52,217 nucleotides of DNA from a virus (lineage: Duplodnaviria > Caudoviricetes): positions 1 through 52,217 of the IMG/VR virus record IMGVR_UViG_3300020034_000023. One strand, 5' to 3'. The notes under the pieces are model-generated. The model worked only from the letters and a program-made list of their open reading frames with translations. It had not been told where the DNA came from and made no database searches. The translations under genes and the position numbers were made by a program. Positions 1 through 52,217 of the stretch are shown piece after piece (within the stretch, counting starts at the first letter, position 1; each line of letters begins with the position of its first letter).

Positions 1-188
1 GCGAAGACGCCGGGAGCCGACACGAACGCTACCTCCACGGAAAAACAGTTGGGGAGGTTCGGGTCACGGTTCAGCGCGATCCGCATGCTGGCGGACCCGA
101 CCGCTGGTGTCTCGGCGTCCCACACCAACGCATTGTAGCCCGCACGATCTACCGGCTTCAGCCCCGCTGTTGCGTCATAAATTGGCAT
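1..188 (-). CDS. Hypothetical protein, 5' part only (runs off the window), possibly virion-associated
   Basis: ATG at 188 follows a GGAG SD lying in the end of the upstream gene; frame is open to the window edge (MPIYDATAGLKPVD...). Confidence 0.5.
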   Translation of the reverse strand, partial: MPIYDATAGLKPVDRAGYNALVWDAETPAVGSASMRIALNRDPNLPNCFSVEVAFVSAPGVF

Positions 189-194
189 GTCTGA

Positions 195-1289
195 CTATCC
201 TCCGTTAGCGTTCGCCAGCGACGTCCGGATGGCGTCCATGTTCATCGGTACTTTTTGAAACCCGTGCGGGAGCTTCTTCTTTTTCTTCAACTCCCGCTTG
301 CTGGCCCGCTTCGGCATCTTCGCCACCGAGATGCCCATCCGCTCCTGAAACTCACGAGCAAGGAAAAGCGCCGTGCCAATGTCGATATCGAGCTGAATCA
401 CCGGCATGTCGATATCACCGGGCTTGTTGTCCCGCAAGTCCCGCACGATGTTGGCCCCCCACCGATGATGCCCGTCCAGCACGTAGCCGTCCTTGGTCAC
501 CGTGATGGGCGCGTCCTTCATCGTCCCGGCGTCCATACGCTCGGCGATACTCGCGATCTTCACGCCATCCAGTTCATCCTGTGATGCGCGGAGATGCGAA
601 GCCGTCGCACGGGTGGTGGTGGCCTTGACTCCGTTGGCCTCCATCTCGGCAATCCACATGGGGGTCAAGTCGATTTCCGCTTTGGGATTGTCTCGGTCAG
701 CCTCCGGCATCAGGGCCTGCGCCTTGCTCCCCCGATCCACCCACCCCGCGAGCTGCGGCATCTCCACACGGGGGATATCGAGATTCTCGACGGCAAACAA
801 GTTGGTCCCGGCCACCGAAATGGCGGCGATATTCCACACGGGTGGGTCTTCTCCTGCGGCCTTCGCCGCATCGAAGTCGGCTTTGATTTTGGCCACGAGG
901 GTGGAGACTTGATCCGGCTGATCGAGGGTCACGTGCTTGCCTTCTGAGATCAGCTTCGCCGCCTGCTCGATGTCCGCCTTGCAGGGAATAGGATTGGAGC
1001 GCGACCCCGGCTGCCCCTCTGGCACCGACTTGTCCGCGTCCTTGCGCTGCTTATCGCGAATCCACCCTTCACCAATCGCCGTGGTCGGCAATCGTGGGGC
1101 GTTGGCATTGTGGGTGGGAAGGAGATGTTGGTGGCCTGCGCCGCCCCCGGCCGTGGTCGCTCCGGTGAAGAGCCCAAGCTGATCATGGTAGGGGTTGAAC
1201 TTCAGCACCCGCGCGTGGGGGAAGGCCGTCAATCGATTGATCCGCTCGGTTAGCTCACGTTTCGACGTGAACGCTCTCGTCAATGGCAT
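195..1289 (-). CDS. ParB/Srx-like domain protein with N-terminal KFNPYHDxxGxF motif
   Basis: PITVTKDGYVLDGHHRW is the ParB/sulfiredoxin signature; an NPYHD..G.F motif is common in phage head-associated proteins. Confidence 0.7.
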   Translation of the reverse strand: MPLTRAFTSKRELTERINRLTAFPHARVLKFNPYHDQLGLFTGATTAGGGAGHQHLLPTHNANAPRLPTTAIGEGWIRDKQRKDADKSVPEGQPGSRSNPIPCKADIEQAAKLISEGKHVTLDQPDQVSTLVAKIKADFDAAKAAGEDPPVWNIAAISVAGTNLFAVENLDIPRVEMPQLAGWVDRGSKAQALMPEADRDNPKAEIDLTPMWIAEMEANGVKATTTRATASHLRASQDELDGVKIASIAERMDAGTMKDAPITVTKDGYVLDGHHRWGANIVRDLRDNKPGDIDMPVIQLDIDIGTALFLAREFQERMGISVAKMPKRASKRELKKKKKLPHGFQKVPMNMDAIRTSLANANGG

Positions 1290-1343
1290 GCTTTTCCCCC
1301 ATGCAAGAGTACTCTGCGGGGGGAGGCAGGCGCAACCCCTTTG

Positions 1344-1357
1344 TGCAATTGATTGCA
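1344..1357. promoter_or_regulatory. TGCA-box (TGCAATTGATTGCA), intergenic
   Basis: Exact match to the repeated consensus TGCAAYTGAKTGCA. Confidence 0.8.
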
Positions 1358-1361
1358 GCGA

Positions 1362-1688
1362 TCAGTCGAGCGGGCGCTTCTCCGGCACGATCCGAATGAC
1401 GGGGGCCTTGGGTACCACCGGGCTCTCCACCGCCAAGGTCACCAGCTCCCCGTGGCGCAACGCCAACCACCGGAGGGTCAGGGACTCCTCCAGCTTGCCC
1501 GTGATGGTCAGCGGTCCCTGTGACGTCTCCAGCACGATGCTCACAGGCCCGGTCGTGGGTGGCGGTTGGGCGACACGCACCCGTGCCAACACGATGATGG
1601 GGTGGTCGGCCTTCTGCACCTGTGCTCCAGCTCCCACCAGCATCACCAGCATGCCGACCGGCAACACCAACGCCATCGCCAGCTTCAT
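1362..1688 (-). CDS. Exported hypothetical protein
   Basis: MKLAMALVLPVGMLVMLVGAGAQ looks like a signal peptide; GGAGG SD; ATGA overlap with the upstream gene. Confidence 0.6.
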   Translation of the reverse strand: MKLAMALVLPVGMLVMLVGAGAQVQKADHPIIVLARVRVAQPPPTTGPVSIVLETSQGPLTITGKLEESLTLRWLALRHGELVTLAVESPVVPKAPVIRIVPEKRPLD

Positions 1689-2760
1689 TTGACTTCCTCG
1701 GGGAACCACCGGAACTTGATCAGCTCCCACGCCTGATTGCGCGCGGCCAGCGTCGCGCCGTCTTCAAGCGCATTTTGAATCTGCATGAGCAGCAGACGGT
1801 CATTGTCCGACAGCACAGGCTCGTTGACCTTCCGATGCTCGAAGCCCGCGATCATCGCCTTGGCAGCCGCCATGAAGAGCCGCTTCCCTTGACGAGACAC
1901 GAACCACAACTGCTCCGCGAGTGCCTCTTCGTCACTCGTGCGCACGGCCTGCACCGTGACGGGTTCATCGCTGGGTAGGGGCTGGGCCTGTACGGTCTTC
2001 ATTAGTTGCTCCATCGAGCGGGCAGCTCTCACCGACACGGTGGAGGTACTGTCCGCCTCCTGCCAATCGTACACACCGCTGGCAGACATAGCGAGCCTCA
2101 CGTGGGGCAATCTCCAGCATCACGCAAAGTGCCTCTCGAAACTTCATTTGCGCGGGCGTACACGCGTGCGCCGGAATGCCACCGTAGATCCGCACCTCCT
2201 CCACCGTGGCCTCCTCGAAGGTAGTGCGCACTTTATGAATCGCCTGCTCCAGCGTCAACTGCTCCATCGGTATTCGCCTCGTCAGCTGCGCATACGGCTC
2301 ATTCCGTAGCGCCTCGCGCTTCTGTCGCGCGGTGAGCGGGATCACGACCCGCCTTCATCACACGCGTGGCAGTGGCACCCCGGTGGGTGCGTCGCTGATC
2401 CCCGTGAGGGTTCCTGTGAGGGATTCAGCAGCATGAGAATCTTCCACTGCACCGTGGGGTGTAGGGCGTTCCAGCGCGTTTCCGTCAACACCGGCATCAG
2501 GTTGTCCATGGGTGGCCTCCAGCCGTAACGTGATCAACTCTAAGTGTAGTCGCTCCGCGAGTGAGGCAAACACCCGAATGGCTTGTCGAAGGTCGTCGTT
2601 CTCTTGCTGAATGCGGCGGATTTTCACATGCAGATAGGCCACCGTCTCAATAATCACGCCCACTCCCGTTCCGATACACGTGATTTTTGATCCACGCTTC
2701 GGAGACGGACTGCACCAACTCGGGTCCGTCCCAGAAGCGCCGCCATGCCCATCGCAGGAA
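1685..2760 (-). other. Cluster of small hypothetical genes (e.g. 1685..2002, 1965..2345, 2358..2663)
   Basis: Tightly packed, overlapping minus-strand ORFs. Confidence 0.55.
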
Positions 2761-2762
2761 GC

Positions 2763-4115
2763 TCACAGTTCCAACTCGTCGGCGCACGCCACACACAGGG
2801 TCTGATCCTGCTTGAGCAGCTTCGCCTCCGATCCGCAGAAGAGGCACTTCGACCCGGCCGGAGCCACGAAGTCGAACGTGTCATAGTGAGCCACGATGTT
2901 TTGCTCGATTTCCGCGAAATTGACGGTGTGCATCGCCAAATCTTTCGCCGTCACCGCGATCTGCTCAGGCGTCATCTTCGGCACCACCGTGGCGTACTTC
3001 GGCGTGACCCCATCTTCCAAGTTTTCGTAGGTCAAGAACTTCGCCTTCTTCTCCTCCAATATCTTGACGGTCTCGGCGTGGTCGGCATCCGCCAGAATCT
3101 TCGCGATGGTCGGCCCCGTCGTGAGACTGCCAAACAGCTGGGCGTTGATCGCGTTCTGCAACTCCGCCTTCGTCACCTTCGACGCGAGCGAATTGAGCGA
3201 CGTCTCATCCGGGTTCTCCATCGAATTGTAGAACTCTTCGCTGTTAGTGCTCATCGTAAAGGCGGTCGCATCCGAGCCAGACGCCAAGTCGATGGCCTGC
3301 CCATCGGCGGTCAAATCATCCAAGATGTGCTTCTTCAGCGTCTGCGCCAGTTCTTCGTCATCAAGAAACGCTTTCTCCAGCTCAGAGTTGTGGGGGTGGG
3401 CCGTGACTCCCGGCCCCTGCGAAACATCCTTCAGCTTCACATCCTGCTTCACATCCCCCTCCGTGTTGGCAGCCGCCTTCCATGCCGCCACTCCGGCATC
3501 GCCCAGCCACCGCTCGGCGCAGACCGGGCCGTAGCCGACCTTGACACTCCGCTGATCCTCCCCGAGCCCGAGCGTCTTCCCGCAGAAGGCACAGCTCCCG
3601 GTCAGCTTGCCGTAGGCTTTCGCCACGCGCGCAGGCTGTTCGGCGAACTTCGTGAGCAGCGCCGTCAGCTCCATCACGATGTCGGCCGGGATCTTCGGGT
3701 TCGGCACGAAGCTCCCATCAGGGAACACCTTGCCGTACCACGTGTTGTTCGGATACTTGCCTTCGCCGTTGATGTTGATCGAGCCGGGATTCTTCGCCTT
3801 GACTCCCGCCAAGGAGAGCTTCACCGACGCGCCGCTGAGCAACAGCGTGACCTTCGGATATTTCAGCGTCGCTTTGGCGGTCTCGAAGAGCGCCACCACC
3901 TTGCTGAACGTGCCCACGTCAATCACCGTCGCCTTGGGCGTGATGGGCTTCGTCGCGCGGAGAATCAGCTTCTCCACATAGGGAGTCTGATACTTCGAGA
4001 GCGTGCCCTTCTGTTTGTACTGGGAGATGAGACTGTTGGCGAAGTGCTGGTCGCCGGTCGTCAGCTGGTTCAGCACCGTCATCAGCGTCGTCATCTGACT
4101 GTGAAGATTGGTCAT
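2763..4115 (-). CDS. DUF6011-like Zn-ribbon phage protein with acidic C-terminal half
   Basis: GSCAFCGKTL...SVKVGYGPVCA motif; start moved to 4115 because the SD (CAATGGAG) and promoter lie inside the longer ORF. Confidence 0.7.
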   Translation of the reverse strand: MTNLHSQMTTLMTVLNQLTTGDQHFANSLISQYKQKGTLSKYQTPYVEKLILRATKPITPKATVIDVGTFSKVVALFETAKATLKYPKVTLLLSGASVKLSLAGVKAKNPGSININGEGKYPNNTWYGKVFPDGSFVPNPKIPADIVMELTALLTKFAEQPARVAKAYGKLTGSCAFCGKTLGLGEDQRSVKVGYGPVCAERWLGDAGVAAWKAAANTEGDVKQDVKLKDVSQGPGVTAHPHNSELEKAFLDDEELAQTLKKHILDDLTADGQAIDLASGSDATAFTMSTNSEEFYNSMENPDETSLNSLASKVTKAELQNAINAQLFGSLTTGPTIAKILADADHAETVKILEEKKAKFLTYENLEDGVTPKYATVVPKMTPEQIAVTAKDLAMHTVNFAEIEQNIVAHYDTFDFVAPAGSKCLFCGSEAKLLKQDQTLCVACADELEL

Positions 4116-4149
4116 TCTCACTCCATTGAGATCCGGGTGACGTGAGCCC

Positions 4150-4178
4150 AGTATAACCGATGAGCCCGCATTTGTCAA
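4150..4178 (-). promoter_or_regulatory. sigma70-type promoter
   Basis: TTGACA-17-TATACT. Confidence 0.85.
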
Positions 4179-5165
4179 GCCGCTGCGTTTGGCGGGTCAT
4201 CCGGGTCGTCTTCCTCTTCGTCCGTGATCACCCAGTCTCGGTTCTCGCGCCAAATCACCCAGAATTGGAGAAAACCCATACAAAACCACGGCAGGCTGTG
4301 TCGCGCCATCGCTTCCAACAGAAGCACGGTGCCGATGCACCCGAGCAAAACGTTGGTGAGCGGGCTCATTTCTTGGGCTCCACCGGGTCCACCGTCTTGA
4401 ATTTCATGACGTCGTAGTAGTCGTAGTACGCACGGAACTTCGCCTTGGCGTCATCGGCGTCCTTGCACCCGGCAATGCTGGTCGTCAGCTCCCGCACGCT
4501 TTTTGACCCCTCATTCCCGAAGGGGCCATCGTCTTTGGCTCGGACGGTGGCTTTGATGTAATAGGTCATGGATACAGACTCGTCACAAAGGCCGTCAGCA
4601 CCTGCGTGCGGAGGCACTTCTCACACCGCCATGTGAGCCCGCCGACCGACTGCACCTCCGGCAGGCATTCCTGTTGTGTCATGATTTTACAGGTGGCACA
4701 CCACATCCGCTTCCAGAAATTTGCCATTCTCGTACTCCAGCGAACAGACGCGCCCCGGCCCACCCCTGTAATGTGGACTCCTGTGGCGCGGAACCGTCGT
4801 AAACACGGGTTGGATCTACCGTTGCTGGGGAGTCACGGATAGGGCCATTGCCGCGTCACGGGCTTTCTTTCGTGCCCTCAATCACCAGCGTCAAAATCAA
4901 CCCGCACGCCTGCATAAATTTGAGGAGGTCGTGCGTGTGCCACGACTCCGCCAACAGCGTCACCGCCACCACCCAGATGGACATGTGCGCCCATTTACTC
5001 ACGAAACGCCTTCGGGAACGTGGTGGCGAGCACTTCGAGTGCGTGCGTCTGACAGTACTGCTTCGTCAGCGTGGCGGGCGGCTTGCCGTCCGTGTAGGTG
5101 AGCAGCACCTTGACGTCGATGGTCGCCTTCTCGGCACATCCCTCCTGATCGCACTGGTCTGTCAT
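4175..5165 (-). other. Cluster of small hypothetical genes (membrane and Cys-rich), including an unlisted 56-aa ORF 4995..5165
   Basis: Overlapping start/stop codons; MTDQCDQEGC...FRE*. Confidence 0.5.
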
Positions 5166-5509
5166 GGCTTGTCAATATCCCGATGTTCCACCTCCACGTT
5201 CAGCTCCCGCGCGAGCTTGATCGCAAGGTAGACCGAGCGGTGATGCCCGCCCGTGCAGCCAATATACGCGATTTCCGTTCCCGGCACCGTGACCTTCTCC
5301 TTCACGTAGTCGTACTTCGCGTAGAAGTCCGGCGTCTTCTGGATATCCAGCTGGACATCGAGGTCCGTGCCGCGTTTGTAGCGCAGCGTCTTGTCATGGT
5401 ACGGGTTCTTGAACATCTTCCGAATATCTATGACCACGACTCCCGGCACCACGTTGGGGCCACCCCCCTCGTGCCGGAATCCGAAACTGATGATCTTTTT
5501 GAGTGTCAT
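5162..5509 (-). CDS. Stand-alone RapZ C-terminal (RNA-binding) domain protein
   Basis: IISFGFRH..P...D.R...NPY and IGCTGGHHRSV are hallmark motifs of the RapZ/YvcJ C-terminal domain. Confidence 0.85.
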   Translation of the reverse strand: MTLKKIISFGFRHEGGGPNVVPGVVVIDIRKMFKNPYHDKTLRYKRGTDLDVQLDIQKTPDFYAKYDYVKEKVTVPGTEIAYIGCTGGHHRSVYLAIKLARELNVEVEHRDIDKP

Positions 5510-5523
5510 TGCAATTGAGTGCA
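5510..5523. promoter_or_regulatory. TGCA-box (TGCAATTGAGTGCA) filling the 15-bp gap before the RapZ-C ATG
   Basis: Exact consensus match. Confidence 0.8.
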
Positions 5524-5524
5524 G

Positions 5525-5925
5525 CTACCGCTTGTAATAGCGTTCCCAAATCTTCAACTCGTCACGCGTCAACGCGAGCTTCACGATCTTGGAGACCTTC
5601 CACCGCTCCGTCACAGGGCACTCTTCCAGCCGTGCTGCCGCCAGCGACCAGTCACCGTTCGAGATGGTCCGAAGAATACCTTGCGCGCGTTGATCAGGAG
5701 TAAAGGCCATTAGAACCGAGGTCGTGAGACCTTCACCGTATCCTTATCCAGATTGAACATTGGATCACCCTGTGCCACGGTACCATCCCCGAGGTCTGCC
5801 CCCGGTGGCTGGAGACTCCCGGCCCAGCACTGCACCGCTTCTTCCACGTAGGCGCGCGCACGAGTCTGCGTGGCCCCCTCCGGCAGGGTCAACTCCACCA
5901 CGAGTCGAATTTTTTTACTTGCCAT
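5525..5925 (-). other. Two small hypothetical genes (5525..5710, 5710..5925)
   Basis: Coupled ORFs; CAAGGAG SD before 5925. Confidence 0.6.
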
Positions 5926-5939
5926 CGTTCACTCCTTGA

Positions 5940-6170
5940 AACGCCCCGATACTCCCACCGCTCGGGGCCAACGGTTGAAAACTACCGCCAAGGGGTGATC
6001 AAGGGCGGGAGGAAGGCCACCCGTGTGATCAGATCGCCATCGCGGCAGCCGGAATTCCCCCGAATTTCCCCACGTTCGGAAGCCACACGTGTCTTACCCC
6101 GACCACCCCGAGACTCGTCGTTGGCGCAACACGACGAGGGCGCGTAGGTGGGGCAGTCGAGCCGGGAACG
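5940..6170 (-). ncRNA. Candidate structured RNA / leader
   Basis: ~230 nt with no ORF; several stems (CTCGTCG/CGACGAG, GCCCCGA/TCGGGGC, TTCCGAA/TTCGGGG). Confidence 0.4.
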
Positions 6171-6329
6171 CTCACAGTTTGCGTAAGATAGCCACCAGCA
6201 CCCAGAAGATGGCCTTCAGCGTGTAATACGACGCAACATCTGACCGCTCCTCCGCCACGCCGCTGTCGTAGTTCAGATGCGCGGAGACGAGATAATGAGA
6301 AACGAGTTCCTCTTTTTTGGCATCGTCCA

Positions 6330-7241
6330 TTAAGCCGCCTCCCCCATATCCTCCGGCGCGCGCCAGCCGACGAACTGACTGAAGCGGGGCTTGTCTTTGA
6401 TCCCAGTCGGTTGAAAGCGAAACTTCACGATGCGCCCGAGATACTCCGCCTGCGCGAGCCACATCAGACGGCACGTGTGCTCAGTCAGCGGGCCGGTGTT
6501 CACCTTATGGGCGACGCCGGTCTCACAGTTCTTGACCCAGAACGCCCCCACCATCCCGGTGGAAGTCTTATTCTGCTTGTGGCTACTCCGTGCCGTGTGC
6601 CCGAGGGCATTGATGGTCGCGACGTTGCCGTTCTGCATCTGTTCCACGAAGCCGGTCACCACGCCTTCGCCATCCACGAATCGCTTCAGCTTCAGCAAGG
6701 CCCCCTCGTTGACCGTAGAGCGCCCCTGCTTGTAGCGGCCGGTCAGGCTCCGAATCATCAGCCCTTCGTAGCCTTCCGCCACCCAGCGGTTCTCGTAGAG
6801 CGTCAGCGTCATCGCGTCGGCAATCTGCTGGTGGTCCACCATGCGGATGTCGGCCGGACCCTGATACGCCTTGACGATGGCGGTCGCTTTGGCGAATCGA
6901 TCCGCATACCCGAGTTTCGGGTCGTAGACGTCGAACACCCAGTAGGTAAGGGCTGGGTGTCCCGTGATGGTGCTCACCGCTGCCGCCGACTTCCGGAACA
7001 CATCCGGCGCGTTGGGGGGTCCGAGAATCAGCTCTCCATCGAGCCCTTCAAGAGCCGCTGATCCAAACACCGCTTGGGTGAATTTGTTCGGGTGCAGCTT
7101 CAGACTTCGGCTATACACCCGGCCGTCCTGAATGGTTGCCCGCACGCCATCGAGCTTCCGGCTCACGTAGAGCGGGAAGCGGGCAGGGCCGACGATGAAC
7201 GGGGCGGCAAGTGTCCCGGCTAACATGGGCTTGAATAACAT
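6330..7241 (-). CDS. lig: ATP-dependent DNA ligase
   Basis: Motif I KLDGVR, LDGEL, VFD, EGLMIR, LLKLKRF. Confidence 0.95.
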   Translation of the reverse strand: MLFKPMLAGTLAAPFIVGPARFPLYVSRKLDGVRATIQDGRVYSRSLKLHPNKFTQAVFGSAALEGLDGELILGPPNAPDVFRKSAAAVSTITGHPALTYWVFDVYDPKLGYADRFAKATAIVKAYQGPADIRMVDHQQIADAMTLTLYENRWVAEGYEGLMIRSLTGRYKQGRSTVNEGALLKLKRFVDGEGVVTGFVEQMQNGNVATINALGHTARSSHKQNKTSTGMVGAFWVKNCETGVAHKVNTGPLTEHTCRLMWLAQAEYLGRIVKFRFQPTGIKDKPRFSQFVGWRAPEDMGEAA

Positions 7242-7410
7242 GTCTCACTCCATTGAGGTCCAATAATTGTTGAAGACCAATCGCGGCGGCAGTCACCGTG
7301 ACTCTGCGGTGATTCACCACTCTGACCGGCAGGGCCACTCCAAGGCTACGTCCTGCTTTGCCCCGGCTCTCTCAGCGTGAGTCTGACGCTTACCCCACCG
7401 GTATAGGCAC

Positions 7411-7439
7411 AGCGTAACACACGCGGATTAGTTTGTCAA
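7411..7439 (-). promoter_or_regulatory. sigma70-type promoter
   Basis: TTGACA-17-TACGCT. Confidence 0.75.
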
Positions 7440-7454
7440 GGTAGCACATATTCC

Positions 7455-9394
7455 TGTGACACATCTCCACCCGGTCGGCGACGCCCCGTGTCCGGGTGCC
7501 GCATCCAGCCTTCGGGCTCACCTTCTCCATCCCACAGCGCAAGGGCGACGACCGCCGCCCAGATGGTGTCGTATCACCACACGTTGTCGAACGACATGCT
7601 CCCGGTGAATCCGATACCGATCCGCGCCCGCCCCTCGAACAGGGGGTAGATCACCGCCGTGCGGTCGCCAAAGATGCGCTCAGGAAACGCCATTGCTCCG
7701 CCTTCTCCTACTCTGGTGCGGGGTGAGTGCTCGACTAGCCAGTGCTTGCACACGGGCAAAGGCCAGACTCCCGTCTTCTCGAATGCCGTTCCCGTCCGAC
7801 CAACAGCCATCATCGGCCGCGATGGCGGTCAACGCCTTGCGGTTCCGCTCGATTTCCTCCACGAAGCTCTCCAGCAACTTGTACGCGGCATAGGTATCGG
7901 CCCCGTAGATCGTCCCGCTCTGCGCAATCATGTGCTCCCGCAACTCCGGTGAGAGATCAGGGGAGAATTCATCCGGAGTCGCCTTCCCGGTTTTGAGAAT
8001 CTCCTTGGCCCGATTCAAATCATCGTCAAGCGTGTCGTAGTAGGACATCTTAATGCCTGCCAATCATCCACAACACGAGCCCCAGACAGAGAAACACGAT
8101 CACCGTGGCACTCGCGACTCCCATCACCCAATCACGCGCGCTTGAAAGTGCATGTCGCGCAGCACCCACTCGATGGCCTCGGACTGATCCGCGAGCGTCA
8201 ACCCCATGCGGTTCTGCCGGATGGCGAGCCGAATCGCCGACATCAACTTCAACTGGGCTTCGCTGTATCGCGTCAGCCCGGTCTTCTCCGTATCCATCGC
8301 TACTCCTTTGGGTGCGCGGCCAGCCATGCGTCCGCTGCTCGAATGTAATCGTCCGACGCGTGTTCCAGCTCCGCCATCATCTCGGCCTCCGTCTTGGGCC
8401 GCTCCCAGACCAACCGATAAGCGGTGCCACCCACCACGTAGACGAGCGCATAGGCCAACACTCTGAGAAAGCGCAACACACGTCTCACAGCTCCGCTCCA
8501 CAGTGATAACAGCGAAACGGCACCCCCGGTGGGGGAGCCACCGCAAAATTCGTCCACGCCCCACACGCGACGCACGACCCCCCGATGGTGTGGGCATAGA
8601 GCGTACTTATGTCTTCTCCAGCTTTTTCCCGCATTGGCACTCGAAATGGGTCGTGGTAATTTCCACCAGCCGGAGTCCGTGCCCGTCCGCCTGTGCCAGA
8701 TTTCCCGGCACGGGCTTCTTGATCGTCTTCACGTGTTTTTGCCATGTGCGATCCACCCACCGAGGAATCTTGTCGCTGCGTGGCTTCATGACGAACACCG
8801 CTGGCACTGTGTGTGATCGAGCACGTCGCCGCAGAAGCCGCACGTCTTGCGGGGACGACCATCCGCCCAGTGCCAGCTGATATTCGCATGGTTCTGAGCA
8901 CGGCACTCCGCTATTGACTTCTCAAACTTCTCACGGCTCACGCGCCGTTCCTTCACCGTGGTGACCCGTTCAGAGTCAGACATCTCCATCAGTACTCCCG
9001 TTTGCAGCGTCGGCACACCAGCCGCTTCTTCGGCGTGTCCCATTGCACTCGATTGCCACAGGTCGCACAGAGCTTTGTCAGCCGGGTGAACTGGGCAGGC
9101 ATCAGCCGCCGCATCAACTCCACCGAATTGGGCCGCGCCATCACCAGTACTTCTTCACGAAGTGCCCGACGATCCACATGAAGGGCGCGACGATCACCAG
9201 CAGGATGACGATCAGGAGAGTGGTCTCGCTCATGATCCCCCCACGGGTCGAGCCACCACCGTAGACGGCCCACCGTAGGACGTCGTGCTGGCCTTTTTGA
9301 GCGTGTAGTCTTTCAACGCCTCTTCTTTGGTGTCCGCCGTCACGACCCACGTGCGGGTCACCAGCTCGGTGCGGGAAACGAGAAAGTCAGGCAT
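7455..9394 (-). other. Cluster of small hypothetical early-type genes, several with CxxC
   Basis: Dense minus-strand ORFs (7680..8048 and others). Confidence 0.5.
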
Positions 9395-9888
9395 TAGTCC
9401 CTCGGGTCCGGGTGTCCGGTTTGCAGATAATGCAGATAGGGCGTCGTATGCACGTACTCGAAGTGCAGCGTCCCATCCGGGTAGACAATGACGAGCGGCT
9501 TGCACACCCGCCGCGCATAGCGAATGGTGGCCCACGTGCCGGAGCCACGGAGCTTCTCCTGCTTCTGCGCCGGGGCGGCGATCATCACCTGTGACGCGTC
9601 CACAATCTCCGGATTGCGCAACAAGAAGTACTTCGAGGGCCAGTAGGAGTCGCAGACCACAGGCGCGCGCTGCGTGACCTTCCCCTGCTTGTCCACCCCC
9701 GGATGGCCCTCCATATAGAGTTTCGCCTTGCGCGCGAGCACATGGAATTCCGCGTCGCCCCCCACACACATGCCGTGATGCGCCACCTGCACGCCTTGCG
9801 TGATGAACTCCTTGATGAGGAGGTCCACCTTCAGGGCTTGGGGCGGGGTCATGCCACGTCGCGTGGCGGTGAATCCGATATCTCTCAT
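9394..9888 (-). CDS. SLOG-superfamily (DprA/YspA-like) nucleotide-binding protein, leaderless
   Basis: IGFTATRRG, HHG.C.GGD, RN..IVD, SGTWATIRYAR motifs; ATG lies 7 nt after a -10 box. Confidence 0.8.
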   Translation of the reverse strand: MRDIGFTATRRGMTPPQALKVDLLIKEFITQGVQVAHHGMCVGGDAEFHVLARKAKLYMEGHPGVDKQGKVTQRAPVVCDSYWPSKYFLLRNPEIVDASQVMIAAPAQKQEKLRGSGTWATIRYARRVCKPLVIVYPDGTLHFEYVHTTPYLHYLQTGHPDPRD

Positions 9889-9895
9889 AACGCCC

Positions 9896-9924
9896 AGTCT
9901 AGCCACTTTCCAACGGTTTGTCAA
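9896..9924 (-). promoter_or_regulatory. sigma70-type promoter (leaderless)
   Basis: TTGACA-17-TAGACT-7-ATG. Confidence 0.8.
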
Positions 9925-9928
9925 GGAC

Positions 9929-10636
9929 TTACGATTTCGGGGGTTCCAACAGCTTCCGGAAGTTCTGCACGAGCTGTTTCAGTTCGGCGTTCTCCCGATC
10001 CACTTGGAGCACCCAGTCCCGTAGCTCGGTCAACCCCGCGATGCAGTCATCCAGTGTGGAGGCGGCTGCCATCATCGGGGTCACCTTGGAGAGCGATTCA
10101 GGGATGTCCCCCGTGCGCATTTTGCGCTTGACCAAACTGATGGCCTGCGCGAGTGACGCATGGGTCGTGGGGATGCCCTCTTCGCGTGCAATTGATTGCA
10201 ATCGGTGGGCTTCGTCGGCACTCCCTTTGGAGAGGTCCGGGGGATGGCGCTTCAGAAGGTCTTGGATCGCGCCTTTGGCGGCGACTTGCTTGGGGCCTTT
10301 CCCGTTGCCGTTCCCATTCCCTGAGTGCGGGGGGAACAGGTCGTAGAGCAGCTGGCGCACCGCCCGATGGTTCTTGCGGTTGATGTAGGTCGCATGCACG
10401 CGCCGCGCTTCCTTCGTGAGCTGATCGTAGATCGGCGGGGGGATGCCATCGGTCAGAACAAACGCCTTGGTCTTCGGGGGAATCTTCGTGATGATGTCTT
10501 GCACCGGCACCCCGGACTGGGCCTCGATCCAATGCACGCGTGGGTGACGGGCGAATTCTGCGTTGGGGGTTTGTTCTTTGCCGAGAAACACGCACGTGAA
10601 TTCATCCTCGCCGATGACGACCTTCGAGTCTTCCAT
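9929..10636 (-). CDS. Hypothetical protein with coiled-coil C-terminus
   Basis: Long ORF with AAGGGAG SD before MEDSKVV. Confidence 0.7.
   Translation of the reverse strand: MEDSKVVIGEDEFTCVFLGKEQTPNAEFARHPRVHWIEAQSGVPVQDIITKIPPKTKAFVLTDGIPPPIYDQLTKEARRVHATYINRKNHRAVRQLLYDLFPPHSGNGNGNGKGPKQVAAKGAIQDLLKRHPPDLSKGSADEAHRLQSIAREEGIPTTHASLAQAISLVKRKMRTGDIPESLSKVTPMMAAASTLDDCIAGLTELRDWVLQVDRENAELKQLVQNFRKLLEPPKS
10187..10200. promoter_or_regulatory. TGCA-box, intragenic (encodes LQSIA)
   Basis: Exact consensus match. Confidence 0.75.
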
Positions 10637-10721
10637 AACACTCCCTTGTTGAATGGGAGGAGGAGTGGGCGGGGAGCCCACCCTCCAGTAGCGATCCGCC
10701 GTGACGTAGACCACGACTAAA

Positions 10722-10799
10722 TGGTAGGGTGGACCGGGCTCGAACCGGCAAGTCTAGGCTTTGCGGGCTCTAGGTGTTTGTCCTTTTCACCACCACCCT
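10722..10799 (-). tRNA. Atypical tRNA-like gene (Leu-like body, single irregular anticodon/variable arm)
   Basis: 7-bp acceptor AGGGTGG/CCACCCT, A73, encoded CCA, T-arm GCCGG-TTCGAGC-CCGGT, D-arm GTG..GG..CAC. Confidence 0.75.
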
Positions 10800-12680
10800 G
10801 TGTGAGACGACGACGCTTCCGGAGCGACCGCTCGACCGACCGCTCAATTTCATCATGCACGACCCGCTGCAACTCGGAGGTCTCTTCGGTCATCTGCCCG
10901 GTCTGGCTGAACCCTCCGAAACTTTTGGCGGGGACATGCTCTGCCACCTTCTGTGCGACTCGGCAGAAGATGGCATTGGCCTCTCTTCGTGACAAGCCCA
11001 CAGCGGTGGCGCAGCGCCGAGTGTAGCCGAGCAAACCTCTGAATGTCATCGCTTTTTCCTACTCCGTGCCTTGGCCTTCCGTTTCGCTTTCTTGGTGGTC
11101 GCATCGAGCATGGTGCCACCCGCATCCGCGATTTCTTTGAGCAGGCACTTGAAGTCCTTCCGACCCAACACGGTCAATTTCAAGTAGACCGCATCCTCCT
11201 CGGGAGGACAGATGGTGATGTCGAAATGCTTGCCGTCACTGCCGCTGATGATTGAGCCTTTGATGTCCTTACTACTGGAGAAATGCTTCTCAACTGTGAT
11301 CATCGGTTCCCCTCCACTGGTTTATCTACCGGCTCCAACGCGACGGCGAAGGTCCGTACAAGGTCGCACTTCACGGTGATGGTCGGCTTCCCTCTGAGCG
11401 CCCGCTTCTCGATGGCATAGGCGTGCCGGTCGCCCATCTGCACATCGACCAGACAGTAGGGGCAGTTGAACGGCACGAACAACTTTTCTTTGGGCTCCTC
11501 TTGGCTCATTTGAGACTCGCCTTCGCTTTGCTAATCAGCCACTTCTTTTTGGCCACGTCTTCCCGGTGATAAGTGAGGGTCAACGCCTGACTCCGTACCT
11601 CCACGCCATCCGCCTCGAACATCACGTGCGTGATCCCAGCCTCCACCCCCTCCAGATACGCATGGCGAATCAAGGCGGACACCTCTGACGTGAGACTGTC
11701 CACGATCTGTTTCACACCCGCCATCTACTCGCCCTCCACCACACCCACACGGATGTGCGCCATCGCACCAATCGGCTTCCCCTTCGAGACTCGCATCCGT
11801 GCCCACGCACCACAGAGCTTGTCCGCCGCGCGCGCCCCCTGCACCACGACGCGATGCAGCTCCACCGTCTTGTCCGGGTAAGTGGTGGCGAATGTCACCA
11901 GCACCGGCATCTCGACCGCCGCCCAGATCGACTGACGTCCCTCATGGATCGCGATGCGCCGCACAATCTCGTACGCGTCCAGCAACTCTGGCTTGACCAG
12001 ATCATCGGGGATGGGATGGCCGAGCGCGTCGCAACTCATGTCTTTTTAACCGGCGCAGCCACGTCGTCGTGCTGTGCTTTGAGCGGTGTGGCGAACTCCG
12101 AAGCCGGGGCCACCACCGGATCGGCCAGTTTCTCGGGCACCGGCACATCGGCCAACGTCCCGCGCTTCAGGACGGCCGACCAGAACTGCAACCATGGCCC
12201 GCTCATGTCGGTCACCTTCTGATCGGGGAAGCCCGCTCGAAAGGCTGTCTTCAGATCCTTCACGCTGATCGTCACGACTTTCGTTGCCTGCGCCATTCAC
12301 CTCTCCTCCGGCAGCCACGTGTTAGTGCGTGCCCGCGTAAACAAAGCCTTGACTCGCCCCGCCCAGAGCCCCGCCTCACGCGTCGCGAGCCGAGACACGT
12401 TCCCATCCTGCACTATCGTGGGGATCACCCACACGGCATCGAGCACGAGGTCTGAAGCGGCTTTCTCCAAGAGGGTCAGATCCGGCTTCAGGTAGAAGAC
12501 CGGGCCGTCGCCCCCTGTCTCAGACTCGTCGGCATGCGGCTGGCAAATGAGCACCGCCCGATGGGTATCGTCCGCGCGCACATAGACCCCCACGGCTGGT
12601 TGGCCGCACACGGTGTCATCATCGTTGTGAAATTCACACGTCGATTTGAACACGGTGATATAGCGGGTGGCGTTCATGAT
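10800..12680 (-). other. Cluster of small hypothetical genes (11046..11303, 11300..11509, 11506..11724, 11725..12039, 12036..12296, 12297..12677)
   Basis: Head-to-tail ORFs with ATGA/TAATG overlaps and SD motifs. Confidence 0.65.
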
Positions 12681-12715
12681 GGCTTCACTCCTTGAAGTCG
12701 TGCGATGGAATTCCG

Positions 12716-12919
12716 TTACGCGACGTCTTCCAGATCCACGTAGGCCCGCAGCGACGCGAGCGCATCCGGATACGTGGGAGCCGCGAAGACTCCGTTGTGC
12801 ATCGCCTTCACCTCGTCGGCCCGACCCGCTTGCTTCAGGGCCTTGGCGACTTGGTTGACGAGCGAGAAAATGTTACCACTGTATTTCGCAGTATTGATGG
12901 TCAATTTGGGCTTCGACAT
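12716..12919 (-). CDS. Small conserved phage protein
   Basis: GNIFSL...V.KALK.AG...Y.DAL pattern; own promoter and SD. Confidence 0.65.
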   Translation of the reverse strand: MSKPKLTINTAKYSGNIFSLVNQVAKALKQAGRADEVKAMHNGVFAAPTYPDALASLRAYVDLEDVA

Positions 12920-12951
12920 AGCCACTCCATTGGAATTGTTGACGTGGGATC

Positions 12952-12995
12952 AGTCTACCACGCACCCAAAGGTTTGTCAAGTGCAACTGATTGCA
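12952..12995 (-). promoter_or_regulatory. Promoter with TGCA-box 1 bp upstream of -35
   Basis: Box at 12982-12995; TTGACA-17-TAGACT. Confidence 0.85.
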
Positions 12996-13001
12996 CAGGT
13001 T

Positions 13002-15040
13002 TTACACGTCGATTGACAGTTTTTCCACAAGCCACTGGGCCTGCGCCGGAGAGCACCCCACGGTCGTCACCAGCCACGAGACCGGATTATGCACCGCATG
13101 ATCCTCCGGGGTCATGGACTGGAGCGCGAGCCGTCCCAGTCGGATGGCAGCAGTTTGCTGGATGGGCGTGAGTTCACCGAGCGTCATGAATCTTCCTCGC
13201 CTTCTCCGTGCGCAACAGCATTTCCGAGATGCTACCATAGTTGCCGCACAGATCCGCCGCCGTCACCGTCACGGTCTCCGGCACCTCCAGCGCCATCCAG
13301 TGTCGCTGATCCTCCGGGTCCACATCCTGCGCCGCGTAGAGCACCCCGCTTTCGGGCGACTGATAGAGTATCGGCATCACAGATCCTTTCGCGTATCGTG
13401 TGTCACGAACGTCACCCACCCGAGCCGCTGGGCCAGCTGCCCCATGGTGAACTTGTCCTTGTGACGGTTCCAGAATCCCCGGCAGCACGCGGTCTTCGAG
13501 TGGTGGCAGATGCGGAACCCGCCGAAGTATCCCTCCATATGCTTGTCGGCGATCTGGGCTTCGAGGTTCGGCACGTCGAAGTGCGAATTCTTCCGGTAGA
13601 TGCAGGTCTTACACTGCGCCGCTTGCACCTCAAACGCCTCCATGATTACCTCCCCAGACACTCGCGATACAGATGGTGCAGCCAGCGGGACACAGAATAC
13701 CAGCCCCGGTAACCACAGACTCCGCAGTGTATCCGCTTCATGCGCTTAGGTACTTTCATCGCGTCGGGGCGTCTGAGGTCTCCTTCGGGTCTGCTCCGGT
13801 CACCGTGTAGCCGCCGACCACCAAATCGAACTCGACGCGGGCACTCTCGTAGTACACCCAGCTCGCATCGTCGTAGGTGGGACCGGGAATGTGGACATCC
13901 GCGTCATCCTCGATCTGGGCGACCAGCGTCTTGAAGTCTCGGCCTTTCATCGTTTCCTCCACCACACTACGACGTCATGCACGAGCGCGATGGGCAACAG
14001 GATTGGCAATGCCACCAGCCACGTGATCGCAAACGCGGTCAACTCGATGATCTGCGTCAGCTCCCACCGCATGTGTGTCCATCTCATGGCTTGAACCGCG
14101 TGCCTTTCAACGTCTCCCACACCCCCTCCGCACCTGTCGGCCACCCCGGTCGATTTTCCTCCAAAAACTGGAATACGGAGTGGCAGTTGGCGCACATCCA
14201 TCCCTGCCCACTCGCGTGCGGTTCACCGGTCTCTTCCACGACGTCCTGCACCCTGATGAAGCCGATGGCCTCCTCACACTGCGGGCACACCTTAATGTTT
14301 TCCGGCATTCCGTTTCCTCATCCCTGCACCGTGCTCAGGAGGTTCTCCATTTAGTTCCCCTTACTGGCGTCATACGCCCGATCCGAGTCGGTATCGCACT
14401 GGGGGCAACTGCCGGGAGTCTTGCCGTGCGCACACGTTTTGCACGCGGCATACGGCCAGCGGTTGTTCCAGAGAGCTTTTCCACACCCCACACAATGATG
14501 CGTGGGCGGGGTCGGCACGAACGGCATCTATTCCTCCATCCCGTAACCTTGCAGCCGGTCGTAAATGAAGAGTCGAAACACGCGATCCACAATCTCGGGG
14601 TCCGTCACCTCGTTGCCGTCCTTGTCCGCCACCATCGGCATACCCCAGCACGCCTGCGCCTTGTCGCTGAGCGTCACCCAGTGGACGCCATACTTCGAGT
14701 TAATACGCACACGCTTCGGTTTCGGCTTCGCTCGCGACTTCCGGGGCTTGACGTTGCAACCCGCGCAGAAGGCGGTTCGGCAGTGCGGATTCAGACACAT
14801 CACCATCGTTGCCTCCACTCAGGGGCCGGTCGTGTCGGGATCGGGTTCCATCAACGTCGTCATGTCGCAGTAGCACTGCGTGCAGACCGTGAGCACGTCG
14901 TATTCAGCCGGACTCGAAGACGTCTGAGGGAACGTCGGATTCGCCAGCGTTTCCCCGCCATCCTCTAAGGGTCGGCCGCAGCGGTCGCACGTCGGGGCTA
15001 ACGGCCCATGCGCGTGATTGAGTTTAGCGTTGAGCATCAT
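13002..15040 (-). other. Cluster of small, mostly Cys-rich hypothetical genes
   Basis: ORFs 13377..13661, 13756..13965, 14084..14308, 14528..14818, 14819..15040, most with CxxC pairs. Confidence 0.6.
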
Positions 15041-15064
15041 AGCGTCACTCCTTTGACTCTGCCC

Positions 15065-15093
15065 AGTATAGCACCTATCGTGCCGTTTGTCAA
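15065..15093 (-). promoter_or_regulatory. sigma70-type promoter
   Basis: TTGACA-17-TATACT. Confidence 0.85.
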
Positions 15094-15644
15094 TGCTCAG
15101 CCTTGAGCCGCCCTTCGACGTCGGCCAGCTCCGCTGCCTCCAGCTGCACCTTCAAGTCGGCGACCGCCGTATCCGCCTCCGTGACAACCTTCCGGGCCTT
15201 GGCCAGCTCCTCTTCCGCTGCCACGAGTCGGCCTTCGAGATACGTCCGCTGGGCGACCAGCAGAGCGAGGGGGTTCTTTTTAACCCACACCTGCACCGCA
15301 GGCTCCACCGCCGCCAGCATCGTATCCTTCGCGTGCGTGGTGGCATCCGTCCACCCGTCCTGCCGCGTCGCGTAGAGGTCACGCCGACGATCCCACGGTG
15401 ACGCGAGCCGCTTCGGCTCCGTCAGGCGATAGTTGCCATCCGTGGCGAACTCCCGGCCGACGTGGAAGAGTCCATCCTCCCAGAGGTGGAGGTGGGCACT
15501 CATCTTGTAGCTCACCCCCCGTGTGGCGAGCACGCCTTCGGCATAGAGATGATCCGCCTGCGTGGGGCGCACCGTCAGGACACCCAGCTTCGTGCCGACC
15601 GCATAATCCGTGTAAGCCATGGTCTCCTCAGTAGGCCGGGGCAT
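15090..15644 (-). CDS. Hypothetical protein with C-terminal coiled coil
   Basis: ORF track; heptad-like C-terminus; GAGGAG SD before an alternative start (MAYTD). Confidence 0.65.
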   Translation of the reverse strand: MPRPTEETMAYTDYAVGTKLGVLTVRPTQADHLYAEGVLATRGVSYKMSAHLHLWEDGLFHVGREFATDGNYRLTEPKRLASPWDRRRDLYATRQDGWTDATTHAKDTMLAAVEPAVQVWVKKNPLALLVAQRTYLEGRLVAAEEELAKARKVVTEADTAVADLKVQLEAAELADVEGRLKAEH

Positions 15645-15840
15645 TCACCGTCACGGTGAACCCGGCTGTCCGCAATTTCGTGGCGAGCGCATCGGCGGCT
15701 GCCTGCCCATCCGCTCGGAGGCTGGCATCCCAGCCGGTGCCGTCGAACGCCTGTCCAGCGGCCCGTTCCACCGCCTGCCGGAACCGGAGCACATCGCGCC
15801 AGCAGACACCGGGCGAGTGCGTCACGCGGACATTGAACAT
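15628..15840 (-). CDS. Hypothetical protein
   Basis: AAAGGAG SD before MFNVRVTH. Confidence 0.6.
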   Translation of the reverse strand: MFNVRVTHSPGVCWRDVLRFRQAVERAAGQAFDGTGWDASLRADGQAAADALATKLRTAGFTVTVNAPAY

Positions 15841-15869
15841 GTGAGGCTCCTTTGTCGAGCGGGAGGATG

Positions 15870-16072
15870 CTTGGGTAACTCTTACGACTCGTTGCCACAG
15901 ACGGACTTGAACCGTCACCGCACATCCACCCCGCTCTGAGTTGGGTGCTCGTCGCGCCGTTCAGGGAATCGAACCCTGACCCCGTTGGCACTTCGACTTC
16001 GCTGGGTTCAGCAGCGTCGTCTCCGCGTGAACCCCTCTGGGGATTGCCGACCCGGCGTGACCAACACCCTAC
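15870..16072 (-). ncRNA. Structured leader RNA with two tRNA-type T-arms
   Basis: CAGGG-TTCGATT-CCCTG and GACGG-TTCAAGT-CCGTC; 5' GGGTGTTGGTC pairs with GACGAGCACCC. Confidence 0.6.
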
Positions 16073-16078
16073 TCTCTG

Positions 16079-16131
16079 ATCTTACACCCTCTTCTAGAAT
16101 TTGTCAAGTCGAAGGATTGCAATTGAATGCA
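16079..16131 (-). promoter_or_regulatory. Promoter with TGCA-box 10 bp upstream of -35
   Basis: TTGACA-17-TAAGAT; box TGCAATTGAATGCA at 16118-16131. Confidence 0.8.
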
Positions 16132-16301
16132 GGAAGTGGGCACGGTGCCCACCTCCCACCTTCTCCATCACCGAGGTTTCCGTACTTCCTTGTCGTGGTA
16201 TGCGGCTTCCTGACAGTAACTGCCCCCGCACGTGACGCTGTAGCCTTCCGGCCGAGGGCTGCCACAGTAGCGGCACACCCCGTTAGTCACCTTCCGCTCT
16301 G

Positions 16302-16484
16302 TCATGCTGTCTCCTTTTTGACCCGTCGCTTCACCAGCTTCACCGGGTAGGGGGTGTTGTCGCGATACTCCTTCCGCACCCGCCGCCCGTCCGCCGCCGT
16401 CTCCTCGGTCACCTCGTGCTCCCAGCCCTTGCCGTAGTGGACCCAGAGCTGCCACTCGTCGGTCGTTTTGCGCGTGTAAACCAT
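16302..16484 (-). CDS. Hypothetical protein
   Basis: AAAGGAGG SD; 60 aa. Confidence 0.65.
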   Translation of the reverse strand: MVYTRKTTDEWQLWVHYGKGWEHEVTEETAADGRRVRKEYRDNTPYPVKLVKRRVKKETA

Positions 16485-16496
16485 GCGCCCCTCCTT

Positions 16497-16826
16497 TCAG
16501 CTCTTCGCCTTGTAGGCAGCGGGTCCGTTGAGGTAGTTGACTCCGTAGACGTGGACCGCATCCTGTCCCGCGTTCACGTAGACCGAGCCGCGTGCGTGCT
16601 TCGCGGGCTTCTTCCACCCCTCCGCCTTCAGCACATTGCCGGTGCTCCGTTCCACGAAGGCGAAGACGCTGCGCTGGCCGTGGCCCGAGCTGACGACCCG
16701 CACATACTTCCGGCCGTCCGGGTCCACGCTGAGTGTGGGCGTCGGCTCCCCGGCGTAGTGGGCATCGAGCTTCGCCTGCGTGGCGGCGACGAAGACGGTG
16801 AGGGCGGCATCGAATGGGTTGGTCAT
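16497..16826 (-). CDS. Conserved phage protein
   Basis: GRKY.RVV...SVFAFVE..TG.VLKA.GWKKPAK..RG pattern; CAAGGAG SD. Confidence 0.75.
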   Translation of the reverse strand: MTNPFDAALTVFVAATQAKLDAHYAGEPTPTLSVDPDGRKYVRVVSSGHGQRSVFAFVERSTGNVLKAEGWKKPAKHARGSVYVNAGQDAVHVYGVNYLNGPAAYKAKS

Positions 16827-16857
16827 GCGTCACTCCTTGACTGTTGACTACTCTTTG

Positions 16858-16901
16858 ATCTTACACCCTCTTCTCCGATTTGTCAACTGCACTCAATTGC
16901 A
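16858..16901 (-). promoter_or_regulatory. Promoter with TGCA-box 1 bp upstream of -35
   Basis: TTGACA-17-TAAGAT; box at 16888-16901. Confidence 0.85.
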
Positions 16902-16940
16902 ATTGGAGCGGGGTGAGCCCCATGCCCACCCCTCCCCGAC

Positions 16941-17366
16941 TTACCCCTTCTTCGCCTTCTTGGCCTTCCCCGCCGCCCGCGCCTTGGCCAGTCCCTTGAT
17001 GGCGGCTGCCCGGACTTCCGGCCGCTGCAACGGAGACTCGATCCCCTGCTCCTTTCGCACCTCGGCGAGCAGTCGCCCCGCCTTCCGGCGACTCATTGTC
17101 CCGAGCGACTCCCGCTGACGGGCGATGGTGTCCGCCACGTTGGACGGGATGACGATCCGCTGGCTGCCGTTCCGGTCCACATACTGGAGGAAGATGGTGT
17201 CGCCCTGATCCCGGCGTCGCACCGTCTGCACGATGAACGTCTGGGCCGAGCCCACAAGGGGGGACGTCGCCAGTAAGGTGGTCGGCTTAGTCCGCACCGC
17301 ATCCGGTAAGCCGTCGAGCGATCCCATCATGCGGTCGAAGTCATCGAGTCTTGTGCTATCGTCCAT
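16941..17366 (-). CDS. Hypothetical protein with basic C-terminus
   Basis: CAAGGAG SD; own promoter. Confidence 0.7.
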   Translation of the reverse strand: MDDSTRLDDFDRMMGSLDGLPDAVRTKPTTLLATSPLVGSAQTFIVQTVRRRDQGDTIFLQYVDRNGSQRIVIPSNVADTIARQRESLGTMSRRKAGRLLAEVRKEQGIESPLQRPEVRAAAIKGLAKARAAGKAKKAKKG

Positions 17367-17415
17367 ACACGCTCCTTGAGGTCACTCCATTGACGGAATG
17401 TCAATTCCTCACATG

Positions 17416-17445
17416 ATCATATCACACAAACATCCCGTTTGTCAA
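17416..17445 (-). promoter_or_regulatory. Leftward promoter of a divergent pair
   Basis: TTGACA-18-TATGAT. Confidence 0.75.
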
Positions 17446-17476
17446 GTAGGCCGTATTTGCTAAGGATTTTGAGGAC

Positions 17477-17505
17477 TTGACAAACTCGTTGCGTTGTGAT
17501 ATGCT
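17477..17505 (+). promoter_or_regulatory. Rightward promoter (only plus-strand promoter seen)
   Basis: TTGACA-17-TATGCT with extended -10 TG. Confidence 0.85.
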
Positions 17506-17514
17506 TATTGGACA

Positions 17515-17679
17515 ATGAATAGCACACACCGCTCGTTCAGGGCCGGGGTTGCCCGCTTGGTGCAGGAGTTCAGTGGGGGCTACCACCTCGTGGGTCCGGA
17601 TGGGACAGTCGCGCGCTTCTCGCTGTCGCTGGAGAAAGCCCTCGCGTATGCACAGGCTCGGGGATGGGAGGTGCGATGA
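17515..17679 (+). CDS. 54-aa microprotein (not in the ORF track)
   Basis: MNSTHRSFRAGVARLVQEFSGGYHLVGPDGTVARFSLSLEKALAYAQARGWEVR*, starting 9 nt after the -10. Confidence 0.65.
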   Translation: MNSTHRSFRAGVARLVQEFSGGYHLVGPDGTVARFSLSLEKALAYAQARGWEVR

Positions 17680-17765
17680 CGTTCACCCCCGAAATGTCGT
17701 GGCGGCTGGTCTTTGTGCCCGCTGTCGCCTTTCTCGCCTCCCTCGTCTGGATGGCGTTCGCTTAG
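17676..17765 (+). CDS. 29-aa single-TM peptide (not in the ORF track)
   Basis: GGAGG SD, ATGA coupling; MTFTPEMSWRLVFVPAVAFLASLVWMAFA*; stop overlaps the convergent stop at 17762. Confidence 0.65.
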   Translation: MTFTPEMSWRLVFVPAVAFLASLVWMAFA

Positions 17766-20473
17766 CTGGACGCGGGCCGGGGCCTGAACTTCGCGGGCAC
17801 CGGCAGCGCCCCGGTCGTGATGTCTTCCTTCAACATCTGGATCGCATGGGCGGCACGCTGGTAGGCGTGTCGCTCGTAGGGGTTCCCCGCCTCCTCTTCC
17901 TTCGCCCACTCGTGATACATCTCAATCGCCGCATCACACAGGGCTTCCACCCGTTCCGGCTCCGTCAAGGGACGCTTCACCGGCTCCGGCTTGGGCATGG
18001 GCTCGGGCACTGCCGACTTCAGACGTTTCATCTCCACGGACTGCACCGGCACCACATGGTCGCCGTCCAGCCGCACGCGAGTCCACCGCCCGGTCACCTG
18101 AATCACCGTGCCTTTGTTCAGATGCGCAGGCTCCCCTTGCCGACGTGCCCAGTACTCCACCCGCTGCCCCACCAGAATGATATCCATGGTGTTACTCGTG
18201 CGACGGGGCCTGCTTCGGGGCCTTCCCCGGATTCGCCGACAACTTACCCAGATCCGTGCGCCGTTGAATGAGGGTGTCGCGAATCACCTTGTCGGGGGCG
18301 AGGGTATCGACCAGCCCATACAGCTCATCGAACAGGGCCATCACGTGCGGGTTCCAGAAGTTGGCCTCCTGTAGGTCGCCCAGCTCGGTAAGGGCCGCAT
18401 CGCGCTGCTTCGCCAGCTCGTACTGCGGAGTGTGCTCCAGCTCCTTCAGCTTGCACGCCAACGCAGCCTCCCGGTCCTTCAGCATCTTCCAGATGGCCTG
18501 TGCCTGTACAAACGAGGTACACGGCGCGTCATGGTCGCTGAACAACCCATGAAACTGTTCGAGTTCCCCCTCCGCCGCCTTCATGCGCTTCACCGCCGCT
18601 TCATAGGTAATCATACTGGTTCCTTGGGCGGGAGCACCGGGACTCCCTGCTCGATCATCCGTCGATATTCGCTCTGACTCTGCGCCTGAATGGGCTCCTT
18701 CCGGAATGCCTTCAGGTATTCGACCGCCTTCTCCAGCGACCACGCATGCACGGACGTCAAATCCTTGGTCACGTCATCCTTGGTCACGTGTTTACGAATG
18801 GGGGTGTCGCTCCAGTCGATAGAGATGACCCGCTTCCGCCAGCCAATCTCGATGAGCCCGTGCTTGGTCTTCACCAGCCACCACGGCGATTTGAACGACT
18901 GCACCGCAGAATTCAAGAATTCCAGCTGTGGATAGGTGAGTAGCGTCACCCCTTCCTCGTAGACGCGAGGAATGTCGAGATTCTCTGTGCGCGCGGGTCC
19001 GTGATAGCCATTCGGCAGCTGCCACAGGTTGAACACCTCGATCCCCGCGAGGGTGAAGATGGCGCGCGCTTCCGTCTCAGTCATGGCTACTCCTTCGAGG
19101 CGTACACCGAATCCCACCAGACGCGGTTCGGGTTGTTGGACTCTTCTTTGGCACGCGCTGCCGCCTGCTCCGGGTAGAGCGACCGCGTATCATGCCCTTC
19201 AGTCCCGAAGTCTTCCGCAAACTTGTCAGACAACGCTCCGTGGGCCGCGTCGTCAAGGTAAATGTCCCCCTCCTTCGGCATCGAGCGCGCGGCACAGAGC
19301 GCCACCAGCACGCCATCCACCACTCGAATGCGGATGCTCATGGCCCGGTCCCCGCACACTCGGGGGTGTGGGCAAACACCTGCCCGCACTTGCTACAGGG
19401 GGCTCCGTCCGGATACAGTGGCTCCTTTGCGGCGACGGGGGATGCGGTGAGCGCAGCCTCCATAGCGCGAATAACTCTTTCACGCAGTAAGTCATCTTCA
19501 ATAAGAGGCACAACGGCATGAATAAATTTCGTATGCGCGGCCGTCAGCGTCACCTCCAAGGCTTCGGCCCGCACCCACTGGAACTCGTGCTGCTTCGACT
19601 TGTCACGGAGCGCCGCCACGAGAAGCGTCGCGTGGTCCGTCTCTTCCTTCAAGGCCGTCTCTAGGCGCACCCACTCGGCCCGCAGAATCTGGAACATCTG
19701 GGCGTCCATGGCGTCGCGCATCACTTCGTCTGGGAAGCCGTGCCCCTTCAACAGCTTGGGGCCGTGGAGCGCCGCATTCGCCTCCGAGATGCCCTGCATC
19801 TTGAGAAACCGCTCCGTGGCCCATTCGAGGTCGGTCATCGGTGGAACCTCTTACATGGGCACCCCACCACGAGGCAGTGCCGGGGCTTGCTCCCGCGATA
19901 GGCCGACGTTTCGTGTTCCCCCTCGGCGTGCGGGCAACAGGCATCCCTGAACGTCTCCGCCCATGCGGCAAAGGCTTGGGGCTCCAAATCCTTGTTGCCG
20001 GGAATACCGGTAAAGGTCCACTCGTAGGGCTCCCCTCGGTGCAGCCGTTTGGCGCGTGATTCAGTCGTGCCCCCGATGTTGGCGAAGAATCCGGCCTCAA
20101 AGGCACTGCGCACGCGGGTCAACCGACGCAACACCCGGCGCAGCAGTTCCGGCACATTCACCGACTGTGGGACGGTGGACTCCTTGAACATGCGCAGTGC
20201 CCACTCCACCTGCTGATCGATGGGCAGCTGCCATGGATCATCCGCCTTGGCGGCGGCTTCGTCGGCGTCGATCCGCTCTTCGAGATGCTCGTCTTTGGCG
20301 TTGAAGGGGGTGCCGTCCTTGAAACGGGTCTCCTCCTCCGGGTAGTAGGTGCGCACACTATCGGCCACGATGTGGCGAATGTGGGCGTTCTCCAGCGTGT
20401 CTGGTTGCGCCTTGAGCCATGCGAGATTATCCCGCACATGCTGCTCGTAGGTCGCTCGATTGACTTTACTCAT
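17762..20473 (-). other. Hypothetical genes (17762..18187, 18192..18614, 18611..19084, 19087..19341, 19338..19838, 19835..20473)
   Basis: Coupled minus-strand ORFs. Confidence 0.65.
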
Positions 20474-20486
20474 GTCGCAAATCCTC

Positions 20487-20545
20487 TGCACTCAATTGCA
20501 ATGGGTGGCTGGTCCTAGTCTGCCACAAGTAGCAGGATTTGTCAA
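20487..20545 (-). promoter_or_regulatory. Promoter with downstream TGCA-box
   Basis: TTGACA-17-CAGACT; box at 20487-20500. Confidence 0.7.
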
Positions 20546-22581
20546 GCATCGAAGGCGCGCGAGACATGGCGGAATTGCTCCACCGCTTTGTTCGAGAGGT
20601 GAATATGCGACGCCTCCTCCACAATCTCCGGCTGGTAGTTGGGCTGGTCCTTCTGTTCCTTCATCTTCTCCGGAGCCGACCGAATCCCCGAGGGCATCAT
20701 CAGGATGGGGATCTTGTGCAGGCCCCAGATTTCCCGTCGCATGGTCAGGCCGTAGACCACCCCGGCGAGGGCATCGGCGCAGTCTTTGCTCCCACCCGGT
20801 GGGTGGTCAATCTTGCCAGTCTTCTGGTCTCGTTCGAGCCGGAGAATCTCCTGTTGCACGAGCGGGTGATACGGGAGGTCTACCCGGCCTTCGTAGACCG
20901 CATTCTTCGTAAAGTCGTAGGGGCGCGTCGGGAGTTCATCCATCGACTGCTGGCCGGTCATGAACCCGGCCTGCTGGAGAATTTGCTTACTGTCCGTGCT
21001 CTGGAACTGGTCGAACGTCACCCACCGAATCCCGAGCCCCATCTGCAAGAGCACGAGCAGCACTTCGCGAATTTTGCTGAACATGATTTCGCTATTCTTC
21101 GGGGGTTTGATTTCAAGAATGCCGTCAATCCAGATTTGCGGCATATAGAGCGTCTGGTCGCCGGACTTCTGCACCTCTTGAAACCCCGTGCAGGTGCCGA
21201 CACACAACCCGGCGCTATCCTGCGACTGGGCGAGGTCGATGTGACAGAACCGAGGCAGGTAGGGTTTATGAAAGGCACTCTTCACCAGTGTGAGCCGTTG
21301 CTCCACGAAGTCTACCGGGCTCTGACTGAAGATCGAGATGTGCTCCTTTTTGAAGGCGGCATGCACCTTCGGCACTTCTAAGAAGAACGGGTGGCGCGCA
21401 AGGGTACTGACGCCCGCAATTTCTCGGAGCGCGTTGATGATGTCCTTCTCGAACTCCGAACGAAACTCCATCGGCACCGCCACCACGAGATGGCGATCTT
21501 CATCCGCCACTTCTTCGTCGTTGGTCAGAATGCGGGGCTTGCGCGTCATGTCGCCGCCGAACACGTGGAACCACCCGCGATTGCCGAAGTCACCGGGCTT
21601 GATATCCCACACCCGCTTGTCGTAGACGAAGATAGACGGGTCCGTCTCCGCTTCCTTCATCTTCTGGTCGGTGAACTGGCCGGGGTACTTCTTCGAGCTG
21701 ACGAGACACAGAATACCGGGGAGCTTCCCGTTCTCCATGAACCGCGATTTGCGGCGTCGCGCGATGGAGTTGTACACGAGGATCGCCTGATCGTAGGTGC
21801 CCTTGTCCACCGCCACCTTCGACTTCTCGATCACCGCCATGTAGTTCAGCTCATCGATCAAGCCCCCCATGACGTTCTGACCGATGGCGGCGGTTTCGGT
21901 ACCGGCGACCGGCAGTACCTCTACGCGATTCGGGAACACCAGCTTACTGGTCAATCCTTTGTCGAAGGGGAAGTGGCGATGAAAGTACGGACTCCCCTCG
22001 ATCATGCTCCGGAAGCGTTGGTAGTCCACCCCCTGTGCGAGCGTCTTCGTGATGCTCTGAAACACGAGGAGGATTTCCGAGGAGGGATCGAGTCGAAACA
22101 GCTTATGCGGCGACCGCATGCACGAGAGGAGATAGAGCTGATACGCGTTGGTATAGAGCGCCAACGTGGTCTTGCCCGAGCCAATGCCCCCCGTCATGAT
22201 GGCTTCCACGTAGGTGCCGTTATTCAGCTCCTCCCCGGCCGCCAAGATCGCGGGGTAAATTTCATGCTCTTTGTTCAGGTACTCCGGGGACACGACAAAT
22301 TCACGGAAGCTCACCGGCTGCCACCGATACTGCCCGAAGGTCACCAGATCCTGTGACGCCTGCTCGCCGAGTAACTCGGTCTCGATGCGCAACACGACTT
22401 GGGTATAGAAGAGCGTTCGCTCATTCAGGTCATGAATGTGCTGGCCCGCCATCCACACCGTCTGGGCATCCGCACTCCCGAGCGTGCGACGCAGATACAA
22501 CTGCGTGCGGGCGTGCAGATCGTCCAGCTTGCTGTGATGCTTCTTCGGTTTCGCGATGCCCCGCTTAAAGATCAGGGGCAT
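20542..22581 (-). CDS. terL: Terminase large subunit
   Basis: Walker A GGIGSGKTT, Walker B GLIDE, coupling LVSS, RNase H-like HIDLA...TFDQFQS...DHP..GSKDCADA. Confidence 0.93.
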   Translation of the reverse strand: MPLIFKRGIAKPKKHHSKLDDLHARTQLYLRRTLGSADAQTVWMAGQHIHDLNERTLFYTQVVLRIETELLGEQASQDLVTFGQYRWQPVSFREFVVSPEYLNKEHEIYPAILAAGEELNNGTYVEAIMTGGIGSGKTTLALYTNAYQLYLLSCMRSPHKLFRLDPSSEILLVFQSITKTLAQGVDYQRFRSMIEGSPYFHRHFPFDKGLTSKLVFPNRVEVLPVAGTETAAIGQNVMGGLIDELNYMAVIEKSKVAVDKGTYDQAILVYNSIARRRKSRFMENGKLPGILCLVSSKKYPGQFTDQKMKEAETDPSIFVYDKRVWDIKPGDFGNRGWFHVFGGDMTRKPRILTNDEEVADEDRHLVVAVPMEFRSEFEKDIINALREIAGVSTLARHPFFLEVPKVHAAFKKEHISIFSQSPVDFVEQRLTLVKSAFHKPYLPRFCHIDLAQSQDSAGLCVGTCTGFQEVQKSGDQTLYMPQIWIDGILEIKPPKNSEIMFSKIREVLLVLLQMGLGIRWVTFDQFQSTDSKQILQQAGFMTGQQSMDELPTRPYDFTKNAVYEGRVDLPYHPLVQQEILRLERDQKTGKIDHPPGGSKDCADALAGVVYGLTMRREIWGLHKIPILMMPSGIRSAPEKMKEQKDQPNYQPEIVEEASHIHLSNKAVEQFRHVSRAFDA

Positions 22582-23203
22582 GGGCGAGGGGAATCTTGCG
22601 TTGGTTGAAGATGTCTTCGATGGTGGTGGCGGCTTCGTAGACTTGCTTCTGGATGTTGGTGCCGTCCGGCAGCGTCACACTGGAGGCCGCGCCCCGCATC
22701 GTCGGAACCACACCCCGATACTCATCGAGCCCGAGGTCGAAGCGCACCTTCTGGATATCCTGCAACAGCTTGGAGTAGTCGGCGAACACCGCATTCGTGG
22801 CGGTCAGGAGCGCCGCCATTGGAAACTTGACGATCTTCCCCTTCTCATCCGCCATGGCGGACTTCTCCGCCTTCACCAAATCCATGACCCGCAGACGTTG
22901 GATGTTGGACAGCTCCTCCAGCCGTTCGATGGTGCCATGACTGATCCCGGCGAGGAGCTTGATCTGGGGGGTGGCTCCGGCGACGATCTGCAACGCCACC
23001 TTCTTCCCGAACATCCCTTCCGCCGCCGACACCCGCAACCGGTTCAGTTGCTGCGTGAGGGTCTTCTCCGCGACGTCTTGGAATTCCTTCCACTCCTGTT
23101 GAATCACCCGAGCGGTCCCCATGGCGGACGCGCCGCGCATCAGGTCGTTGATGATCTTCTGAAACTTCTCCGGGCCGAGCGCCTGCAAGCGTTCATAGGC
23201 CAT
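22565..23203 (-). CDS. terS: Probable terminase small subunit
   Basis: Overlaps terL 5' end; helical ~210 aa with N-terminal HTH-like region; positional inference. Confidence 0.6.
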   Translation of the reverse strand: MAYERLQALGPEKFQKIINDLMRGASAMGTARVIQQEWKEFQDVAEKTLTQQLNRLRVSAAEGMFGKKVALQIVAGATPQIKLLAGISHGTIERLEELSNIQRLRVMDLVKAEKSAMADEKGKIVKFPMAALLTATNAVFADYSKLLQDIQKVRFDLGLDEYRGVVPTMRGAASSVTLPDGTNIQKQVYEAATTIEDIFNQRKIPLAHAPDL

Positions 23204-23420
23204 TGGGTAATCCCTCACTCACGAACTGGAACTTCTGCTCGAACGCGACCCGCTCCAGCACACAGTGCCGCACGGTCCCGGCCCACTGGGGCTCCACACG
23301 AAGGGGCACATAGACCACCATCTCCTCTCCGGTGATGTGGTGCCGACACAGACAGCCGAATTCGTACAACTCCCCCACCCCGGTGCGTCCTACAATCTTA
23401 CGATAGACTCCTGTCTGCAT
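23193..23420 (-). CDS. DUF1653-like small protein
   Basis: GVYR....G.LY......H..T.EEMVVY..L.......F..KF pattern. Confidence 0.55.
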   Translation of the reverse strand: MQTGVYRKIVGRTGVGELYEFGCLCRHHITGEEMVVYVPLRVEPQWAGTVRHCVLERVAFEQKFQFVSEGLPNGL

Positions 23421-23431
23421 GGATGCCTCCC

Positions 23432-23462
23432 AAAAGAAAAGGGCGGGCTGTGACACCCACCC
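23432..23462 (-). terminator. Intrinsic terminator
   Basis: GGGUGGGU/GCCCGCCC stem followed by UUUUCUUUU. Confidence 0.7.
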
Positions 23463-23488
23463 CTCTCCCCTACCCTCGAACGAACGAA

Positions 23489-23839
23489 CTAGCCCTCGGC
23501 GGGCGTCTCGGGCGGCACAGGCGTCGGGTCCACCGGAACGTCCGGGGGCGGCGTCGGTACCGGGTTCTGCATGTCCGCACCGATGCCTCCCAGCACCGTG
23601 CTGACCGTATCGAGACTCGCGGCAGCGGAGTCCAGCTTGCTGGTCTCGCTGTCCATCGCAGCCTTGAAGGCCACGAGTTCTGCGGCACTGGGCTTGGTGC
23701 CCAGCTCCTGCACGAGTGCCCAGACGCGAATGGAGACGCCATCCACGTTCGTGGCGACGTTGGCGACCGACGTGCCCAGACGGGTCGTGGCGGCGTCGAT
23801 AGCTCCGAGCGCGTCGGACAATCCTTGATCGATAGGCAT
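23489..23839 (-). CDS. Hypothetical helical protein with Pro-rich tail
   Basis: CAAGGAG SD; 116 aa. Confidence 0.7.
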   Translation of the reverse strand: MPIDQGLSDALGAIDAATTRLGTSVANVATNVDGVSIRVWALVQELGTKPSAAELVAFKAAMDSETSKLDSAAASLDTVSTVLGGIGADMQNPVPTPPPDVPVDPTPVPPETPAEG

Positions 23840-24142
23840 GCTAACTCTCCTTGAAACGAGATACGAACGGGGTGATTACGTACCGGACGCGAGACGTCCG
23901 AGGTTGAACGCCGAGTTGTCCAGCAAATCACAGGCTGCGTGAATCTTCCGCGCATCCTGTCGCAAGATGGTCGTAACGACCGCCACCACCACTCTTGCAT
24001 CCTCGGCTTCCTGCCGAAGCTCTCTGAGCGCAGCCCGATCTTCGGCCCACGCTGCAATGTCGAAGTACGTTGGGGTCACGTCTATGGGCATGTCACCTTC
24101 CTTCCCTGAACCGAACTGAGGATTTCGACCGTGGCTCTATGG

Positions 24143-24168
24143 AAAAAGCTGACCGGGGGAAGGTCAGT
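24143..24168 (-). terminator. Terminator-like hairpin immediately after a promoter
   Basis: CUGACC/GGUCAG stem then CUUUUU. Confidence 0.55.
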
Positions 24169-24213
24169 TGCAATTGATTGCACGAGTGTATCGTTCTAGA
24201 TAGCGTTTGTCAA
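24169..24213 (-). promoter_or_regulatory. Promoter with TGCA-box over the start site
   Basis: TTGACA-17-TACACT; box at 24169-24182. Confidence 0.85.
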
Positions 24214-24422
24214 GTGACAGTTCCATGACGATTAGGTCTCGGGTTCATCCCCTAATTCATGCTTGGCCGTGGATAACCGGGCTTTATAGAACTCGATCTT
24301 CTCCTCTGCCTCAGACTTCCGCTGGGTCCAGATATCAATCACTTCCACGAGCGCGTCATACTCCGAGCCGATCATCCCGTTGTGCAACCGGTAGTGCCCG
24401 GTCGGGATTTTATGAACGTCTG

Positions 24423-24902
24423 TCATGGGCACGCCTTCATCTTATCCGCGAGGTGTTTCATGGAGCCGCGCACGTAGTCTTTCCAGTGAATCCACACCCC
24501 CTCGTGCCAGAAGCCCCACTCCCGTGTGTGCCGACACACAATCACCAACGTCCAGCACGGCACCCGGTCCTCATGCAGCGTGATGCGATGCACGTGATGG
24601 GCCGGGAACGTCCGCAGCCATGGCGCGCGATACTCCCGCACGCACAGGAATTCGGCATCCACTCTGGGCGTGTACTCCAGATACCGGCCCTTCAGTCCAA
24701 GGGAGATGAATCGCTTCGGATGGTCGTGCAGGTCGAAGCTCCAGTCATCACCCACAAATTTGTGGACGTAGATCCCGAACCCCCGCCACAGCCCCTTTGG
24801 CCATGACGGTTGGAAGAGGGTCCACCGATACAGGTAGGTGGGGCACCGGCCGTTGCCGCTGATTTCTTCGAGCCGGAACCACCGGTCAATCCAATTCGAC
24901 AT
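24423..24902 (-). CDS. Cupin-fold phage protein
   Basis: YLYRW, HKF..DD...LHDHP..F.S..L.G.Y.E, H.HRI, WTL. Confidence 0.7.
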   Translation of the reverse strand: MSNWIDRWFRLEEISGNGRCPTYLYRWTLFQPSWPKGLWRGFGIYVHKFVGDDWSFDLHDHPKRFISLGLKGRYLEYTPRVDAEFLCVREYRAPWLRTFPAHHVHRITLHEDRVPCWTLVIVCRHTREWGFWHEGVWIHWKDYVRGSMKHLADKMKACP

Positions 24903-25239
24903 AGACCTTCCCCGTGTTGGTCTCCACCTGAATCGCGCGGTCATCCCACAACGCGATCATACTGAAGTCCTTCGTGGCGGTGACGTCGAGCTTCTGTCCT
25001 AGATGCTGCTCACACCACGCTTCGATGATCCCGCGCTGGATATCGCCGTCCGTGGAGCTGCGTTGCGGGCCGACCCGTGCGGTGAAGATTTTGACCGTCT
25101 GGCCTTCTTCGAGCCACTTCTTCACGCGGTCCAGCATCAGGGGGATGGGCTCCCCAACGCCCCCGTCCTTCGGCCATCCCTCGTAGTGCGCGAGGGTGCC
25201 ATCAAGGTCCACTCCGATCCACCCGCTATTGGCTGTCAT
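24886..25239 (-). CDS. HAD-superfamily phosphatase
   Basis: VDLDGTL, IFTAR, K..., WDDRA. Confidence 0.88.
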   Translation of the reverse strand: MTANSGWIGVDLDGTLAHYEGWPKDGGVGEPIPLMLDRVKKWLEEGQTVKIFTARVGPQRSSTDGDIQRGIIEAWCEQHLGQKLDVTATKDFSMIALWDDRAIQVETNTGKVYVELD

Positions 25240-25268
25240 AACTCCCTTTCCGACGATAGACGTCGATT

Positions 25269-25805
25269 TCAGGCGGAGGAGGCTCCGGTGTTGATCTGGA
25301 CGGGTGCCTCCGCTCCACCGCCGAGAGGCGGGTCTCCACCCGGTACAGATAGAGACACAGGCAAATGAAGCAGATCGCCAGCAACCCCAATCCGAGTAGT
25401 AGTTCCCATGGGTAGGGAGGCATCGGCACGGTGGAGATCGTCACGCTCTTGATCATGGAGTACCGCCACGCCTCCCATGAAGCGGATGCGCTTCTGCAAC
25501 TGACTCGCAATCTGTCGCTCGGCGGTGAGCCCTGCCGACTCCCGCCAACCGGGGAGCATCAGCACCCACAGCTCGTCGCACGCCATGATCATGCGGGTAT
25601 CAAACTCCCGCCAATACTCCCACCCGGTAGGAAGGTCACCTTGCTGGGCGATGCAGTGCGTGTGCGCGATGGGCGAGAAGACGAACATCCCCTCGGCCAT
25701 CAGCTTGGACGCCACATGACACACCGCTCGAAACCGAGCTTCTCGAATCGCCGGATCGAGATGCGAATACGGCGACGCCAGATAAATCAGCGACGGTTTG
25801 CTCAA
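25269..25805 (-). CDS. DUF1937 / nucleoside deoxyribosyltransferase-like protein
   Basis: IYLASPYSH, FSPIAH.H, CDELWVL.LPGW..S.G...E. Confidence 0.85.
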   Translation of the reverse strand: MSKPSLIYLASPYSHLDPAIREARFRAVCHVASKLMAEGMFVFSPIAHTHCIAQQGDLPTGWEYWREFDTRMIMACDELWVLMLPGWRESAGLTAERQIASQLQKRIRFMGGVAVLHDQERDDLHRADASLPMGTTTRIGVAGDLLHLPVSLSVPGGDPPLGGGAEAPVQINTGASSA

Positions 25806-25814
25806 TAGCCACTC

Positions 25815-26405
25815 CTAACCCACCACTTGCCCGAATTGTTCAAAGACGTACCGAAACTTCGCGTTATCCCGCTGATCGCCCCCGTAGGCGATGTAATTGG
25901 CGTGTGATGGTGAGCTTTTCTTGTTAGGGGTCTTGCCCTCTTTCAACAATTTGGCTATTCTAGCAGCTTTTTTAGCTTCATTCTCCACAAAGGGGATGCG
26001 CTTGCGTGGGTAACACACCATGAAGTCGAGCGGCGTGATGCCGGGACTACAGATTTGCAGCGTCTGTAATTGCTCCAGTGAATATCCGATCCAGACGAAT
26101 TGATGAATGGTGGGCAGCTGCCAGACGAGCTTCCTCCAAAACAGGCACACGAGTTCACCCTTCCCCGGTGGGTTGATGAACACGTTGCCGCCCCATGGCA
26201 GCTCTAACCCGTTATCCTGCTCCGTATAGAAGAGAGTCGCCTTGACAATCTCGTTGGCTTCCGCATGGGACGCGGGGTCCAGATCGATAGAGCCCATGAC
26301 GGTGCGTGCCGCCTCCACATAGGGACTCGGGGTATACCACTCCGGGGAATCCTGTGCATGGAGGATGTTGAGCGGGGTGCTGGGCACCTTCCAAATCAGA
26401 CTCAT
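25815..26405 (-). CDS. Phage DNA N6-adenine methyltransferase
   Basis: EWYTP, IDLDPAS, W.G.VF.NPP(G). Confidence 0.85.
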   Translation of the reverse strand: MSLIWKVPSTPLNILHAQDSPEWYTPSPYVEAARTVMGSIDLDPASHAEANEIVKATLFYTEQDNGLELPWGGNVFINPPGKGELVCLFWRKLVWQLPTIHQFVWIGYSLEQLQTLQICSPGITPLDFMVCYPRKRIPFVENEAKKAARIAKLLKEGKTPNKKSSPSHANYIAYGGDQRDNAKFRYVFEQFGQVVG

Positions 26406-26595
26406 GCTCTTGCCACCCGAAACACGCGCAACAATTCCGGCAGCGACCACCAGTGGCGCGCGGCCAATCGAATCATGTCCACCGCGAGGGCTTCATCCAC
26501 ACGGGGGTCAGACGTTAATTCTTCGAGGGTGATTTGAATGCTCTGCGCCGTATAGGGCGTTTCTATCGCTAACTCTTTCGCGCGCAACGAAATGG

Positions 26596-26817
26596 TCACA
26601 CAATGCCACGAACGGCGACTCCCCGATTGAGTGTGGCCTTGGCCACGAAGATTTCACGGATACCCGCCTGCTGATCTCCACACGGGGGGAGGACATCGAG
26701 CGCCACCTCGGCGAAGGCGATGGCTGCCGCTTCGATGCGCGCGTACTTCTCTTGCTGCACCGGGTCGAGCGAGTGATACGACATCGTGGCTTTGAGGTTG
26801 TCTTTCGTGACCGGCAT
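26596..26817 (-). CDS. Acb2/Tad1-like helical-hairpin protein (putative cyclic-nucleotide sponge)
   Basis: YH....Q..KY..I...A..FA......P...D....IR......N..VA pattern; TAAGGAG SD. Confidence 0.6.
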   Translation of the reverse strand: MPVTKDNLKATMSYHSLDPVQQEKYARIEAAAIAFAEVALDVLPPCGDQQAGIREIFVAKATLNRGVAVRGIV

Positions 26818-26827
26818 GAGACACTCC

Positions 26828-26908
26828 TTAGCGTAGTAACGTGGCAATCAGCCAACCCACGGCAAACACACCGGGAATCAGCAGTAAGAGCCAGTCATCC
26901 TTCTGCAT
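26828..26908 (-). CDS. 26-aa hydrophobic peptide (not in the ORF track)
   Basis: MQKDDWLLLLIPGVFAVGWLIATLLR*; its TAA overlaps the SD of the next gene. Confidence 0.45.
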   Translation of the reverse strand: MQKDDWLLLLIPGVFAVGWLIATLLR

Positions 26909-26929
26909 TTCTAGATTCTAGAATCAAGA

Positions 26930-27155
26930 ATCGGGCACGTGCCCACTAGGTGAAGCCGGAGGTGCATTCCACCCACCCACGGAATTGCGGATGACTGGTC
27001 CCCCGGAAGCAGACACGTGCCCAACCGCCCAACGAAGAAGCCATTACAGGCTCGTTCCCACGGCCTGCGGCGATCTTGGGTAGGGACGGAGACGCCACAC
27101 CTCTCTCAGTCAAGTCTGACGTCTCCGCCCCCGACTACCCGCACCCCGTCTGGAC
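26930..27155 (-). ncRNA. Structured RNA A
   Basis: Stems UUGGGCACGUGUCU/GGGCACGUGCCCGA and GGAGACGUCA/UGGCGUCUCC; motifs shared with RNA B. Confidence 0.6.
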
Positions 27156-27442
27156 TAGCTCTGGAGGGCGATCAGCCGACGCCCGCCATTGATATCGTCA
27201 TCGATCTTCACGTCCGGCACGAAGCACACGGCTTCCGCCACTTTGTCATGCTGTTGGGTGGTCACCTGTACGAGACACCCGACACCGGGGATCTCCAGTG
27301 CCTTGGTGCTCTTCATCCAGCCTTCCGCCTGACTGGACGCCTTGCACAGCAACCGCCAGAGGTCGCCGTTGCCCACCACCTTGATGTCCCCGACCTTCTG
27401 CTTCGCTTCTTCAATGTTCACGTTATCGAGTGTTTTTGGCAT
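27155..27442 (-). CDS. Conserved phage hypothetical protein
   Basis: LLCKASS..EGWMKSTKA.EI...GCLVQV.T pattern; AAGGAG SD. Confidence 0.75.
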   Translation of the reverse strand: MPKTLDNVNIEEAKQKVGDIKVVGNGDLWRLLCKASSQAEGWMKSTKALEIPGVGCLVQVTTQQHDKVAEAVCFVPDVKIDDDINGGRRLIALQS

Positions 27443-27459
27443 AGACTCCTTCTCCTTCA

Positions 27460-27820
27460 GGAAACCGACGACGCCCAACGCAGGGCCGTTCGCTCCGGAA
27501 AAACGACCAAGTAAAACCGGAACTGGCGATCTTGGCACGCAATGGTGAGGATGTTACCCGCTACCGGAACCTACGCCTGCGTGCCGCACCACGTCTGGAC
27601 GTCGTTCTTACAGGCTCAGACGGAGCGCCCCTCACGGAATTGTGAGGCAGCTAATCAGGGGTGATGTGGTTCGTGCTGCATGGTGATGAGCACCCTGATC
27701 CCCCGTCTGAACCATCTGAATAGGCCGACCGAGCAACCGTGGTCTCCCTCACAGGATTATGACGGACACCCGACGCCAGCTGATTAGTACAGCAAACCCC
27801 ACCTGACTTCGGTGCTCGAT
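27460..27820 (-). ncRNA. Structured RNA B
   Basis: Stems GGUUCAGACGG/CCGUCUGAGCC, AUCAGGG/CCCUGAU, GGCACGCA/UGCGUGCC; no credible ORF. Confidence 0.6.
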
Positions 27821-27824
27821 AGAC

Positions 27825-27944
27825 CTAACGCGATGCCCGCGTGCGCACGTAGTCGCGTTTCTTCTTCCGGTACTGACGTGGGGTATAGAGCCCCACCTCG
27901 GCGCGAAGTGCCTTCTTCAATTGGCGCGCACGCATCCCTCTCAT
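27825..27944 (-). CDS. 39-aa basic microprotein
   Basis: AAAGGAG SD; MRGMRARQLKKALRAEVGLYTPRQYRKKKRDYVRTRASR*. Confidence 0.5.
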   Translation of the reverse strand: MRGMRARQLKKALRAEVGLYTPRQYRKKKRDYVRTRASR

Positions 27945-28102
27945 CGGGCGACTCCTTTGAGCGTTTTCTTCTTGGCCTGCCCACCCTTGCGGGCGATGGC
28001 TGATCGTTCATCAGCGGTCAACCGGGCTGCGCGTGCTTTGCCCCCTGCTTTCCCGCCACGGGCACACTCCTCCCGCGTAGGAAGGTAAGCATTTTCACGC
28101 AT
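27941..28102 (-). CDS. KGG-repeat-like microprotein
   Basis: ARGGKAGGKARAARLTADERSAIARKGG; start uncertain. Confidence 0.55.
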   Translation of the reverse strand: MRENAYLPTREECARGGKAGGKARAARLTADERSAIARKGGQAKKKTLKGVAR

Positions 28103-28146
28103 TTGTCAAGTCTACCACACCTGCTTGACTGGTGCAACTGAGTGCA
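28082..28146 (-). promoter_or_regulatory. Promoter with TGCA-box 23 bp upstream of -35
   Basis: TTGACA-16-TACCTT; box at 28133-28146. Confidence 0.65.
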
Positions 28147-28570
28147 ACGAATAGGGTTACGCCCCTACCTCAGAGCAACAGGGCCAGCAACTCAATCACG
28201 CCCACCAACACGAGCAACGCCGTCAACAGGCGACGCTCATTGGGCGTGAGGTTATTATGGTCGTACATCAGGCTCGCGTGTAGTCCAGTTCCTGCTCCAC
28301 CAACACCACGGTGAGGTTGCCGCACTGCGGGCACTTCTGTCTGATGGGTGCCCATTGGAGCCACGCACACCGCCGACACGAGAGCAGCACGCCGTGTCTC
28401 AGGTCACCGCTGGTGATCCGAGCCTCCGTGGAACGCGGGGCCGGAGCTGACCCGTCGCTCGTCACAGGTTTCGTGGGGAACACCAACACGTCGGCCATGC
28501 GAATACCCTAACTCAAAGAAGCCTGCGCAGATCAGTATCTCGATGGTCAAGGCCACGCAGAGCCAGTCAA

Positions 28571-30268
28571 TCATGGGAACACACCACGAATCGCGAAGGG
28601 GAGCTTGGTGCAATCGGCACCGGGTCCGGGCACCTTCAAGCAGAAGTCCTTGTTCGCGTAGTCCACGAACAGGGCTTGGAAGTCCGTCAAGCTCGGGCCG
28701 GTGTTCGCCCCCGTGCCGGTCTGATAGAGGTTGTACTTTGTGAGCGCCGACGCCGTGACGCCACCGATGATATTGCTGCCGAACACGAGCCCCGGATACA
28801 TGGTCACCGGGTTGATGCCGCTCGATCCCTCGGGGGTGAAGAGGCCGTAGGTGCCGTGCTGTTGAATGCTGTTCGTCCACACCATCCCCTGCACCGGGCC
28901 TGCGGGAATTGTGTGCGTGAGATTCGGTTCCTGATACGGCCAGATGGTGCCGTAGTCCCCCGCGAGAAAGGCGGTGCCATCATGCACGCTGGTGTTGTGA
29001 TCCCACAGGATGGTCTTCGGCTGCCCGCTCGTGATCAGCGGCCGACCGTTGCCACCCCGCACCGCCCGATTCATCCAGAACAGATTGTTCTTGATGCTGA
29101 ACCGCTGGCCCTGTCCCGAGCCCGGAGGGAAGCCGTACTGGATGCCGAGGATGTTGACGCCTGCCGAGACGTCCCACACCACATTGTCCTCGAACCCGAT
29201 GTCTTCCATCACGCACCATGCGGCGCACGTCGTGCCGTTGACCGCCATGGAGAGCACGACGGCCGGACCCGGCTGCGCTTGGTTCCAGTGCAGCTGCATC
29301 CAATTGCCACGCGCCATGATGCGCTTGCCGATCTTCACTTCGTAGAGATTCTTGACCACGCGGGCGGGCGACGCGCCGATCCACTCCGCACGCTTCCCGA
29401 GATAGTTCCCCTGCGTGAGCACGTCGGCCGGGAGGAAGTCGGGTCCAGCCGGAGGCACGCCCCCAATGAGCACGTTCTCACTCGCCGCAATGATGATGTT
29501 GTCCTTGATGGTGACCGGCCCCGGCGTGGAGAGCACCGCCACCCCCTGTGAGTCTTGACCGTTCATCCAGATGTAATCGAAGTAGTTCTGGGAGATGAGG
29601 ACATTGATGCCGTTCGCGTTGATGCCGCGCTTCTGCCCGAACACGTTCCCCGGATCGCCAATGAACAGGTTCTGCTTCACGAGGATGTTCTTCGGTGTGT
29701 CCCCCAGCACGGTGGAGTTGTTGTCGCCGATGCGGAGCATCTCCCCTTGACCGTTGTGATTCGGGCCGAACTTCACGCCTTTGATGGTGATGTTCGAGCC
29801 CATGACCCACAGACCGTAGGCGGTGCCGAACCCGCCTTTGATCGTCGCCATGTTGGCCGCATCCAAGGCAGGCTTGGCGGCTCCGAGCGCCCCCACCCCT
29901 CGGTTCAGATCCACCCACCCTTCCGTGGTGATGGTGATGTCGTGAATCGGCTTCGGGAGAATCCACGAGATGGCAAACGTGCAGCCTTTGCACAGCTCGA
30001 TGGTGGTGTAGGGGGCCGCCCCGTTAATCACCGTCTGGAGGTTCGCCGTCTGCGGCACCTTGATCACGAGGGGGGCCGGGGTCTCGGCGGGGGGTGGAGA
30101 CTTCAGCTTGTCGGCCTCCAGTCCCATCAACCGCAGGCGCTCCAGCAGATCGTCCACCGCTGGGACGTTGAGGGGCGGCACCACCGGGGGTGGCGGGGGT
30201 GGGTTCATCTGGGCGGAGGCACAGCTCGCCGAGAGCGTAAAGAGGAGGGCGAGGAGGGGTTTATTCAT
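28571..30268 (-). CDS. Secreted right-handed beta-helix (pectate-lyase-like) protein
   Basis: Signal peptide MNKPLLALLFTLSASCASA, Pro linker, Asn-ladder repeats (I..N.F/I), GQDSQ, KNLYEVK. Confidence 0.75.
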   Translation of the reverse strand: MNKPLLALLFTLSASCASAQMNPPPPPPVVPPLNVPAVDDLLERLRLMGLEADKLKSPPPAETPAPLVIKVPQTANLQTVINGAAPYTTIELCKGCTFAISWILPKPIHDITITTEGWVDLNRGVGALGAAKPALDAANMATIKGGFGTAYGLWVMGSNITIKGVKFGPNHNGQGEMLRIGDNNSTVLGDTPKNILVKQNLFIGDPGNVFGQKRGINANGINVLISQNYFDYIWMNGQDSQGVAVLSTPGPVTIKDNIIIAASENVLIGGVPPAGPDFLPADVLTQGNYLGKRAEWIGASPARVVKNLYEVKIGKRIMARGNWMQLHWNQAQPGPAVVLSMAVNGTTCAAWCVMEDIGFEDNVVWDVSAGVNILGIQYGFPPGSGQGQRFSIKNNLFWMNRAVRGGNGRPLITSGQPKTILWDHNTSVHDGTAFLAGDYGTIWPYQEPNLTHTIPAGPVQGMVWTNSIQQHGTYGLFTPEGSSGINPVTMYPGLVFGSNIIGGVTASALTKYNLYQTGTGANTGPSLTDFQALFVDYANKDFCLKVPGPGADCTKLPFAIRGVFP

Positions 30269-30301
30269 TCGGAAACTTTCTGAGACACGCACTCTACCGG
30301 C

Positions 30302-30685
30302 TCAATAGGAGCGGGCACGGGCGTCGGGGTCTCGGGTGAGTGATCCCACGATAGCATGGAAGAGGATGTCTTGGTGTTGTTGTGCGGGGGTCAGTTCATC
30401 CCATGGTCGGATACTGGGATGTTCCTTCTGGAGGGGATCTTTCTCCGGGCCGTACCGCCATCCTTGATTCGTATGCGTGATCAGCCATGCCGCATGGATA
30501 TCTCTGGGCTGCCACCACCGGGTGGCGGTCTCGATCACCACCACACGGAGACGATCTCGCTCCGCCTGTGGGGCATACTCCCATGCAGGGATATTCTCCT
30601 CCCGCAAAACGAAGCGAGAATAGGCCCGATATGCCTCATACGCAATCGCACAGGCTTGCTCAATACTGACGACGAGGTGACGCAT
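30302..30685 (-). CDS. RyR-domain phage protein
   Basis: H.AW......GW.YGP.KD...KEHP...PWDEL...Q..D. Confidence 0.8.
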   Translation of the reverse strand: MRHLVVSIEQACAIAYEAYRAYSRFVLREENIPAWEYAPQAERDRLRVVVIETATRWWQPRDIHAAWLITHTNQGWRYGPEKDPLQKEHPSIRPWDELTPAQQHQDILFHAIVGSLTRDPDARARSY

Positions 30686-31239
30686 CGTGGTGACTCCTTC
30701 ACACGCAATCTACACGTGGGGATCTACACCCGTAGAATGTTAATCGGTCTTCTCCACATACACCTCTTCGAGCTTCTCAAACTGGTCGTCGGAGAGGTGG
30801 CGGTGAGATTCAAACTGCTCGTTGACGGTGGCGAGGAAGTTCTCCTCCCACTTGGACAGGGGATGCCGGGGTGAGTCGAGGGCGTCCAACATGTGTTGGA
30901 TAGTTTCGTGGGTTTTCTTCGTGCGTGGGGGCATAGAACACCTCCTGTGGTTCAGGGGCTCGTGAATAGAATTTGCAGTGGGTCGCAGTGCCCGCCATAT
31001 CGAGCGGGGCGGTAGGGCAGAGTTCTCGGCTGGTACACCAGCCACGATCAGACAGACCGCGCGTCCATCTGTTATGTGCCCAGATCCCGTAGTCTTTCTT
31101 CCAATGTACGCACGATTCGCACTGGGGCATAGGCAGCCGCCTTCTGAAGGGAGGGAGGGAAGGCAGACAGTCTAGCACACAACGACAAACGGGGGACAAA
31201 TTTCTAGCTAGGTGGGGGGAACGTCCGGGGCAGGCGTGG

Positions 31240-31253
31240 TGCAATTGATTGCA
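31240..31253. promoter_or_regulatory. TGCA-box inside an intergenic hairpin
   Basis: Exact consensus match; flanked by GAACGTCCG/CGGACGTTC. Confidence 0.8.
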
Positions 31254-31306
31254 CGCGTGAAAAATGCGGGGCTTGGGTCGGACGTTCACCCTTACCCCGC
31301 CGTGGA

Positions 31307-32131
31307 CTAACCTTCGGGGGTGTCCTCTTCCTTGGCCGTCCCCGCAGGGGCGACCGAGATGTCGTAGTCGGGGAACAGATCCGCGACCCGCTTGAGAATC
31401 ACCTCAAACCCGGTGGCCTCGATCACTTCATCGAGACTGAAGGGCTTGTTGATCACCGTGTTGCCGCCGACGTATCCGGCGCAGATGTTCTCCAGTGCCA
31501 CCGTATCGAACTCGGTGTGGAGTTCCCCCTTCGCCTTCGCCAGCGCCTGCTGGACCACATCGTGCTGGTCGGCCTTCAGCTTGAACTTGATGGTGACCAC
31601 TTCGTCGGTCGTCTTCGCGGTCTTGTCACCTTCGTCCGAGGGCTGTCCGGCCTTGAGCATGGCCTGCAATTCGAGCACGGTGGCATGCTCGGCCTTCGCC
31701 ACCCACTCATCGACGTTCTCGGGGGTGAGCACCAGCGCCAGATCCTTCAGCTTGGTCCACCCGAGATGCCCCACCTTTTCCCACGGAATCTGCTTCGTGA
31801 CCAGATTGTCGTAGATGGTGATGAGGTAACGCGCCTTGCGGCTCTGAAACCCGTAGTGTTCGAGCACGAATGCCTCGAAACTCTCGGACCCCTCGAACCA
31901 CGAGTTGTCGTTGATCAACTTCAGACAGCCGCCCATCTTGAAGTAGTTGGTCTCGATGTTGTCGGCGAGACGCTCCGCCTCGTTCAGCGCCTTGGTCTTG
32001 GAATAGCTCTCGACTTCGTGAGCAATGTCCATGAGCAAGTTGCCGGTCTTTTCGACCTTCGGCTTCGTGGCCTTGGCCGGGGCGACCTCCGTGGCGACGG
32101 CTCCCTCGGTCTCTGCTGTTGCTGCTGCCAT
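31307..32131 (-). CDS. Hypothetical protein (DUF3102-like N-terminal region)
   Basis: G..L..I.....F..F......F..R.A.YL...Y...LGWTKL pattern. Confidence 0.55.
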   Translation of the reverse strand: MAAATAETEGAVATEVAPAKATKPKVEKTGNLLMDIAHEVESYSKTKALNEAERLADNIETNYFKMGGCLKLINDNSWFEGSESFEAFVLEHYGFQSRKARYLITIYDNLVTKQIPWEKVGHLGWTKLKDLALVLTPENVDEWVAKAEHATVLELQAMLKAGQPSDEGDKTAKTTDEVVTIKFKLKADQHDVVQQALAKAKGELHTEFDTVALENICAGYVGGNTVINKPFSLDEVIEATGFEVILKRVADLFPDYDISVAPAGTAKEEDTPEG

Positions 32132-32151
32132 ATGTGTCTCCTGTGCTGATG

Positions 32152-32179
32152 AGTATAACACAATCTACGAATATGTCAA
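32152..32179 (-). promoter_or_regulatory. sigma70-type promoter
   Basis: TTGACA-16-TATACT. Confidence 0.75.
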
Positions 32180-32195
32180 CTCAATCCAGCGAAAT

Positions 32196-32900
32196 TTACG
32201 CGGGAACCGCCTCGGGTTTCGTCTTTTCGCCCTTGTCGAAGGCGATGGTCGGGTACTGCTTCTCCATCCGCTTGAACTTGTCGGCGAACAGCACCGCAGG
32301 CGGCTGGCCAAACAGGTCGTAGGCGAGCCTCCAGTAAGTGTCCACCGCTCCGGCGAGCAGGCTGGCCATCTGCTTCTGACGGTCGGCTTCCGCTGCGGCC
32401 TCTTCCGGCACCGCCACCACATCCACTTCCCGCTCTTCCTTCGTCCCACCCTTGTTGGGGAGCACGACGCTCTTCATGATCTTCTGCATCTTCGGGCCGT
32501 CGAACGTGCCGTGCTCCACGACCCGGAGCAGATCCGTGGCAAGCCCGTTGAGCGTCAGCAGGGCTGCCGTGCGGGTGCCCACCAGCTTCGACTTCTTGGT
32601 GGACGCGGGCATCTTGCACTTCAGGACGCGGCAGAGGATGGTCAGGTCATACCCGACGTCCCCCATGGCGACAAACGCCCGGTCCTTCATTTCCTGCGTC
32701 AGTTGCAGGCCCAGCACGTACTGGTTCAGCGCCTGCACCAGCGAGCCGGTGTTGGCCGCGAGACTGACTGTCGCCTTGGCGATGTTGGTGCGAGCCGTGT
32801 TCTTGGACACGACGCGCAGGCCGAGCTTGGCAGGCTTGGTCGCAACCGTCTTCATCGCATTCTTGCGAAAATTGCCGATAGGCATGCCGATTTCCATCAC
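32196..32900 (-). CDS. MazG-like all-alpha protein, probably degenerate
   Basis: MGDVGYDL resembles the MazG E.GD..WY motif; the acidic catalytic residues are missing. Confidence 0.4.
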   Translation of the reverse strand: MMEIGMPIGNFRKNAMKTVATKPAKLGLRVVSKNTARTNIAKATVSLAANTGSLVQALNQYVLGLQLTQEMKDRAFVAMGDVGYDLTILCRVLKCKMPASTKKSKLVGTRTAALLTLNGLATDLLRVVEHGTFDGPKMQKIMKSVVLPNKGGTKEEREVDVVAVPEEAAAEADRQKQMASLLAGAVDTYWRLAYDLFGQPPAVLFADKFKRMEKQYPTIAFDKGEKTKPEAVPA

Positions 32901-32986
32901 ACACTCCTTGGATAAACGAACAACTGAAGAGTCCCACTCCTTGGCTACGACCGCCGACCCAAACCCCGCTTGGGTGCCATGCTTAG

Positions 32987-33015
32987 AGACTACGCTCCTG
33001 CCTAAAGTTTGTCAA
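32987..33015 (-). promoter_or_regulatory. sigma70-type promoter
   Basis: TTGACA-17-TAGTCT. Confidence 0.75.
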
Positions 33016-33026
33016 TGAGAAAATCG

Positions 33027-33509
33027 TCAATGACGGCCGGACAAAACGCCGGTTACTTTGAGAAGGGCATCTTCTCCCATTTGGCCCATTTGTGCAAGGG
33101 CAAACGCGTCCATGATATCGTGCGATTCACTGGTGTGGCCCCACCGTTGACGCACCGCGAGCGCCATCATGTCCTTCGTTGCATTCCCCTTGCCAGTGGT
33201 CCACTTCTTCAGGACTGGGACTGGGACTTCAAACCACGGCAATTGCAGGCGGCTGAGCACCACCCGGATGACCGTGCCAACTTCCACGAGGGTGATGAAA
33301 CTACTGATATTCTTGGAATAAGCGTAGCCTTCCACTACGATCAAGTCCGGTTTCCAGACACCGAGGGTGTCTTCCACCTGCTTGGCAATCAATTGCAACC
33401 GGAGGAATCCGCGCTCCCTTGGCAAATGGATAGTTTTGCCACGGTCTTCGTCGTCGCCAACGAGGGCCATGCCGGTACAGGTGGCGATGTCGAGCCCGAC
33501 CGTTCTCAT
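33027..33509 (-). CDS. ruvC: RuvC-like Holliday junction resolvase
   Basis: VGLD....TG, VVEG, KK..TGKGNATK, D..DA. Confidence 0.9.
   Translation of the reverse strand: MRTVGLDIATCTGMALVGDDEDRGKTIHLPRERGFLRLQLIAKQVEDTLGVWKPDLIVVEGYAYSKNISSFITLVEVGTVIRVVLSRLQLPWFEVPVPVLKKWTTGKGNATKDMMALAVRQRWGHTSESHDIMDAFALAQMGQMGEDALLKVTGVLSGRH
33384..33397. promoter_or_regulatory. TGCA-box, intragenic, 1 mismatch
   Basis: GGCAATCAATTGCA. Confidence 0.55.
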
Positions 33510-33827
33510 GGTCCGGGTTGGGCTCCGGCGAAAATGGACACCGGCACGGTGACCCAGTACCGGGAGAACACGACCACGTTACCGTCCTTTTCGAGCGATG
33601 TCAGATACTCTTTGGCTCGTTCCAACGTAAAGGACGTTCCCTCTTGATCCGTCACCGTGTAGGTTTCAATACAGACCCGGCGAAAGGTCTTCAAAAACCC
33701 ACCCTCCGCCAGAGCTTGACTGGTCCGGGCCACCCGCAGTGCTTGCAGGTGGGGTACTCAAACAACCCCTGTGACCCAAGGTGCCACTCCCACGAGTGGC
33801 GCTGCCAGCGCAACCAGCAATGGAATA

Positions 33828-34721
33828 TCATAGGGCCTCCCACATGACTTGGGCCGGGTGCTGGCCAGAAAAGCATTCCTGACAAACACTGCACTTTTTG
33901 GCAATCGGGTCGAGCGCCGTGCCACAGATCCCCGAAGGCATCTTCTGCTCCTCCCGAAAGAGCTGCACGGCACGGGCCTTCTGCAAGAGGGTCACGAGCG
34001 GTGCGTCTTCCCGCTTGACGATGTACTCCTTGAAGGGCAGGATTTCATTCCACTGGGCATTGAGCTTACCGTAGCCCCGGCTCACGTAGAGCACACGCCC
34101 CTCCGCCTGATTGATCTTGTCCTTGTAGACGCTGTTGGACTCCGCCACGAGCTTCAGATAGAGGTTGGTGCGCAACCGGTGCTCCGGCTGCGGCATGACC
34201 AGCACGTCGAAGTCTGTGGGATTGAGGGTCTTCACCTCGGTCACCACCAGCTTCGGTGCGCCGACATCGAACAGGACATCCGGGCTGCCGCTCATGCCCC
34301 CCGCCTCAAACTGCACCTGCCGGTAGGCCCACCAGTGCTTCGAGCCATCCTTGCAGTACCCATTCGGCTTGCACACCATGGTGCGCTGGGCGTTACACTT
34401 CCGACACTCCCAGTTCCCAATGGCCGCGTCCCCGGCCCACTCCTCCACCAGCATGGTCTCGGTCGCCAGCCCCATCTGAAAGGTGAAGTCGAGCGCGGTA
34501 GAGAGGAATTCAATCTCGGTTTTCTTGGCGAACAGGTCAAAGAACGCCCAGCGTCTGGGACAGAAGTCCGGCCGGGTCACATCGGAGGCATGCACCACGT
34601 CTCGGGTGCGGCCTTGCTGTGGCCCCCCGAGATGCCGCTTGAGGGCGGCGATGACCGACTCCTTCGGCTTGTTGGTTTGATGGATGGCTTGCTTCAGCCA
34701 GCTCCCCGGCGTCAACGGCAC
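33828..34721 (-). CDS. Cas4-like PD-(D/E)xK exonuclease (start uncertain)
   Basis: HAS....CPR, GSPD, EVKT, C-terminal C..C..C cluster. Confidence 0.8.
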   Translation of the reverse strand: MPLTPGSWLKQAIHQTNKPKESVIAALKRHLGGPQQGRTRDVVHASDVTRPDFCPRRWAFFDLFAKKTEIEFLSTALDFTFQMGLATETMLVEEWAGDAAIGNWECRKCNAQRTMVCKPNGYCKDGSKHWWAYRQVQFEAGGMSGSPDVLFDVGAPKLVVTEVKTLNPTDFDVLVMPQPEHRLRTNLYLKLVAESNSVYKDKINQAEGRVLYVSRGYGKLNAQWNEILPFKEYIVKREDAPLVTLLQKARAVQLFREEQKMPSGICGTALDPIAKKCSVCQECFSGQHPAQVMWEAL

Positions 34722-35333
34722 GTGAGCGATCCCATGAAGAAGCCTGCCCGGTACAGAGCTTCCATCCACACCCACAGCACCACACCCGCGACGCACACGC
34801 AGACGAATCCCTTCACGGCTCAGTCTTCGGTGGGCGTGGGGTTGACGCCGCCTTGCGCTTCCCACGTGTGGTAGATGAGCCCGTATTCCGGCCCCGGTGC
34901 GTCGCCTGTGCAGGCATACACTCGGACGAAGGTCAAGAGGGCCACCTTCCGTGGGAGGTGACGAGCGATCCACCATGGGATCTTCTCCTGCACCATCTGC
35001 CGGATCAACACGGGGATCAGCCAGCGGTAGTACCCCAGTCTGTAGCGCAGGCCCCGCTTAGTAGCCCGCCGTTCTGGCCCTGTATAACGCATAACGACTC
35101 AATTCGTCGTGGGACCGCCCACTTTTGCCCGATTGTTGTCAGGGATCATCAACTTGCTGAGGGTCTTGGGGTGGCAGCGTGGTTTCTTCTTCCGGTGGTC
35201 GCCAGAAACAATCCGTATTGTGGCTTCCATCCACACGGTCACGGGCTCTTCGTCCCGCGCAGGCACCACCACCGACACATTCGCCAACCCACAGAGGTCG
35301 CACGAATACTGTACTACGATTGTCAAGGGGATC

Positions 35334-35702
35334 TCAGTCACCGAGCAACTCCTTGAACACTTCAAGCGGGATGGCGATCCACTGGCTGTGACTCGTGAGC
35401 ACGGGCTTCCCTTCCGCATCTACGAAGGACAACACTACACCGGGCCGTTGGCCATGGGAGACCGCTTCCTTCGCGATCTTTGACAGCCACCCAATGTCGA
35501 GGGGGAGCGTCTGCTTGACGGTCGATTTCATCTCCAGTCGGAAGTTCTCCTCCTTCAGACTAGCATCCGACTTCGAGCCCGCACCCGCCCCCGAGTTGGC
35601 GTGCATCTTCGCGCCCATCTGTCGGCCCACCCGCTGCTCGGACTTCTTGCCGTGCGTGTTGCCCCCACCGGCCGCGACCCGATCAAGGAATGGGTTGCCC
35701 AT
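35334..35702 (-). CDS. Hjc-like PD-(D/E)xK resolvase/endonuclease
   Basis: GKKSEQRV, SGAG...K.D, LEMKST. Confidence 0.75.
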   Translation of the reverse strand: MGNPFLDRVAAGGGNTHGKKSEQRVGRQMGAKMHANSGAGAGSKSDASLKEENFRLEMKSTVKQTLPLDIGWLSKIAKEAVSHGQRPGVVLSFVDAEGKPVLTSHSQWIAIPLEVFKELLGD

Positions 35703-36195
35703 GTTCGTCCACCCTCCATGCCCAATGCACGGCGATCCAATCGAGGATGCACGCCGCTTCCGAGATTTTGTCCGCGTGTCCGGCGAGCCGCATCGCGGCT
35801 GTCCACCACGGGTAATAGGACAGCAGAATTTCACACTCGGAGACCACGTGCTCTCCGGACTGATCTTGATACTTCCACCGACCGTTCACACCGTCTTGCA
35901 TTTGCAACTGGTGATCCACATGATGGCTTCGGACAACCGGGCCTCCGCTTGGTAGTACGCAAACTCGTTGCCGGGTGGGTAGACGCGGAGCCGCTTCAGA
36001 CTATCCAAGTCTTCGGTCAGGTCTTGTAGGAGCTTGAGGCGATTCTCTTCGGCTTCGGCGGCTATCTGGTATTCCATGTTTTCCATTTTCTCTGCACCCA
36101 TGGCACCCAGACCGGCGAGAACGCGTAGAGCCAGAGTGACACCGCTGCGACCACCACCACGATGGAGTCAAGCCAGTCCTTCCGGAGCGTGCTAA

Positions 36196-37428
36196 TCATG
36201 GGCTCTCTTTTGCAATTGGTTGCACCGGGACCGCTTCACCGGGCTCGACGTCCTTCGCGGAGAAGTCCTTCTCCTCCACCAACATCAAAGTGTCGGCGTA
36301 GTTGTCCATCACCAGCTTTTGCACCATCATCCGGAACGTCAGGTCGGCGGTGTACTGGTCAGACATCGCGGTGAGGGTGGGGAAGGGGAGGTTGCCCTTG
36401 CTCTTCTGGCCGGGAGCGGTGAGGTGGAGAGCGTAGCCCTTGGTGTCCTTCACCAGCAGGCCCATGGCTTGAAGGTGCGACTTCACCATGTTGAAGCTGT
36501 CGGTCTCCCCGATCTTCAGGTCGTCATGGTCCGACACGCAGAACTTGAAGGTGAAGTTCACGGCTCGGACGGGCACCTTGGCCTTCTTGATCACCGCGTG
36601 CGTCTCCTTGAACAACAGCGTGCTGCTCGCATTGTCGATGATATTCGTCGCCCGCACGCGGACGCGGAGGCTAGACAAGAATTTTTGTGCCTCACCCCCC
36701 GGCATGGTCTCCGGGTCACCGAACAGGACACCGGGCTTGAACCGAGTCTGGTTGATGAGAATCACGCACGGGTCGTGGTCTCGCTTCGCTTCCTCACAGA
36801 AGGCAATCATCAGCTTGTTCACCATGCGCTTGATCAGCAACGCCGACGATCCGATGTCGTAGTTCTCCACGCTCTGCGCAATTTCCTTCGAGGCAATCAG
36901 GCCCGCCATCGAATCGACCACGAGGATGGCAACGTCTTCCGCGCGCACGAGCGCGTCGCACAGGTCAATCGCCTCTTCGCCGTAGCCTGCATTCACCACG
37001 AGGAGGTTCTTGGTATCGACACCCATCTTCTCCGCCCAGAACGGGTCGAAGGACTGCTCCACGTTCACCCACACGGCCTTGTTCACCGGAGGGGGGAGCT
37101 TCTGAGCCGTAGCGACCGCCTTCAAGGCGAGATTGGTTTTGCAGCTGGACTCTGGCCCATACACAATGCTGTAGCGCCCACACGGAAAGCCTCCGCCGAT
37201 ATAGAAGTCGAACTCAAAGATCCCGGTGGGCAGCCGCCGCACCGAGGGAATGGCGTTCCCCGGCACCGCCACTTTGTCGCCTTTGGTTTTCCGAATCCCA
37301 GCCAGCACCTCTTGCAGGTTGCCGCTGTAGCCCGGTGTCTTACTAGCGGTCTTCTTGGGGGGAGGCTCGGGCTTCGGCTCCGGCACACTAGGTTTCGCGG
37401 ACGTTGAGGATTTGAGGTTCAGGGCCAC
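36196..37428 (-). CDS. recA: RecA/UvsX recombinase
   Basis: GPESSCKT, VVDSMA, INQ.R.K.G..FGDPET.PGG.A.KF. Confidence 0.95.
   Translation of the reverse strand: MALNLKSSTSAKPSVPEPKPEPPPKKTASKTPGYSGNLQEVLAGIRKTKGDKVAVPGNAIPSVRRLPTGIFEFDFYIGGGFPCGRYSIVYGPESSCKTNLALKAVATAQKLPPPVNKAVWVNVEQSFDPFWAEKMGVDTKNLLVVNAGYGEEAIDLCDALVRAEDVAILVVDSMAGLIASKEIAQSVENYDIGSSALLIKRMVNKLMIAFCEEAKRDHDPCVILINQTRFKPGVLFGDPETMPGGEAQKFLSSLRVRVRATNIIDNASSTLLFKETHAVIKKAKVPVRAVNFTFKFCVSDHDDLKIGETDSFNMVKSHLQAMGLLVKDTKGYALHLTAPGQKSKGNLPFPTLTAMSDQYTADLTFRMMVQKLVMDNYADTLMLVEEKDFSAKDVEPGEAVPVQPIAKESP
36211..36224. promoter_or_regulatory. TGCA-box in recA 3' end, 1 mismatch
   Basis: TGCAATTGGTTGCA. Confidence 0.6.
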
Positions 37429-37627
37429 TCGCTTCTGCCTCCGCTGCTTTGACGATCAGAATCTTGGCCAGATCACGAGCTTGGTTAGGGGAGAACACGA
37501 TGTAGCCCTTCCCCTCCTTGTCCACATCCAGCTTGTAATGGTTGATGACCACTTCGTGTCGTAGGTTCGTGCCGACTTCCAAGGTACCGGCCATGGAAGT
37601 ATCTTTCCGCCGAATCTTCAACATCGT

Positions 37628-38005
37628 TCACTCACCTTTGGCGATCTTGACGGCTTCATCAATTTTTTCGGACACCCAGTTGGTGGCGTATTCGTAGGCT
37701 TCGTTCAACGAGTCGTTGTCACACGGCACGGTGATATGCACGCCGATGCGCGCCGACTCGTAGTTGCCGAGATTGAGCGTGCGTCCGCCTTCGACGGTGA
37801 TGGACATGCCGTTCGTGAACACCCCCGGATGGAGCGTGCTCGTCTCACTCGTGCCCCCCGCGATGGTCTTACCGGAGACGGTTTGTTCCTTGGTCACGAT
37901 GCCGGTGACCGGCTTGGATTTCTGGGCCGCGAAGCCAAGGTGCTCGGTGTAATCAGTACCGGTTTTTGGTGGGACGGCTTTCCCGCCGCCCATTTTCAGC
38001 GCCAT
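37628..38005 (-). CDS. Conserved phage protein
   Basis: TLNLGNYESARI motif; AAAGGAG SD. Confidence 0.7.
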   Translation of the reverse strand: MALKMGGGKAVPPKTGTDYTEHLGFAAQKSKPVTGIVTKEQTVSGKTIAGGTSETSTLHPGVFTNGMSITVEGGRTLNLGNYESARIGVHITVPCDNDSLNEAYEYATNWVSEKIDEAVKIAKGE

Positions 38006-38114
38006 GCCAACTCCTTTGGTCTCCGCATTCGCACATATTCTGTCTAAGAGTGACGGGTGCAGGATGTGCAGCTCCCGCACCAGCGCCAACGTGAATGCTA
38101 CCGCGTCTTCGTGA

Positions 38115-38576
38115 CTACCAATTGGCATACACCAGCTGCACGACGTTTTCGAGCGCCGACCGCTTGGCTTCGCCGACACGAATCCCGTGAGTCTGAAAAA
38201 ACGTCTGAAGAGTCTGCAAGAGCGCCGTCTGCTCCGGCTTGAACCAGAGCCGCCCTTCCCGACGATAGGGCTCAGGGAAGTAGTTCTTGCGTCGCCATTC
38301 ACGGAGCACCCACACAGTGATCCCCAACGTGGTGGCCATATCGTTGAACGAGAGTGTGTGCCCGTCCGTCACCGGCTGCTTCTTGGTCTCCCGCTGTTGC
38401 CGAGACCGTGCGAGCGCCTTCGCGCGATATTCCGGGTCTTCCCGATACCGTTTGGCCCGCTTCTCGGACAGTCGGTCCTTATTGGCTTCGTACCATGCGT
38501 CCCAGCTGAACCCCGGCTCTAATGAGGCCGGGGCAACGGGCGTGACCGATGCAGCTTTCACAAACAGTAGTGCCAT
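38115..38576 (-). CDS. MerR/Xis-like HTH DNA-binding protein
   Basis: SFNDMATTLGITVWVLREWRRKNYFPEP...R.WF. Confidence 0.75.
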   Translation of the reverse strand: MALLFVKAASVTPVAPASLEPGFSWDAWYEANKDRLSEKRAKRYREDPEYRAKALARSRQQRETKKQPVTDGHTLSFNDMATTLGITVWVLREWRRKNYFPEPYRREGRLWFKPEQTALLQTLQTFFQTHGIRVGEAKRSALENVVQLVYANW

Positions 38577-38588
38577 GCGCGTATACCC

Positions 38589-39932
38589 CTAGACTTTGAC
38601 CACCTCCGCCCCGATTTCGTAGTACTGCTTCAAGCGGGCGAGGTGGAATCCCTGAAAGATCGAGTTGTAATCGACCAAATCGAGGATGATGGGCTGCTTC
38701 TTATCGTCCAAGAACCGAAGGACGCGTCCCACAGCCTGAGTGACATCAGCTCGCGGTGTGGCCATCACCAACGTGTCCCAGATAGGCACGTCCGTTCCGG
38801 TTGCACACATTTTGTAGGTGCCGAGGATGATTACACGATTCTTCGCCAGTTTCAGTTCTGGCTTCTTCATGCCCCCTACATAGTAGCCGATTTCGTTACC
38901 CGGCACACCTTCATTCGTCAACATTTGGAAGAGCCGGTTCAGATGCCCCTCACGTAGGTCGGACATCACCAGCGTGCGCCGTCCGTTCTTCCATGATTGC
39001 AGGACGAAGTTGACGATTTCCATGTTCCGTCCGTCCGAATTCGCCATCGCCTTGGCGACCAGCATCATGCGGCCGGGGCCATGTGGGATGGGGATCTGCT
39101 GCCAGCCATTGCCCACCAGCTGCCGCCGACACGGGATGCGCCATCCGGTCTGTCGCACCAAAATCTTGGGCTTCATCCCGATGATGTGACCCTGCACCAG
39201 CGTCGGCCCAATATGCCAGTGCAGGAGCTGCGTCTTCCCATCCTTCCGATTCGGCGTGGCACTGAACCCGAGCCGTGATTTAGCCGAGAACAACTGGCAG
39301 ACCCGAACGAAGCACTCCGCTGCCATCTGATGCACTTCATCCAGTACCATCAACCCGAAGTAGCGATACATCGCCGATGGGTACTTGTCGGGAATCATGA
39401 GGCTCTGCACCATCCCGATGACAAACTGCTTCCCCACCCAGTCACAGACGTCGCCTTGGATGTGCCCCACCAATGACGGCGGGATACCGAGCACGTTGAT
39501 CAGTGAATCGCGCCACTGCGCCACCAGATCGTCCTTCGTGACCACAATCAGCGTGGCCTGTCCGAACCGTGCCGCGATCCAACCACCCACGATGGTCTTA
39601 CCCCATCCGGTGGGAGCCTCGAAGATGTGGTTCCGCTCATCGATCAGGAGCTGCAACGATTGCTGGGCGCACACGCCTTGCTCATGGCGGGCCGTGAAGG
39701 TGACAGGAATCGAATTCTGTGGCCCGCGTGACCGCCAGTCATTCGGTCCCATGGCGTAGGGCGCACTCTCACGAGGCACCAGCAACGTGTTGCCCTTCCG
39801 AATGGCTCCGCGCACCTCTTCCCCATACGCCGACTCAAACGTGTACAACGCTTCGAGCCCCTCGTTGTAGGGGAAGGACGACATCGCCGCCGTCGTGATC
39901 GGGATGTCTACGGTGACGAAGCCGTGCTTCAC
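38589..39932 (-). CDS. SF2 helicase (UvsW/XPB-like)
   Basis: APTGWGKT, DEVH, SAT, QAVGRVLR. Confidence 0.93.
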   Translation of the reverse strand: MKHGFVTVDIPITTAAMSSFPYNEGLEALYTFESAYGEEVRGAIRKGNTLLVPRESAPYAMGPNDWRSRGPQNSIPVTFTARHEQGVCAQQSLQLLIDERNHIFEAPTGWGKTIVGGWIAARFGQATLIVVTKDDLVAQWRDSLINVLGIPPSLVGHIQGDVCDWVGKQFVIGMVQSLMIPDKYPSAMYRYFGLMVLDEVHQMAAECFVRVCQLFSAKSRLGFSATPNRKDGKTQLLHWHIGPTLVQGHIIGMKPKILVRQTGWRIPCRRQLVGNGWQQIPIPHGPGRMMLVAKAMANSDGRNMEIVNFVLQSWKNGRRTLVMSDLREGHLNRLFQMLTNEGVPGNEIGYYVGGMKKPELKLAKNRVIILGTYKMCATGTDVPIWDTLVMATPRADVTQAVGRVLRFLDDKKQPIILDLVDYNSIFQGFHLARLKQYYEIGAEVVKV

Positions 39933-40033
39933 AGATCCTCCATGAAAACCTCTGACCCCCTACGTGCTACCTGTACCGGACAGATGGCCAGTGAACCTAG
40001 GAACAGTCCGCTTACACGTAGGAGGTCAGACCT

Positions 40034-40204
40034 TTATAACTTGTGCGCCGCGCGTTTCACGAGATAATTCTGCTTCTGATCTTCCGCGCACTGACTACAG
40101 CGTTGCTTCGGCCACCGGTCATTTACGTGCGGACCAGAGACACAGAGCTTCTTGCGTCGTTGCGCGGCGACATACGTCTTGTTGTTGACCCGTGTCTGCT
40201 TCAC
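40034..40204 (-). CDS. 56-aa Cys/His microprotein (not in the ORF track)
   Basis: GAAGGAG SD, GTG start; C...H...CSQC. Confidence 0.5.
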   Translation of the reverse strand: MKQTRVNNKTYVAAQRRKKLCVSGPHVNDRWPKQRCSQCAEDQKQNYLVKRAAHKL

Positions 40205-40971
40205 AGCTCCTTCGAGTAATCCACCGTCTGCGCAGGCGTGGACGCCATGCCGCTGGCTGGAGCCGTCATGGTGTCCGGCTTCCCGAGCCCGAGGGCGCGC
40301 AACTCCATGCTGGACCGGTAGCTGATTTCCTTCTCGTAGTCCGCCACGGTGAAGTTGGTGACCTTCTTCTTGGTGTTGGTGGTGGGGTCCGTCTTCTCCA
40401 CCATAAACATCTTCTCCAGCTCGGCCCGCTCGCGCTTCTCTACGAAGTCGAACATCGATCCGACGCCTGCCGACTTGTCGCCGACACGGGAGACGTCGAA
40501 CGTGGCACAGGCCAGCCCCGCGCGTTTGCCCCCAATCTTGTTGAGAATCTCGAACGTCTGCGGCTTGGCCACGAGTAGCCGCTTCTGATCCTTGTAGGTT
40601 TTCGTCTTGTCCTTGCTGTGCGTGGTGCGGTGGTCGAGCACCGTGAAGAGGGCTACCAACGAGGGGCGGTCACCGGACTGGCAGATGGGGCATGGGTCGC
40701 TCGCGGTCTCCGGCATGGTCTTTTCCGGACACACGAAGAAGTTCATCCAGCTACCATTGAGATAGAGGTTGTGTTCGTAGTAACGGGGTGGCTGGAGATA
40801 CCCCTCGGTGGTGAGGTCGCCGTCAATGAAGGTGATGCGCGCTTCTTCCTTTTCCTTGAGCCAGAACCGGAACATCTTCCCTTGGCTCTCACGATACGCC
40901 TGCGCTTCGGCCTCTTGTTTCTTGGCCAGTTGGGCACTCGCGGCCCCTTTTTTGAGAAACTCTAATGCCAT
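40201..40971 (-). CDS. Phage single-stranded DNA-binding protein (gp32-like, Zn)
   Basis: EH.....W..F.CP...CPIC pattern; located in the replication module. Confidence 0.7.
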   Translation of the reverse strand: MALEFLKKGAASAQLAKKQEAEAQAYRESQGKMFRFWLKEKEEARITFIDGDLTTEGYLQPPRYYEHNLYLNGSWMNFFVCPEKTMPETASDPCPICQSGDRPSLVALFTVLDHRTTHSKDKTKTYKDQKRLLVAKPQTFEILNKIGGKRAGLACATFDVSRVGDKSAGVGSMFDFVEKRERAELEKMFMVEKTDPTTNTKKKVTNFTVADYEKEISYRSSMELRALGLGKPDTMTAPASGMASTPAQTVDYSKEL

Positions 40972-41026
40972 ACGTTCTCCTTTTCGGTCAACGGCGTGAC
41001 CATAGGTTGTCCCAAACGGACGAACC

Positions 41027-41080
41027 AGTCTACGCTAAACAGACTTATTTGTCAAGAGGTAGGAAGTGCAATCAATTGCA
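41027..41080 (-). promoter_or_regulatory. Promoter with TGCA-box 11 bp upstream of -35
   Basis: TTGACA-17-TAGACT; box at 41067-41080. Confidence 0.85.
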
Positions 41081-41082
41081 CG

Positions 41083-42042
41083 CTATAGCAGGGCGTCAAT
41101 GCGGTCTTTGAGATATTCCACCGCGCAGTCATCCGGGTCATGGGCTCCTTCATCGAGCCAGATCGCCTTGTACCCAATCCCCAGTTGCGCGCAGTACTTG
41201 GCGTACAACACCATGCTCATCTGCCCCGTCTTGTCCGTATCGGGGATCTGAATGATGAAGGGACAGTCGCCGAGCTTTTTGAACTTCTCCCATGACGGCT
41301 TCGCGGTGAGGGCTGCCAGCGTCTTCGGGTAGGCTTGCACGGTCTTCCAACAATCGAACTGCCCCTCCACAATCACAGCGGGGCCGGACAGGTTCAGCGC
41401 CTGCTCATGGTACCAGACGAGGCGATTGTTGTTCGAGCCTTGCCAACTGTAGTCGTAGTGCTTGCCGGGGCCGGTGGTCTCCGGATGGATGGACCGGCCT
41501 CGGGCTCCGGCGAGCCGTCCAAACACATCCCGGTAGGGCGCGACGATCATGTGCCGCTTCAGGTCGAAGCGCAAGTCATGCTGCGCCATCTGCGTGACAG
41601 TAACCCCTCGGGTTAAGAGATAGGCATTCGCCACGTCAATCCACGCCACGGGGGTGAAACTATCGAGCCAGTACTGCGGCCATTCCTGAAACACCTGATC
41701 CGGCCTAGGGAATTCCCCGTAGGCGGGTAAGGGTTGCACCTCAGAGGGAGTGGTCAGCAATTCATGGCAGAGAGCAAAGTTGTATTGATGCGCGGTGGAT
41801 TTGGCGTACAGCTCCACGGCATGGAGCAATTCTTCCGCACTCCCCGCCTGACAGGCAAAGCACGAGTAGTGGCTCCGACCTTCGGGGTCAATGCGAAGTC
41901 CGAAACTGGGGGAATGGTCAGCGTGCTTTTCATGCAGCCACGGCGCGAGCGGACAGCTGGCCTCCACCCACCCGTTATCCTTCACGCGGATGTGATTCGC
42001 CCCAAGGGCCTGTAAGAACGCGACACACTGGTCGGCGGTCAT
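41083..42042 (-). CDS. DNA primase (Zn finger + TOPRIM)
   Basis: CP...H....D.SPSF...CFAC; IVEGQFD; D.D..G; DP. Confidence 0.88.
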   Translation of the reverse strand: MTADQCVAFLQALGANHIRVKDNGWVEASCPLAPWLHEKHADHSPSFGLRIDPEGRSHYSCFACQAGSAEELLHAVELYAKSTAHQYNFALCHELLTTPSEVQPLPAYGEFPRPDQVFQEWPQYWLDSFTPVAWIDVANAYLLTRGVTVTQMAQHDLRFDLKRHMIVAPYRDVFGRLAGARGRSIHPETTGPGKHYDYSWQGSNNNRLVWYHEQALNLSGPAVIVEGQFDCWKTVQAYPKTLAALTAKPSWEKFKKLGDCPFIIQIPDTDKTGQMSMVLYAKYCAQLGIGYKAIWLDEGAHDPDDCAVEYLKDRIDALL

Positions 42043-43501
42043 CGTTTGGCGAACTGGTCCCGCATCATTCCGAAGATCAGCTCGGAGAGCCGCGTGGCGT
42101 AGGCGGCGGCGTCCTCTATCCGGACCCCCGTCTTCGCGCAAAAGGTAGCCGTCTCTTCAGCGAGTCTGGCTTTGTAAAACTCCGGCAGTTCCGGAGGTAC
42201 GATCTTCAACACCGTCACCACCGAGCGCGGCTCCGAAGTGTGATGCGCATCCGAGGGGGGATCATGGTCATTCTGCATCGTCACGCCTTTTCTTTGAGGA
42301 GTACTTCCAACTGCACCTTGATCGCGTCGAGTAATTCTCGGGCCTCCGTGGTCCACAGCACTTCACGTTTGGCTAGATCCTTGGCCGAGGTCACCACGAG
42401 CCCCGCCAACCCTTTCCGATACACAGCCAGCTCCGCTACTACCCCTTCTTGCGCGCGTAGCTTGATGACTTCGGTGTGGCGAATCCGATAGTACTGGAGC
42501 ACCACAATCCACACCAACATGATGGTACACACCACGTTCACGAGCGTCAGCAACGTCAACACTTTCAGAACCGTCATTCACTCTCCAGTAGCACGGCCAG
42601 AGATTTCCACCCATTAGCGCGCAGGATGGCCAGAATCTCCTTGGCCCGATCCGCACTCCGGAACAAGCCTCGGTATTCGTTGGCGAGTGCACTGGCGTCT
42701 CGGGCGGTCATTGGAGTTTCCGGGCGAGCTTCACGACCACCGTGATGATCATGGCAAAGAATGCCAGCCACAGCAGGGCCAAGCCCGCATTGATGAGAGT
42801 GTACCAGACATTATTCATCGGAGTCGTTTCCAGTTGGTGCAACAGTTGTTGCGGGGATGTGGCGTATCCTGCCCGTCAAGACTCTCACACGTGCCCCACC
42901 CGAGCACCCAGCCCACGACCCACCATGCGCGCTCCACACCTGCGTCCCAGAAGGCATCAAAATTCACCGTCAGCTCCTTCAGCACATGAACATGTAATGC
43001 GTCCGACCACCGCCTTTAGAACACGCGACGGGAGCGGCCTTCGGCCGGTCATCCTTCTGCCAATTCTTCGCTGTCCCAGCAGGCATGGTGGCTCGCACCC
43101 AATCAAGCGCCTCCTCCCACGTGCCATAGGAGCACACCTGACACTGGAGGAGTTTCCACCACGTGACTTCATGCAACGGATCGCCGATGTCGTCAGTCTC
43201 AGGCATGGTGAACTCAAATTTTAGAGGGCTGGCTTTCGGTGGCATATGACTCACCAAAGCTGTGCTGCGCCGCCCCCAGAACGCTACGGGAGTGTGCCAG
43301 TCGGCCAACCGGCACACCCTAATTGCACTCTAAACTCTTACCAGTACTTGATGGCGAAGTGCGCGACGACGTAGAGCATCCCCACCGGCACCGCCACCAG
43401 AAGCAGCCAGAAGAAAGTCAACGCGATGGCCTTCCCCCACATCTTCAGAATGAAGTACCGATCCTCCTCACGTCGCCGGAGTTCGCCGCCGTGAAGCGGG
43501 T

Positions 43502-44068
43502 TCATTTCTTCACCGGCCGCGTCGCCTTCAGCGTCCGGCTCCCCGGCACTTCTTCCGTGTGCTGGGCCAGCTCGAAGCCGCCGAGCATGGTCTTCAGCGG
43601 CGTGATGGAGATGTCCACCACGTTCTCGGCCGCTTCCCGGCCATACTTGTCGAAGAGATACTCGATGAGTTTCAGCGGGTCCGACGCCACCGTCTTAGTG
43701 CTCCGCACCGAGAACTCGATTTCCCCCTCCGGGCTCGTGAACAGCGCGGGCTTGTTGTCGGCGAACAGCTCGTTGGCCGACTGCGCCAGCACCTTCCGGA
43801 TCTTCTCCATCTGGGCGACCGTTTCCTTCATGTCGTGCTCCACATACTTCCGGTAGAGCGCGATGTATTTCACGGTCTGGGCTTCGAGTTCAGATATCGC
43901 CTCGGCATCCGGGGTCACCACCACCTTGTGGATGGTCGGTTCCACGACGGCAGTCGCCGGGGATGGGGCCGCGAGCGAGGCTTCCAGCGCGGCGTGGAGC
44001 TTCGAGACGGCAATCGCTTTGGCCACCGCTGCTTTCTTCGGGGCCGGAACTTTCATGAGTAATGCCAT
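43502..44068 (-). CDS. Hypothetical phage protein
   Basis: Own promoter and CAAGGAG SD; 188 aa. Confidence 0.7.
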   Translation of the reverse strand: MALLMKVPAPKKAAVAKAIAVSKLHAALEASLAAPSPATAVVEPTIHKVVVTPDAEAISELEAQTVKYIALYRKYVEHDMKETVAQMEKIRKVLAQSANELFADNKPALFTSPEGEIEFSVRSTKTVASDPLKLIEYLFDKYGREAAENVVDISITPLKTMLGGFELAQHTEEVPGSRTLKATRPVKK

Positions 44069-44093
44069 GGTTCACACTCCTTGTGACTCCGGT

Positions 44094-44122
44094 AGTATAC
44101 CACTCAGACTACCGTTTGTCAA
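44094..44122 (-). promoter_or_regulatory. sigma70-type promoter
   Basis: TTGACA-17-TATACT. Confidence 0.85.
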
Positions 44123-44600
44123 CTAATCCCACACCTCATCGCGATAGCGGTAGCCGCGCACGACCCCACCCCACCCGTAGACGGCGCGGAGGTAGCCGCG
44201 ATGGCGCACGAGACGGCGGAGACGAAGTTTCTTCGAGCGTTTACCAGTCATTTGAATTTGGCCGTCAGCTGCGTTTTGCACGCAATGCAGTGCAAGTTGA
44301 AAAAGATGGTCGTGCCATCCTTGTGATGGCGCTGATCCTGATCGCACCAGTATCCGAGCCAGTCCGACTCCGGTATCGTGTGATCGATGACGTGCGGCGT
44401 CTCGGTCTGATGGGCATCGCTCAGGAATTCAGCCTGTGCGCCGTCTCCATCACCCGCGTGTGCCCGCGCATCGAGTGACTGTGGGGGTCGTCGTTTGGCC
44501 ATTTTTGCTCCTGAAAAGAGTAGGGTGCGCTTCGACGCCAGAACTCCCATCAACGGCCCGTGCCTCCGGTTGACACCTTGGCTCCACGCACCCCGCGAAG

Positions 44601-44676
44601 TGGCTGGCACGGCAGGACTCGAACCTGCGACCTTGGGATTAACAGTCCCCTGCACTACCGACTGTGCTACATGCCA
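44601..44676 (-). tRNA. tRNA-Asn(GUU)
   Basis: 76-nt cloverleaf, loop CUGUUAA, U1-A72, G73, encoded CCA. Confidence 0.95.
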
Positions 44677-44770
44677 TCGTAAAAAGGTGCCCGGTGGTGA
44701 TGGGTTCCCGCGTCCACCTCCCACCGGGTTCGGACAGGGCTCCTCGTCGCCTACTGCCCTGACAAGAGCT

Positions 44771-44813
44771 AGTATACCACAATCTGAGGGTTTGTCAACT
44801 GCACTCAGTTGCA
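44771..44813 (-). promoter_or_regulatory. Promoter with TGCA-box 1 bp upstream of -35
   Basis: TTGACA-16-TATACT; box at 44800-44813. Confidence 0.85.
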
Positions 44814-44814
44814 G

Positions 44815-46101
44815 TCAAACCCATTGGAGTTCCGGATTCAGGTCCGCCACGGTGGTGCCGACTGGGGGATTGGTCTGGTTGAACTGCATGGCCTGAAAGT
44901 CCCACGCGATGGAGAAATGACCGACTTCCCCGTTGCGCCCCTTCATCACCTGCACCTTCCGCTCCTTCATGGTTTCGACCGAATCCTCCTGATAGAGCGA
45001 CAGGGCGATGGAACTGATCTGGCCGATGGCGTCCGAGTAGCCAATATCCTCCAGATCCCCCTTCTCCCCGGTGCCTTTCTTTTGCTTCTTCGAGGCATCC
45101 CGGTTGAACTGCCAACTACAGAACGCCATCATGTCGAGGTCGGTGCAATGCCGTTTGATCAGCTCCACATTCTCCGCCGCCCGCGTGAACCGATCCAGCT
45201 TGAAGTTTTTGTGCCGAAGCAGATACGCCCCGTCCACCACCACGATGGGACATTCGAGCATGTCGGCAAGAGCGAAGATGTCTTCCACGTTGGCGGCAAG
45301 GTTCCCGTCGATCACGTAGAACTTGGCTTGCTCCAGCGCCATCCCCTTGAGCCCGGTATAGAACTTGGCGAGGGTCTGGGTGCTGTAGCCGCCGACCTTC
45401 AGCTGTTGGATGTTCTGCTTCGTGTACATGGCGGTGACCCGCTGGGCAATCGGGAGGGTCATCATCTCCATAGAGACGTAGAGCACGTTCATCTGCCGGA
45501 TGGTCCAGTTGTAGAGGGCGATCCACAACGTGAGCCACGTCTTCCCCACCGCTGGACGGCCCACGATGGAGACCACATCCCCCGGCATCACGCCCCCGCT
45601 CTGCTGATCCATGTAGGGCCAGCCGAAGTACGCCACGGTGTCGGACACGAGCGCGTTGTGGTAGGCGGTGAGCACCAGCGAGGGCGCTTCCACGCCGACG
45701 TCCAGAATCCGGAACCGGTACTTCTGCTCGGTGATGTCTCGCACGCACGCGCGCAGCGCATCGAGCGCCGCTTCATGGGCATTCTGATCCGACTTCAGCA
45801 ACGACTGCGTGTCCAGATTCGCCTTGTTCAGCCGCTCGTAGAAGTATTGGTTTTCGAGCAGCTGAATGTAGTAGCTACTGGGCTCCGGCACCTCCACGAC
45901 CCCGACGTCTGGAAACGCGGCATGCAGGGTATCGAGCTGCGGTAACACGTGATGGCCTTTGAGATGATCCGTCACCCATGCGAACAACGGTTGCTCGTAC
46001 GGCTTGAAGAGCAGCGGACTCAATTTCGCCCGTGACCACTCCATCGGATTCTGTTCGGCGCACAAGCGTTTGATGACTTTAAGTCCAAGGGCATACGACA
46101 T
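44815..46101 (-). CDS. dnaB: DnaB-like replicative helicase
   Basis: GRPAVGKT, SMEM, VVDG, Q.NR, SD.I.Q, KGRNG. Confidence 0.93.
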   Translation of the reverse strand: MSYALGLKVIKRLCAEQNPMEWSRAKLSPLLFKPYEQPLFAWVTDHLKGHHVLPQLDTLHAAFPDVGVVEVPEPSSYYIQLLENQYFYERLNKANLDTQSLLKSDQNAHEAALDALRACVRDITEQKYRFRILDVGVEAPSLVLTAYHNALVSDTVAYFGWPYMDQQSGGVMPGDVVSIVGRPAVGKTWLTLWIALYNWTIRQMNVLYVSMEMMTLPIAQRVTAMYTKQNIQQLKVGGYSTQTLAKFYTGLKGMALEQAKFYVIDGNLAANVEDIFALADMLECPIVVVDGAYLLRHKNFKLDRFTRAAENVELIKRHCTDLDMMAFCSWQFNRDASKKQKKGTGEKGDLEDIGYSDAIGQISSIALSLYQEDSVETMKERKVQVMKGRNGEVGHFSIAWDFQAMQFNQTNPPVGTTVADLNPELQWV

Positions 46102-46626
46102 CTAATCCGTGACCACCTTGAAGCGACTGAGGAAATCTCGAAACGGCGCACCATACACACTGATGATGGCGGTCAAGTCTTCGACGTACACGACGGTGGG
46201 CTTGCTCTTGATGGAGCGTTCGAGCAACAGGTCATACACCGACTGCACGCGCCACGGCGGCATGTTCTTGGACATGGCCGTCATGCACAGATTCGGGATG
46301 ATGAGCACCGAGGGGTTCGGCGGAACGCCCCCATGCAGGGTGCTGTCAATGAGCGAATTCAACGGACACACGCGCGCATCCACGTAGTTCCGAATCAGGG
46401 CTGCCGCAATCGCCTGACACCGGGTATCGGGGCGCGCGACGCCATTGAGCACGAGTCCGGGGGTGCCGTCTTTCAAATAGGTCCAGAACTTCTTCACCCA
46501 GTCAATTTCGTCCGGTCCACAATTCTTCGTCATGGACTCGTACAGAAAATGTCCTTGGATGCCTGCGATGGAGCAGACGTTTTCAAAGTCGGCGATGATG
46601 CGAGCGTGTTCGAGCGCGTCCAACAT
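46102..46626 (-). CDS. DnaC/IstB-like helicase loader, degenerate
   Basis: Between initiator and DnaB; GLVL.G...AIA..L and LL.ER....KPT, but no GKT. Confidence 0.55.
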   Translation of the reverse strand: MLDALEHARIIADFENVCSIAGIQGHFLYESMTKNCGPDEIDWVKKFWTYLKDGTPGLVLNGVARPDTRCQAIAAALIRNYVDARVCPLNSLIDSTLHGGVPPNPSVLIIPNLCMTAMSKNMPPWRVQSVYDLLLERSIKSKPTVVYVEDLTAIISVYGAPFRDFLSRFKVVTD

Positions 46627-46635
46627 GACGATGGT

Positions 46636-47709
46636 TTACCCCTTGAGCCCCGCCAACATGTCCGCCAACTCCTGTGCGGTCATCCGGTGCGGGACATCCT
46701 CTGGTCGAGTCGCTGCAACTGATTGCACGACGGGTGCCGTCGAGGTCACAGCGACCGGCGTGGGTGGTGGACGGAGGAGGTTCACCACCACGGCATGATG
46801 TTTCAACAAGAATCCGATGTGTGGCGACGTGGGATAGGGCGTCCCGGCTTCCGCCCCCGCGCGCGCCGCAAACTTCCACCAATGGTTCACCGCGTAGTCA
46901 ATGACGTCACGTGTTGTATCACCACAATACTGGCACAACTGCTTCAGTTGGCCCGCTTCTTTTCCGGTGAGGGGTTTTTGATACCCGCCACACACCGTGG
47001 CACACCGACTCGCCCAGAAGGCACTGAGTTTCCCAGTCGCCGGGGAGGGTGCCGCCCGTTTCGCCGCCACAATCTCCGATGCTTTCACGAGGGCCTCCTC
47101 AGCTCGGCTGTGCGCGCCTGCTTGTACGCTGTCTACTGTACCCCTATTCTCCCTTTCTTCCTTCTCCTTCCCCCCCGCCTCTTGAGCTTGCGTCTGCGCA
47201 AGATCCGGTGTCCGTGTCTCTGTCTGTACTCTCTGTACTAGAGTGGCGTGATTCACACCGCTCTTAGAGTGGCGTGTTTTACACCACTCTAGAGTGGCGT
47301 GTTTGGGTGGGAGCCCCACCTGTAACAGCTTCACCGGGTCGCATAACAAGCGAATATGACTCACGTTCAATCCGGCGAATTTCATCTGCTTGACTTCGAT
47401 CAGCTCGATGGCCCGGAGCACGCGGATGGCCCGCTTATACCGCTCCAGCGTGAGACTACACTCGGCCATCCACTGGTCACGGGTCTTTGCCACCCACATG
47501 CGATCCAGTTTTTGCACACGGAGCTTAGACTTACCGGCCTTGTTCGGTAGATGCCAGAAGACGATCTGCGCAAGGAGTGATCCAACCGTCGTATCACCCC
47601 CCATAAGGGCGATACACTGGGGTCTCACGTTCGGGAAAATGTCGATGGGTCTGGGACAAAGGGAGGGAATGCTGGCGGCTTTGGACACGACACGGCCTTT
47701 CTCGCGCAA
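46636..47709 (-). CDS. Replication initiator / replisome organizer (start uncertain)
   Basis: N-terminal wHTH-like LL.QI.FW...W.AKT...W..E; internal iterons; upstream of loader and DnaB. Confidence 0.75.
   Translation of the reverse strand: MREKGRVVSKAASIPSLCPRPIDIFPNVRPQCIALMGGDTTVGSLLAQIVFWHLPNKAGKSKLRVQKLDRMWVAKTRDQWMAECSLTLERYKRAIRVLRAIELIEVKQMKFAGLNVSHIRLLCDPVKLLQVGLPPKHATLEWCKTRHSKSGVNHATLVQRVQTETRTPDLAQTQAQEAGGKEKEERENRGTVDSVQAGAHSRAEEALVKASEIVAAKRAAPSPATGKLSAFWASRCATVCGGYQKPLTGKEAGQLKQLCQYCGDTTRDVIDYAVNHWWKFAARAGAEAGTPYPTSPHIGFLLKHHAVVVNLLRPPPTPVAVTSTAPVVQSVAATRPEDVPHRMTAQELADMLAGLKG
46714..46727. promoter_or_regulatory. TGCA-box, intragenic (encodes VQSVA)
   Basis: Exact consensus match. 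Confidence 0.75.
47240..47301. repeat. Iteron array / putative replication origin
   Basis: AGAGTGGCGTG at 47240, 47266 and 47291, alternating with inverted ACACCRCTCT at 47255 and 47281. Confidence 0.8.
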
Positions 47710-47758
47710 AGGTGAAGCCCCCCACGCGATTGGGAGGCTTCAGGAAACTTCCGGGTGA

Positions 47759-48472
47759 CTACGCGACGCGCTGCGAAGACCGCGTGTAGAGAATCTCGAA
47801 CGCCTTCAGGAGGGGCGGTGTGCTGATAGCCAGCAACCGATCCAAGAGCGCCTTCACCCGCGACTTGGGTTTGGCCTCCGCCTCCAGCCGCTTCAACAGC
47901 TGGTCAAGCGGATCTTTCCCGAAGTGCATCCGCTCGTAGTGCTCCCGCTTCAGATGGTAGGTGGCTCCAAGACTCGCCAGCTCCCCCTGTGTCTTGTCCC
48001 AGTACGCCATGTCCGGGTAGAACTTGACGTTGAAGCAGTCGCTGGTCAGCTTGCGGATGGCGACGATCCCCAGATCCCCCTTCACCGCTGCCACCAGATA
48101 GGTGGCGGTAGAGGAGAGTCCATCCATCACCCGGAGAATCTCGATCCCCTTGATCCCCGGCATCGGCACGACCGGCAGATCCAGTCGCAGCGAGTGGCCA
48201 TTCACCCGGATGGCCTTCTTGCCGAGGATACTCAGGTCCGAGGCACTCTGAAAGTCGGCATCTCCCTTCGCTGCCGCCTTCGAGCCCTTGGCCTTGCCCT
48301 TGGCCTTCTTCTCGGGTTCTCCCCGCCCCTCCTTCACGGCCAACTCCGCCTTCACAGCCGCTCGGGCCGTGGGGGCGAGGGCCTTCGCCGCAATTACCGC
48401 TTTCCGCTCGGACAACCCCAGCTTGCGCAGCTTGGCCACGAGTTTGTCGAGCAACGACAGCTTCTTCGCCAT
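47759..48472 (-). CDS. Hypothetical basic protein
   Basis: 237-aa ORF, Lys/Ala-rich N-terminus. Confidence 0.7.
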   Translation of the reverse strand: MAKKLSLLDKLVAKLRKLGLSERKAVIAAKALAPTARAAVKAELAVKEGRGEPEKKAKGKAKGSKAAAKGDADFQSASDLSILGKKAIRVNGHSLRLDLPVVPMPGIKGIEILRVMDGLSSTATYLVAAVKGDLGIVAIRKLTSDCFNVKFYPDMAYWDKTQGELASLGATYHLKREHYERMHFGKDPLDQLLKRLEAEAKPKSRVKALLDRLLAISTPPLLKAFEILYTRSSQRVA

Positions 48473-48474
48473 GC

Positions 48475-49134
48475 TCAGTTCACCGTTCCTTTCCCATCAT
48501 CCGGGTCATCGTCATCGTCGTCTTCATCCTCGTCGTCATCTTCGTCTTCGTCGTCGGGGTCTTCATCGGATTCGGCAGTCGGCACGTAGTGCTGAGCCTT
48601 CGCCTTGTGCAGCTCCGTCAGGTCGGGGAAGGTGAGCACGAGCTTCACCTGATCCGGGTCGAGCGTCGCGAAGAGCGAGCGCAGCAGTCCGGGCAGATCC
48701 GTCACGTCGATCTGGAACCCATCGAGGTTCGCCTGCTCGGTGATCCAGCTGGCAAAGGCGGACCACAGGTCGGCCTTGTCGGCGAAGGACAGAAACTCCG
48801 TGGACCGGGGTGCGGGCGCGAAGACCGGCACGGCGATCTTGTCCAGCCGGAAGCCGGTGAACATCTTGTCGGGGTCCGGCACCCCACGAGTGTTCAGCTG
48901 CGTCTTGCCGTCGAGTGTCTCCAGATACTGGGCTCGTTCCCGCTTGCGGAAGTGGGTGAAGTCCGAATACTGGCCCGAGCTGGAATGCGCGACGAAGCGC
49001 ACGATGATCGCACCGATCCCGGTGTGATGGGTCTGATAGTCAAGCCCAATCCCGAGGTGTTCGGTGCCGCGTGACGCGACGTCGATGTAATGGTTGCTGG
49101 AACCGCGATAACGAAGCACTGATTCAGTCGGCAT
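48475..49134 (-). CDS. Hypothetical protein with poly-Asp/Glu tail
   Basis: Start at MPTESV after the CAATGGAG SD. Confidence 0.7.
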   Translation of the reverse strand: MPTESVLRYRGSSNHYIDVASRGTEHLGIGLDYQTHHTGIGAIIVRFVAHSSSGQYSDFTHFRKRERAQYLETLDGKTQLNTRGVPDPDKMFTGFRLDKIAVPVFAPAPRSTEFLSFADKADLWSAFASWITEQANLDGFQIDVTDLPGLLRSLFATLDPDQVKLVLTFPDLTELHKAKAQHYVPTAESDEDPDDEDEDDDEDEDDDDDDPDDGKGTVN

Positions 49135-49184
49135 GTCACACACTCCATTGTGGGAAAATTGAGGGTTTCTCGCGACCCGGAGAT

Positions 49185-49237
49185 AGAATAACACCTACAT
49201 TGGCGTTTGTCAAGTAAGCAATTTGCAATTGAGTGCC
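49185..49237 (-). promoter_or_regulatory. Promoter with TGCA-box 10 bp upstream of -35
   Basis: TTGACA-17-TATTCT; box TGCAATTGAGTGCC at 49224-49237. Confidence 0.75.
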
Positions 49238-49471
49238 AACCCATCCGTTCTAGTTACGACTCTTTGGGTGGCTGCAAGTGGGCCAACTCATCAAGGCTGA
49301 TGAAGCCTGCCGCCGTCCACCGCGCGTACCGCAATTCTTTCAGCTCAGGCACGATGGCGACGGCACAGTGAGCAAATTCCGGCACACACTGCGAAAGGGC
49401 CAATTCCTCAGTATCCGCTTCGATATTGCGAAACATCAAGGAATCGTTGACCGCTGCAATCACAGTGTACT

Positions 49472-50668
49472 TCATGCCTTCTCCTTCTCCAGCCAGTTGT
49501 TGGCTTTGATGGTCTCGTAGACCAACACCCGCACTTCGGCGTGAGAAAACGTCACCTTGGTCGTGCCACTCAGCACCGCCCCCAGCACATGGTTCCGCTT
49601 CTCAGTCGGGGCTTTGCCGAGCACGGACTGATACGTCTTCCGGGCGAACGCGTGCGCCGCCGACGTCTGCAACTTCTCGAAGGTCATCACCTTGTCGATG
49701 CGGAGCGCCCGATACAGCTCCTTCGGCAGGGCGTCGATGTCGTTGGTCGTCATGACGGTCAGCACCTGTGCCTTGTGGTACTGGAGCCACCACAGGGTCT
49801 GACTGAGAATACGACGGGCCGTCCCTTCGTCGCCCCCCGAGCCGCCAAACTGCTTTTCCGCTTCGTCCAGTAACAGGACGCATGGAGCATTCAGCTCGAT
49901 CTGCTGGAGGTTTCGGGCCACCCGGCCTTCACTCTCCCCCAGCCAGCGGTTCAGGCTGGTGCCGATGTCCAGTCGGAACAGGGGCACATCCCAATGCTTC
50001 GCCAGCGCCATGGACGCCATGCTCTTGCCCACCCCCGGATCACCCTTCAGCAAGAGCCCACGGGGCACCAGCTGCGGCGGCGTCTTCGGGTTCAGGAAGT
50101 ATTTGTCGTTCAAATACAGCCATTCCTTCAGCGGCTTCGGCATGTCGTAGAAGTCAAAGTCGGTCGAGAGCGGTTCGAGCCCCGGATGTGCCCCGCCCAT
50201 CAGCTGCCGGGTCTTCCGCACATCTTGGGGCAGAATCGAGCCGGTGCGGGCCATGGTCAGCTGCACCGCTTCGGCGGCGGTTTTGAGCGAGAGCCCACGC
50301 AGCACCTGCACGAGCGGCTGAATCAAATCCTCTGACTGGATGAACTGCTTCAGGTAGCCGATGAAGAAACTGTCCGGCACCACGAGCACGCCCGTGTCAT
50401 ACACGAGCATGGAGGGCTTCTCGGGGTTGATGATGACGCAACTCCCCCCGGTAATCTTCAGCTTTTTGTAGGCATCATCCGTCACGAGGGCCAGATCGTT
50501 GGCCCACCACAAGCAAATGTCTGGCAGGGGATGGGAAGCTCCAGACGGCAGTGGACGCACCTCTTTTCCAGCAATCCGCGCCAACACGTCTTTGACGTGG
50601 ACGGGATCATCCGTATGAATCCCAATGAAGGGCAGGCGTGCTTTCAACGCGGTCTGGAAGTCAATCAC
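49472..50668 (-). CDS. Ycf46/SpoVK-like AAA+ ATPase
   Basis: RGLLL.GDPGVGKS, W.GESE, PCVLLLDE.EK, TTN...LP.EL.R..R.D. Confidence 0.88.
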   Translation of the reverse strand: MIDFQTALKARLPFIGIHTDDPVHVKDVLARIAGKEVRPLPSGASHPLPDICLWWANDLALVTDDAYKKLKITGGSCVIINPEKPSMLVYDTGVLVVPDSFFIGYLKQFIQSEDLIQPLVQVLRGLSLKTAAEAVQLTMARTGSILPQDVRKTRQLMGGAHPGLEPLSTDFDFYDMPKPLKEWLYLNDKYFLNPKTPPQLVPRGLLLKGDPGVGKSMASMALAKHWDVPLFRLDIGTSLNRWLGESEGRVARNLQQIELNAPCVLLLDEAEKQFGGSGGDEGTARRILSQTLWWLQYHKAQVLTVMTTNDIDALPKELYRALRIDKVMTFEKLQTSAAHAFARKTYQSVLGKAPTEKRNHVLGAVLSGTTKVTFSHAEVRVLVYETIKANNWLEKEKA

Positions 50669-51419
50669 GGAAGCTCAATCACATAATCGTTAATGGTTTC
50701 ATGGTCCGGGTCGTAGCCGTCACGTCCGTGCGGATGACGCGCCTTCAGGCCCGGATGGGGCGGATGTTCATCCGACCATGTGCCGCCGACACCGTAGGCT
50801 TCATCCTCGTTGGCCGCATTCACGAGGGTATGGCGGAAGCGGATTGATCCCGGCCCGCTTGCCTCCGAGATGATAATCGCCTGCACATAGATGAATTTTG
50901 GCATTAGGTATCATCCTTTCCATGGTCTTCCGCCCACCACGCCCGCTTCCGAAGTTCCCGGTGCATGGCGGTCTTCAGCGTGGGGAGCCGCTTATGTTTC
51001 ACCCCCGGTAGCAACGGTGTCTCATACCGGCCATCAGAGGTGGGGGTGATCTTCCACCCTTGGACTTCCATCTCTTCGTCCATAATCCACCACGCGCCCC
51101 GCATGCGCTAAGATCCGCCCGCTGAGAGACTCCATCCACAGGCAAATCTGGACCAGCGCATTCCCGTAGGCGTAAATGAATCGCTTTTTGAAGTGCATCA
51201 TCAGAAGGTCACGTCGATGCCGACCGCCAAGGGGTGGGCCGTTAATGCAAAGTCTTCGGCCGACTTCTTGCTGTCCGCCCAGACGGTAACCGAGTGACGT
51301 GCGTGATTTCCGGCTGCGATCACGGTGACCACCCATGCGGTCAACCCGTGCTGGCTGTAGTCGTTTCTGACTGCGGATCTCATAAGGCTCACTCCATTGA
51401 GGAAAATCGACGTGAAGGC

Positions 51420-51448
51420 AGTGTAGCACTAAGCCTGTGGTTTGTCAA
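51420..51448 (-). promoter_or_regulatory. sigma70-type promoter
   Basis: TTGACA-17-TACACT. Confidence 0.8.
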
Positions 51449-51664
51449 GATGTAGCGGCGAAGGCAGCTTGTCCAAATCGTCCTGCACCCGATGCGCCAT
51501 GTCCACAAAAATGAGTTGCTTCCACAAGGGCCAGTTCCAGTAGTCCGCCAACCATTGACAGAGGTCTCCTCGCTCCAGCACGCCGTAGGCATACCATTGC
51601 CGCGCGCACCGCTGCCAGTCCTTGCCACGGGATGCAAACACAGGGACTCCTTGGGAAAGGGCGT

Positions 51665-51708
51665 AGTATGACCGATGGTCAGGAGTTTGTCAAGTGCAAC
51701 TGATTGCA
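51665..51708 (-). promoter_or_regulatory. Promoter with TGCA-box 1 bp upstream of -35
   Basis: TTGACA-17-CATACT; box at 51695-51708. Confidence 0.8.
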
Positions 51709-51712
51709 CCAC

Positions 51713-52217
51713 TCAGCAAACGCTGAGCGCCTTCTCCCAGTTTCGCGACACCGCCTTCAGCTGTCGGCGACCCGCCTCTTGCCGCTTCAGTCCCTCCTCC
51801 ATCTTCACCGGGTCCATGTATTTGCCCACCCACCGGTTCACCAGCCGCACGAGCACGGCCGGTTCGAGGGCGTCCAGCTCCCACGAGCTGTCGCCATACC
51901 GAGCCTGATACGCCTTGAACCGGGAGTCCGTCACCTTCACCGGGTTCGGGGGCGGATGGTAGCGTTCGATCTGCTTCATCGTCAGAGCGATGCGCTTGAC
52001 CTTGACGATAGGGTCACCGGGGAAGTCCTTCTCGGTGAACAACTTCAGCCGATCTTTGATATCGCGGGTCATGTCGATGCCACTTGGGTCGTGGTCCCCC
52101 ATGTGCAGGATGATGGTGCCTTGGCCCTGCGTCTGAGCACGCTGCACAATCCGCTGGGATGCCACCCACATCTCGGACTGGGAGGTGTAGCCCCGGCATG
52201 AGAAATAGGGCACATCG
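51713..52217 (-). CDS. Topo VI-A/Spo11-like TOPRIM domain protein (3' part)
   Basis: RGY.S, GDHDPSG.D, RIAL, WELDAL motifs. Confidence 0.7.
   Translation of the reverse strand, partial: DVPYFSCRGYTSQSEMWVASQRIVQRAQTQGQGTIILHMGDHDPSGIDMTRDIKDRLKLFTEKDFPGDPIVKVKRIALTMKQIERYHPPPNPVKVTDSRFKAYQARYGDSSWELDALEPAVLVRLVNRWVGKYMDPVKMEEGLKRQEAGRRQLKAVSRNWEKALSVC

Follow-up and report, generated by a model that had tools for sequence, protein, structure and literature searches.

The window, i.e., the whole 52,217-nt stretch of DNA analyzed here, carries on its (−) strand a real phage tRNA gene that is more than a chance cloverleaf. Its product is well supported as a class-I tRNA of the tRNA-Cys(GCA) lineage with four departures from the usual body, namely A at the discriminator position 73, a bulged A in the anticodon stem, C at position 33, and A1:U72 as the first acceptor pair. 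Comparison with the tRNA found at the same place in a related phage showed stems preserved by paired changes. We tentatively favor the reading that the gene encodes a tRNA-Cys look-alike, which would be poorly charged by CysRS and would serve in a host-phage conflict over tRNA.

Detection and anatomy of the tRNA gene

ARAGORN called a tRNA-Cys(GCA) with exact boundaries at 10722–10799 on the (−) strand, while its control, 60 dinucleotide shuffles of the window, gave two calls, i.e., ~0.03 false calls per shuffle. A search with Rfam RF00005 confined to 10715–10806 matched the full model (1–71) with 34.7 bits (E-value of 2.3e-6), which is above the gathering cut-off of 29 bits. The 7-bp acceptor stem, G18 G19, UUCGA-type T loop, and 3′ CCA expected of this family are all present; the regular 5-bp anticodon stem with U33 is absent, the window tRNA having a 1-nt stem insertion and C33 with a loop of 7 nt. 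The same element went unreported by RF00005 in a scan of the whole window, in a 301-nt scan with E-values up to 10, and in an Rfam scan of its own virus record, and these misses in wider scans are losses of a weak match at the speed filter. Its score on the general model is far below those of normal tRNAs, e.g., the tRNA-Asn of the window with 68.6 bits. By comparison, a model built from 25 ordinary phage tRNA-Cys (R1) scored the odd tRNA at 56.4 bits (E-value of ~3e-16), a gain of 22 bits over the general model.

A contig that comes from another soil sample and another study spans 10448–10795 and, at a low depth of 3.6 and with tRNA bases 1–4 outside its coverage, shows no change or indel within the tRNA. 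Since the letters are identical in a second soil sample, they are not the assembly slip of one data set that the preliminary description had considered. The runs compared were all DNA contigs, and no RNA run was listed as carrying the stretch. The predicted minimum-energy fold of the 78-mer is not a cloverleaf (−25.2 vs −22.7 kcal/mol for the cloverleaf). Unmodified tRNAs often have a minimum-energy fold other than the cloverleaf, and we take this result as only weak evidence against a tRNA fold.

The anatomy of the tRNA agrees with much of the preliminary description: the acceptor stem is perfect and accompanied by A73 and an encoded CCA, and the letters of the irregular anticodon arm, CUAG-A-GC / CCGCAAA / GC-CUAG, are those given, read on the (−) strand. 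Folded in isolation, this arm adopts the bulged-A form in 0.97 of the ensemble. The description erred in leaving nothing but the odd arm between the D and T arms, as four further bases, ACUU, lie there. Because these bases between the anticodon and T arms are a normal short variable loop, the layout is that of an ordinary class-I tRNA into which a single base has been inserted. The body is thus not of a Leu type whose anticodon and variable arms have collapsed into one, and no feature found points to the Leu variable arm that the odd arm was said to resemble.

Table 1. Features of the tRNA gene and its surroundings in the window
Feature	Positions	Strand	Basis or remark
tRNA gene of Cys(GCA) type, 78 nt, CCA encoded	10722–10799	(−)	ARAGORN, Rfam RF00005, model R1, independent sample
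Acceptor stem, 5′ strand (A1 to G7), pairing with 10726–10732; first pair A1:U72	10793–10799	(−)	7/7 standard pairs
D arm: 3 standard pairs plus A13.A22, 11-nt loop with G18 G19	10774–10790	(−)	ARAGORN, Rfam alignment; design also in 25 phage tRNA-Cys
Anticodon arm: 6 pairs including 26:44, one bulged A, 7-nt loop CCGCAAA	10754–10773	(−)	Isolated-arm fold, cmscan
Inserted A, bulging from the 5′ side of the anticodon stem with two pairs between it and the loop	10769	(−)	1-nt insertion in cmscan, arm fold, independent contig
C33	10765	(−)	U in 24/25 ordinary phage tRNA-Cys
Anticodon GCA, followed by A37 and A38	10762–10764	(−)	ARAGORN, Rfam alignment
Variable loop ACUU, whose final U is able to form a Levitt pair with A15 (A15:U48)	10750–10753	(−)	Tertiary pair inferred from positions
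T arm: 5 pairs (one G.U), loop UUCGAGC	10733–10749	(−)	ARAGORN, Rfam alignment
Discriminator A73 (10725) and encoded CCA (10722–10724)	10722–10725	(−)	Sequence letters, ARAGORN
110-aa ORF reading through the whole tRNA	10717–11049	(−)	Last 26 codons are the tRNA; TAG stop 2 nt past the CCA
GC-rich hairpin within the 80 nt that separate the tRNA from the next gene	10660–10685	(−)	z of −2.84 for a 96-nt stretch; no U tail
235-aa gene downstream of the tRNA; marker linking the window to L007, L008, and L009	9929–10636	(−)	Protein similarity

Ordinary phage tRNA-Cys and the closest relatives

The comparison set consisted of 25 ordinary phage tRNA-Cys(GCA) from IMG/VR contigs and Bacillus phage TsarBomba. 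All 25 have a 3-bp D stem, with a D loop of 11 nt in most and 9 nt in two; they pair positions 26 and 44, possess a GYCGG/UUCGA T arm, and have, in most cases, a 4-nt variable loop. The window tRNA shares with them the GCA followed by A37, the D arm, the stem extended by 26:44, the 4-nt variable loop, and the T arm. It differs in A73 (U in 25/25 and a purine in 0/25), in the bulged A of the anticodon stem, in C33 (1/25), and in A1:U72, which is a minority state in a set with mostly G1:C72. The one ordinary tRNA with C33, L037, has U73 and also carries an extra base atop its anticodon stem. A Cys-type body alone is no proof of descent from a cysteine acceptor, as two non-GCA tRNAs of related phages share this body (R1 scores of 66.6 bits for the "Met" tRNA of L007 and 65.3 bits for the "His" tRNA of L008).

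This comparison also bears on the tRNA-Leu traits named in the preliminary description, which had correctly recognized a GCA anticodon combined with C33 and a non-Cys discriminator. The window tRNA resembles bacterial class-II tRNA-Leu in its discriminator (A73), in the 3-bp stem and large loop of its D arm, and in a possible A15:U48 pair; it differs in having a variable loop of 4–5 nt (not 10 or more) and the anticodon GCA, and the shared traits are equally those of tRNA-Cys. Specifically, the D arm described as class-II-like is there, but its 3-bp stem recurs in 25/25 phage tRNA-Cys and is not specific to Leu. The T arm matches that of phage tRNA-Cys, and the A15:U48 pair, which is possible from the positions, is replaced by G15:C48 in L007 and in most ordinary phage tRNA-Cys.

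The closest relative found is L007, a metagenome contig on which the 235-aa gene has a homologue (45% identical) with a tRNA directly 5′ of it, the same arrangement as in the window. This one syntenic relative does not carry the normal tRNA that would have spoken for the simple decay considered in the preliminary description; its tRNA has A73 and an irregular anticodon arm with an 8-nt loop, which ARAGORN reads as a 4-base anticodon. The two tRNAs are identical in only 52 of 79 aligned columns. Each forms standard pairs throughout its 21 stem positions, of which 13 are the same in the two, 1 differs on one side, 7 differ on both sides, and none is broken. The Levitt pair covaries as well (A15:U48 in the window, G15:C48 in L007). 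With 21/21 pairs intact and 7 compensated, the tRNA fold has been under selection at least until recently. Compensated stems speak for selection over most of the divergence, not for today, and both the bulge and C33 may have arisen as lesions only recently. The A73 shared with L007 indicates long persistence of a purine-73 tRNA with maintained stems.

A third tRNA(GCA), that of L008, has A1:U72, G2:C71, G3:C70, and G73 (pairs taken from the ARAGORN drawing), a combination similar to the acceptor set of tryptophan tRNAs. A purine at position 73 (3/3) and one extra nt between the D and T stems are common to the tRNAs of the window, L007, and L008, and all three keep GCAA in the loop while the flanking stem letters differ. 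As to the conservation of the odd arm in related phages, which the preliminary description had proposed as a check, L007 has an irregular arm, and the extra nt sits elsewhere in each relative, a pattern equally compatible with selection and with a relaxed constraint on this arm. The three soil-phage genes can be regarded as a small set linked by a neighboring gene family. Given the similar irregularities in the two relatives, the window tRNA may be nonstandard yet functional and not mere junk.

Searches for further members left this set at three. A scan for purine-73 GCA tRNAs retrieved none from 185,579 species genomes and 23 stretches from IMG/VR, comprising 13 tRNA-Ala(UGC), 9 without an ARAGORN call, and 1 from the known L008 phage again, with no new member beyond it. 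A pattern of the acceptor and T loop had no match in the 185,579 species genomes, and its sole match in IMG/VR, an unrelated tRNA-Pro, was rejected. Neither the odd arm nor the tRNA 3′ half had an exact-pattern match in IMG/VR, blastn of 9500–12500 against 50,697 phage records gave no match, and protein searches of IMG/VR (with the 235-aa and 176-aa neighbors alone and with the A1 alignment) revealed no relative. Finally, blastn of the window tRNA against phages yielded only generic T-arm matches; with the L007 tRNA as the query, phage tRNA-Cys and a tRNA-Gly were matched weakly.

Genomic neighborhood

The source of the window is a soil phage genome that is roughly half-complete and distantly related to the Stenotrophomonas Delepquintavirus phages. 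Between TerL and ligase, the Delepquintavirus phages Summit, DLP_5, and DLP_3 show no protein similarity to the window and are therefore uninformative on the tRNA site; Summit has no tRNA in this interval, and none is annotated there in DLP_5 and DLP_3 (annotation only). The start codon (ATG) of the 110-aa ORF that reads through the tRNA overlaps the stop codon of an upstream ORF (11046–11303). Its GC content by codon position is coding-like over the first 83 codons (0.61/0.51/0.70) and not over the tRNA, and its protein has no relatives among 5.8 billion proteins.

On the downstream side, the 235-aa protein matched no Pfam or PHROG family, and Atlas and Foldseek returned only a generic Rossmann-like similarity, so that nothing connects the protein with tRNA. 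A promoter/terminator scan gave two weak promoter-like sites and no terminator-like site. A Pfam scan covering 39 proteins of the window revealed no tRNA-related enzyme. The idea that the tRNA serves as an att site was rejected, as its 3′ half occurs only once in the window (≤3 mismatches) and the scanned proteins include no integrase.

Possible roles of the tRNA

U73 and the GCA anticodon are described as major cysteine determinants for CysRS (PMC9976931), and A1:U72 is reportedly not accepted by the ordinary enzyme (PMC7609411). Given its A73 and A1:U72, the window tRNA is predicted to be a poor substrate of CysRS, and this predicted poor charging suggests that it serves as a look-alike of tRNA-Cys in the struggle over tRNA between phage and host rather than as an everyday cysteine donor. 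In the scenario that we tentatively favor, the tRNA would be transcribed together with the (−)-strand gene string and excised by RNase P and 3′ trimming, with the CCA already encoded. It would adopt a normal L-shape, its stems and 15:48 pair being kept through compensating changes. It may then act as a decoy for a tRNA-Cys-directed nuclease or another tRNA-binding defense or, alternatively, as a spare tRNA whose irregular anticodon arm would be left uncut. The low general score, the ORF read-through, the non-cloverleaf energy minimum, and a family of only three members all speak against this reading.

Phage tRNAs are now viewed as weapons against host defenses that cut tRNA. Escape from host tRNA nucleases by way of an altered anticodon loop has been proposed or shown for some of them, with a proposal by van den Berg et al. 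(PMC10264068) and reports of a T5 tRNA acting against PARIS (PMC11464382) and of a phage tRNA acting against retron effectors (PMC11555353). A bacterial toxin that cleaves only tRNA-Cys has also been described (PMC13096801). As with the nuclease-escaping tRNAs so described, the gene in the window is a phage-borne copy with an altered anticodon arm and an otherwise preserved cloverleaf. However, the described cases keep their amino-acid identity and carry loop substitutions only, whereas the window tRNA has lost the Cys discriminator and gained a stem insertion. On sequence grounds, cysteine identity would not be retained, A73 and A1:U72 replacing U73 and the mostly G1:C72 pair. If the favored reading holds true, a phage tRNA that keeps a selected fold and the Cys anticodon and gives up the discriminator would represent a different tactic, i.e., that of a decoy or mis-coder. 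The gene would also offer a natural measure of the irregularity that a functional tRNA tolerates in its anticodon arm, be it a bulge in the stem, C33, or a loop of 8 nt.

A broader proposal, which we consider rather doubtful, is that a small soil-phage lineage of tRNA-Cys-derived RNAs comprises purpose-built impostors that combine GCA and a selected L-shape with a purine 73 and an extra anticodon-arm nt. These might be unchargeable decoys that occupy or jam a tRNA-Cys-directed defense enzyme of the host or deliberately mis-acylated tRNAs that alter the reading of Cys codons in the course of infection.

Among the alternatives, a recently inactivated tRNA-Cys pseudogene stands up best, although we judge it to be rather unlikely. 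Here, constraint would have been lost across the family, with each lineage acquiring its own lesion, which in the window would be the bulge, C33, and the run-on upstream ORF. The departures do fall at functionally important sites (33, 73, and the regularity of the stem), the irregularity differs from one relative to the next among the three, the score on the general tRNA model is low, standard scans missed the gene, an ORF reads through it, and the T stem contains one G.U. However, broken or uncompensated stems are absent (21/21 pairs intact, with 7 compensated double changes relative to L007), the Levitt pair covaries, the GCAA loop was retained while adjacent stem letters changed, and A73 is common to the window and L007. 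In addition, phage genomes rarely retain dead sequence, which counts against a pseudogene.

An ordinary working tRNA-Cys, charged sufficiently by the host CysRS despite the bulge, C33, and A73 and supplying the decoding of UGC and UGU, is unlikely. It would account well for a GCA followed by A37 and A38 in a Cys-type body with intact stems, and it gains from the absence of any other tRNA-Cys in G001, a complete relative. Also in its favor, C33 occurs in the U73 phage tRNA-Cys L037, and an anticodon stem of 6 bp with an unpaired A is active in translation in the tRNA-Pyl of Methanomethylophilus alvus (PMC7609411). The likeness to the latter is one of shape only, i.e., an extended 6-bp stem interrupted by a single unpaired adenosine; in the tRNA-Pyl as described, that adenosine lies on the 3′ side, and identity, anticodon, D loop, and organism all differ. 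Against this alternative stand U73, present in 25/25 ordinary phage tRNA-Cys and a major cysteine determinant (PMC9976931), and the first pair, A1:U72, that ordinary CysRS reportedly refuses (PMC7609411). In addition, the tRNA-Gly of G001 has the standard bacterial U73, so that the host of G001 probably obeys the standard discriminator rules.

It is improbable that the gene encodes a mis-decoding or non-decoding charged tRNA, acylated by an anticodon-blind LeuRS or by another synthetase that reads the acceptor end, and inserting the wrong residue at Cys codons or used away from the ribosome. Bacterial LeuRS uses A73, A14, A15:U48, and a large D loop, of which the window tRNA has A73, A14, and the loop and can form A15:U48, and the acceptor end of L008 (A1:U72, G2:C71, G3:C70, G73) could be read in a similar sense. 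However, these Leu-like traits are equally ordinary in tRNA-Cys and come without a long variable arm; charging by LeuRS would have to draw on A73 and A15:U48, of which A15:U48 is absent in L007 and A73 is absent in L008. There is precedent in soil bacteria for natural tRNAs that mistranslate deliberately, the tRNA-ProX family (PMC10404621), in which anticodon and acceptor-end signals likewise mismatch. As described, those tRNAs are cellular and have a dedicated synthetase, in contrast to the window, where no partner enzyme was found among the 39 proteins scanned, and a benefit to the phage is not evident.

Still less probable is a reading-frame tool, i.e., an irregular anticodon arm that promotes +1 frameshifting or four-base decoding at UGY sites of a phage gene. 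The 8-nt loop and 4-base anticodon of L007 have the layout classic for +1 suppressors such as SufB2 and SufJ, as these are described, and the window tRNA shares with them one extra nt in the anticodon arm. Its extra base, however, is in the stem and its loop has 7 nt, and the charging problem posed by A73 persists. Lastly, a chance cloverleaf or an assembly artefact can be practically dismissed: ~0.03 false ARAGORN calls per shuffled window and the misses in standard Rfam scans are outweighed by the R1 E-value of ~3e-16, the 34.7 bits in Rfam, the syntenic homologue, and the identical letters in an independent sample.

Should the gene turn out to decode in the ordinary way or to be dying, its value would be smaller: it would illustrate that genes of this kind escape standard tRNA scans, and the "class-II-like" D arm would simply be the tRNA-Cys design. 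As a side observation, the neighboring tRNAs of the same phages include a CAU tRNA with U73 and a GUG tRNA with G73 and no G-1, which hints that mismatched anticodons and discriminators are perhaps a wider habit of this phage group.

Anatomy of the element and comparison with phage tRNA-Cys

Analysis of the element revealed a 78-nt cloverleaf on the minus strand, called by ARAGORN as tRNA-Cys(GCA) with exactly the limits given in the table. The perfect acceptor stem and A73-CCA end noted in the preliminary description were confirmed. Specifically, alignment to the general tRNA model of Rfam (RF00005) gave an anticodon stem of U-A, A-U, G-C, an inserted A, G-C and C-G, with C at position 26, and an anticodon loop CCGCAAA (32 = C, 33 = C, 34–36 = GCA, 37 = A, 38 = A). 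The isolated anticodon arm had 97% of its ensemble in this fold, with an extra pair C26:G44.

RF00005 matched at 34.7 bits (E = 2.3e-6, full model; cut-off, 29 bits) when only 10715–10806 was searched, and no match to the tRNA was returned by a whole-window scan, a 301-nt scan at E ≤10 or a genome search of its own record. As a chance control, 60 dinucleotide shuffles of the window yielded two ARAGORN calls. The minimum-energy fold of the 78-mer is not the cloverleaf (−25.2 vs −22.7 kcal/mol), which we graded as weak evidence. In a separate study, a contig from another soil sample spans 10448–10795 (depth 3.6), carries its part of the tRNA without change or indel, and differs from the window solely at 10559. 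Since this independent contig agrees throughout the covered tRNA, the bulged A, C33, A73 and CCA are no assembly slip of one data set, and the assembly error that the preliminary description had allowed for is discounted.

A degenerate pattern (GCAA plus the variable loop and T arm common to the window and its relatives) returned 30 stretches from IMG/VR; ARAGORN called a GCA tRNA in 29 of these loci, with 26 distinct sequences. Leaving out L038 (locus L008 again) and L030 (broken stems) and adding the annotated tRNA-Cys of Bacillus phage TsarBomba gave a reference set of 25. All 25 have a 3-bp D stem, in most with an 11-nt loop AAGnGGnnnAA (9 nt in two). Position 26 is never free, since its pairing with 44 extends the anticodon stem to 6 bp; the variable loop is 4 nt and the T arm reads GYCGG/UUCGAAU. 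U73 is invariant (25/25), and U33 is present in 24, the exception being L037, which has C. Because L037 ends in U73-CCA, C33 does occur in an otherwise canonical phage tRNA-Cys.

Under R1, a covariance model of these 25 sequences, the window tRNA scored 56.4 bits, 22 bits above the general model, and the window tRNA-Asn scored 44.6 bits, down from 68.6 on the general model. The window element thus has a class-I tRNA-Cys layout plus one inserted base. The preliminary description had proposed a Leu-type body with the anticodon and variable arms collapsed into one; the same D arm and other supposed Leu features occur in the 25 ordinary phage tRNA-Cys, and nothing indicates a fused variable arm. 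R1 also gave high scores to non-GCA tRNAs at two related loci (L007 "Met" [CAU], 66.6 bits; L008 "His" [GUG], 65.3 bits), so this body type is common among the tRNAs of this phage group, and a Cys-type body alone is not proof that the ancestor accepted cysteine. Further support for a Cys lineage comes from the GCA-A37 loop.

Features of the window and of related loci, with coordinates
Feature	Coordinates	Strand	Details
Window tRNA	10722–10799	−	Runs from 10799 down to 10722
Acceptor stem of tRNA		−	7 bp, zero mismatches; then two spacer bases
D arm of tRNA		−	3 standard pairs plus A13 opposite A22; 11-nt loop with GG
Variable loop of tRNA		−	ACUU, between anticodon arm and T arm
T arm of tRNA		−	5 pairs; loop UUCGAGC
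3′ end of tRNA		−	A73 plus encoded CCA
110-aa ORF	10717–11049	−	ATG overlaps stop of preceding ORF
GC-rich hairpin	10660–10685	−	Between tRNA and next gene; without U tail
235-aa gene	9929–10636	−	ATG at 10636, preceded by AAGGGAG
Large terminase, 679 aa	20542–22581		57% identity to Stenotrophomonas phages Summit, DLP_5 and DLP_3
Ligase-to-terminase block	7300–20500		Hypervariable, small orphan genes
tRNA-Asn(GTT)	44601–44676	−	Normal; 68.6 bits; U1:A72, G73; just downstream of DnaB-like gene
Pfam matches			RecA-like protein; DnaB-like helicase; ResIII/DEAD helicase; ATP-dependent DNA ligase; RuvC; Dam-like methylase; AAA ATPase; DUF6011 protein; DUF1937 protein
L037 tRNA-Cys	L037:1010–1087	−	191-kb contig; C33, extra base atop anticodon stem
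L007 "Met" tRNA	L007:6712–6786	+	ARAGORN Met(CAT); Cys-type body, U73
L008 "His" tRNA	L008:8375–8451	+	His(GTG); U1.C72 mismatch, G73, no G-1:C73 pair
tRNA-Gly(GCC) of phage G001	G001:14025–14095		Canonical, U73
Summit "suppressor tRNA"	L002:32032–32102 (Summit 49872–49942)		GenBank tRNA-OTHER; head of Summit tRNA cluster
Summit tRNA-Tyr	Summit 50209–50294		Annotated; unmatched by Rfam
Summit Rfam match	Summit 50685–50753		Fifth match, 30.1 bits; outside annotated tRNAs

Relatives and selection on the fold

Close DNA or protein relatives of the tRNA region were absent from cultured phages and IMG/VR. The 235-aa gene has three relatives (45%, 36% and 28% identity), the alignment of which retrieved three metagenome loci, L007, L008 and L009. 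In L007, the closest (45%), a GCA tRNA lies directly 5′ of the 235-aa homologue, as in the window; it shares the body type, A73 and CCA with the window tRNA, its anticodon stem is 5 bp long (6 bp counting G26.U44), and from its 8-nt anticodon loop, UUGCAAGC, ARAGORN reads a four-base anticodon, "gcaa" (56 bits with Rfam, 70.6 bits with R1). L008, part of the complete 120,838-bp phage G001, has no tRNA in front of its homologue; its GCA tRNA lies ~1.7 kb downstream and has A1:U72, G73, a free G26, a 6-bp anticodon stem and a normal loop CUGCAAA (28 bits with Rfam, 54.9 bits with R1). No tRNA was found at the L009 locus.

Between the D and T stems, these three tRNAs have 24 nt vs 23 nt in most ordinary tRNA-Cys, and the extra nucleotide differs in place (a stem bulge in the window, the loop in L007, position 26 in L008). 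The same length of 24 nt occurs in a few ordinary U73 tRNA-Cys (L015, L016, L031 and L037), whose extra base lies either in the variable loop or atop the stem; the count alone is therefore unremarkable, and it is the internal place of the window bulge that is special. A scan of 185,579 species genomes for GCA tRNAs with purine 73 found none, and the corresponding scan of IMG/VR returned 23 stretches, comprising 13 tRNA-Ala(UGC), 9 without an ARAGORN call and the L008 phage again. AT-rich viral contigs (L043:9986–10028, L061:7070–7112, L042/L054 and L052/L059/L063) hold tRNA-like 3′ halves, each an anticodon-like hairpin with GCAA, a T arm and RCCA without an ARAGORN call; some appear to have no D arm.

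The window and L007 tRNAs are identical in only 52 of 79 aligned columns, yet each keeps 21 of 21 standard stem pairs: 13 are unchanged, one differs on a single side (G.U to G:C), seven on both (1:72, 5:68, 11:24, 26:44, 27:43, 31:39 and 50:64), and none is broken. The L008 tRNA likewise has 21/21 standard pairs, as read from the ARAGORN cloverleaf drawing. The loop letters GCAA are constant in all three tRNAs, and the neighboring stem letters differ. This pattern is unlike neutral decay: for most of the time since these tRNAs diverged, selection acted on the fold and probably on the anticodon as well. This includes the window's own lineage, in which two derived states, C50:G64 and A15:U48, each show compensation (A15:U48 is the presumed Levitt pair, which reads G15:C48 in L007 and most ordinary tRNA-Cys). 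Stem compensation does not show the window's bulge and C33 to be old.

L007 holds a second tRNA directly after the 235-aa homologue, the "Met" tRNA, with an anticodon-stem region 2 nt shorter than the Cys type and U73 where A73 is expected for Met, Ile or fMet. This CAU/U73 tRNA and the GCA/A73 tRNA flank the homologue, and their anticodon and discriminator look swapped. In L008, the "His" tRNA lies 9 nt before the GCA/G73 tRNA.

Likely role of the window tRNA

U73 and GCA are described as the major cysteine determinants, with U73 alone conferring cysteine identity on minihelices (a passage in PMC9976931), and an A1:U72 pair is stated to be one that an ordinary CysRS would reject (PMC7609411). 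Since the tRNA-Gly(GCC) of G001 has the standard bacterial U73, the hosts of these phages show no apparent sign of unusual discriminator rules. With purine 73 in the three relatives vs U73 in all 25 ordinary phage tRNA-Cys, these purine-73 GCA tRNAs would be charged poorly at best by CysRS; nevertheless, they have retained their fold and GCA loop.

Our preferred reading, which we infer tentatively, is that the window tRNA is a tRNA-Cys look-alike in a conflict over tRNAs. It might act as a decoy for a tRNA-Cys-directed nuclease or another tRNA-binding defence or, alternatively, as a spare tRNA escaping cleavage. Precedents in the literature are the PARIS (PMC11464382) and retron (PMC11555353) cases, a bacterial toxin cleaving only tRNA-Cys (PMC13096801) and a proposal that anticodon-loop changes protect phage tRNAs from host nucleases (PMC10264068). 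This reading is weakest in one respect: known nuclease-escaping phage tRNAs keep their amino-acid identity, whereas the window tRNA, on sequence grounds, would not. Full-text term searches turned up no account of a purine discriminator in phage tRNA(GCA) genes, which is not proof of absence. The anatomy of the window tRNA is clear and unusual, and its family is tiny.

That the tRNA is instead a recent pseudogene seems doubtful: in its favor, each relative has a different lesion, the score on the general model is low and the 110-aa ORF reads through the tRNA, but against it, the stems are intact and compensated. An ordinary Cys decoder is unlikely given A73, even though L037 combines U73 with C33 and a functional tRNA-Pyl tolerates an unpaired A within its 6-bp anticodon stem (PMC7609411). 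Mis-decoding or charging by LeuRS is improbable; natural mistranslating tRNAs exist (a passage in PMC10404621), but what looks Leu-like is ordinary for tRNA-Cys, A15:U48 is absent in L007 and A73 is absent in L008. A frameshift tool, for which the sole hint is the 8-nt loop of L007 (cf. excerpts of the SufB2 and SufJ papers), is very improbable, and a chance match or artefact can practically be dismissed.

Neighboring genes and phage setting

The 110-aa ORF has a coding-like GC pattern (0.61/0.51/0.70) in its first 83 codons, not across the tRNA; with no stop codon ahead of the tRNA, it runs on so that the tRNA makes up its last 26 codons, and its TAG lies two bases past CCA. No relatives of this orphan were found among 5.8 billion proteins. 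The corresponding upstream ORF of L007 ends 8 nt short of the tRNA, so the overlap is peculiar to the window. Excision of the tRNA would presumably leave the upstream message without a stop codon. No tRNA-related enzyme was detected among the 39 window proteins scanned against Pfam, and the 235-aa protein gave no family match and no informative fold match. The 5′ arm of the hairpin has the same 7 letters as the 5′ acceptor strand of the tRNA and could compete for its 3′ acceptor strand.

The window is an entire IMG/VR virus record and is linear (52,217 bases; completeness estimate, 50%), with a G+C content of ~60%, a steadily negative GC skew and nearly all long ORFs on the minus strand. Summit, DLP_5 and DLP_3 belong to the genus Delepquintavirus (genomes of ~96 kb), and their counterparts share 50% identity with the window DnaB-like protein. 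Together with the terminase identity, this shows the record to be roughly one half of a ~100-kb siphovirus-type genome, with cultured phages only distantly related. In the ligase-to-terminase stretch, these three phages have no detectable protein in common with the window; no tRNA was found there in Summit or in the annotation of DLP_5 and DLP_3. The Summit tRNA cluster is located elsewhere than the window tRNA-Asn site. The sequencing runs containing the window sequence are soil metagenomes.
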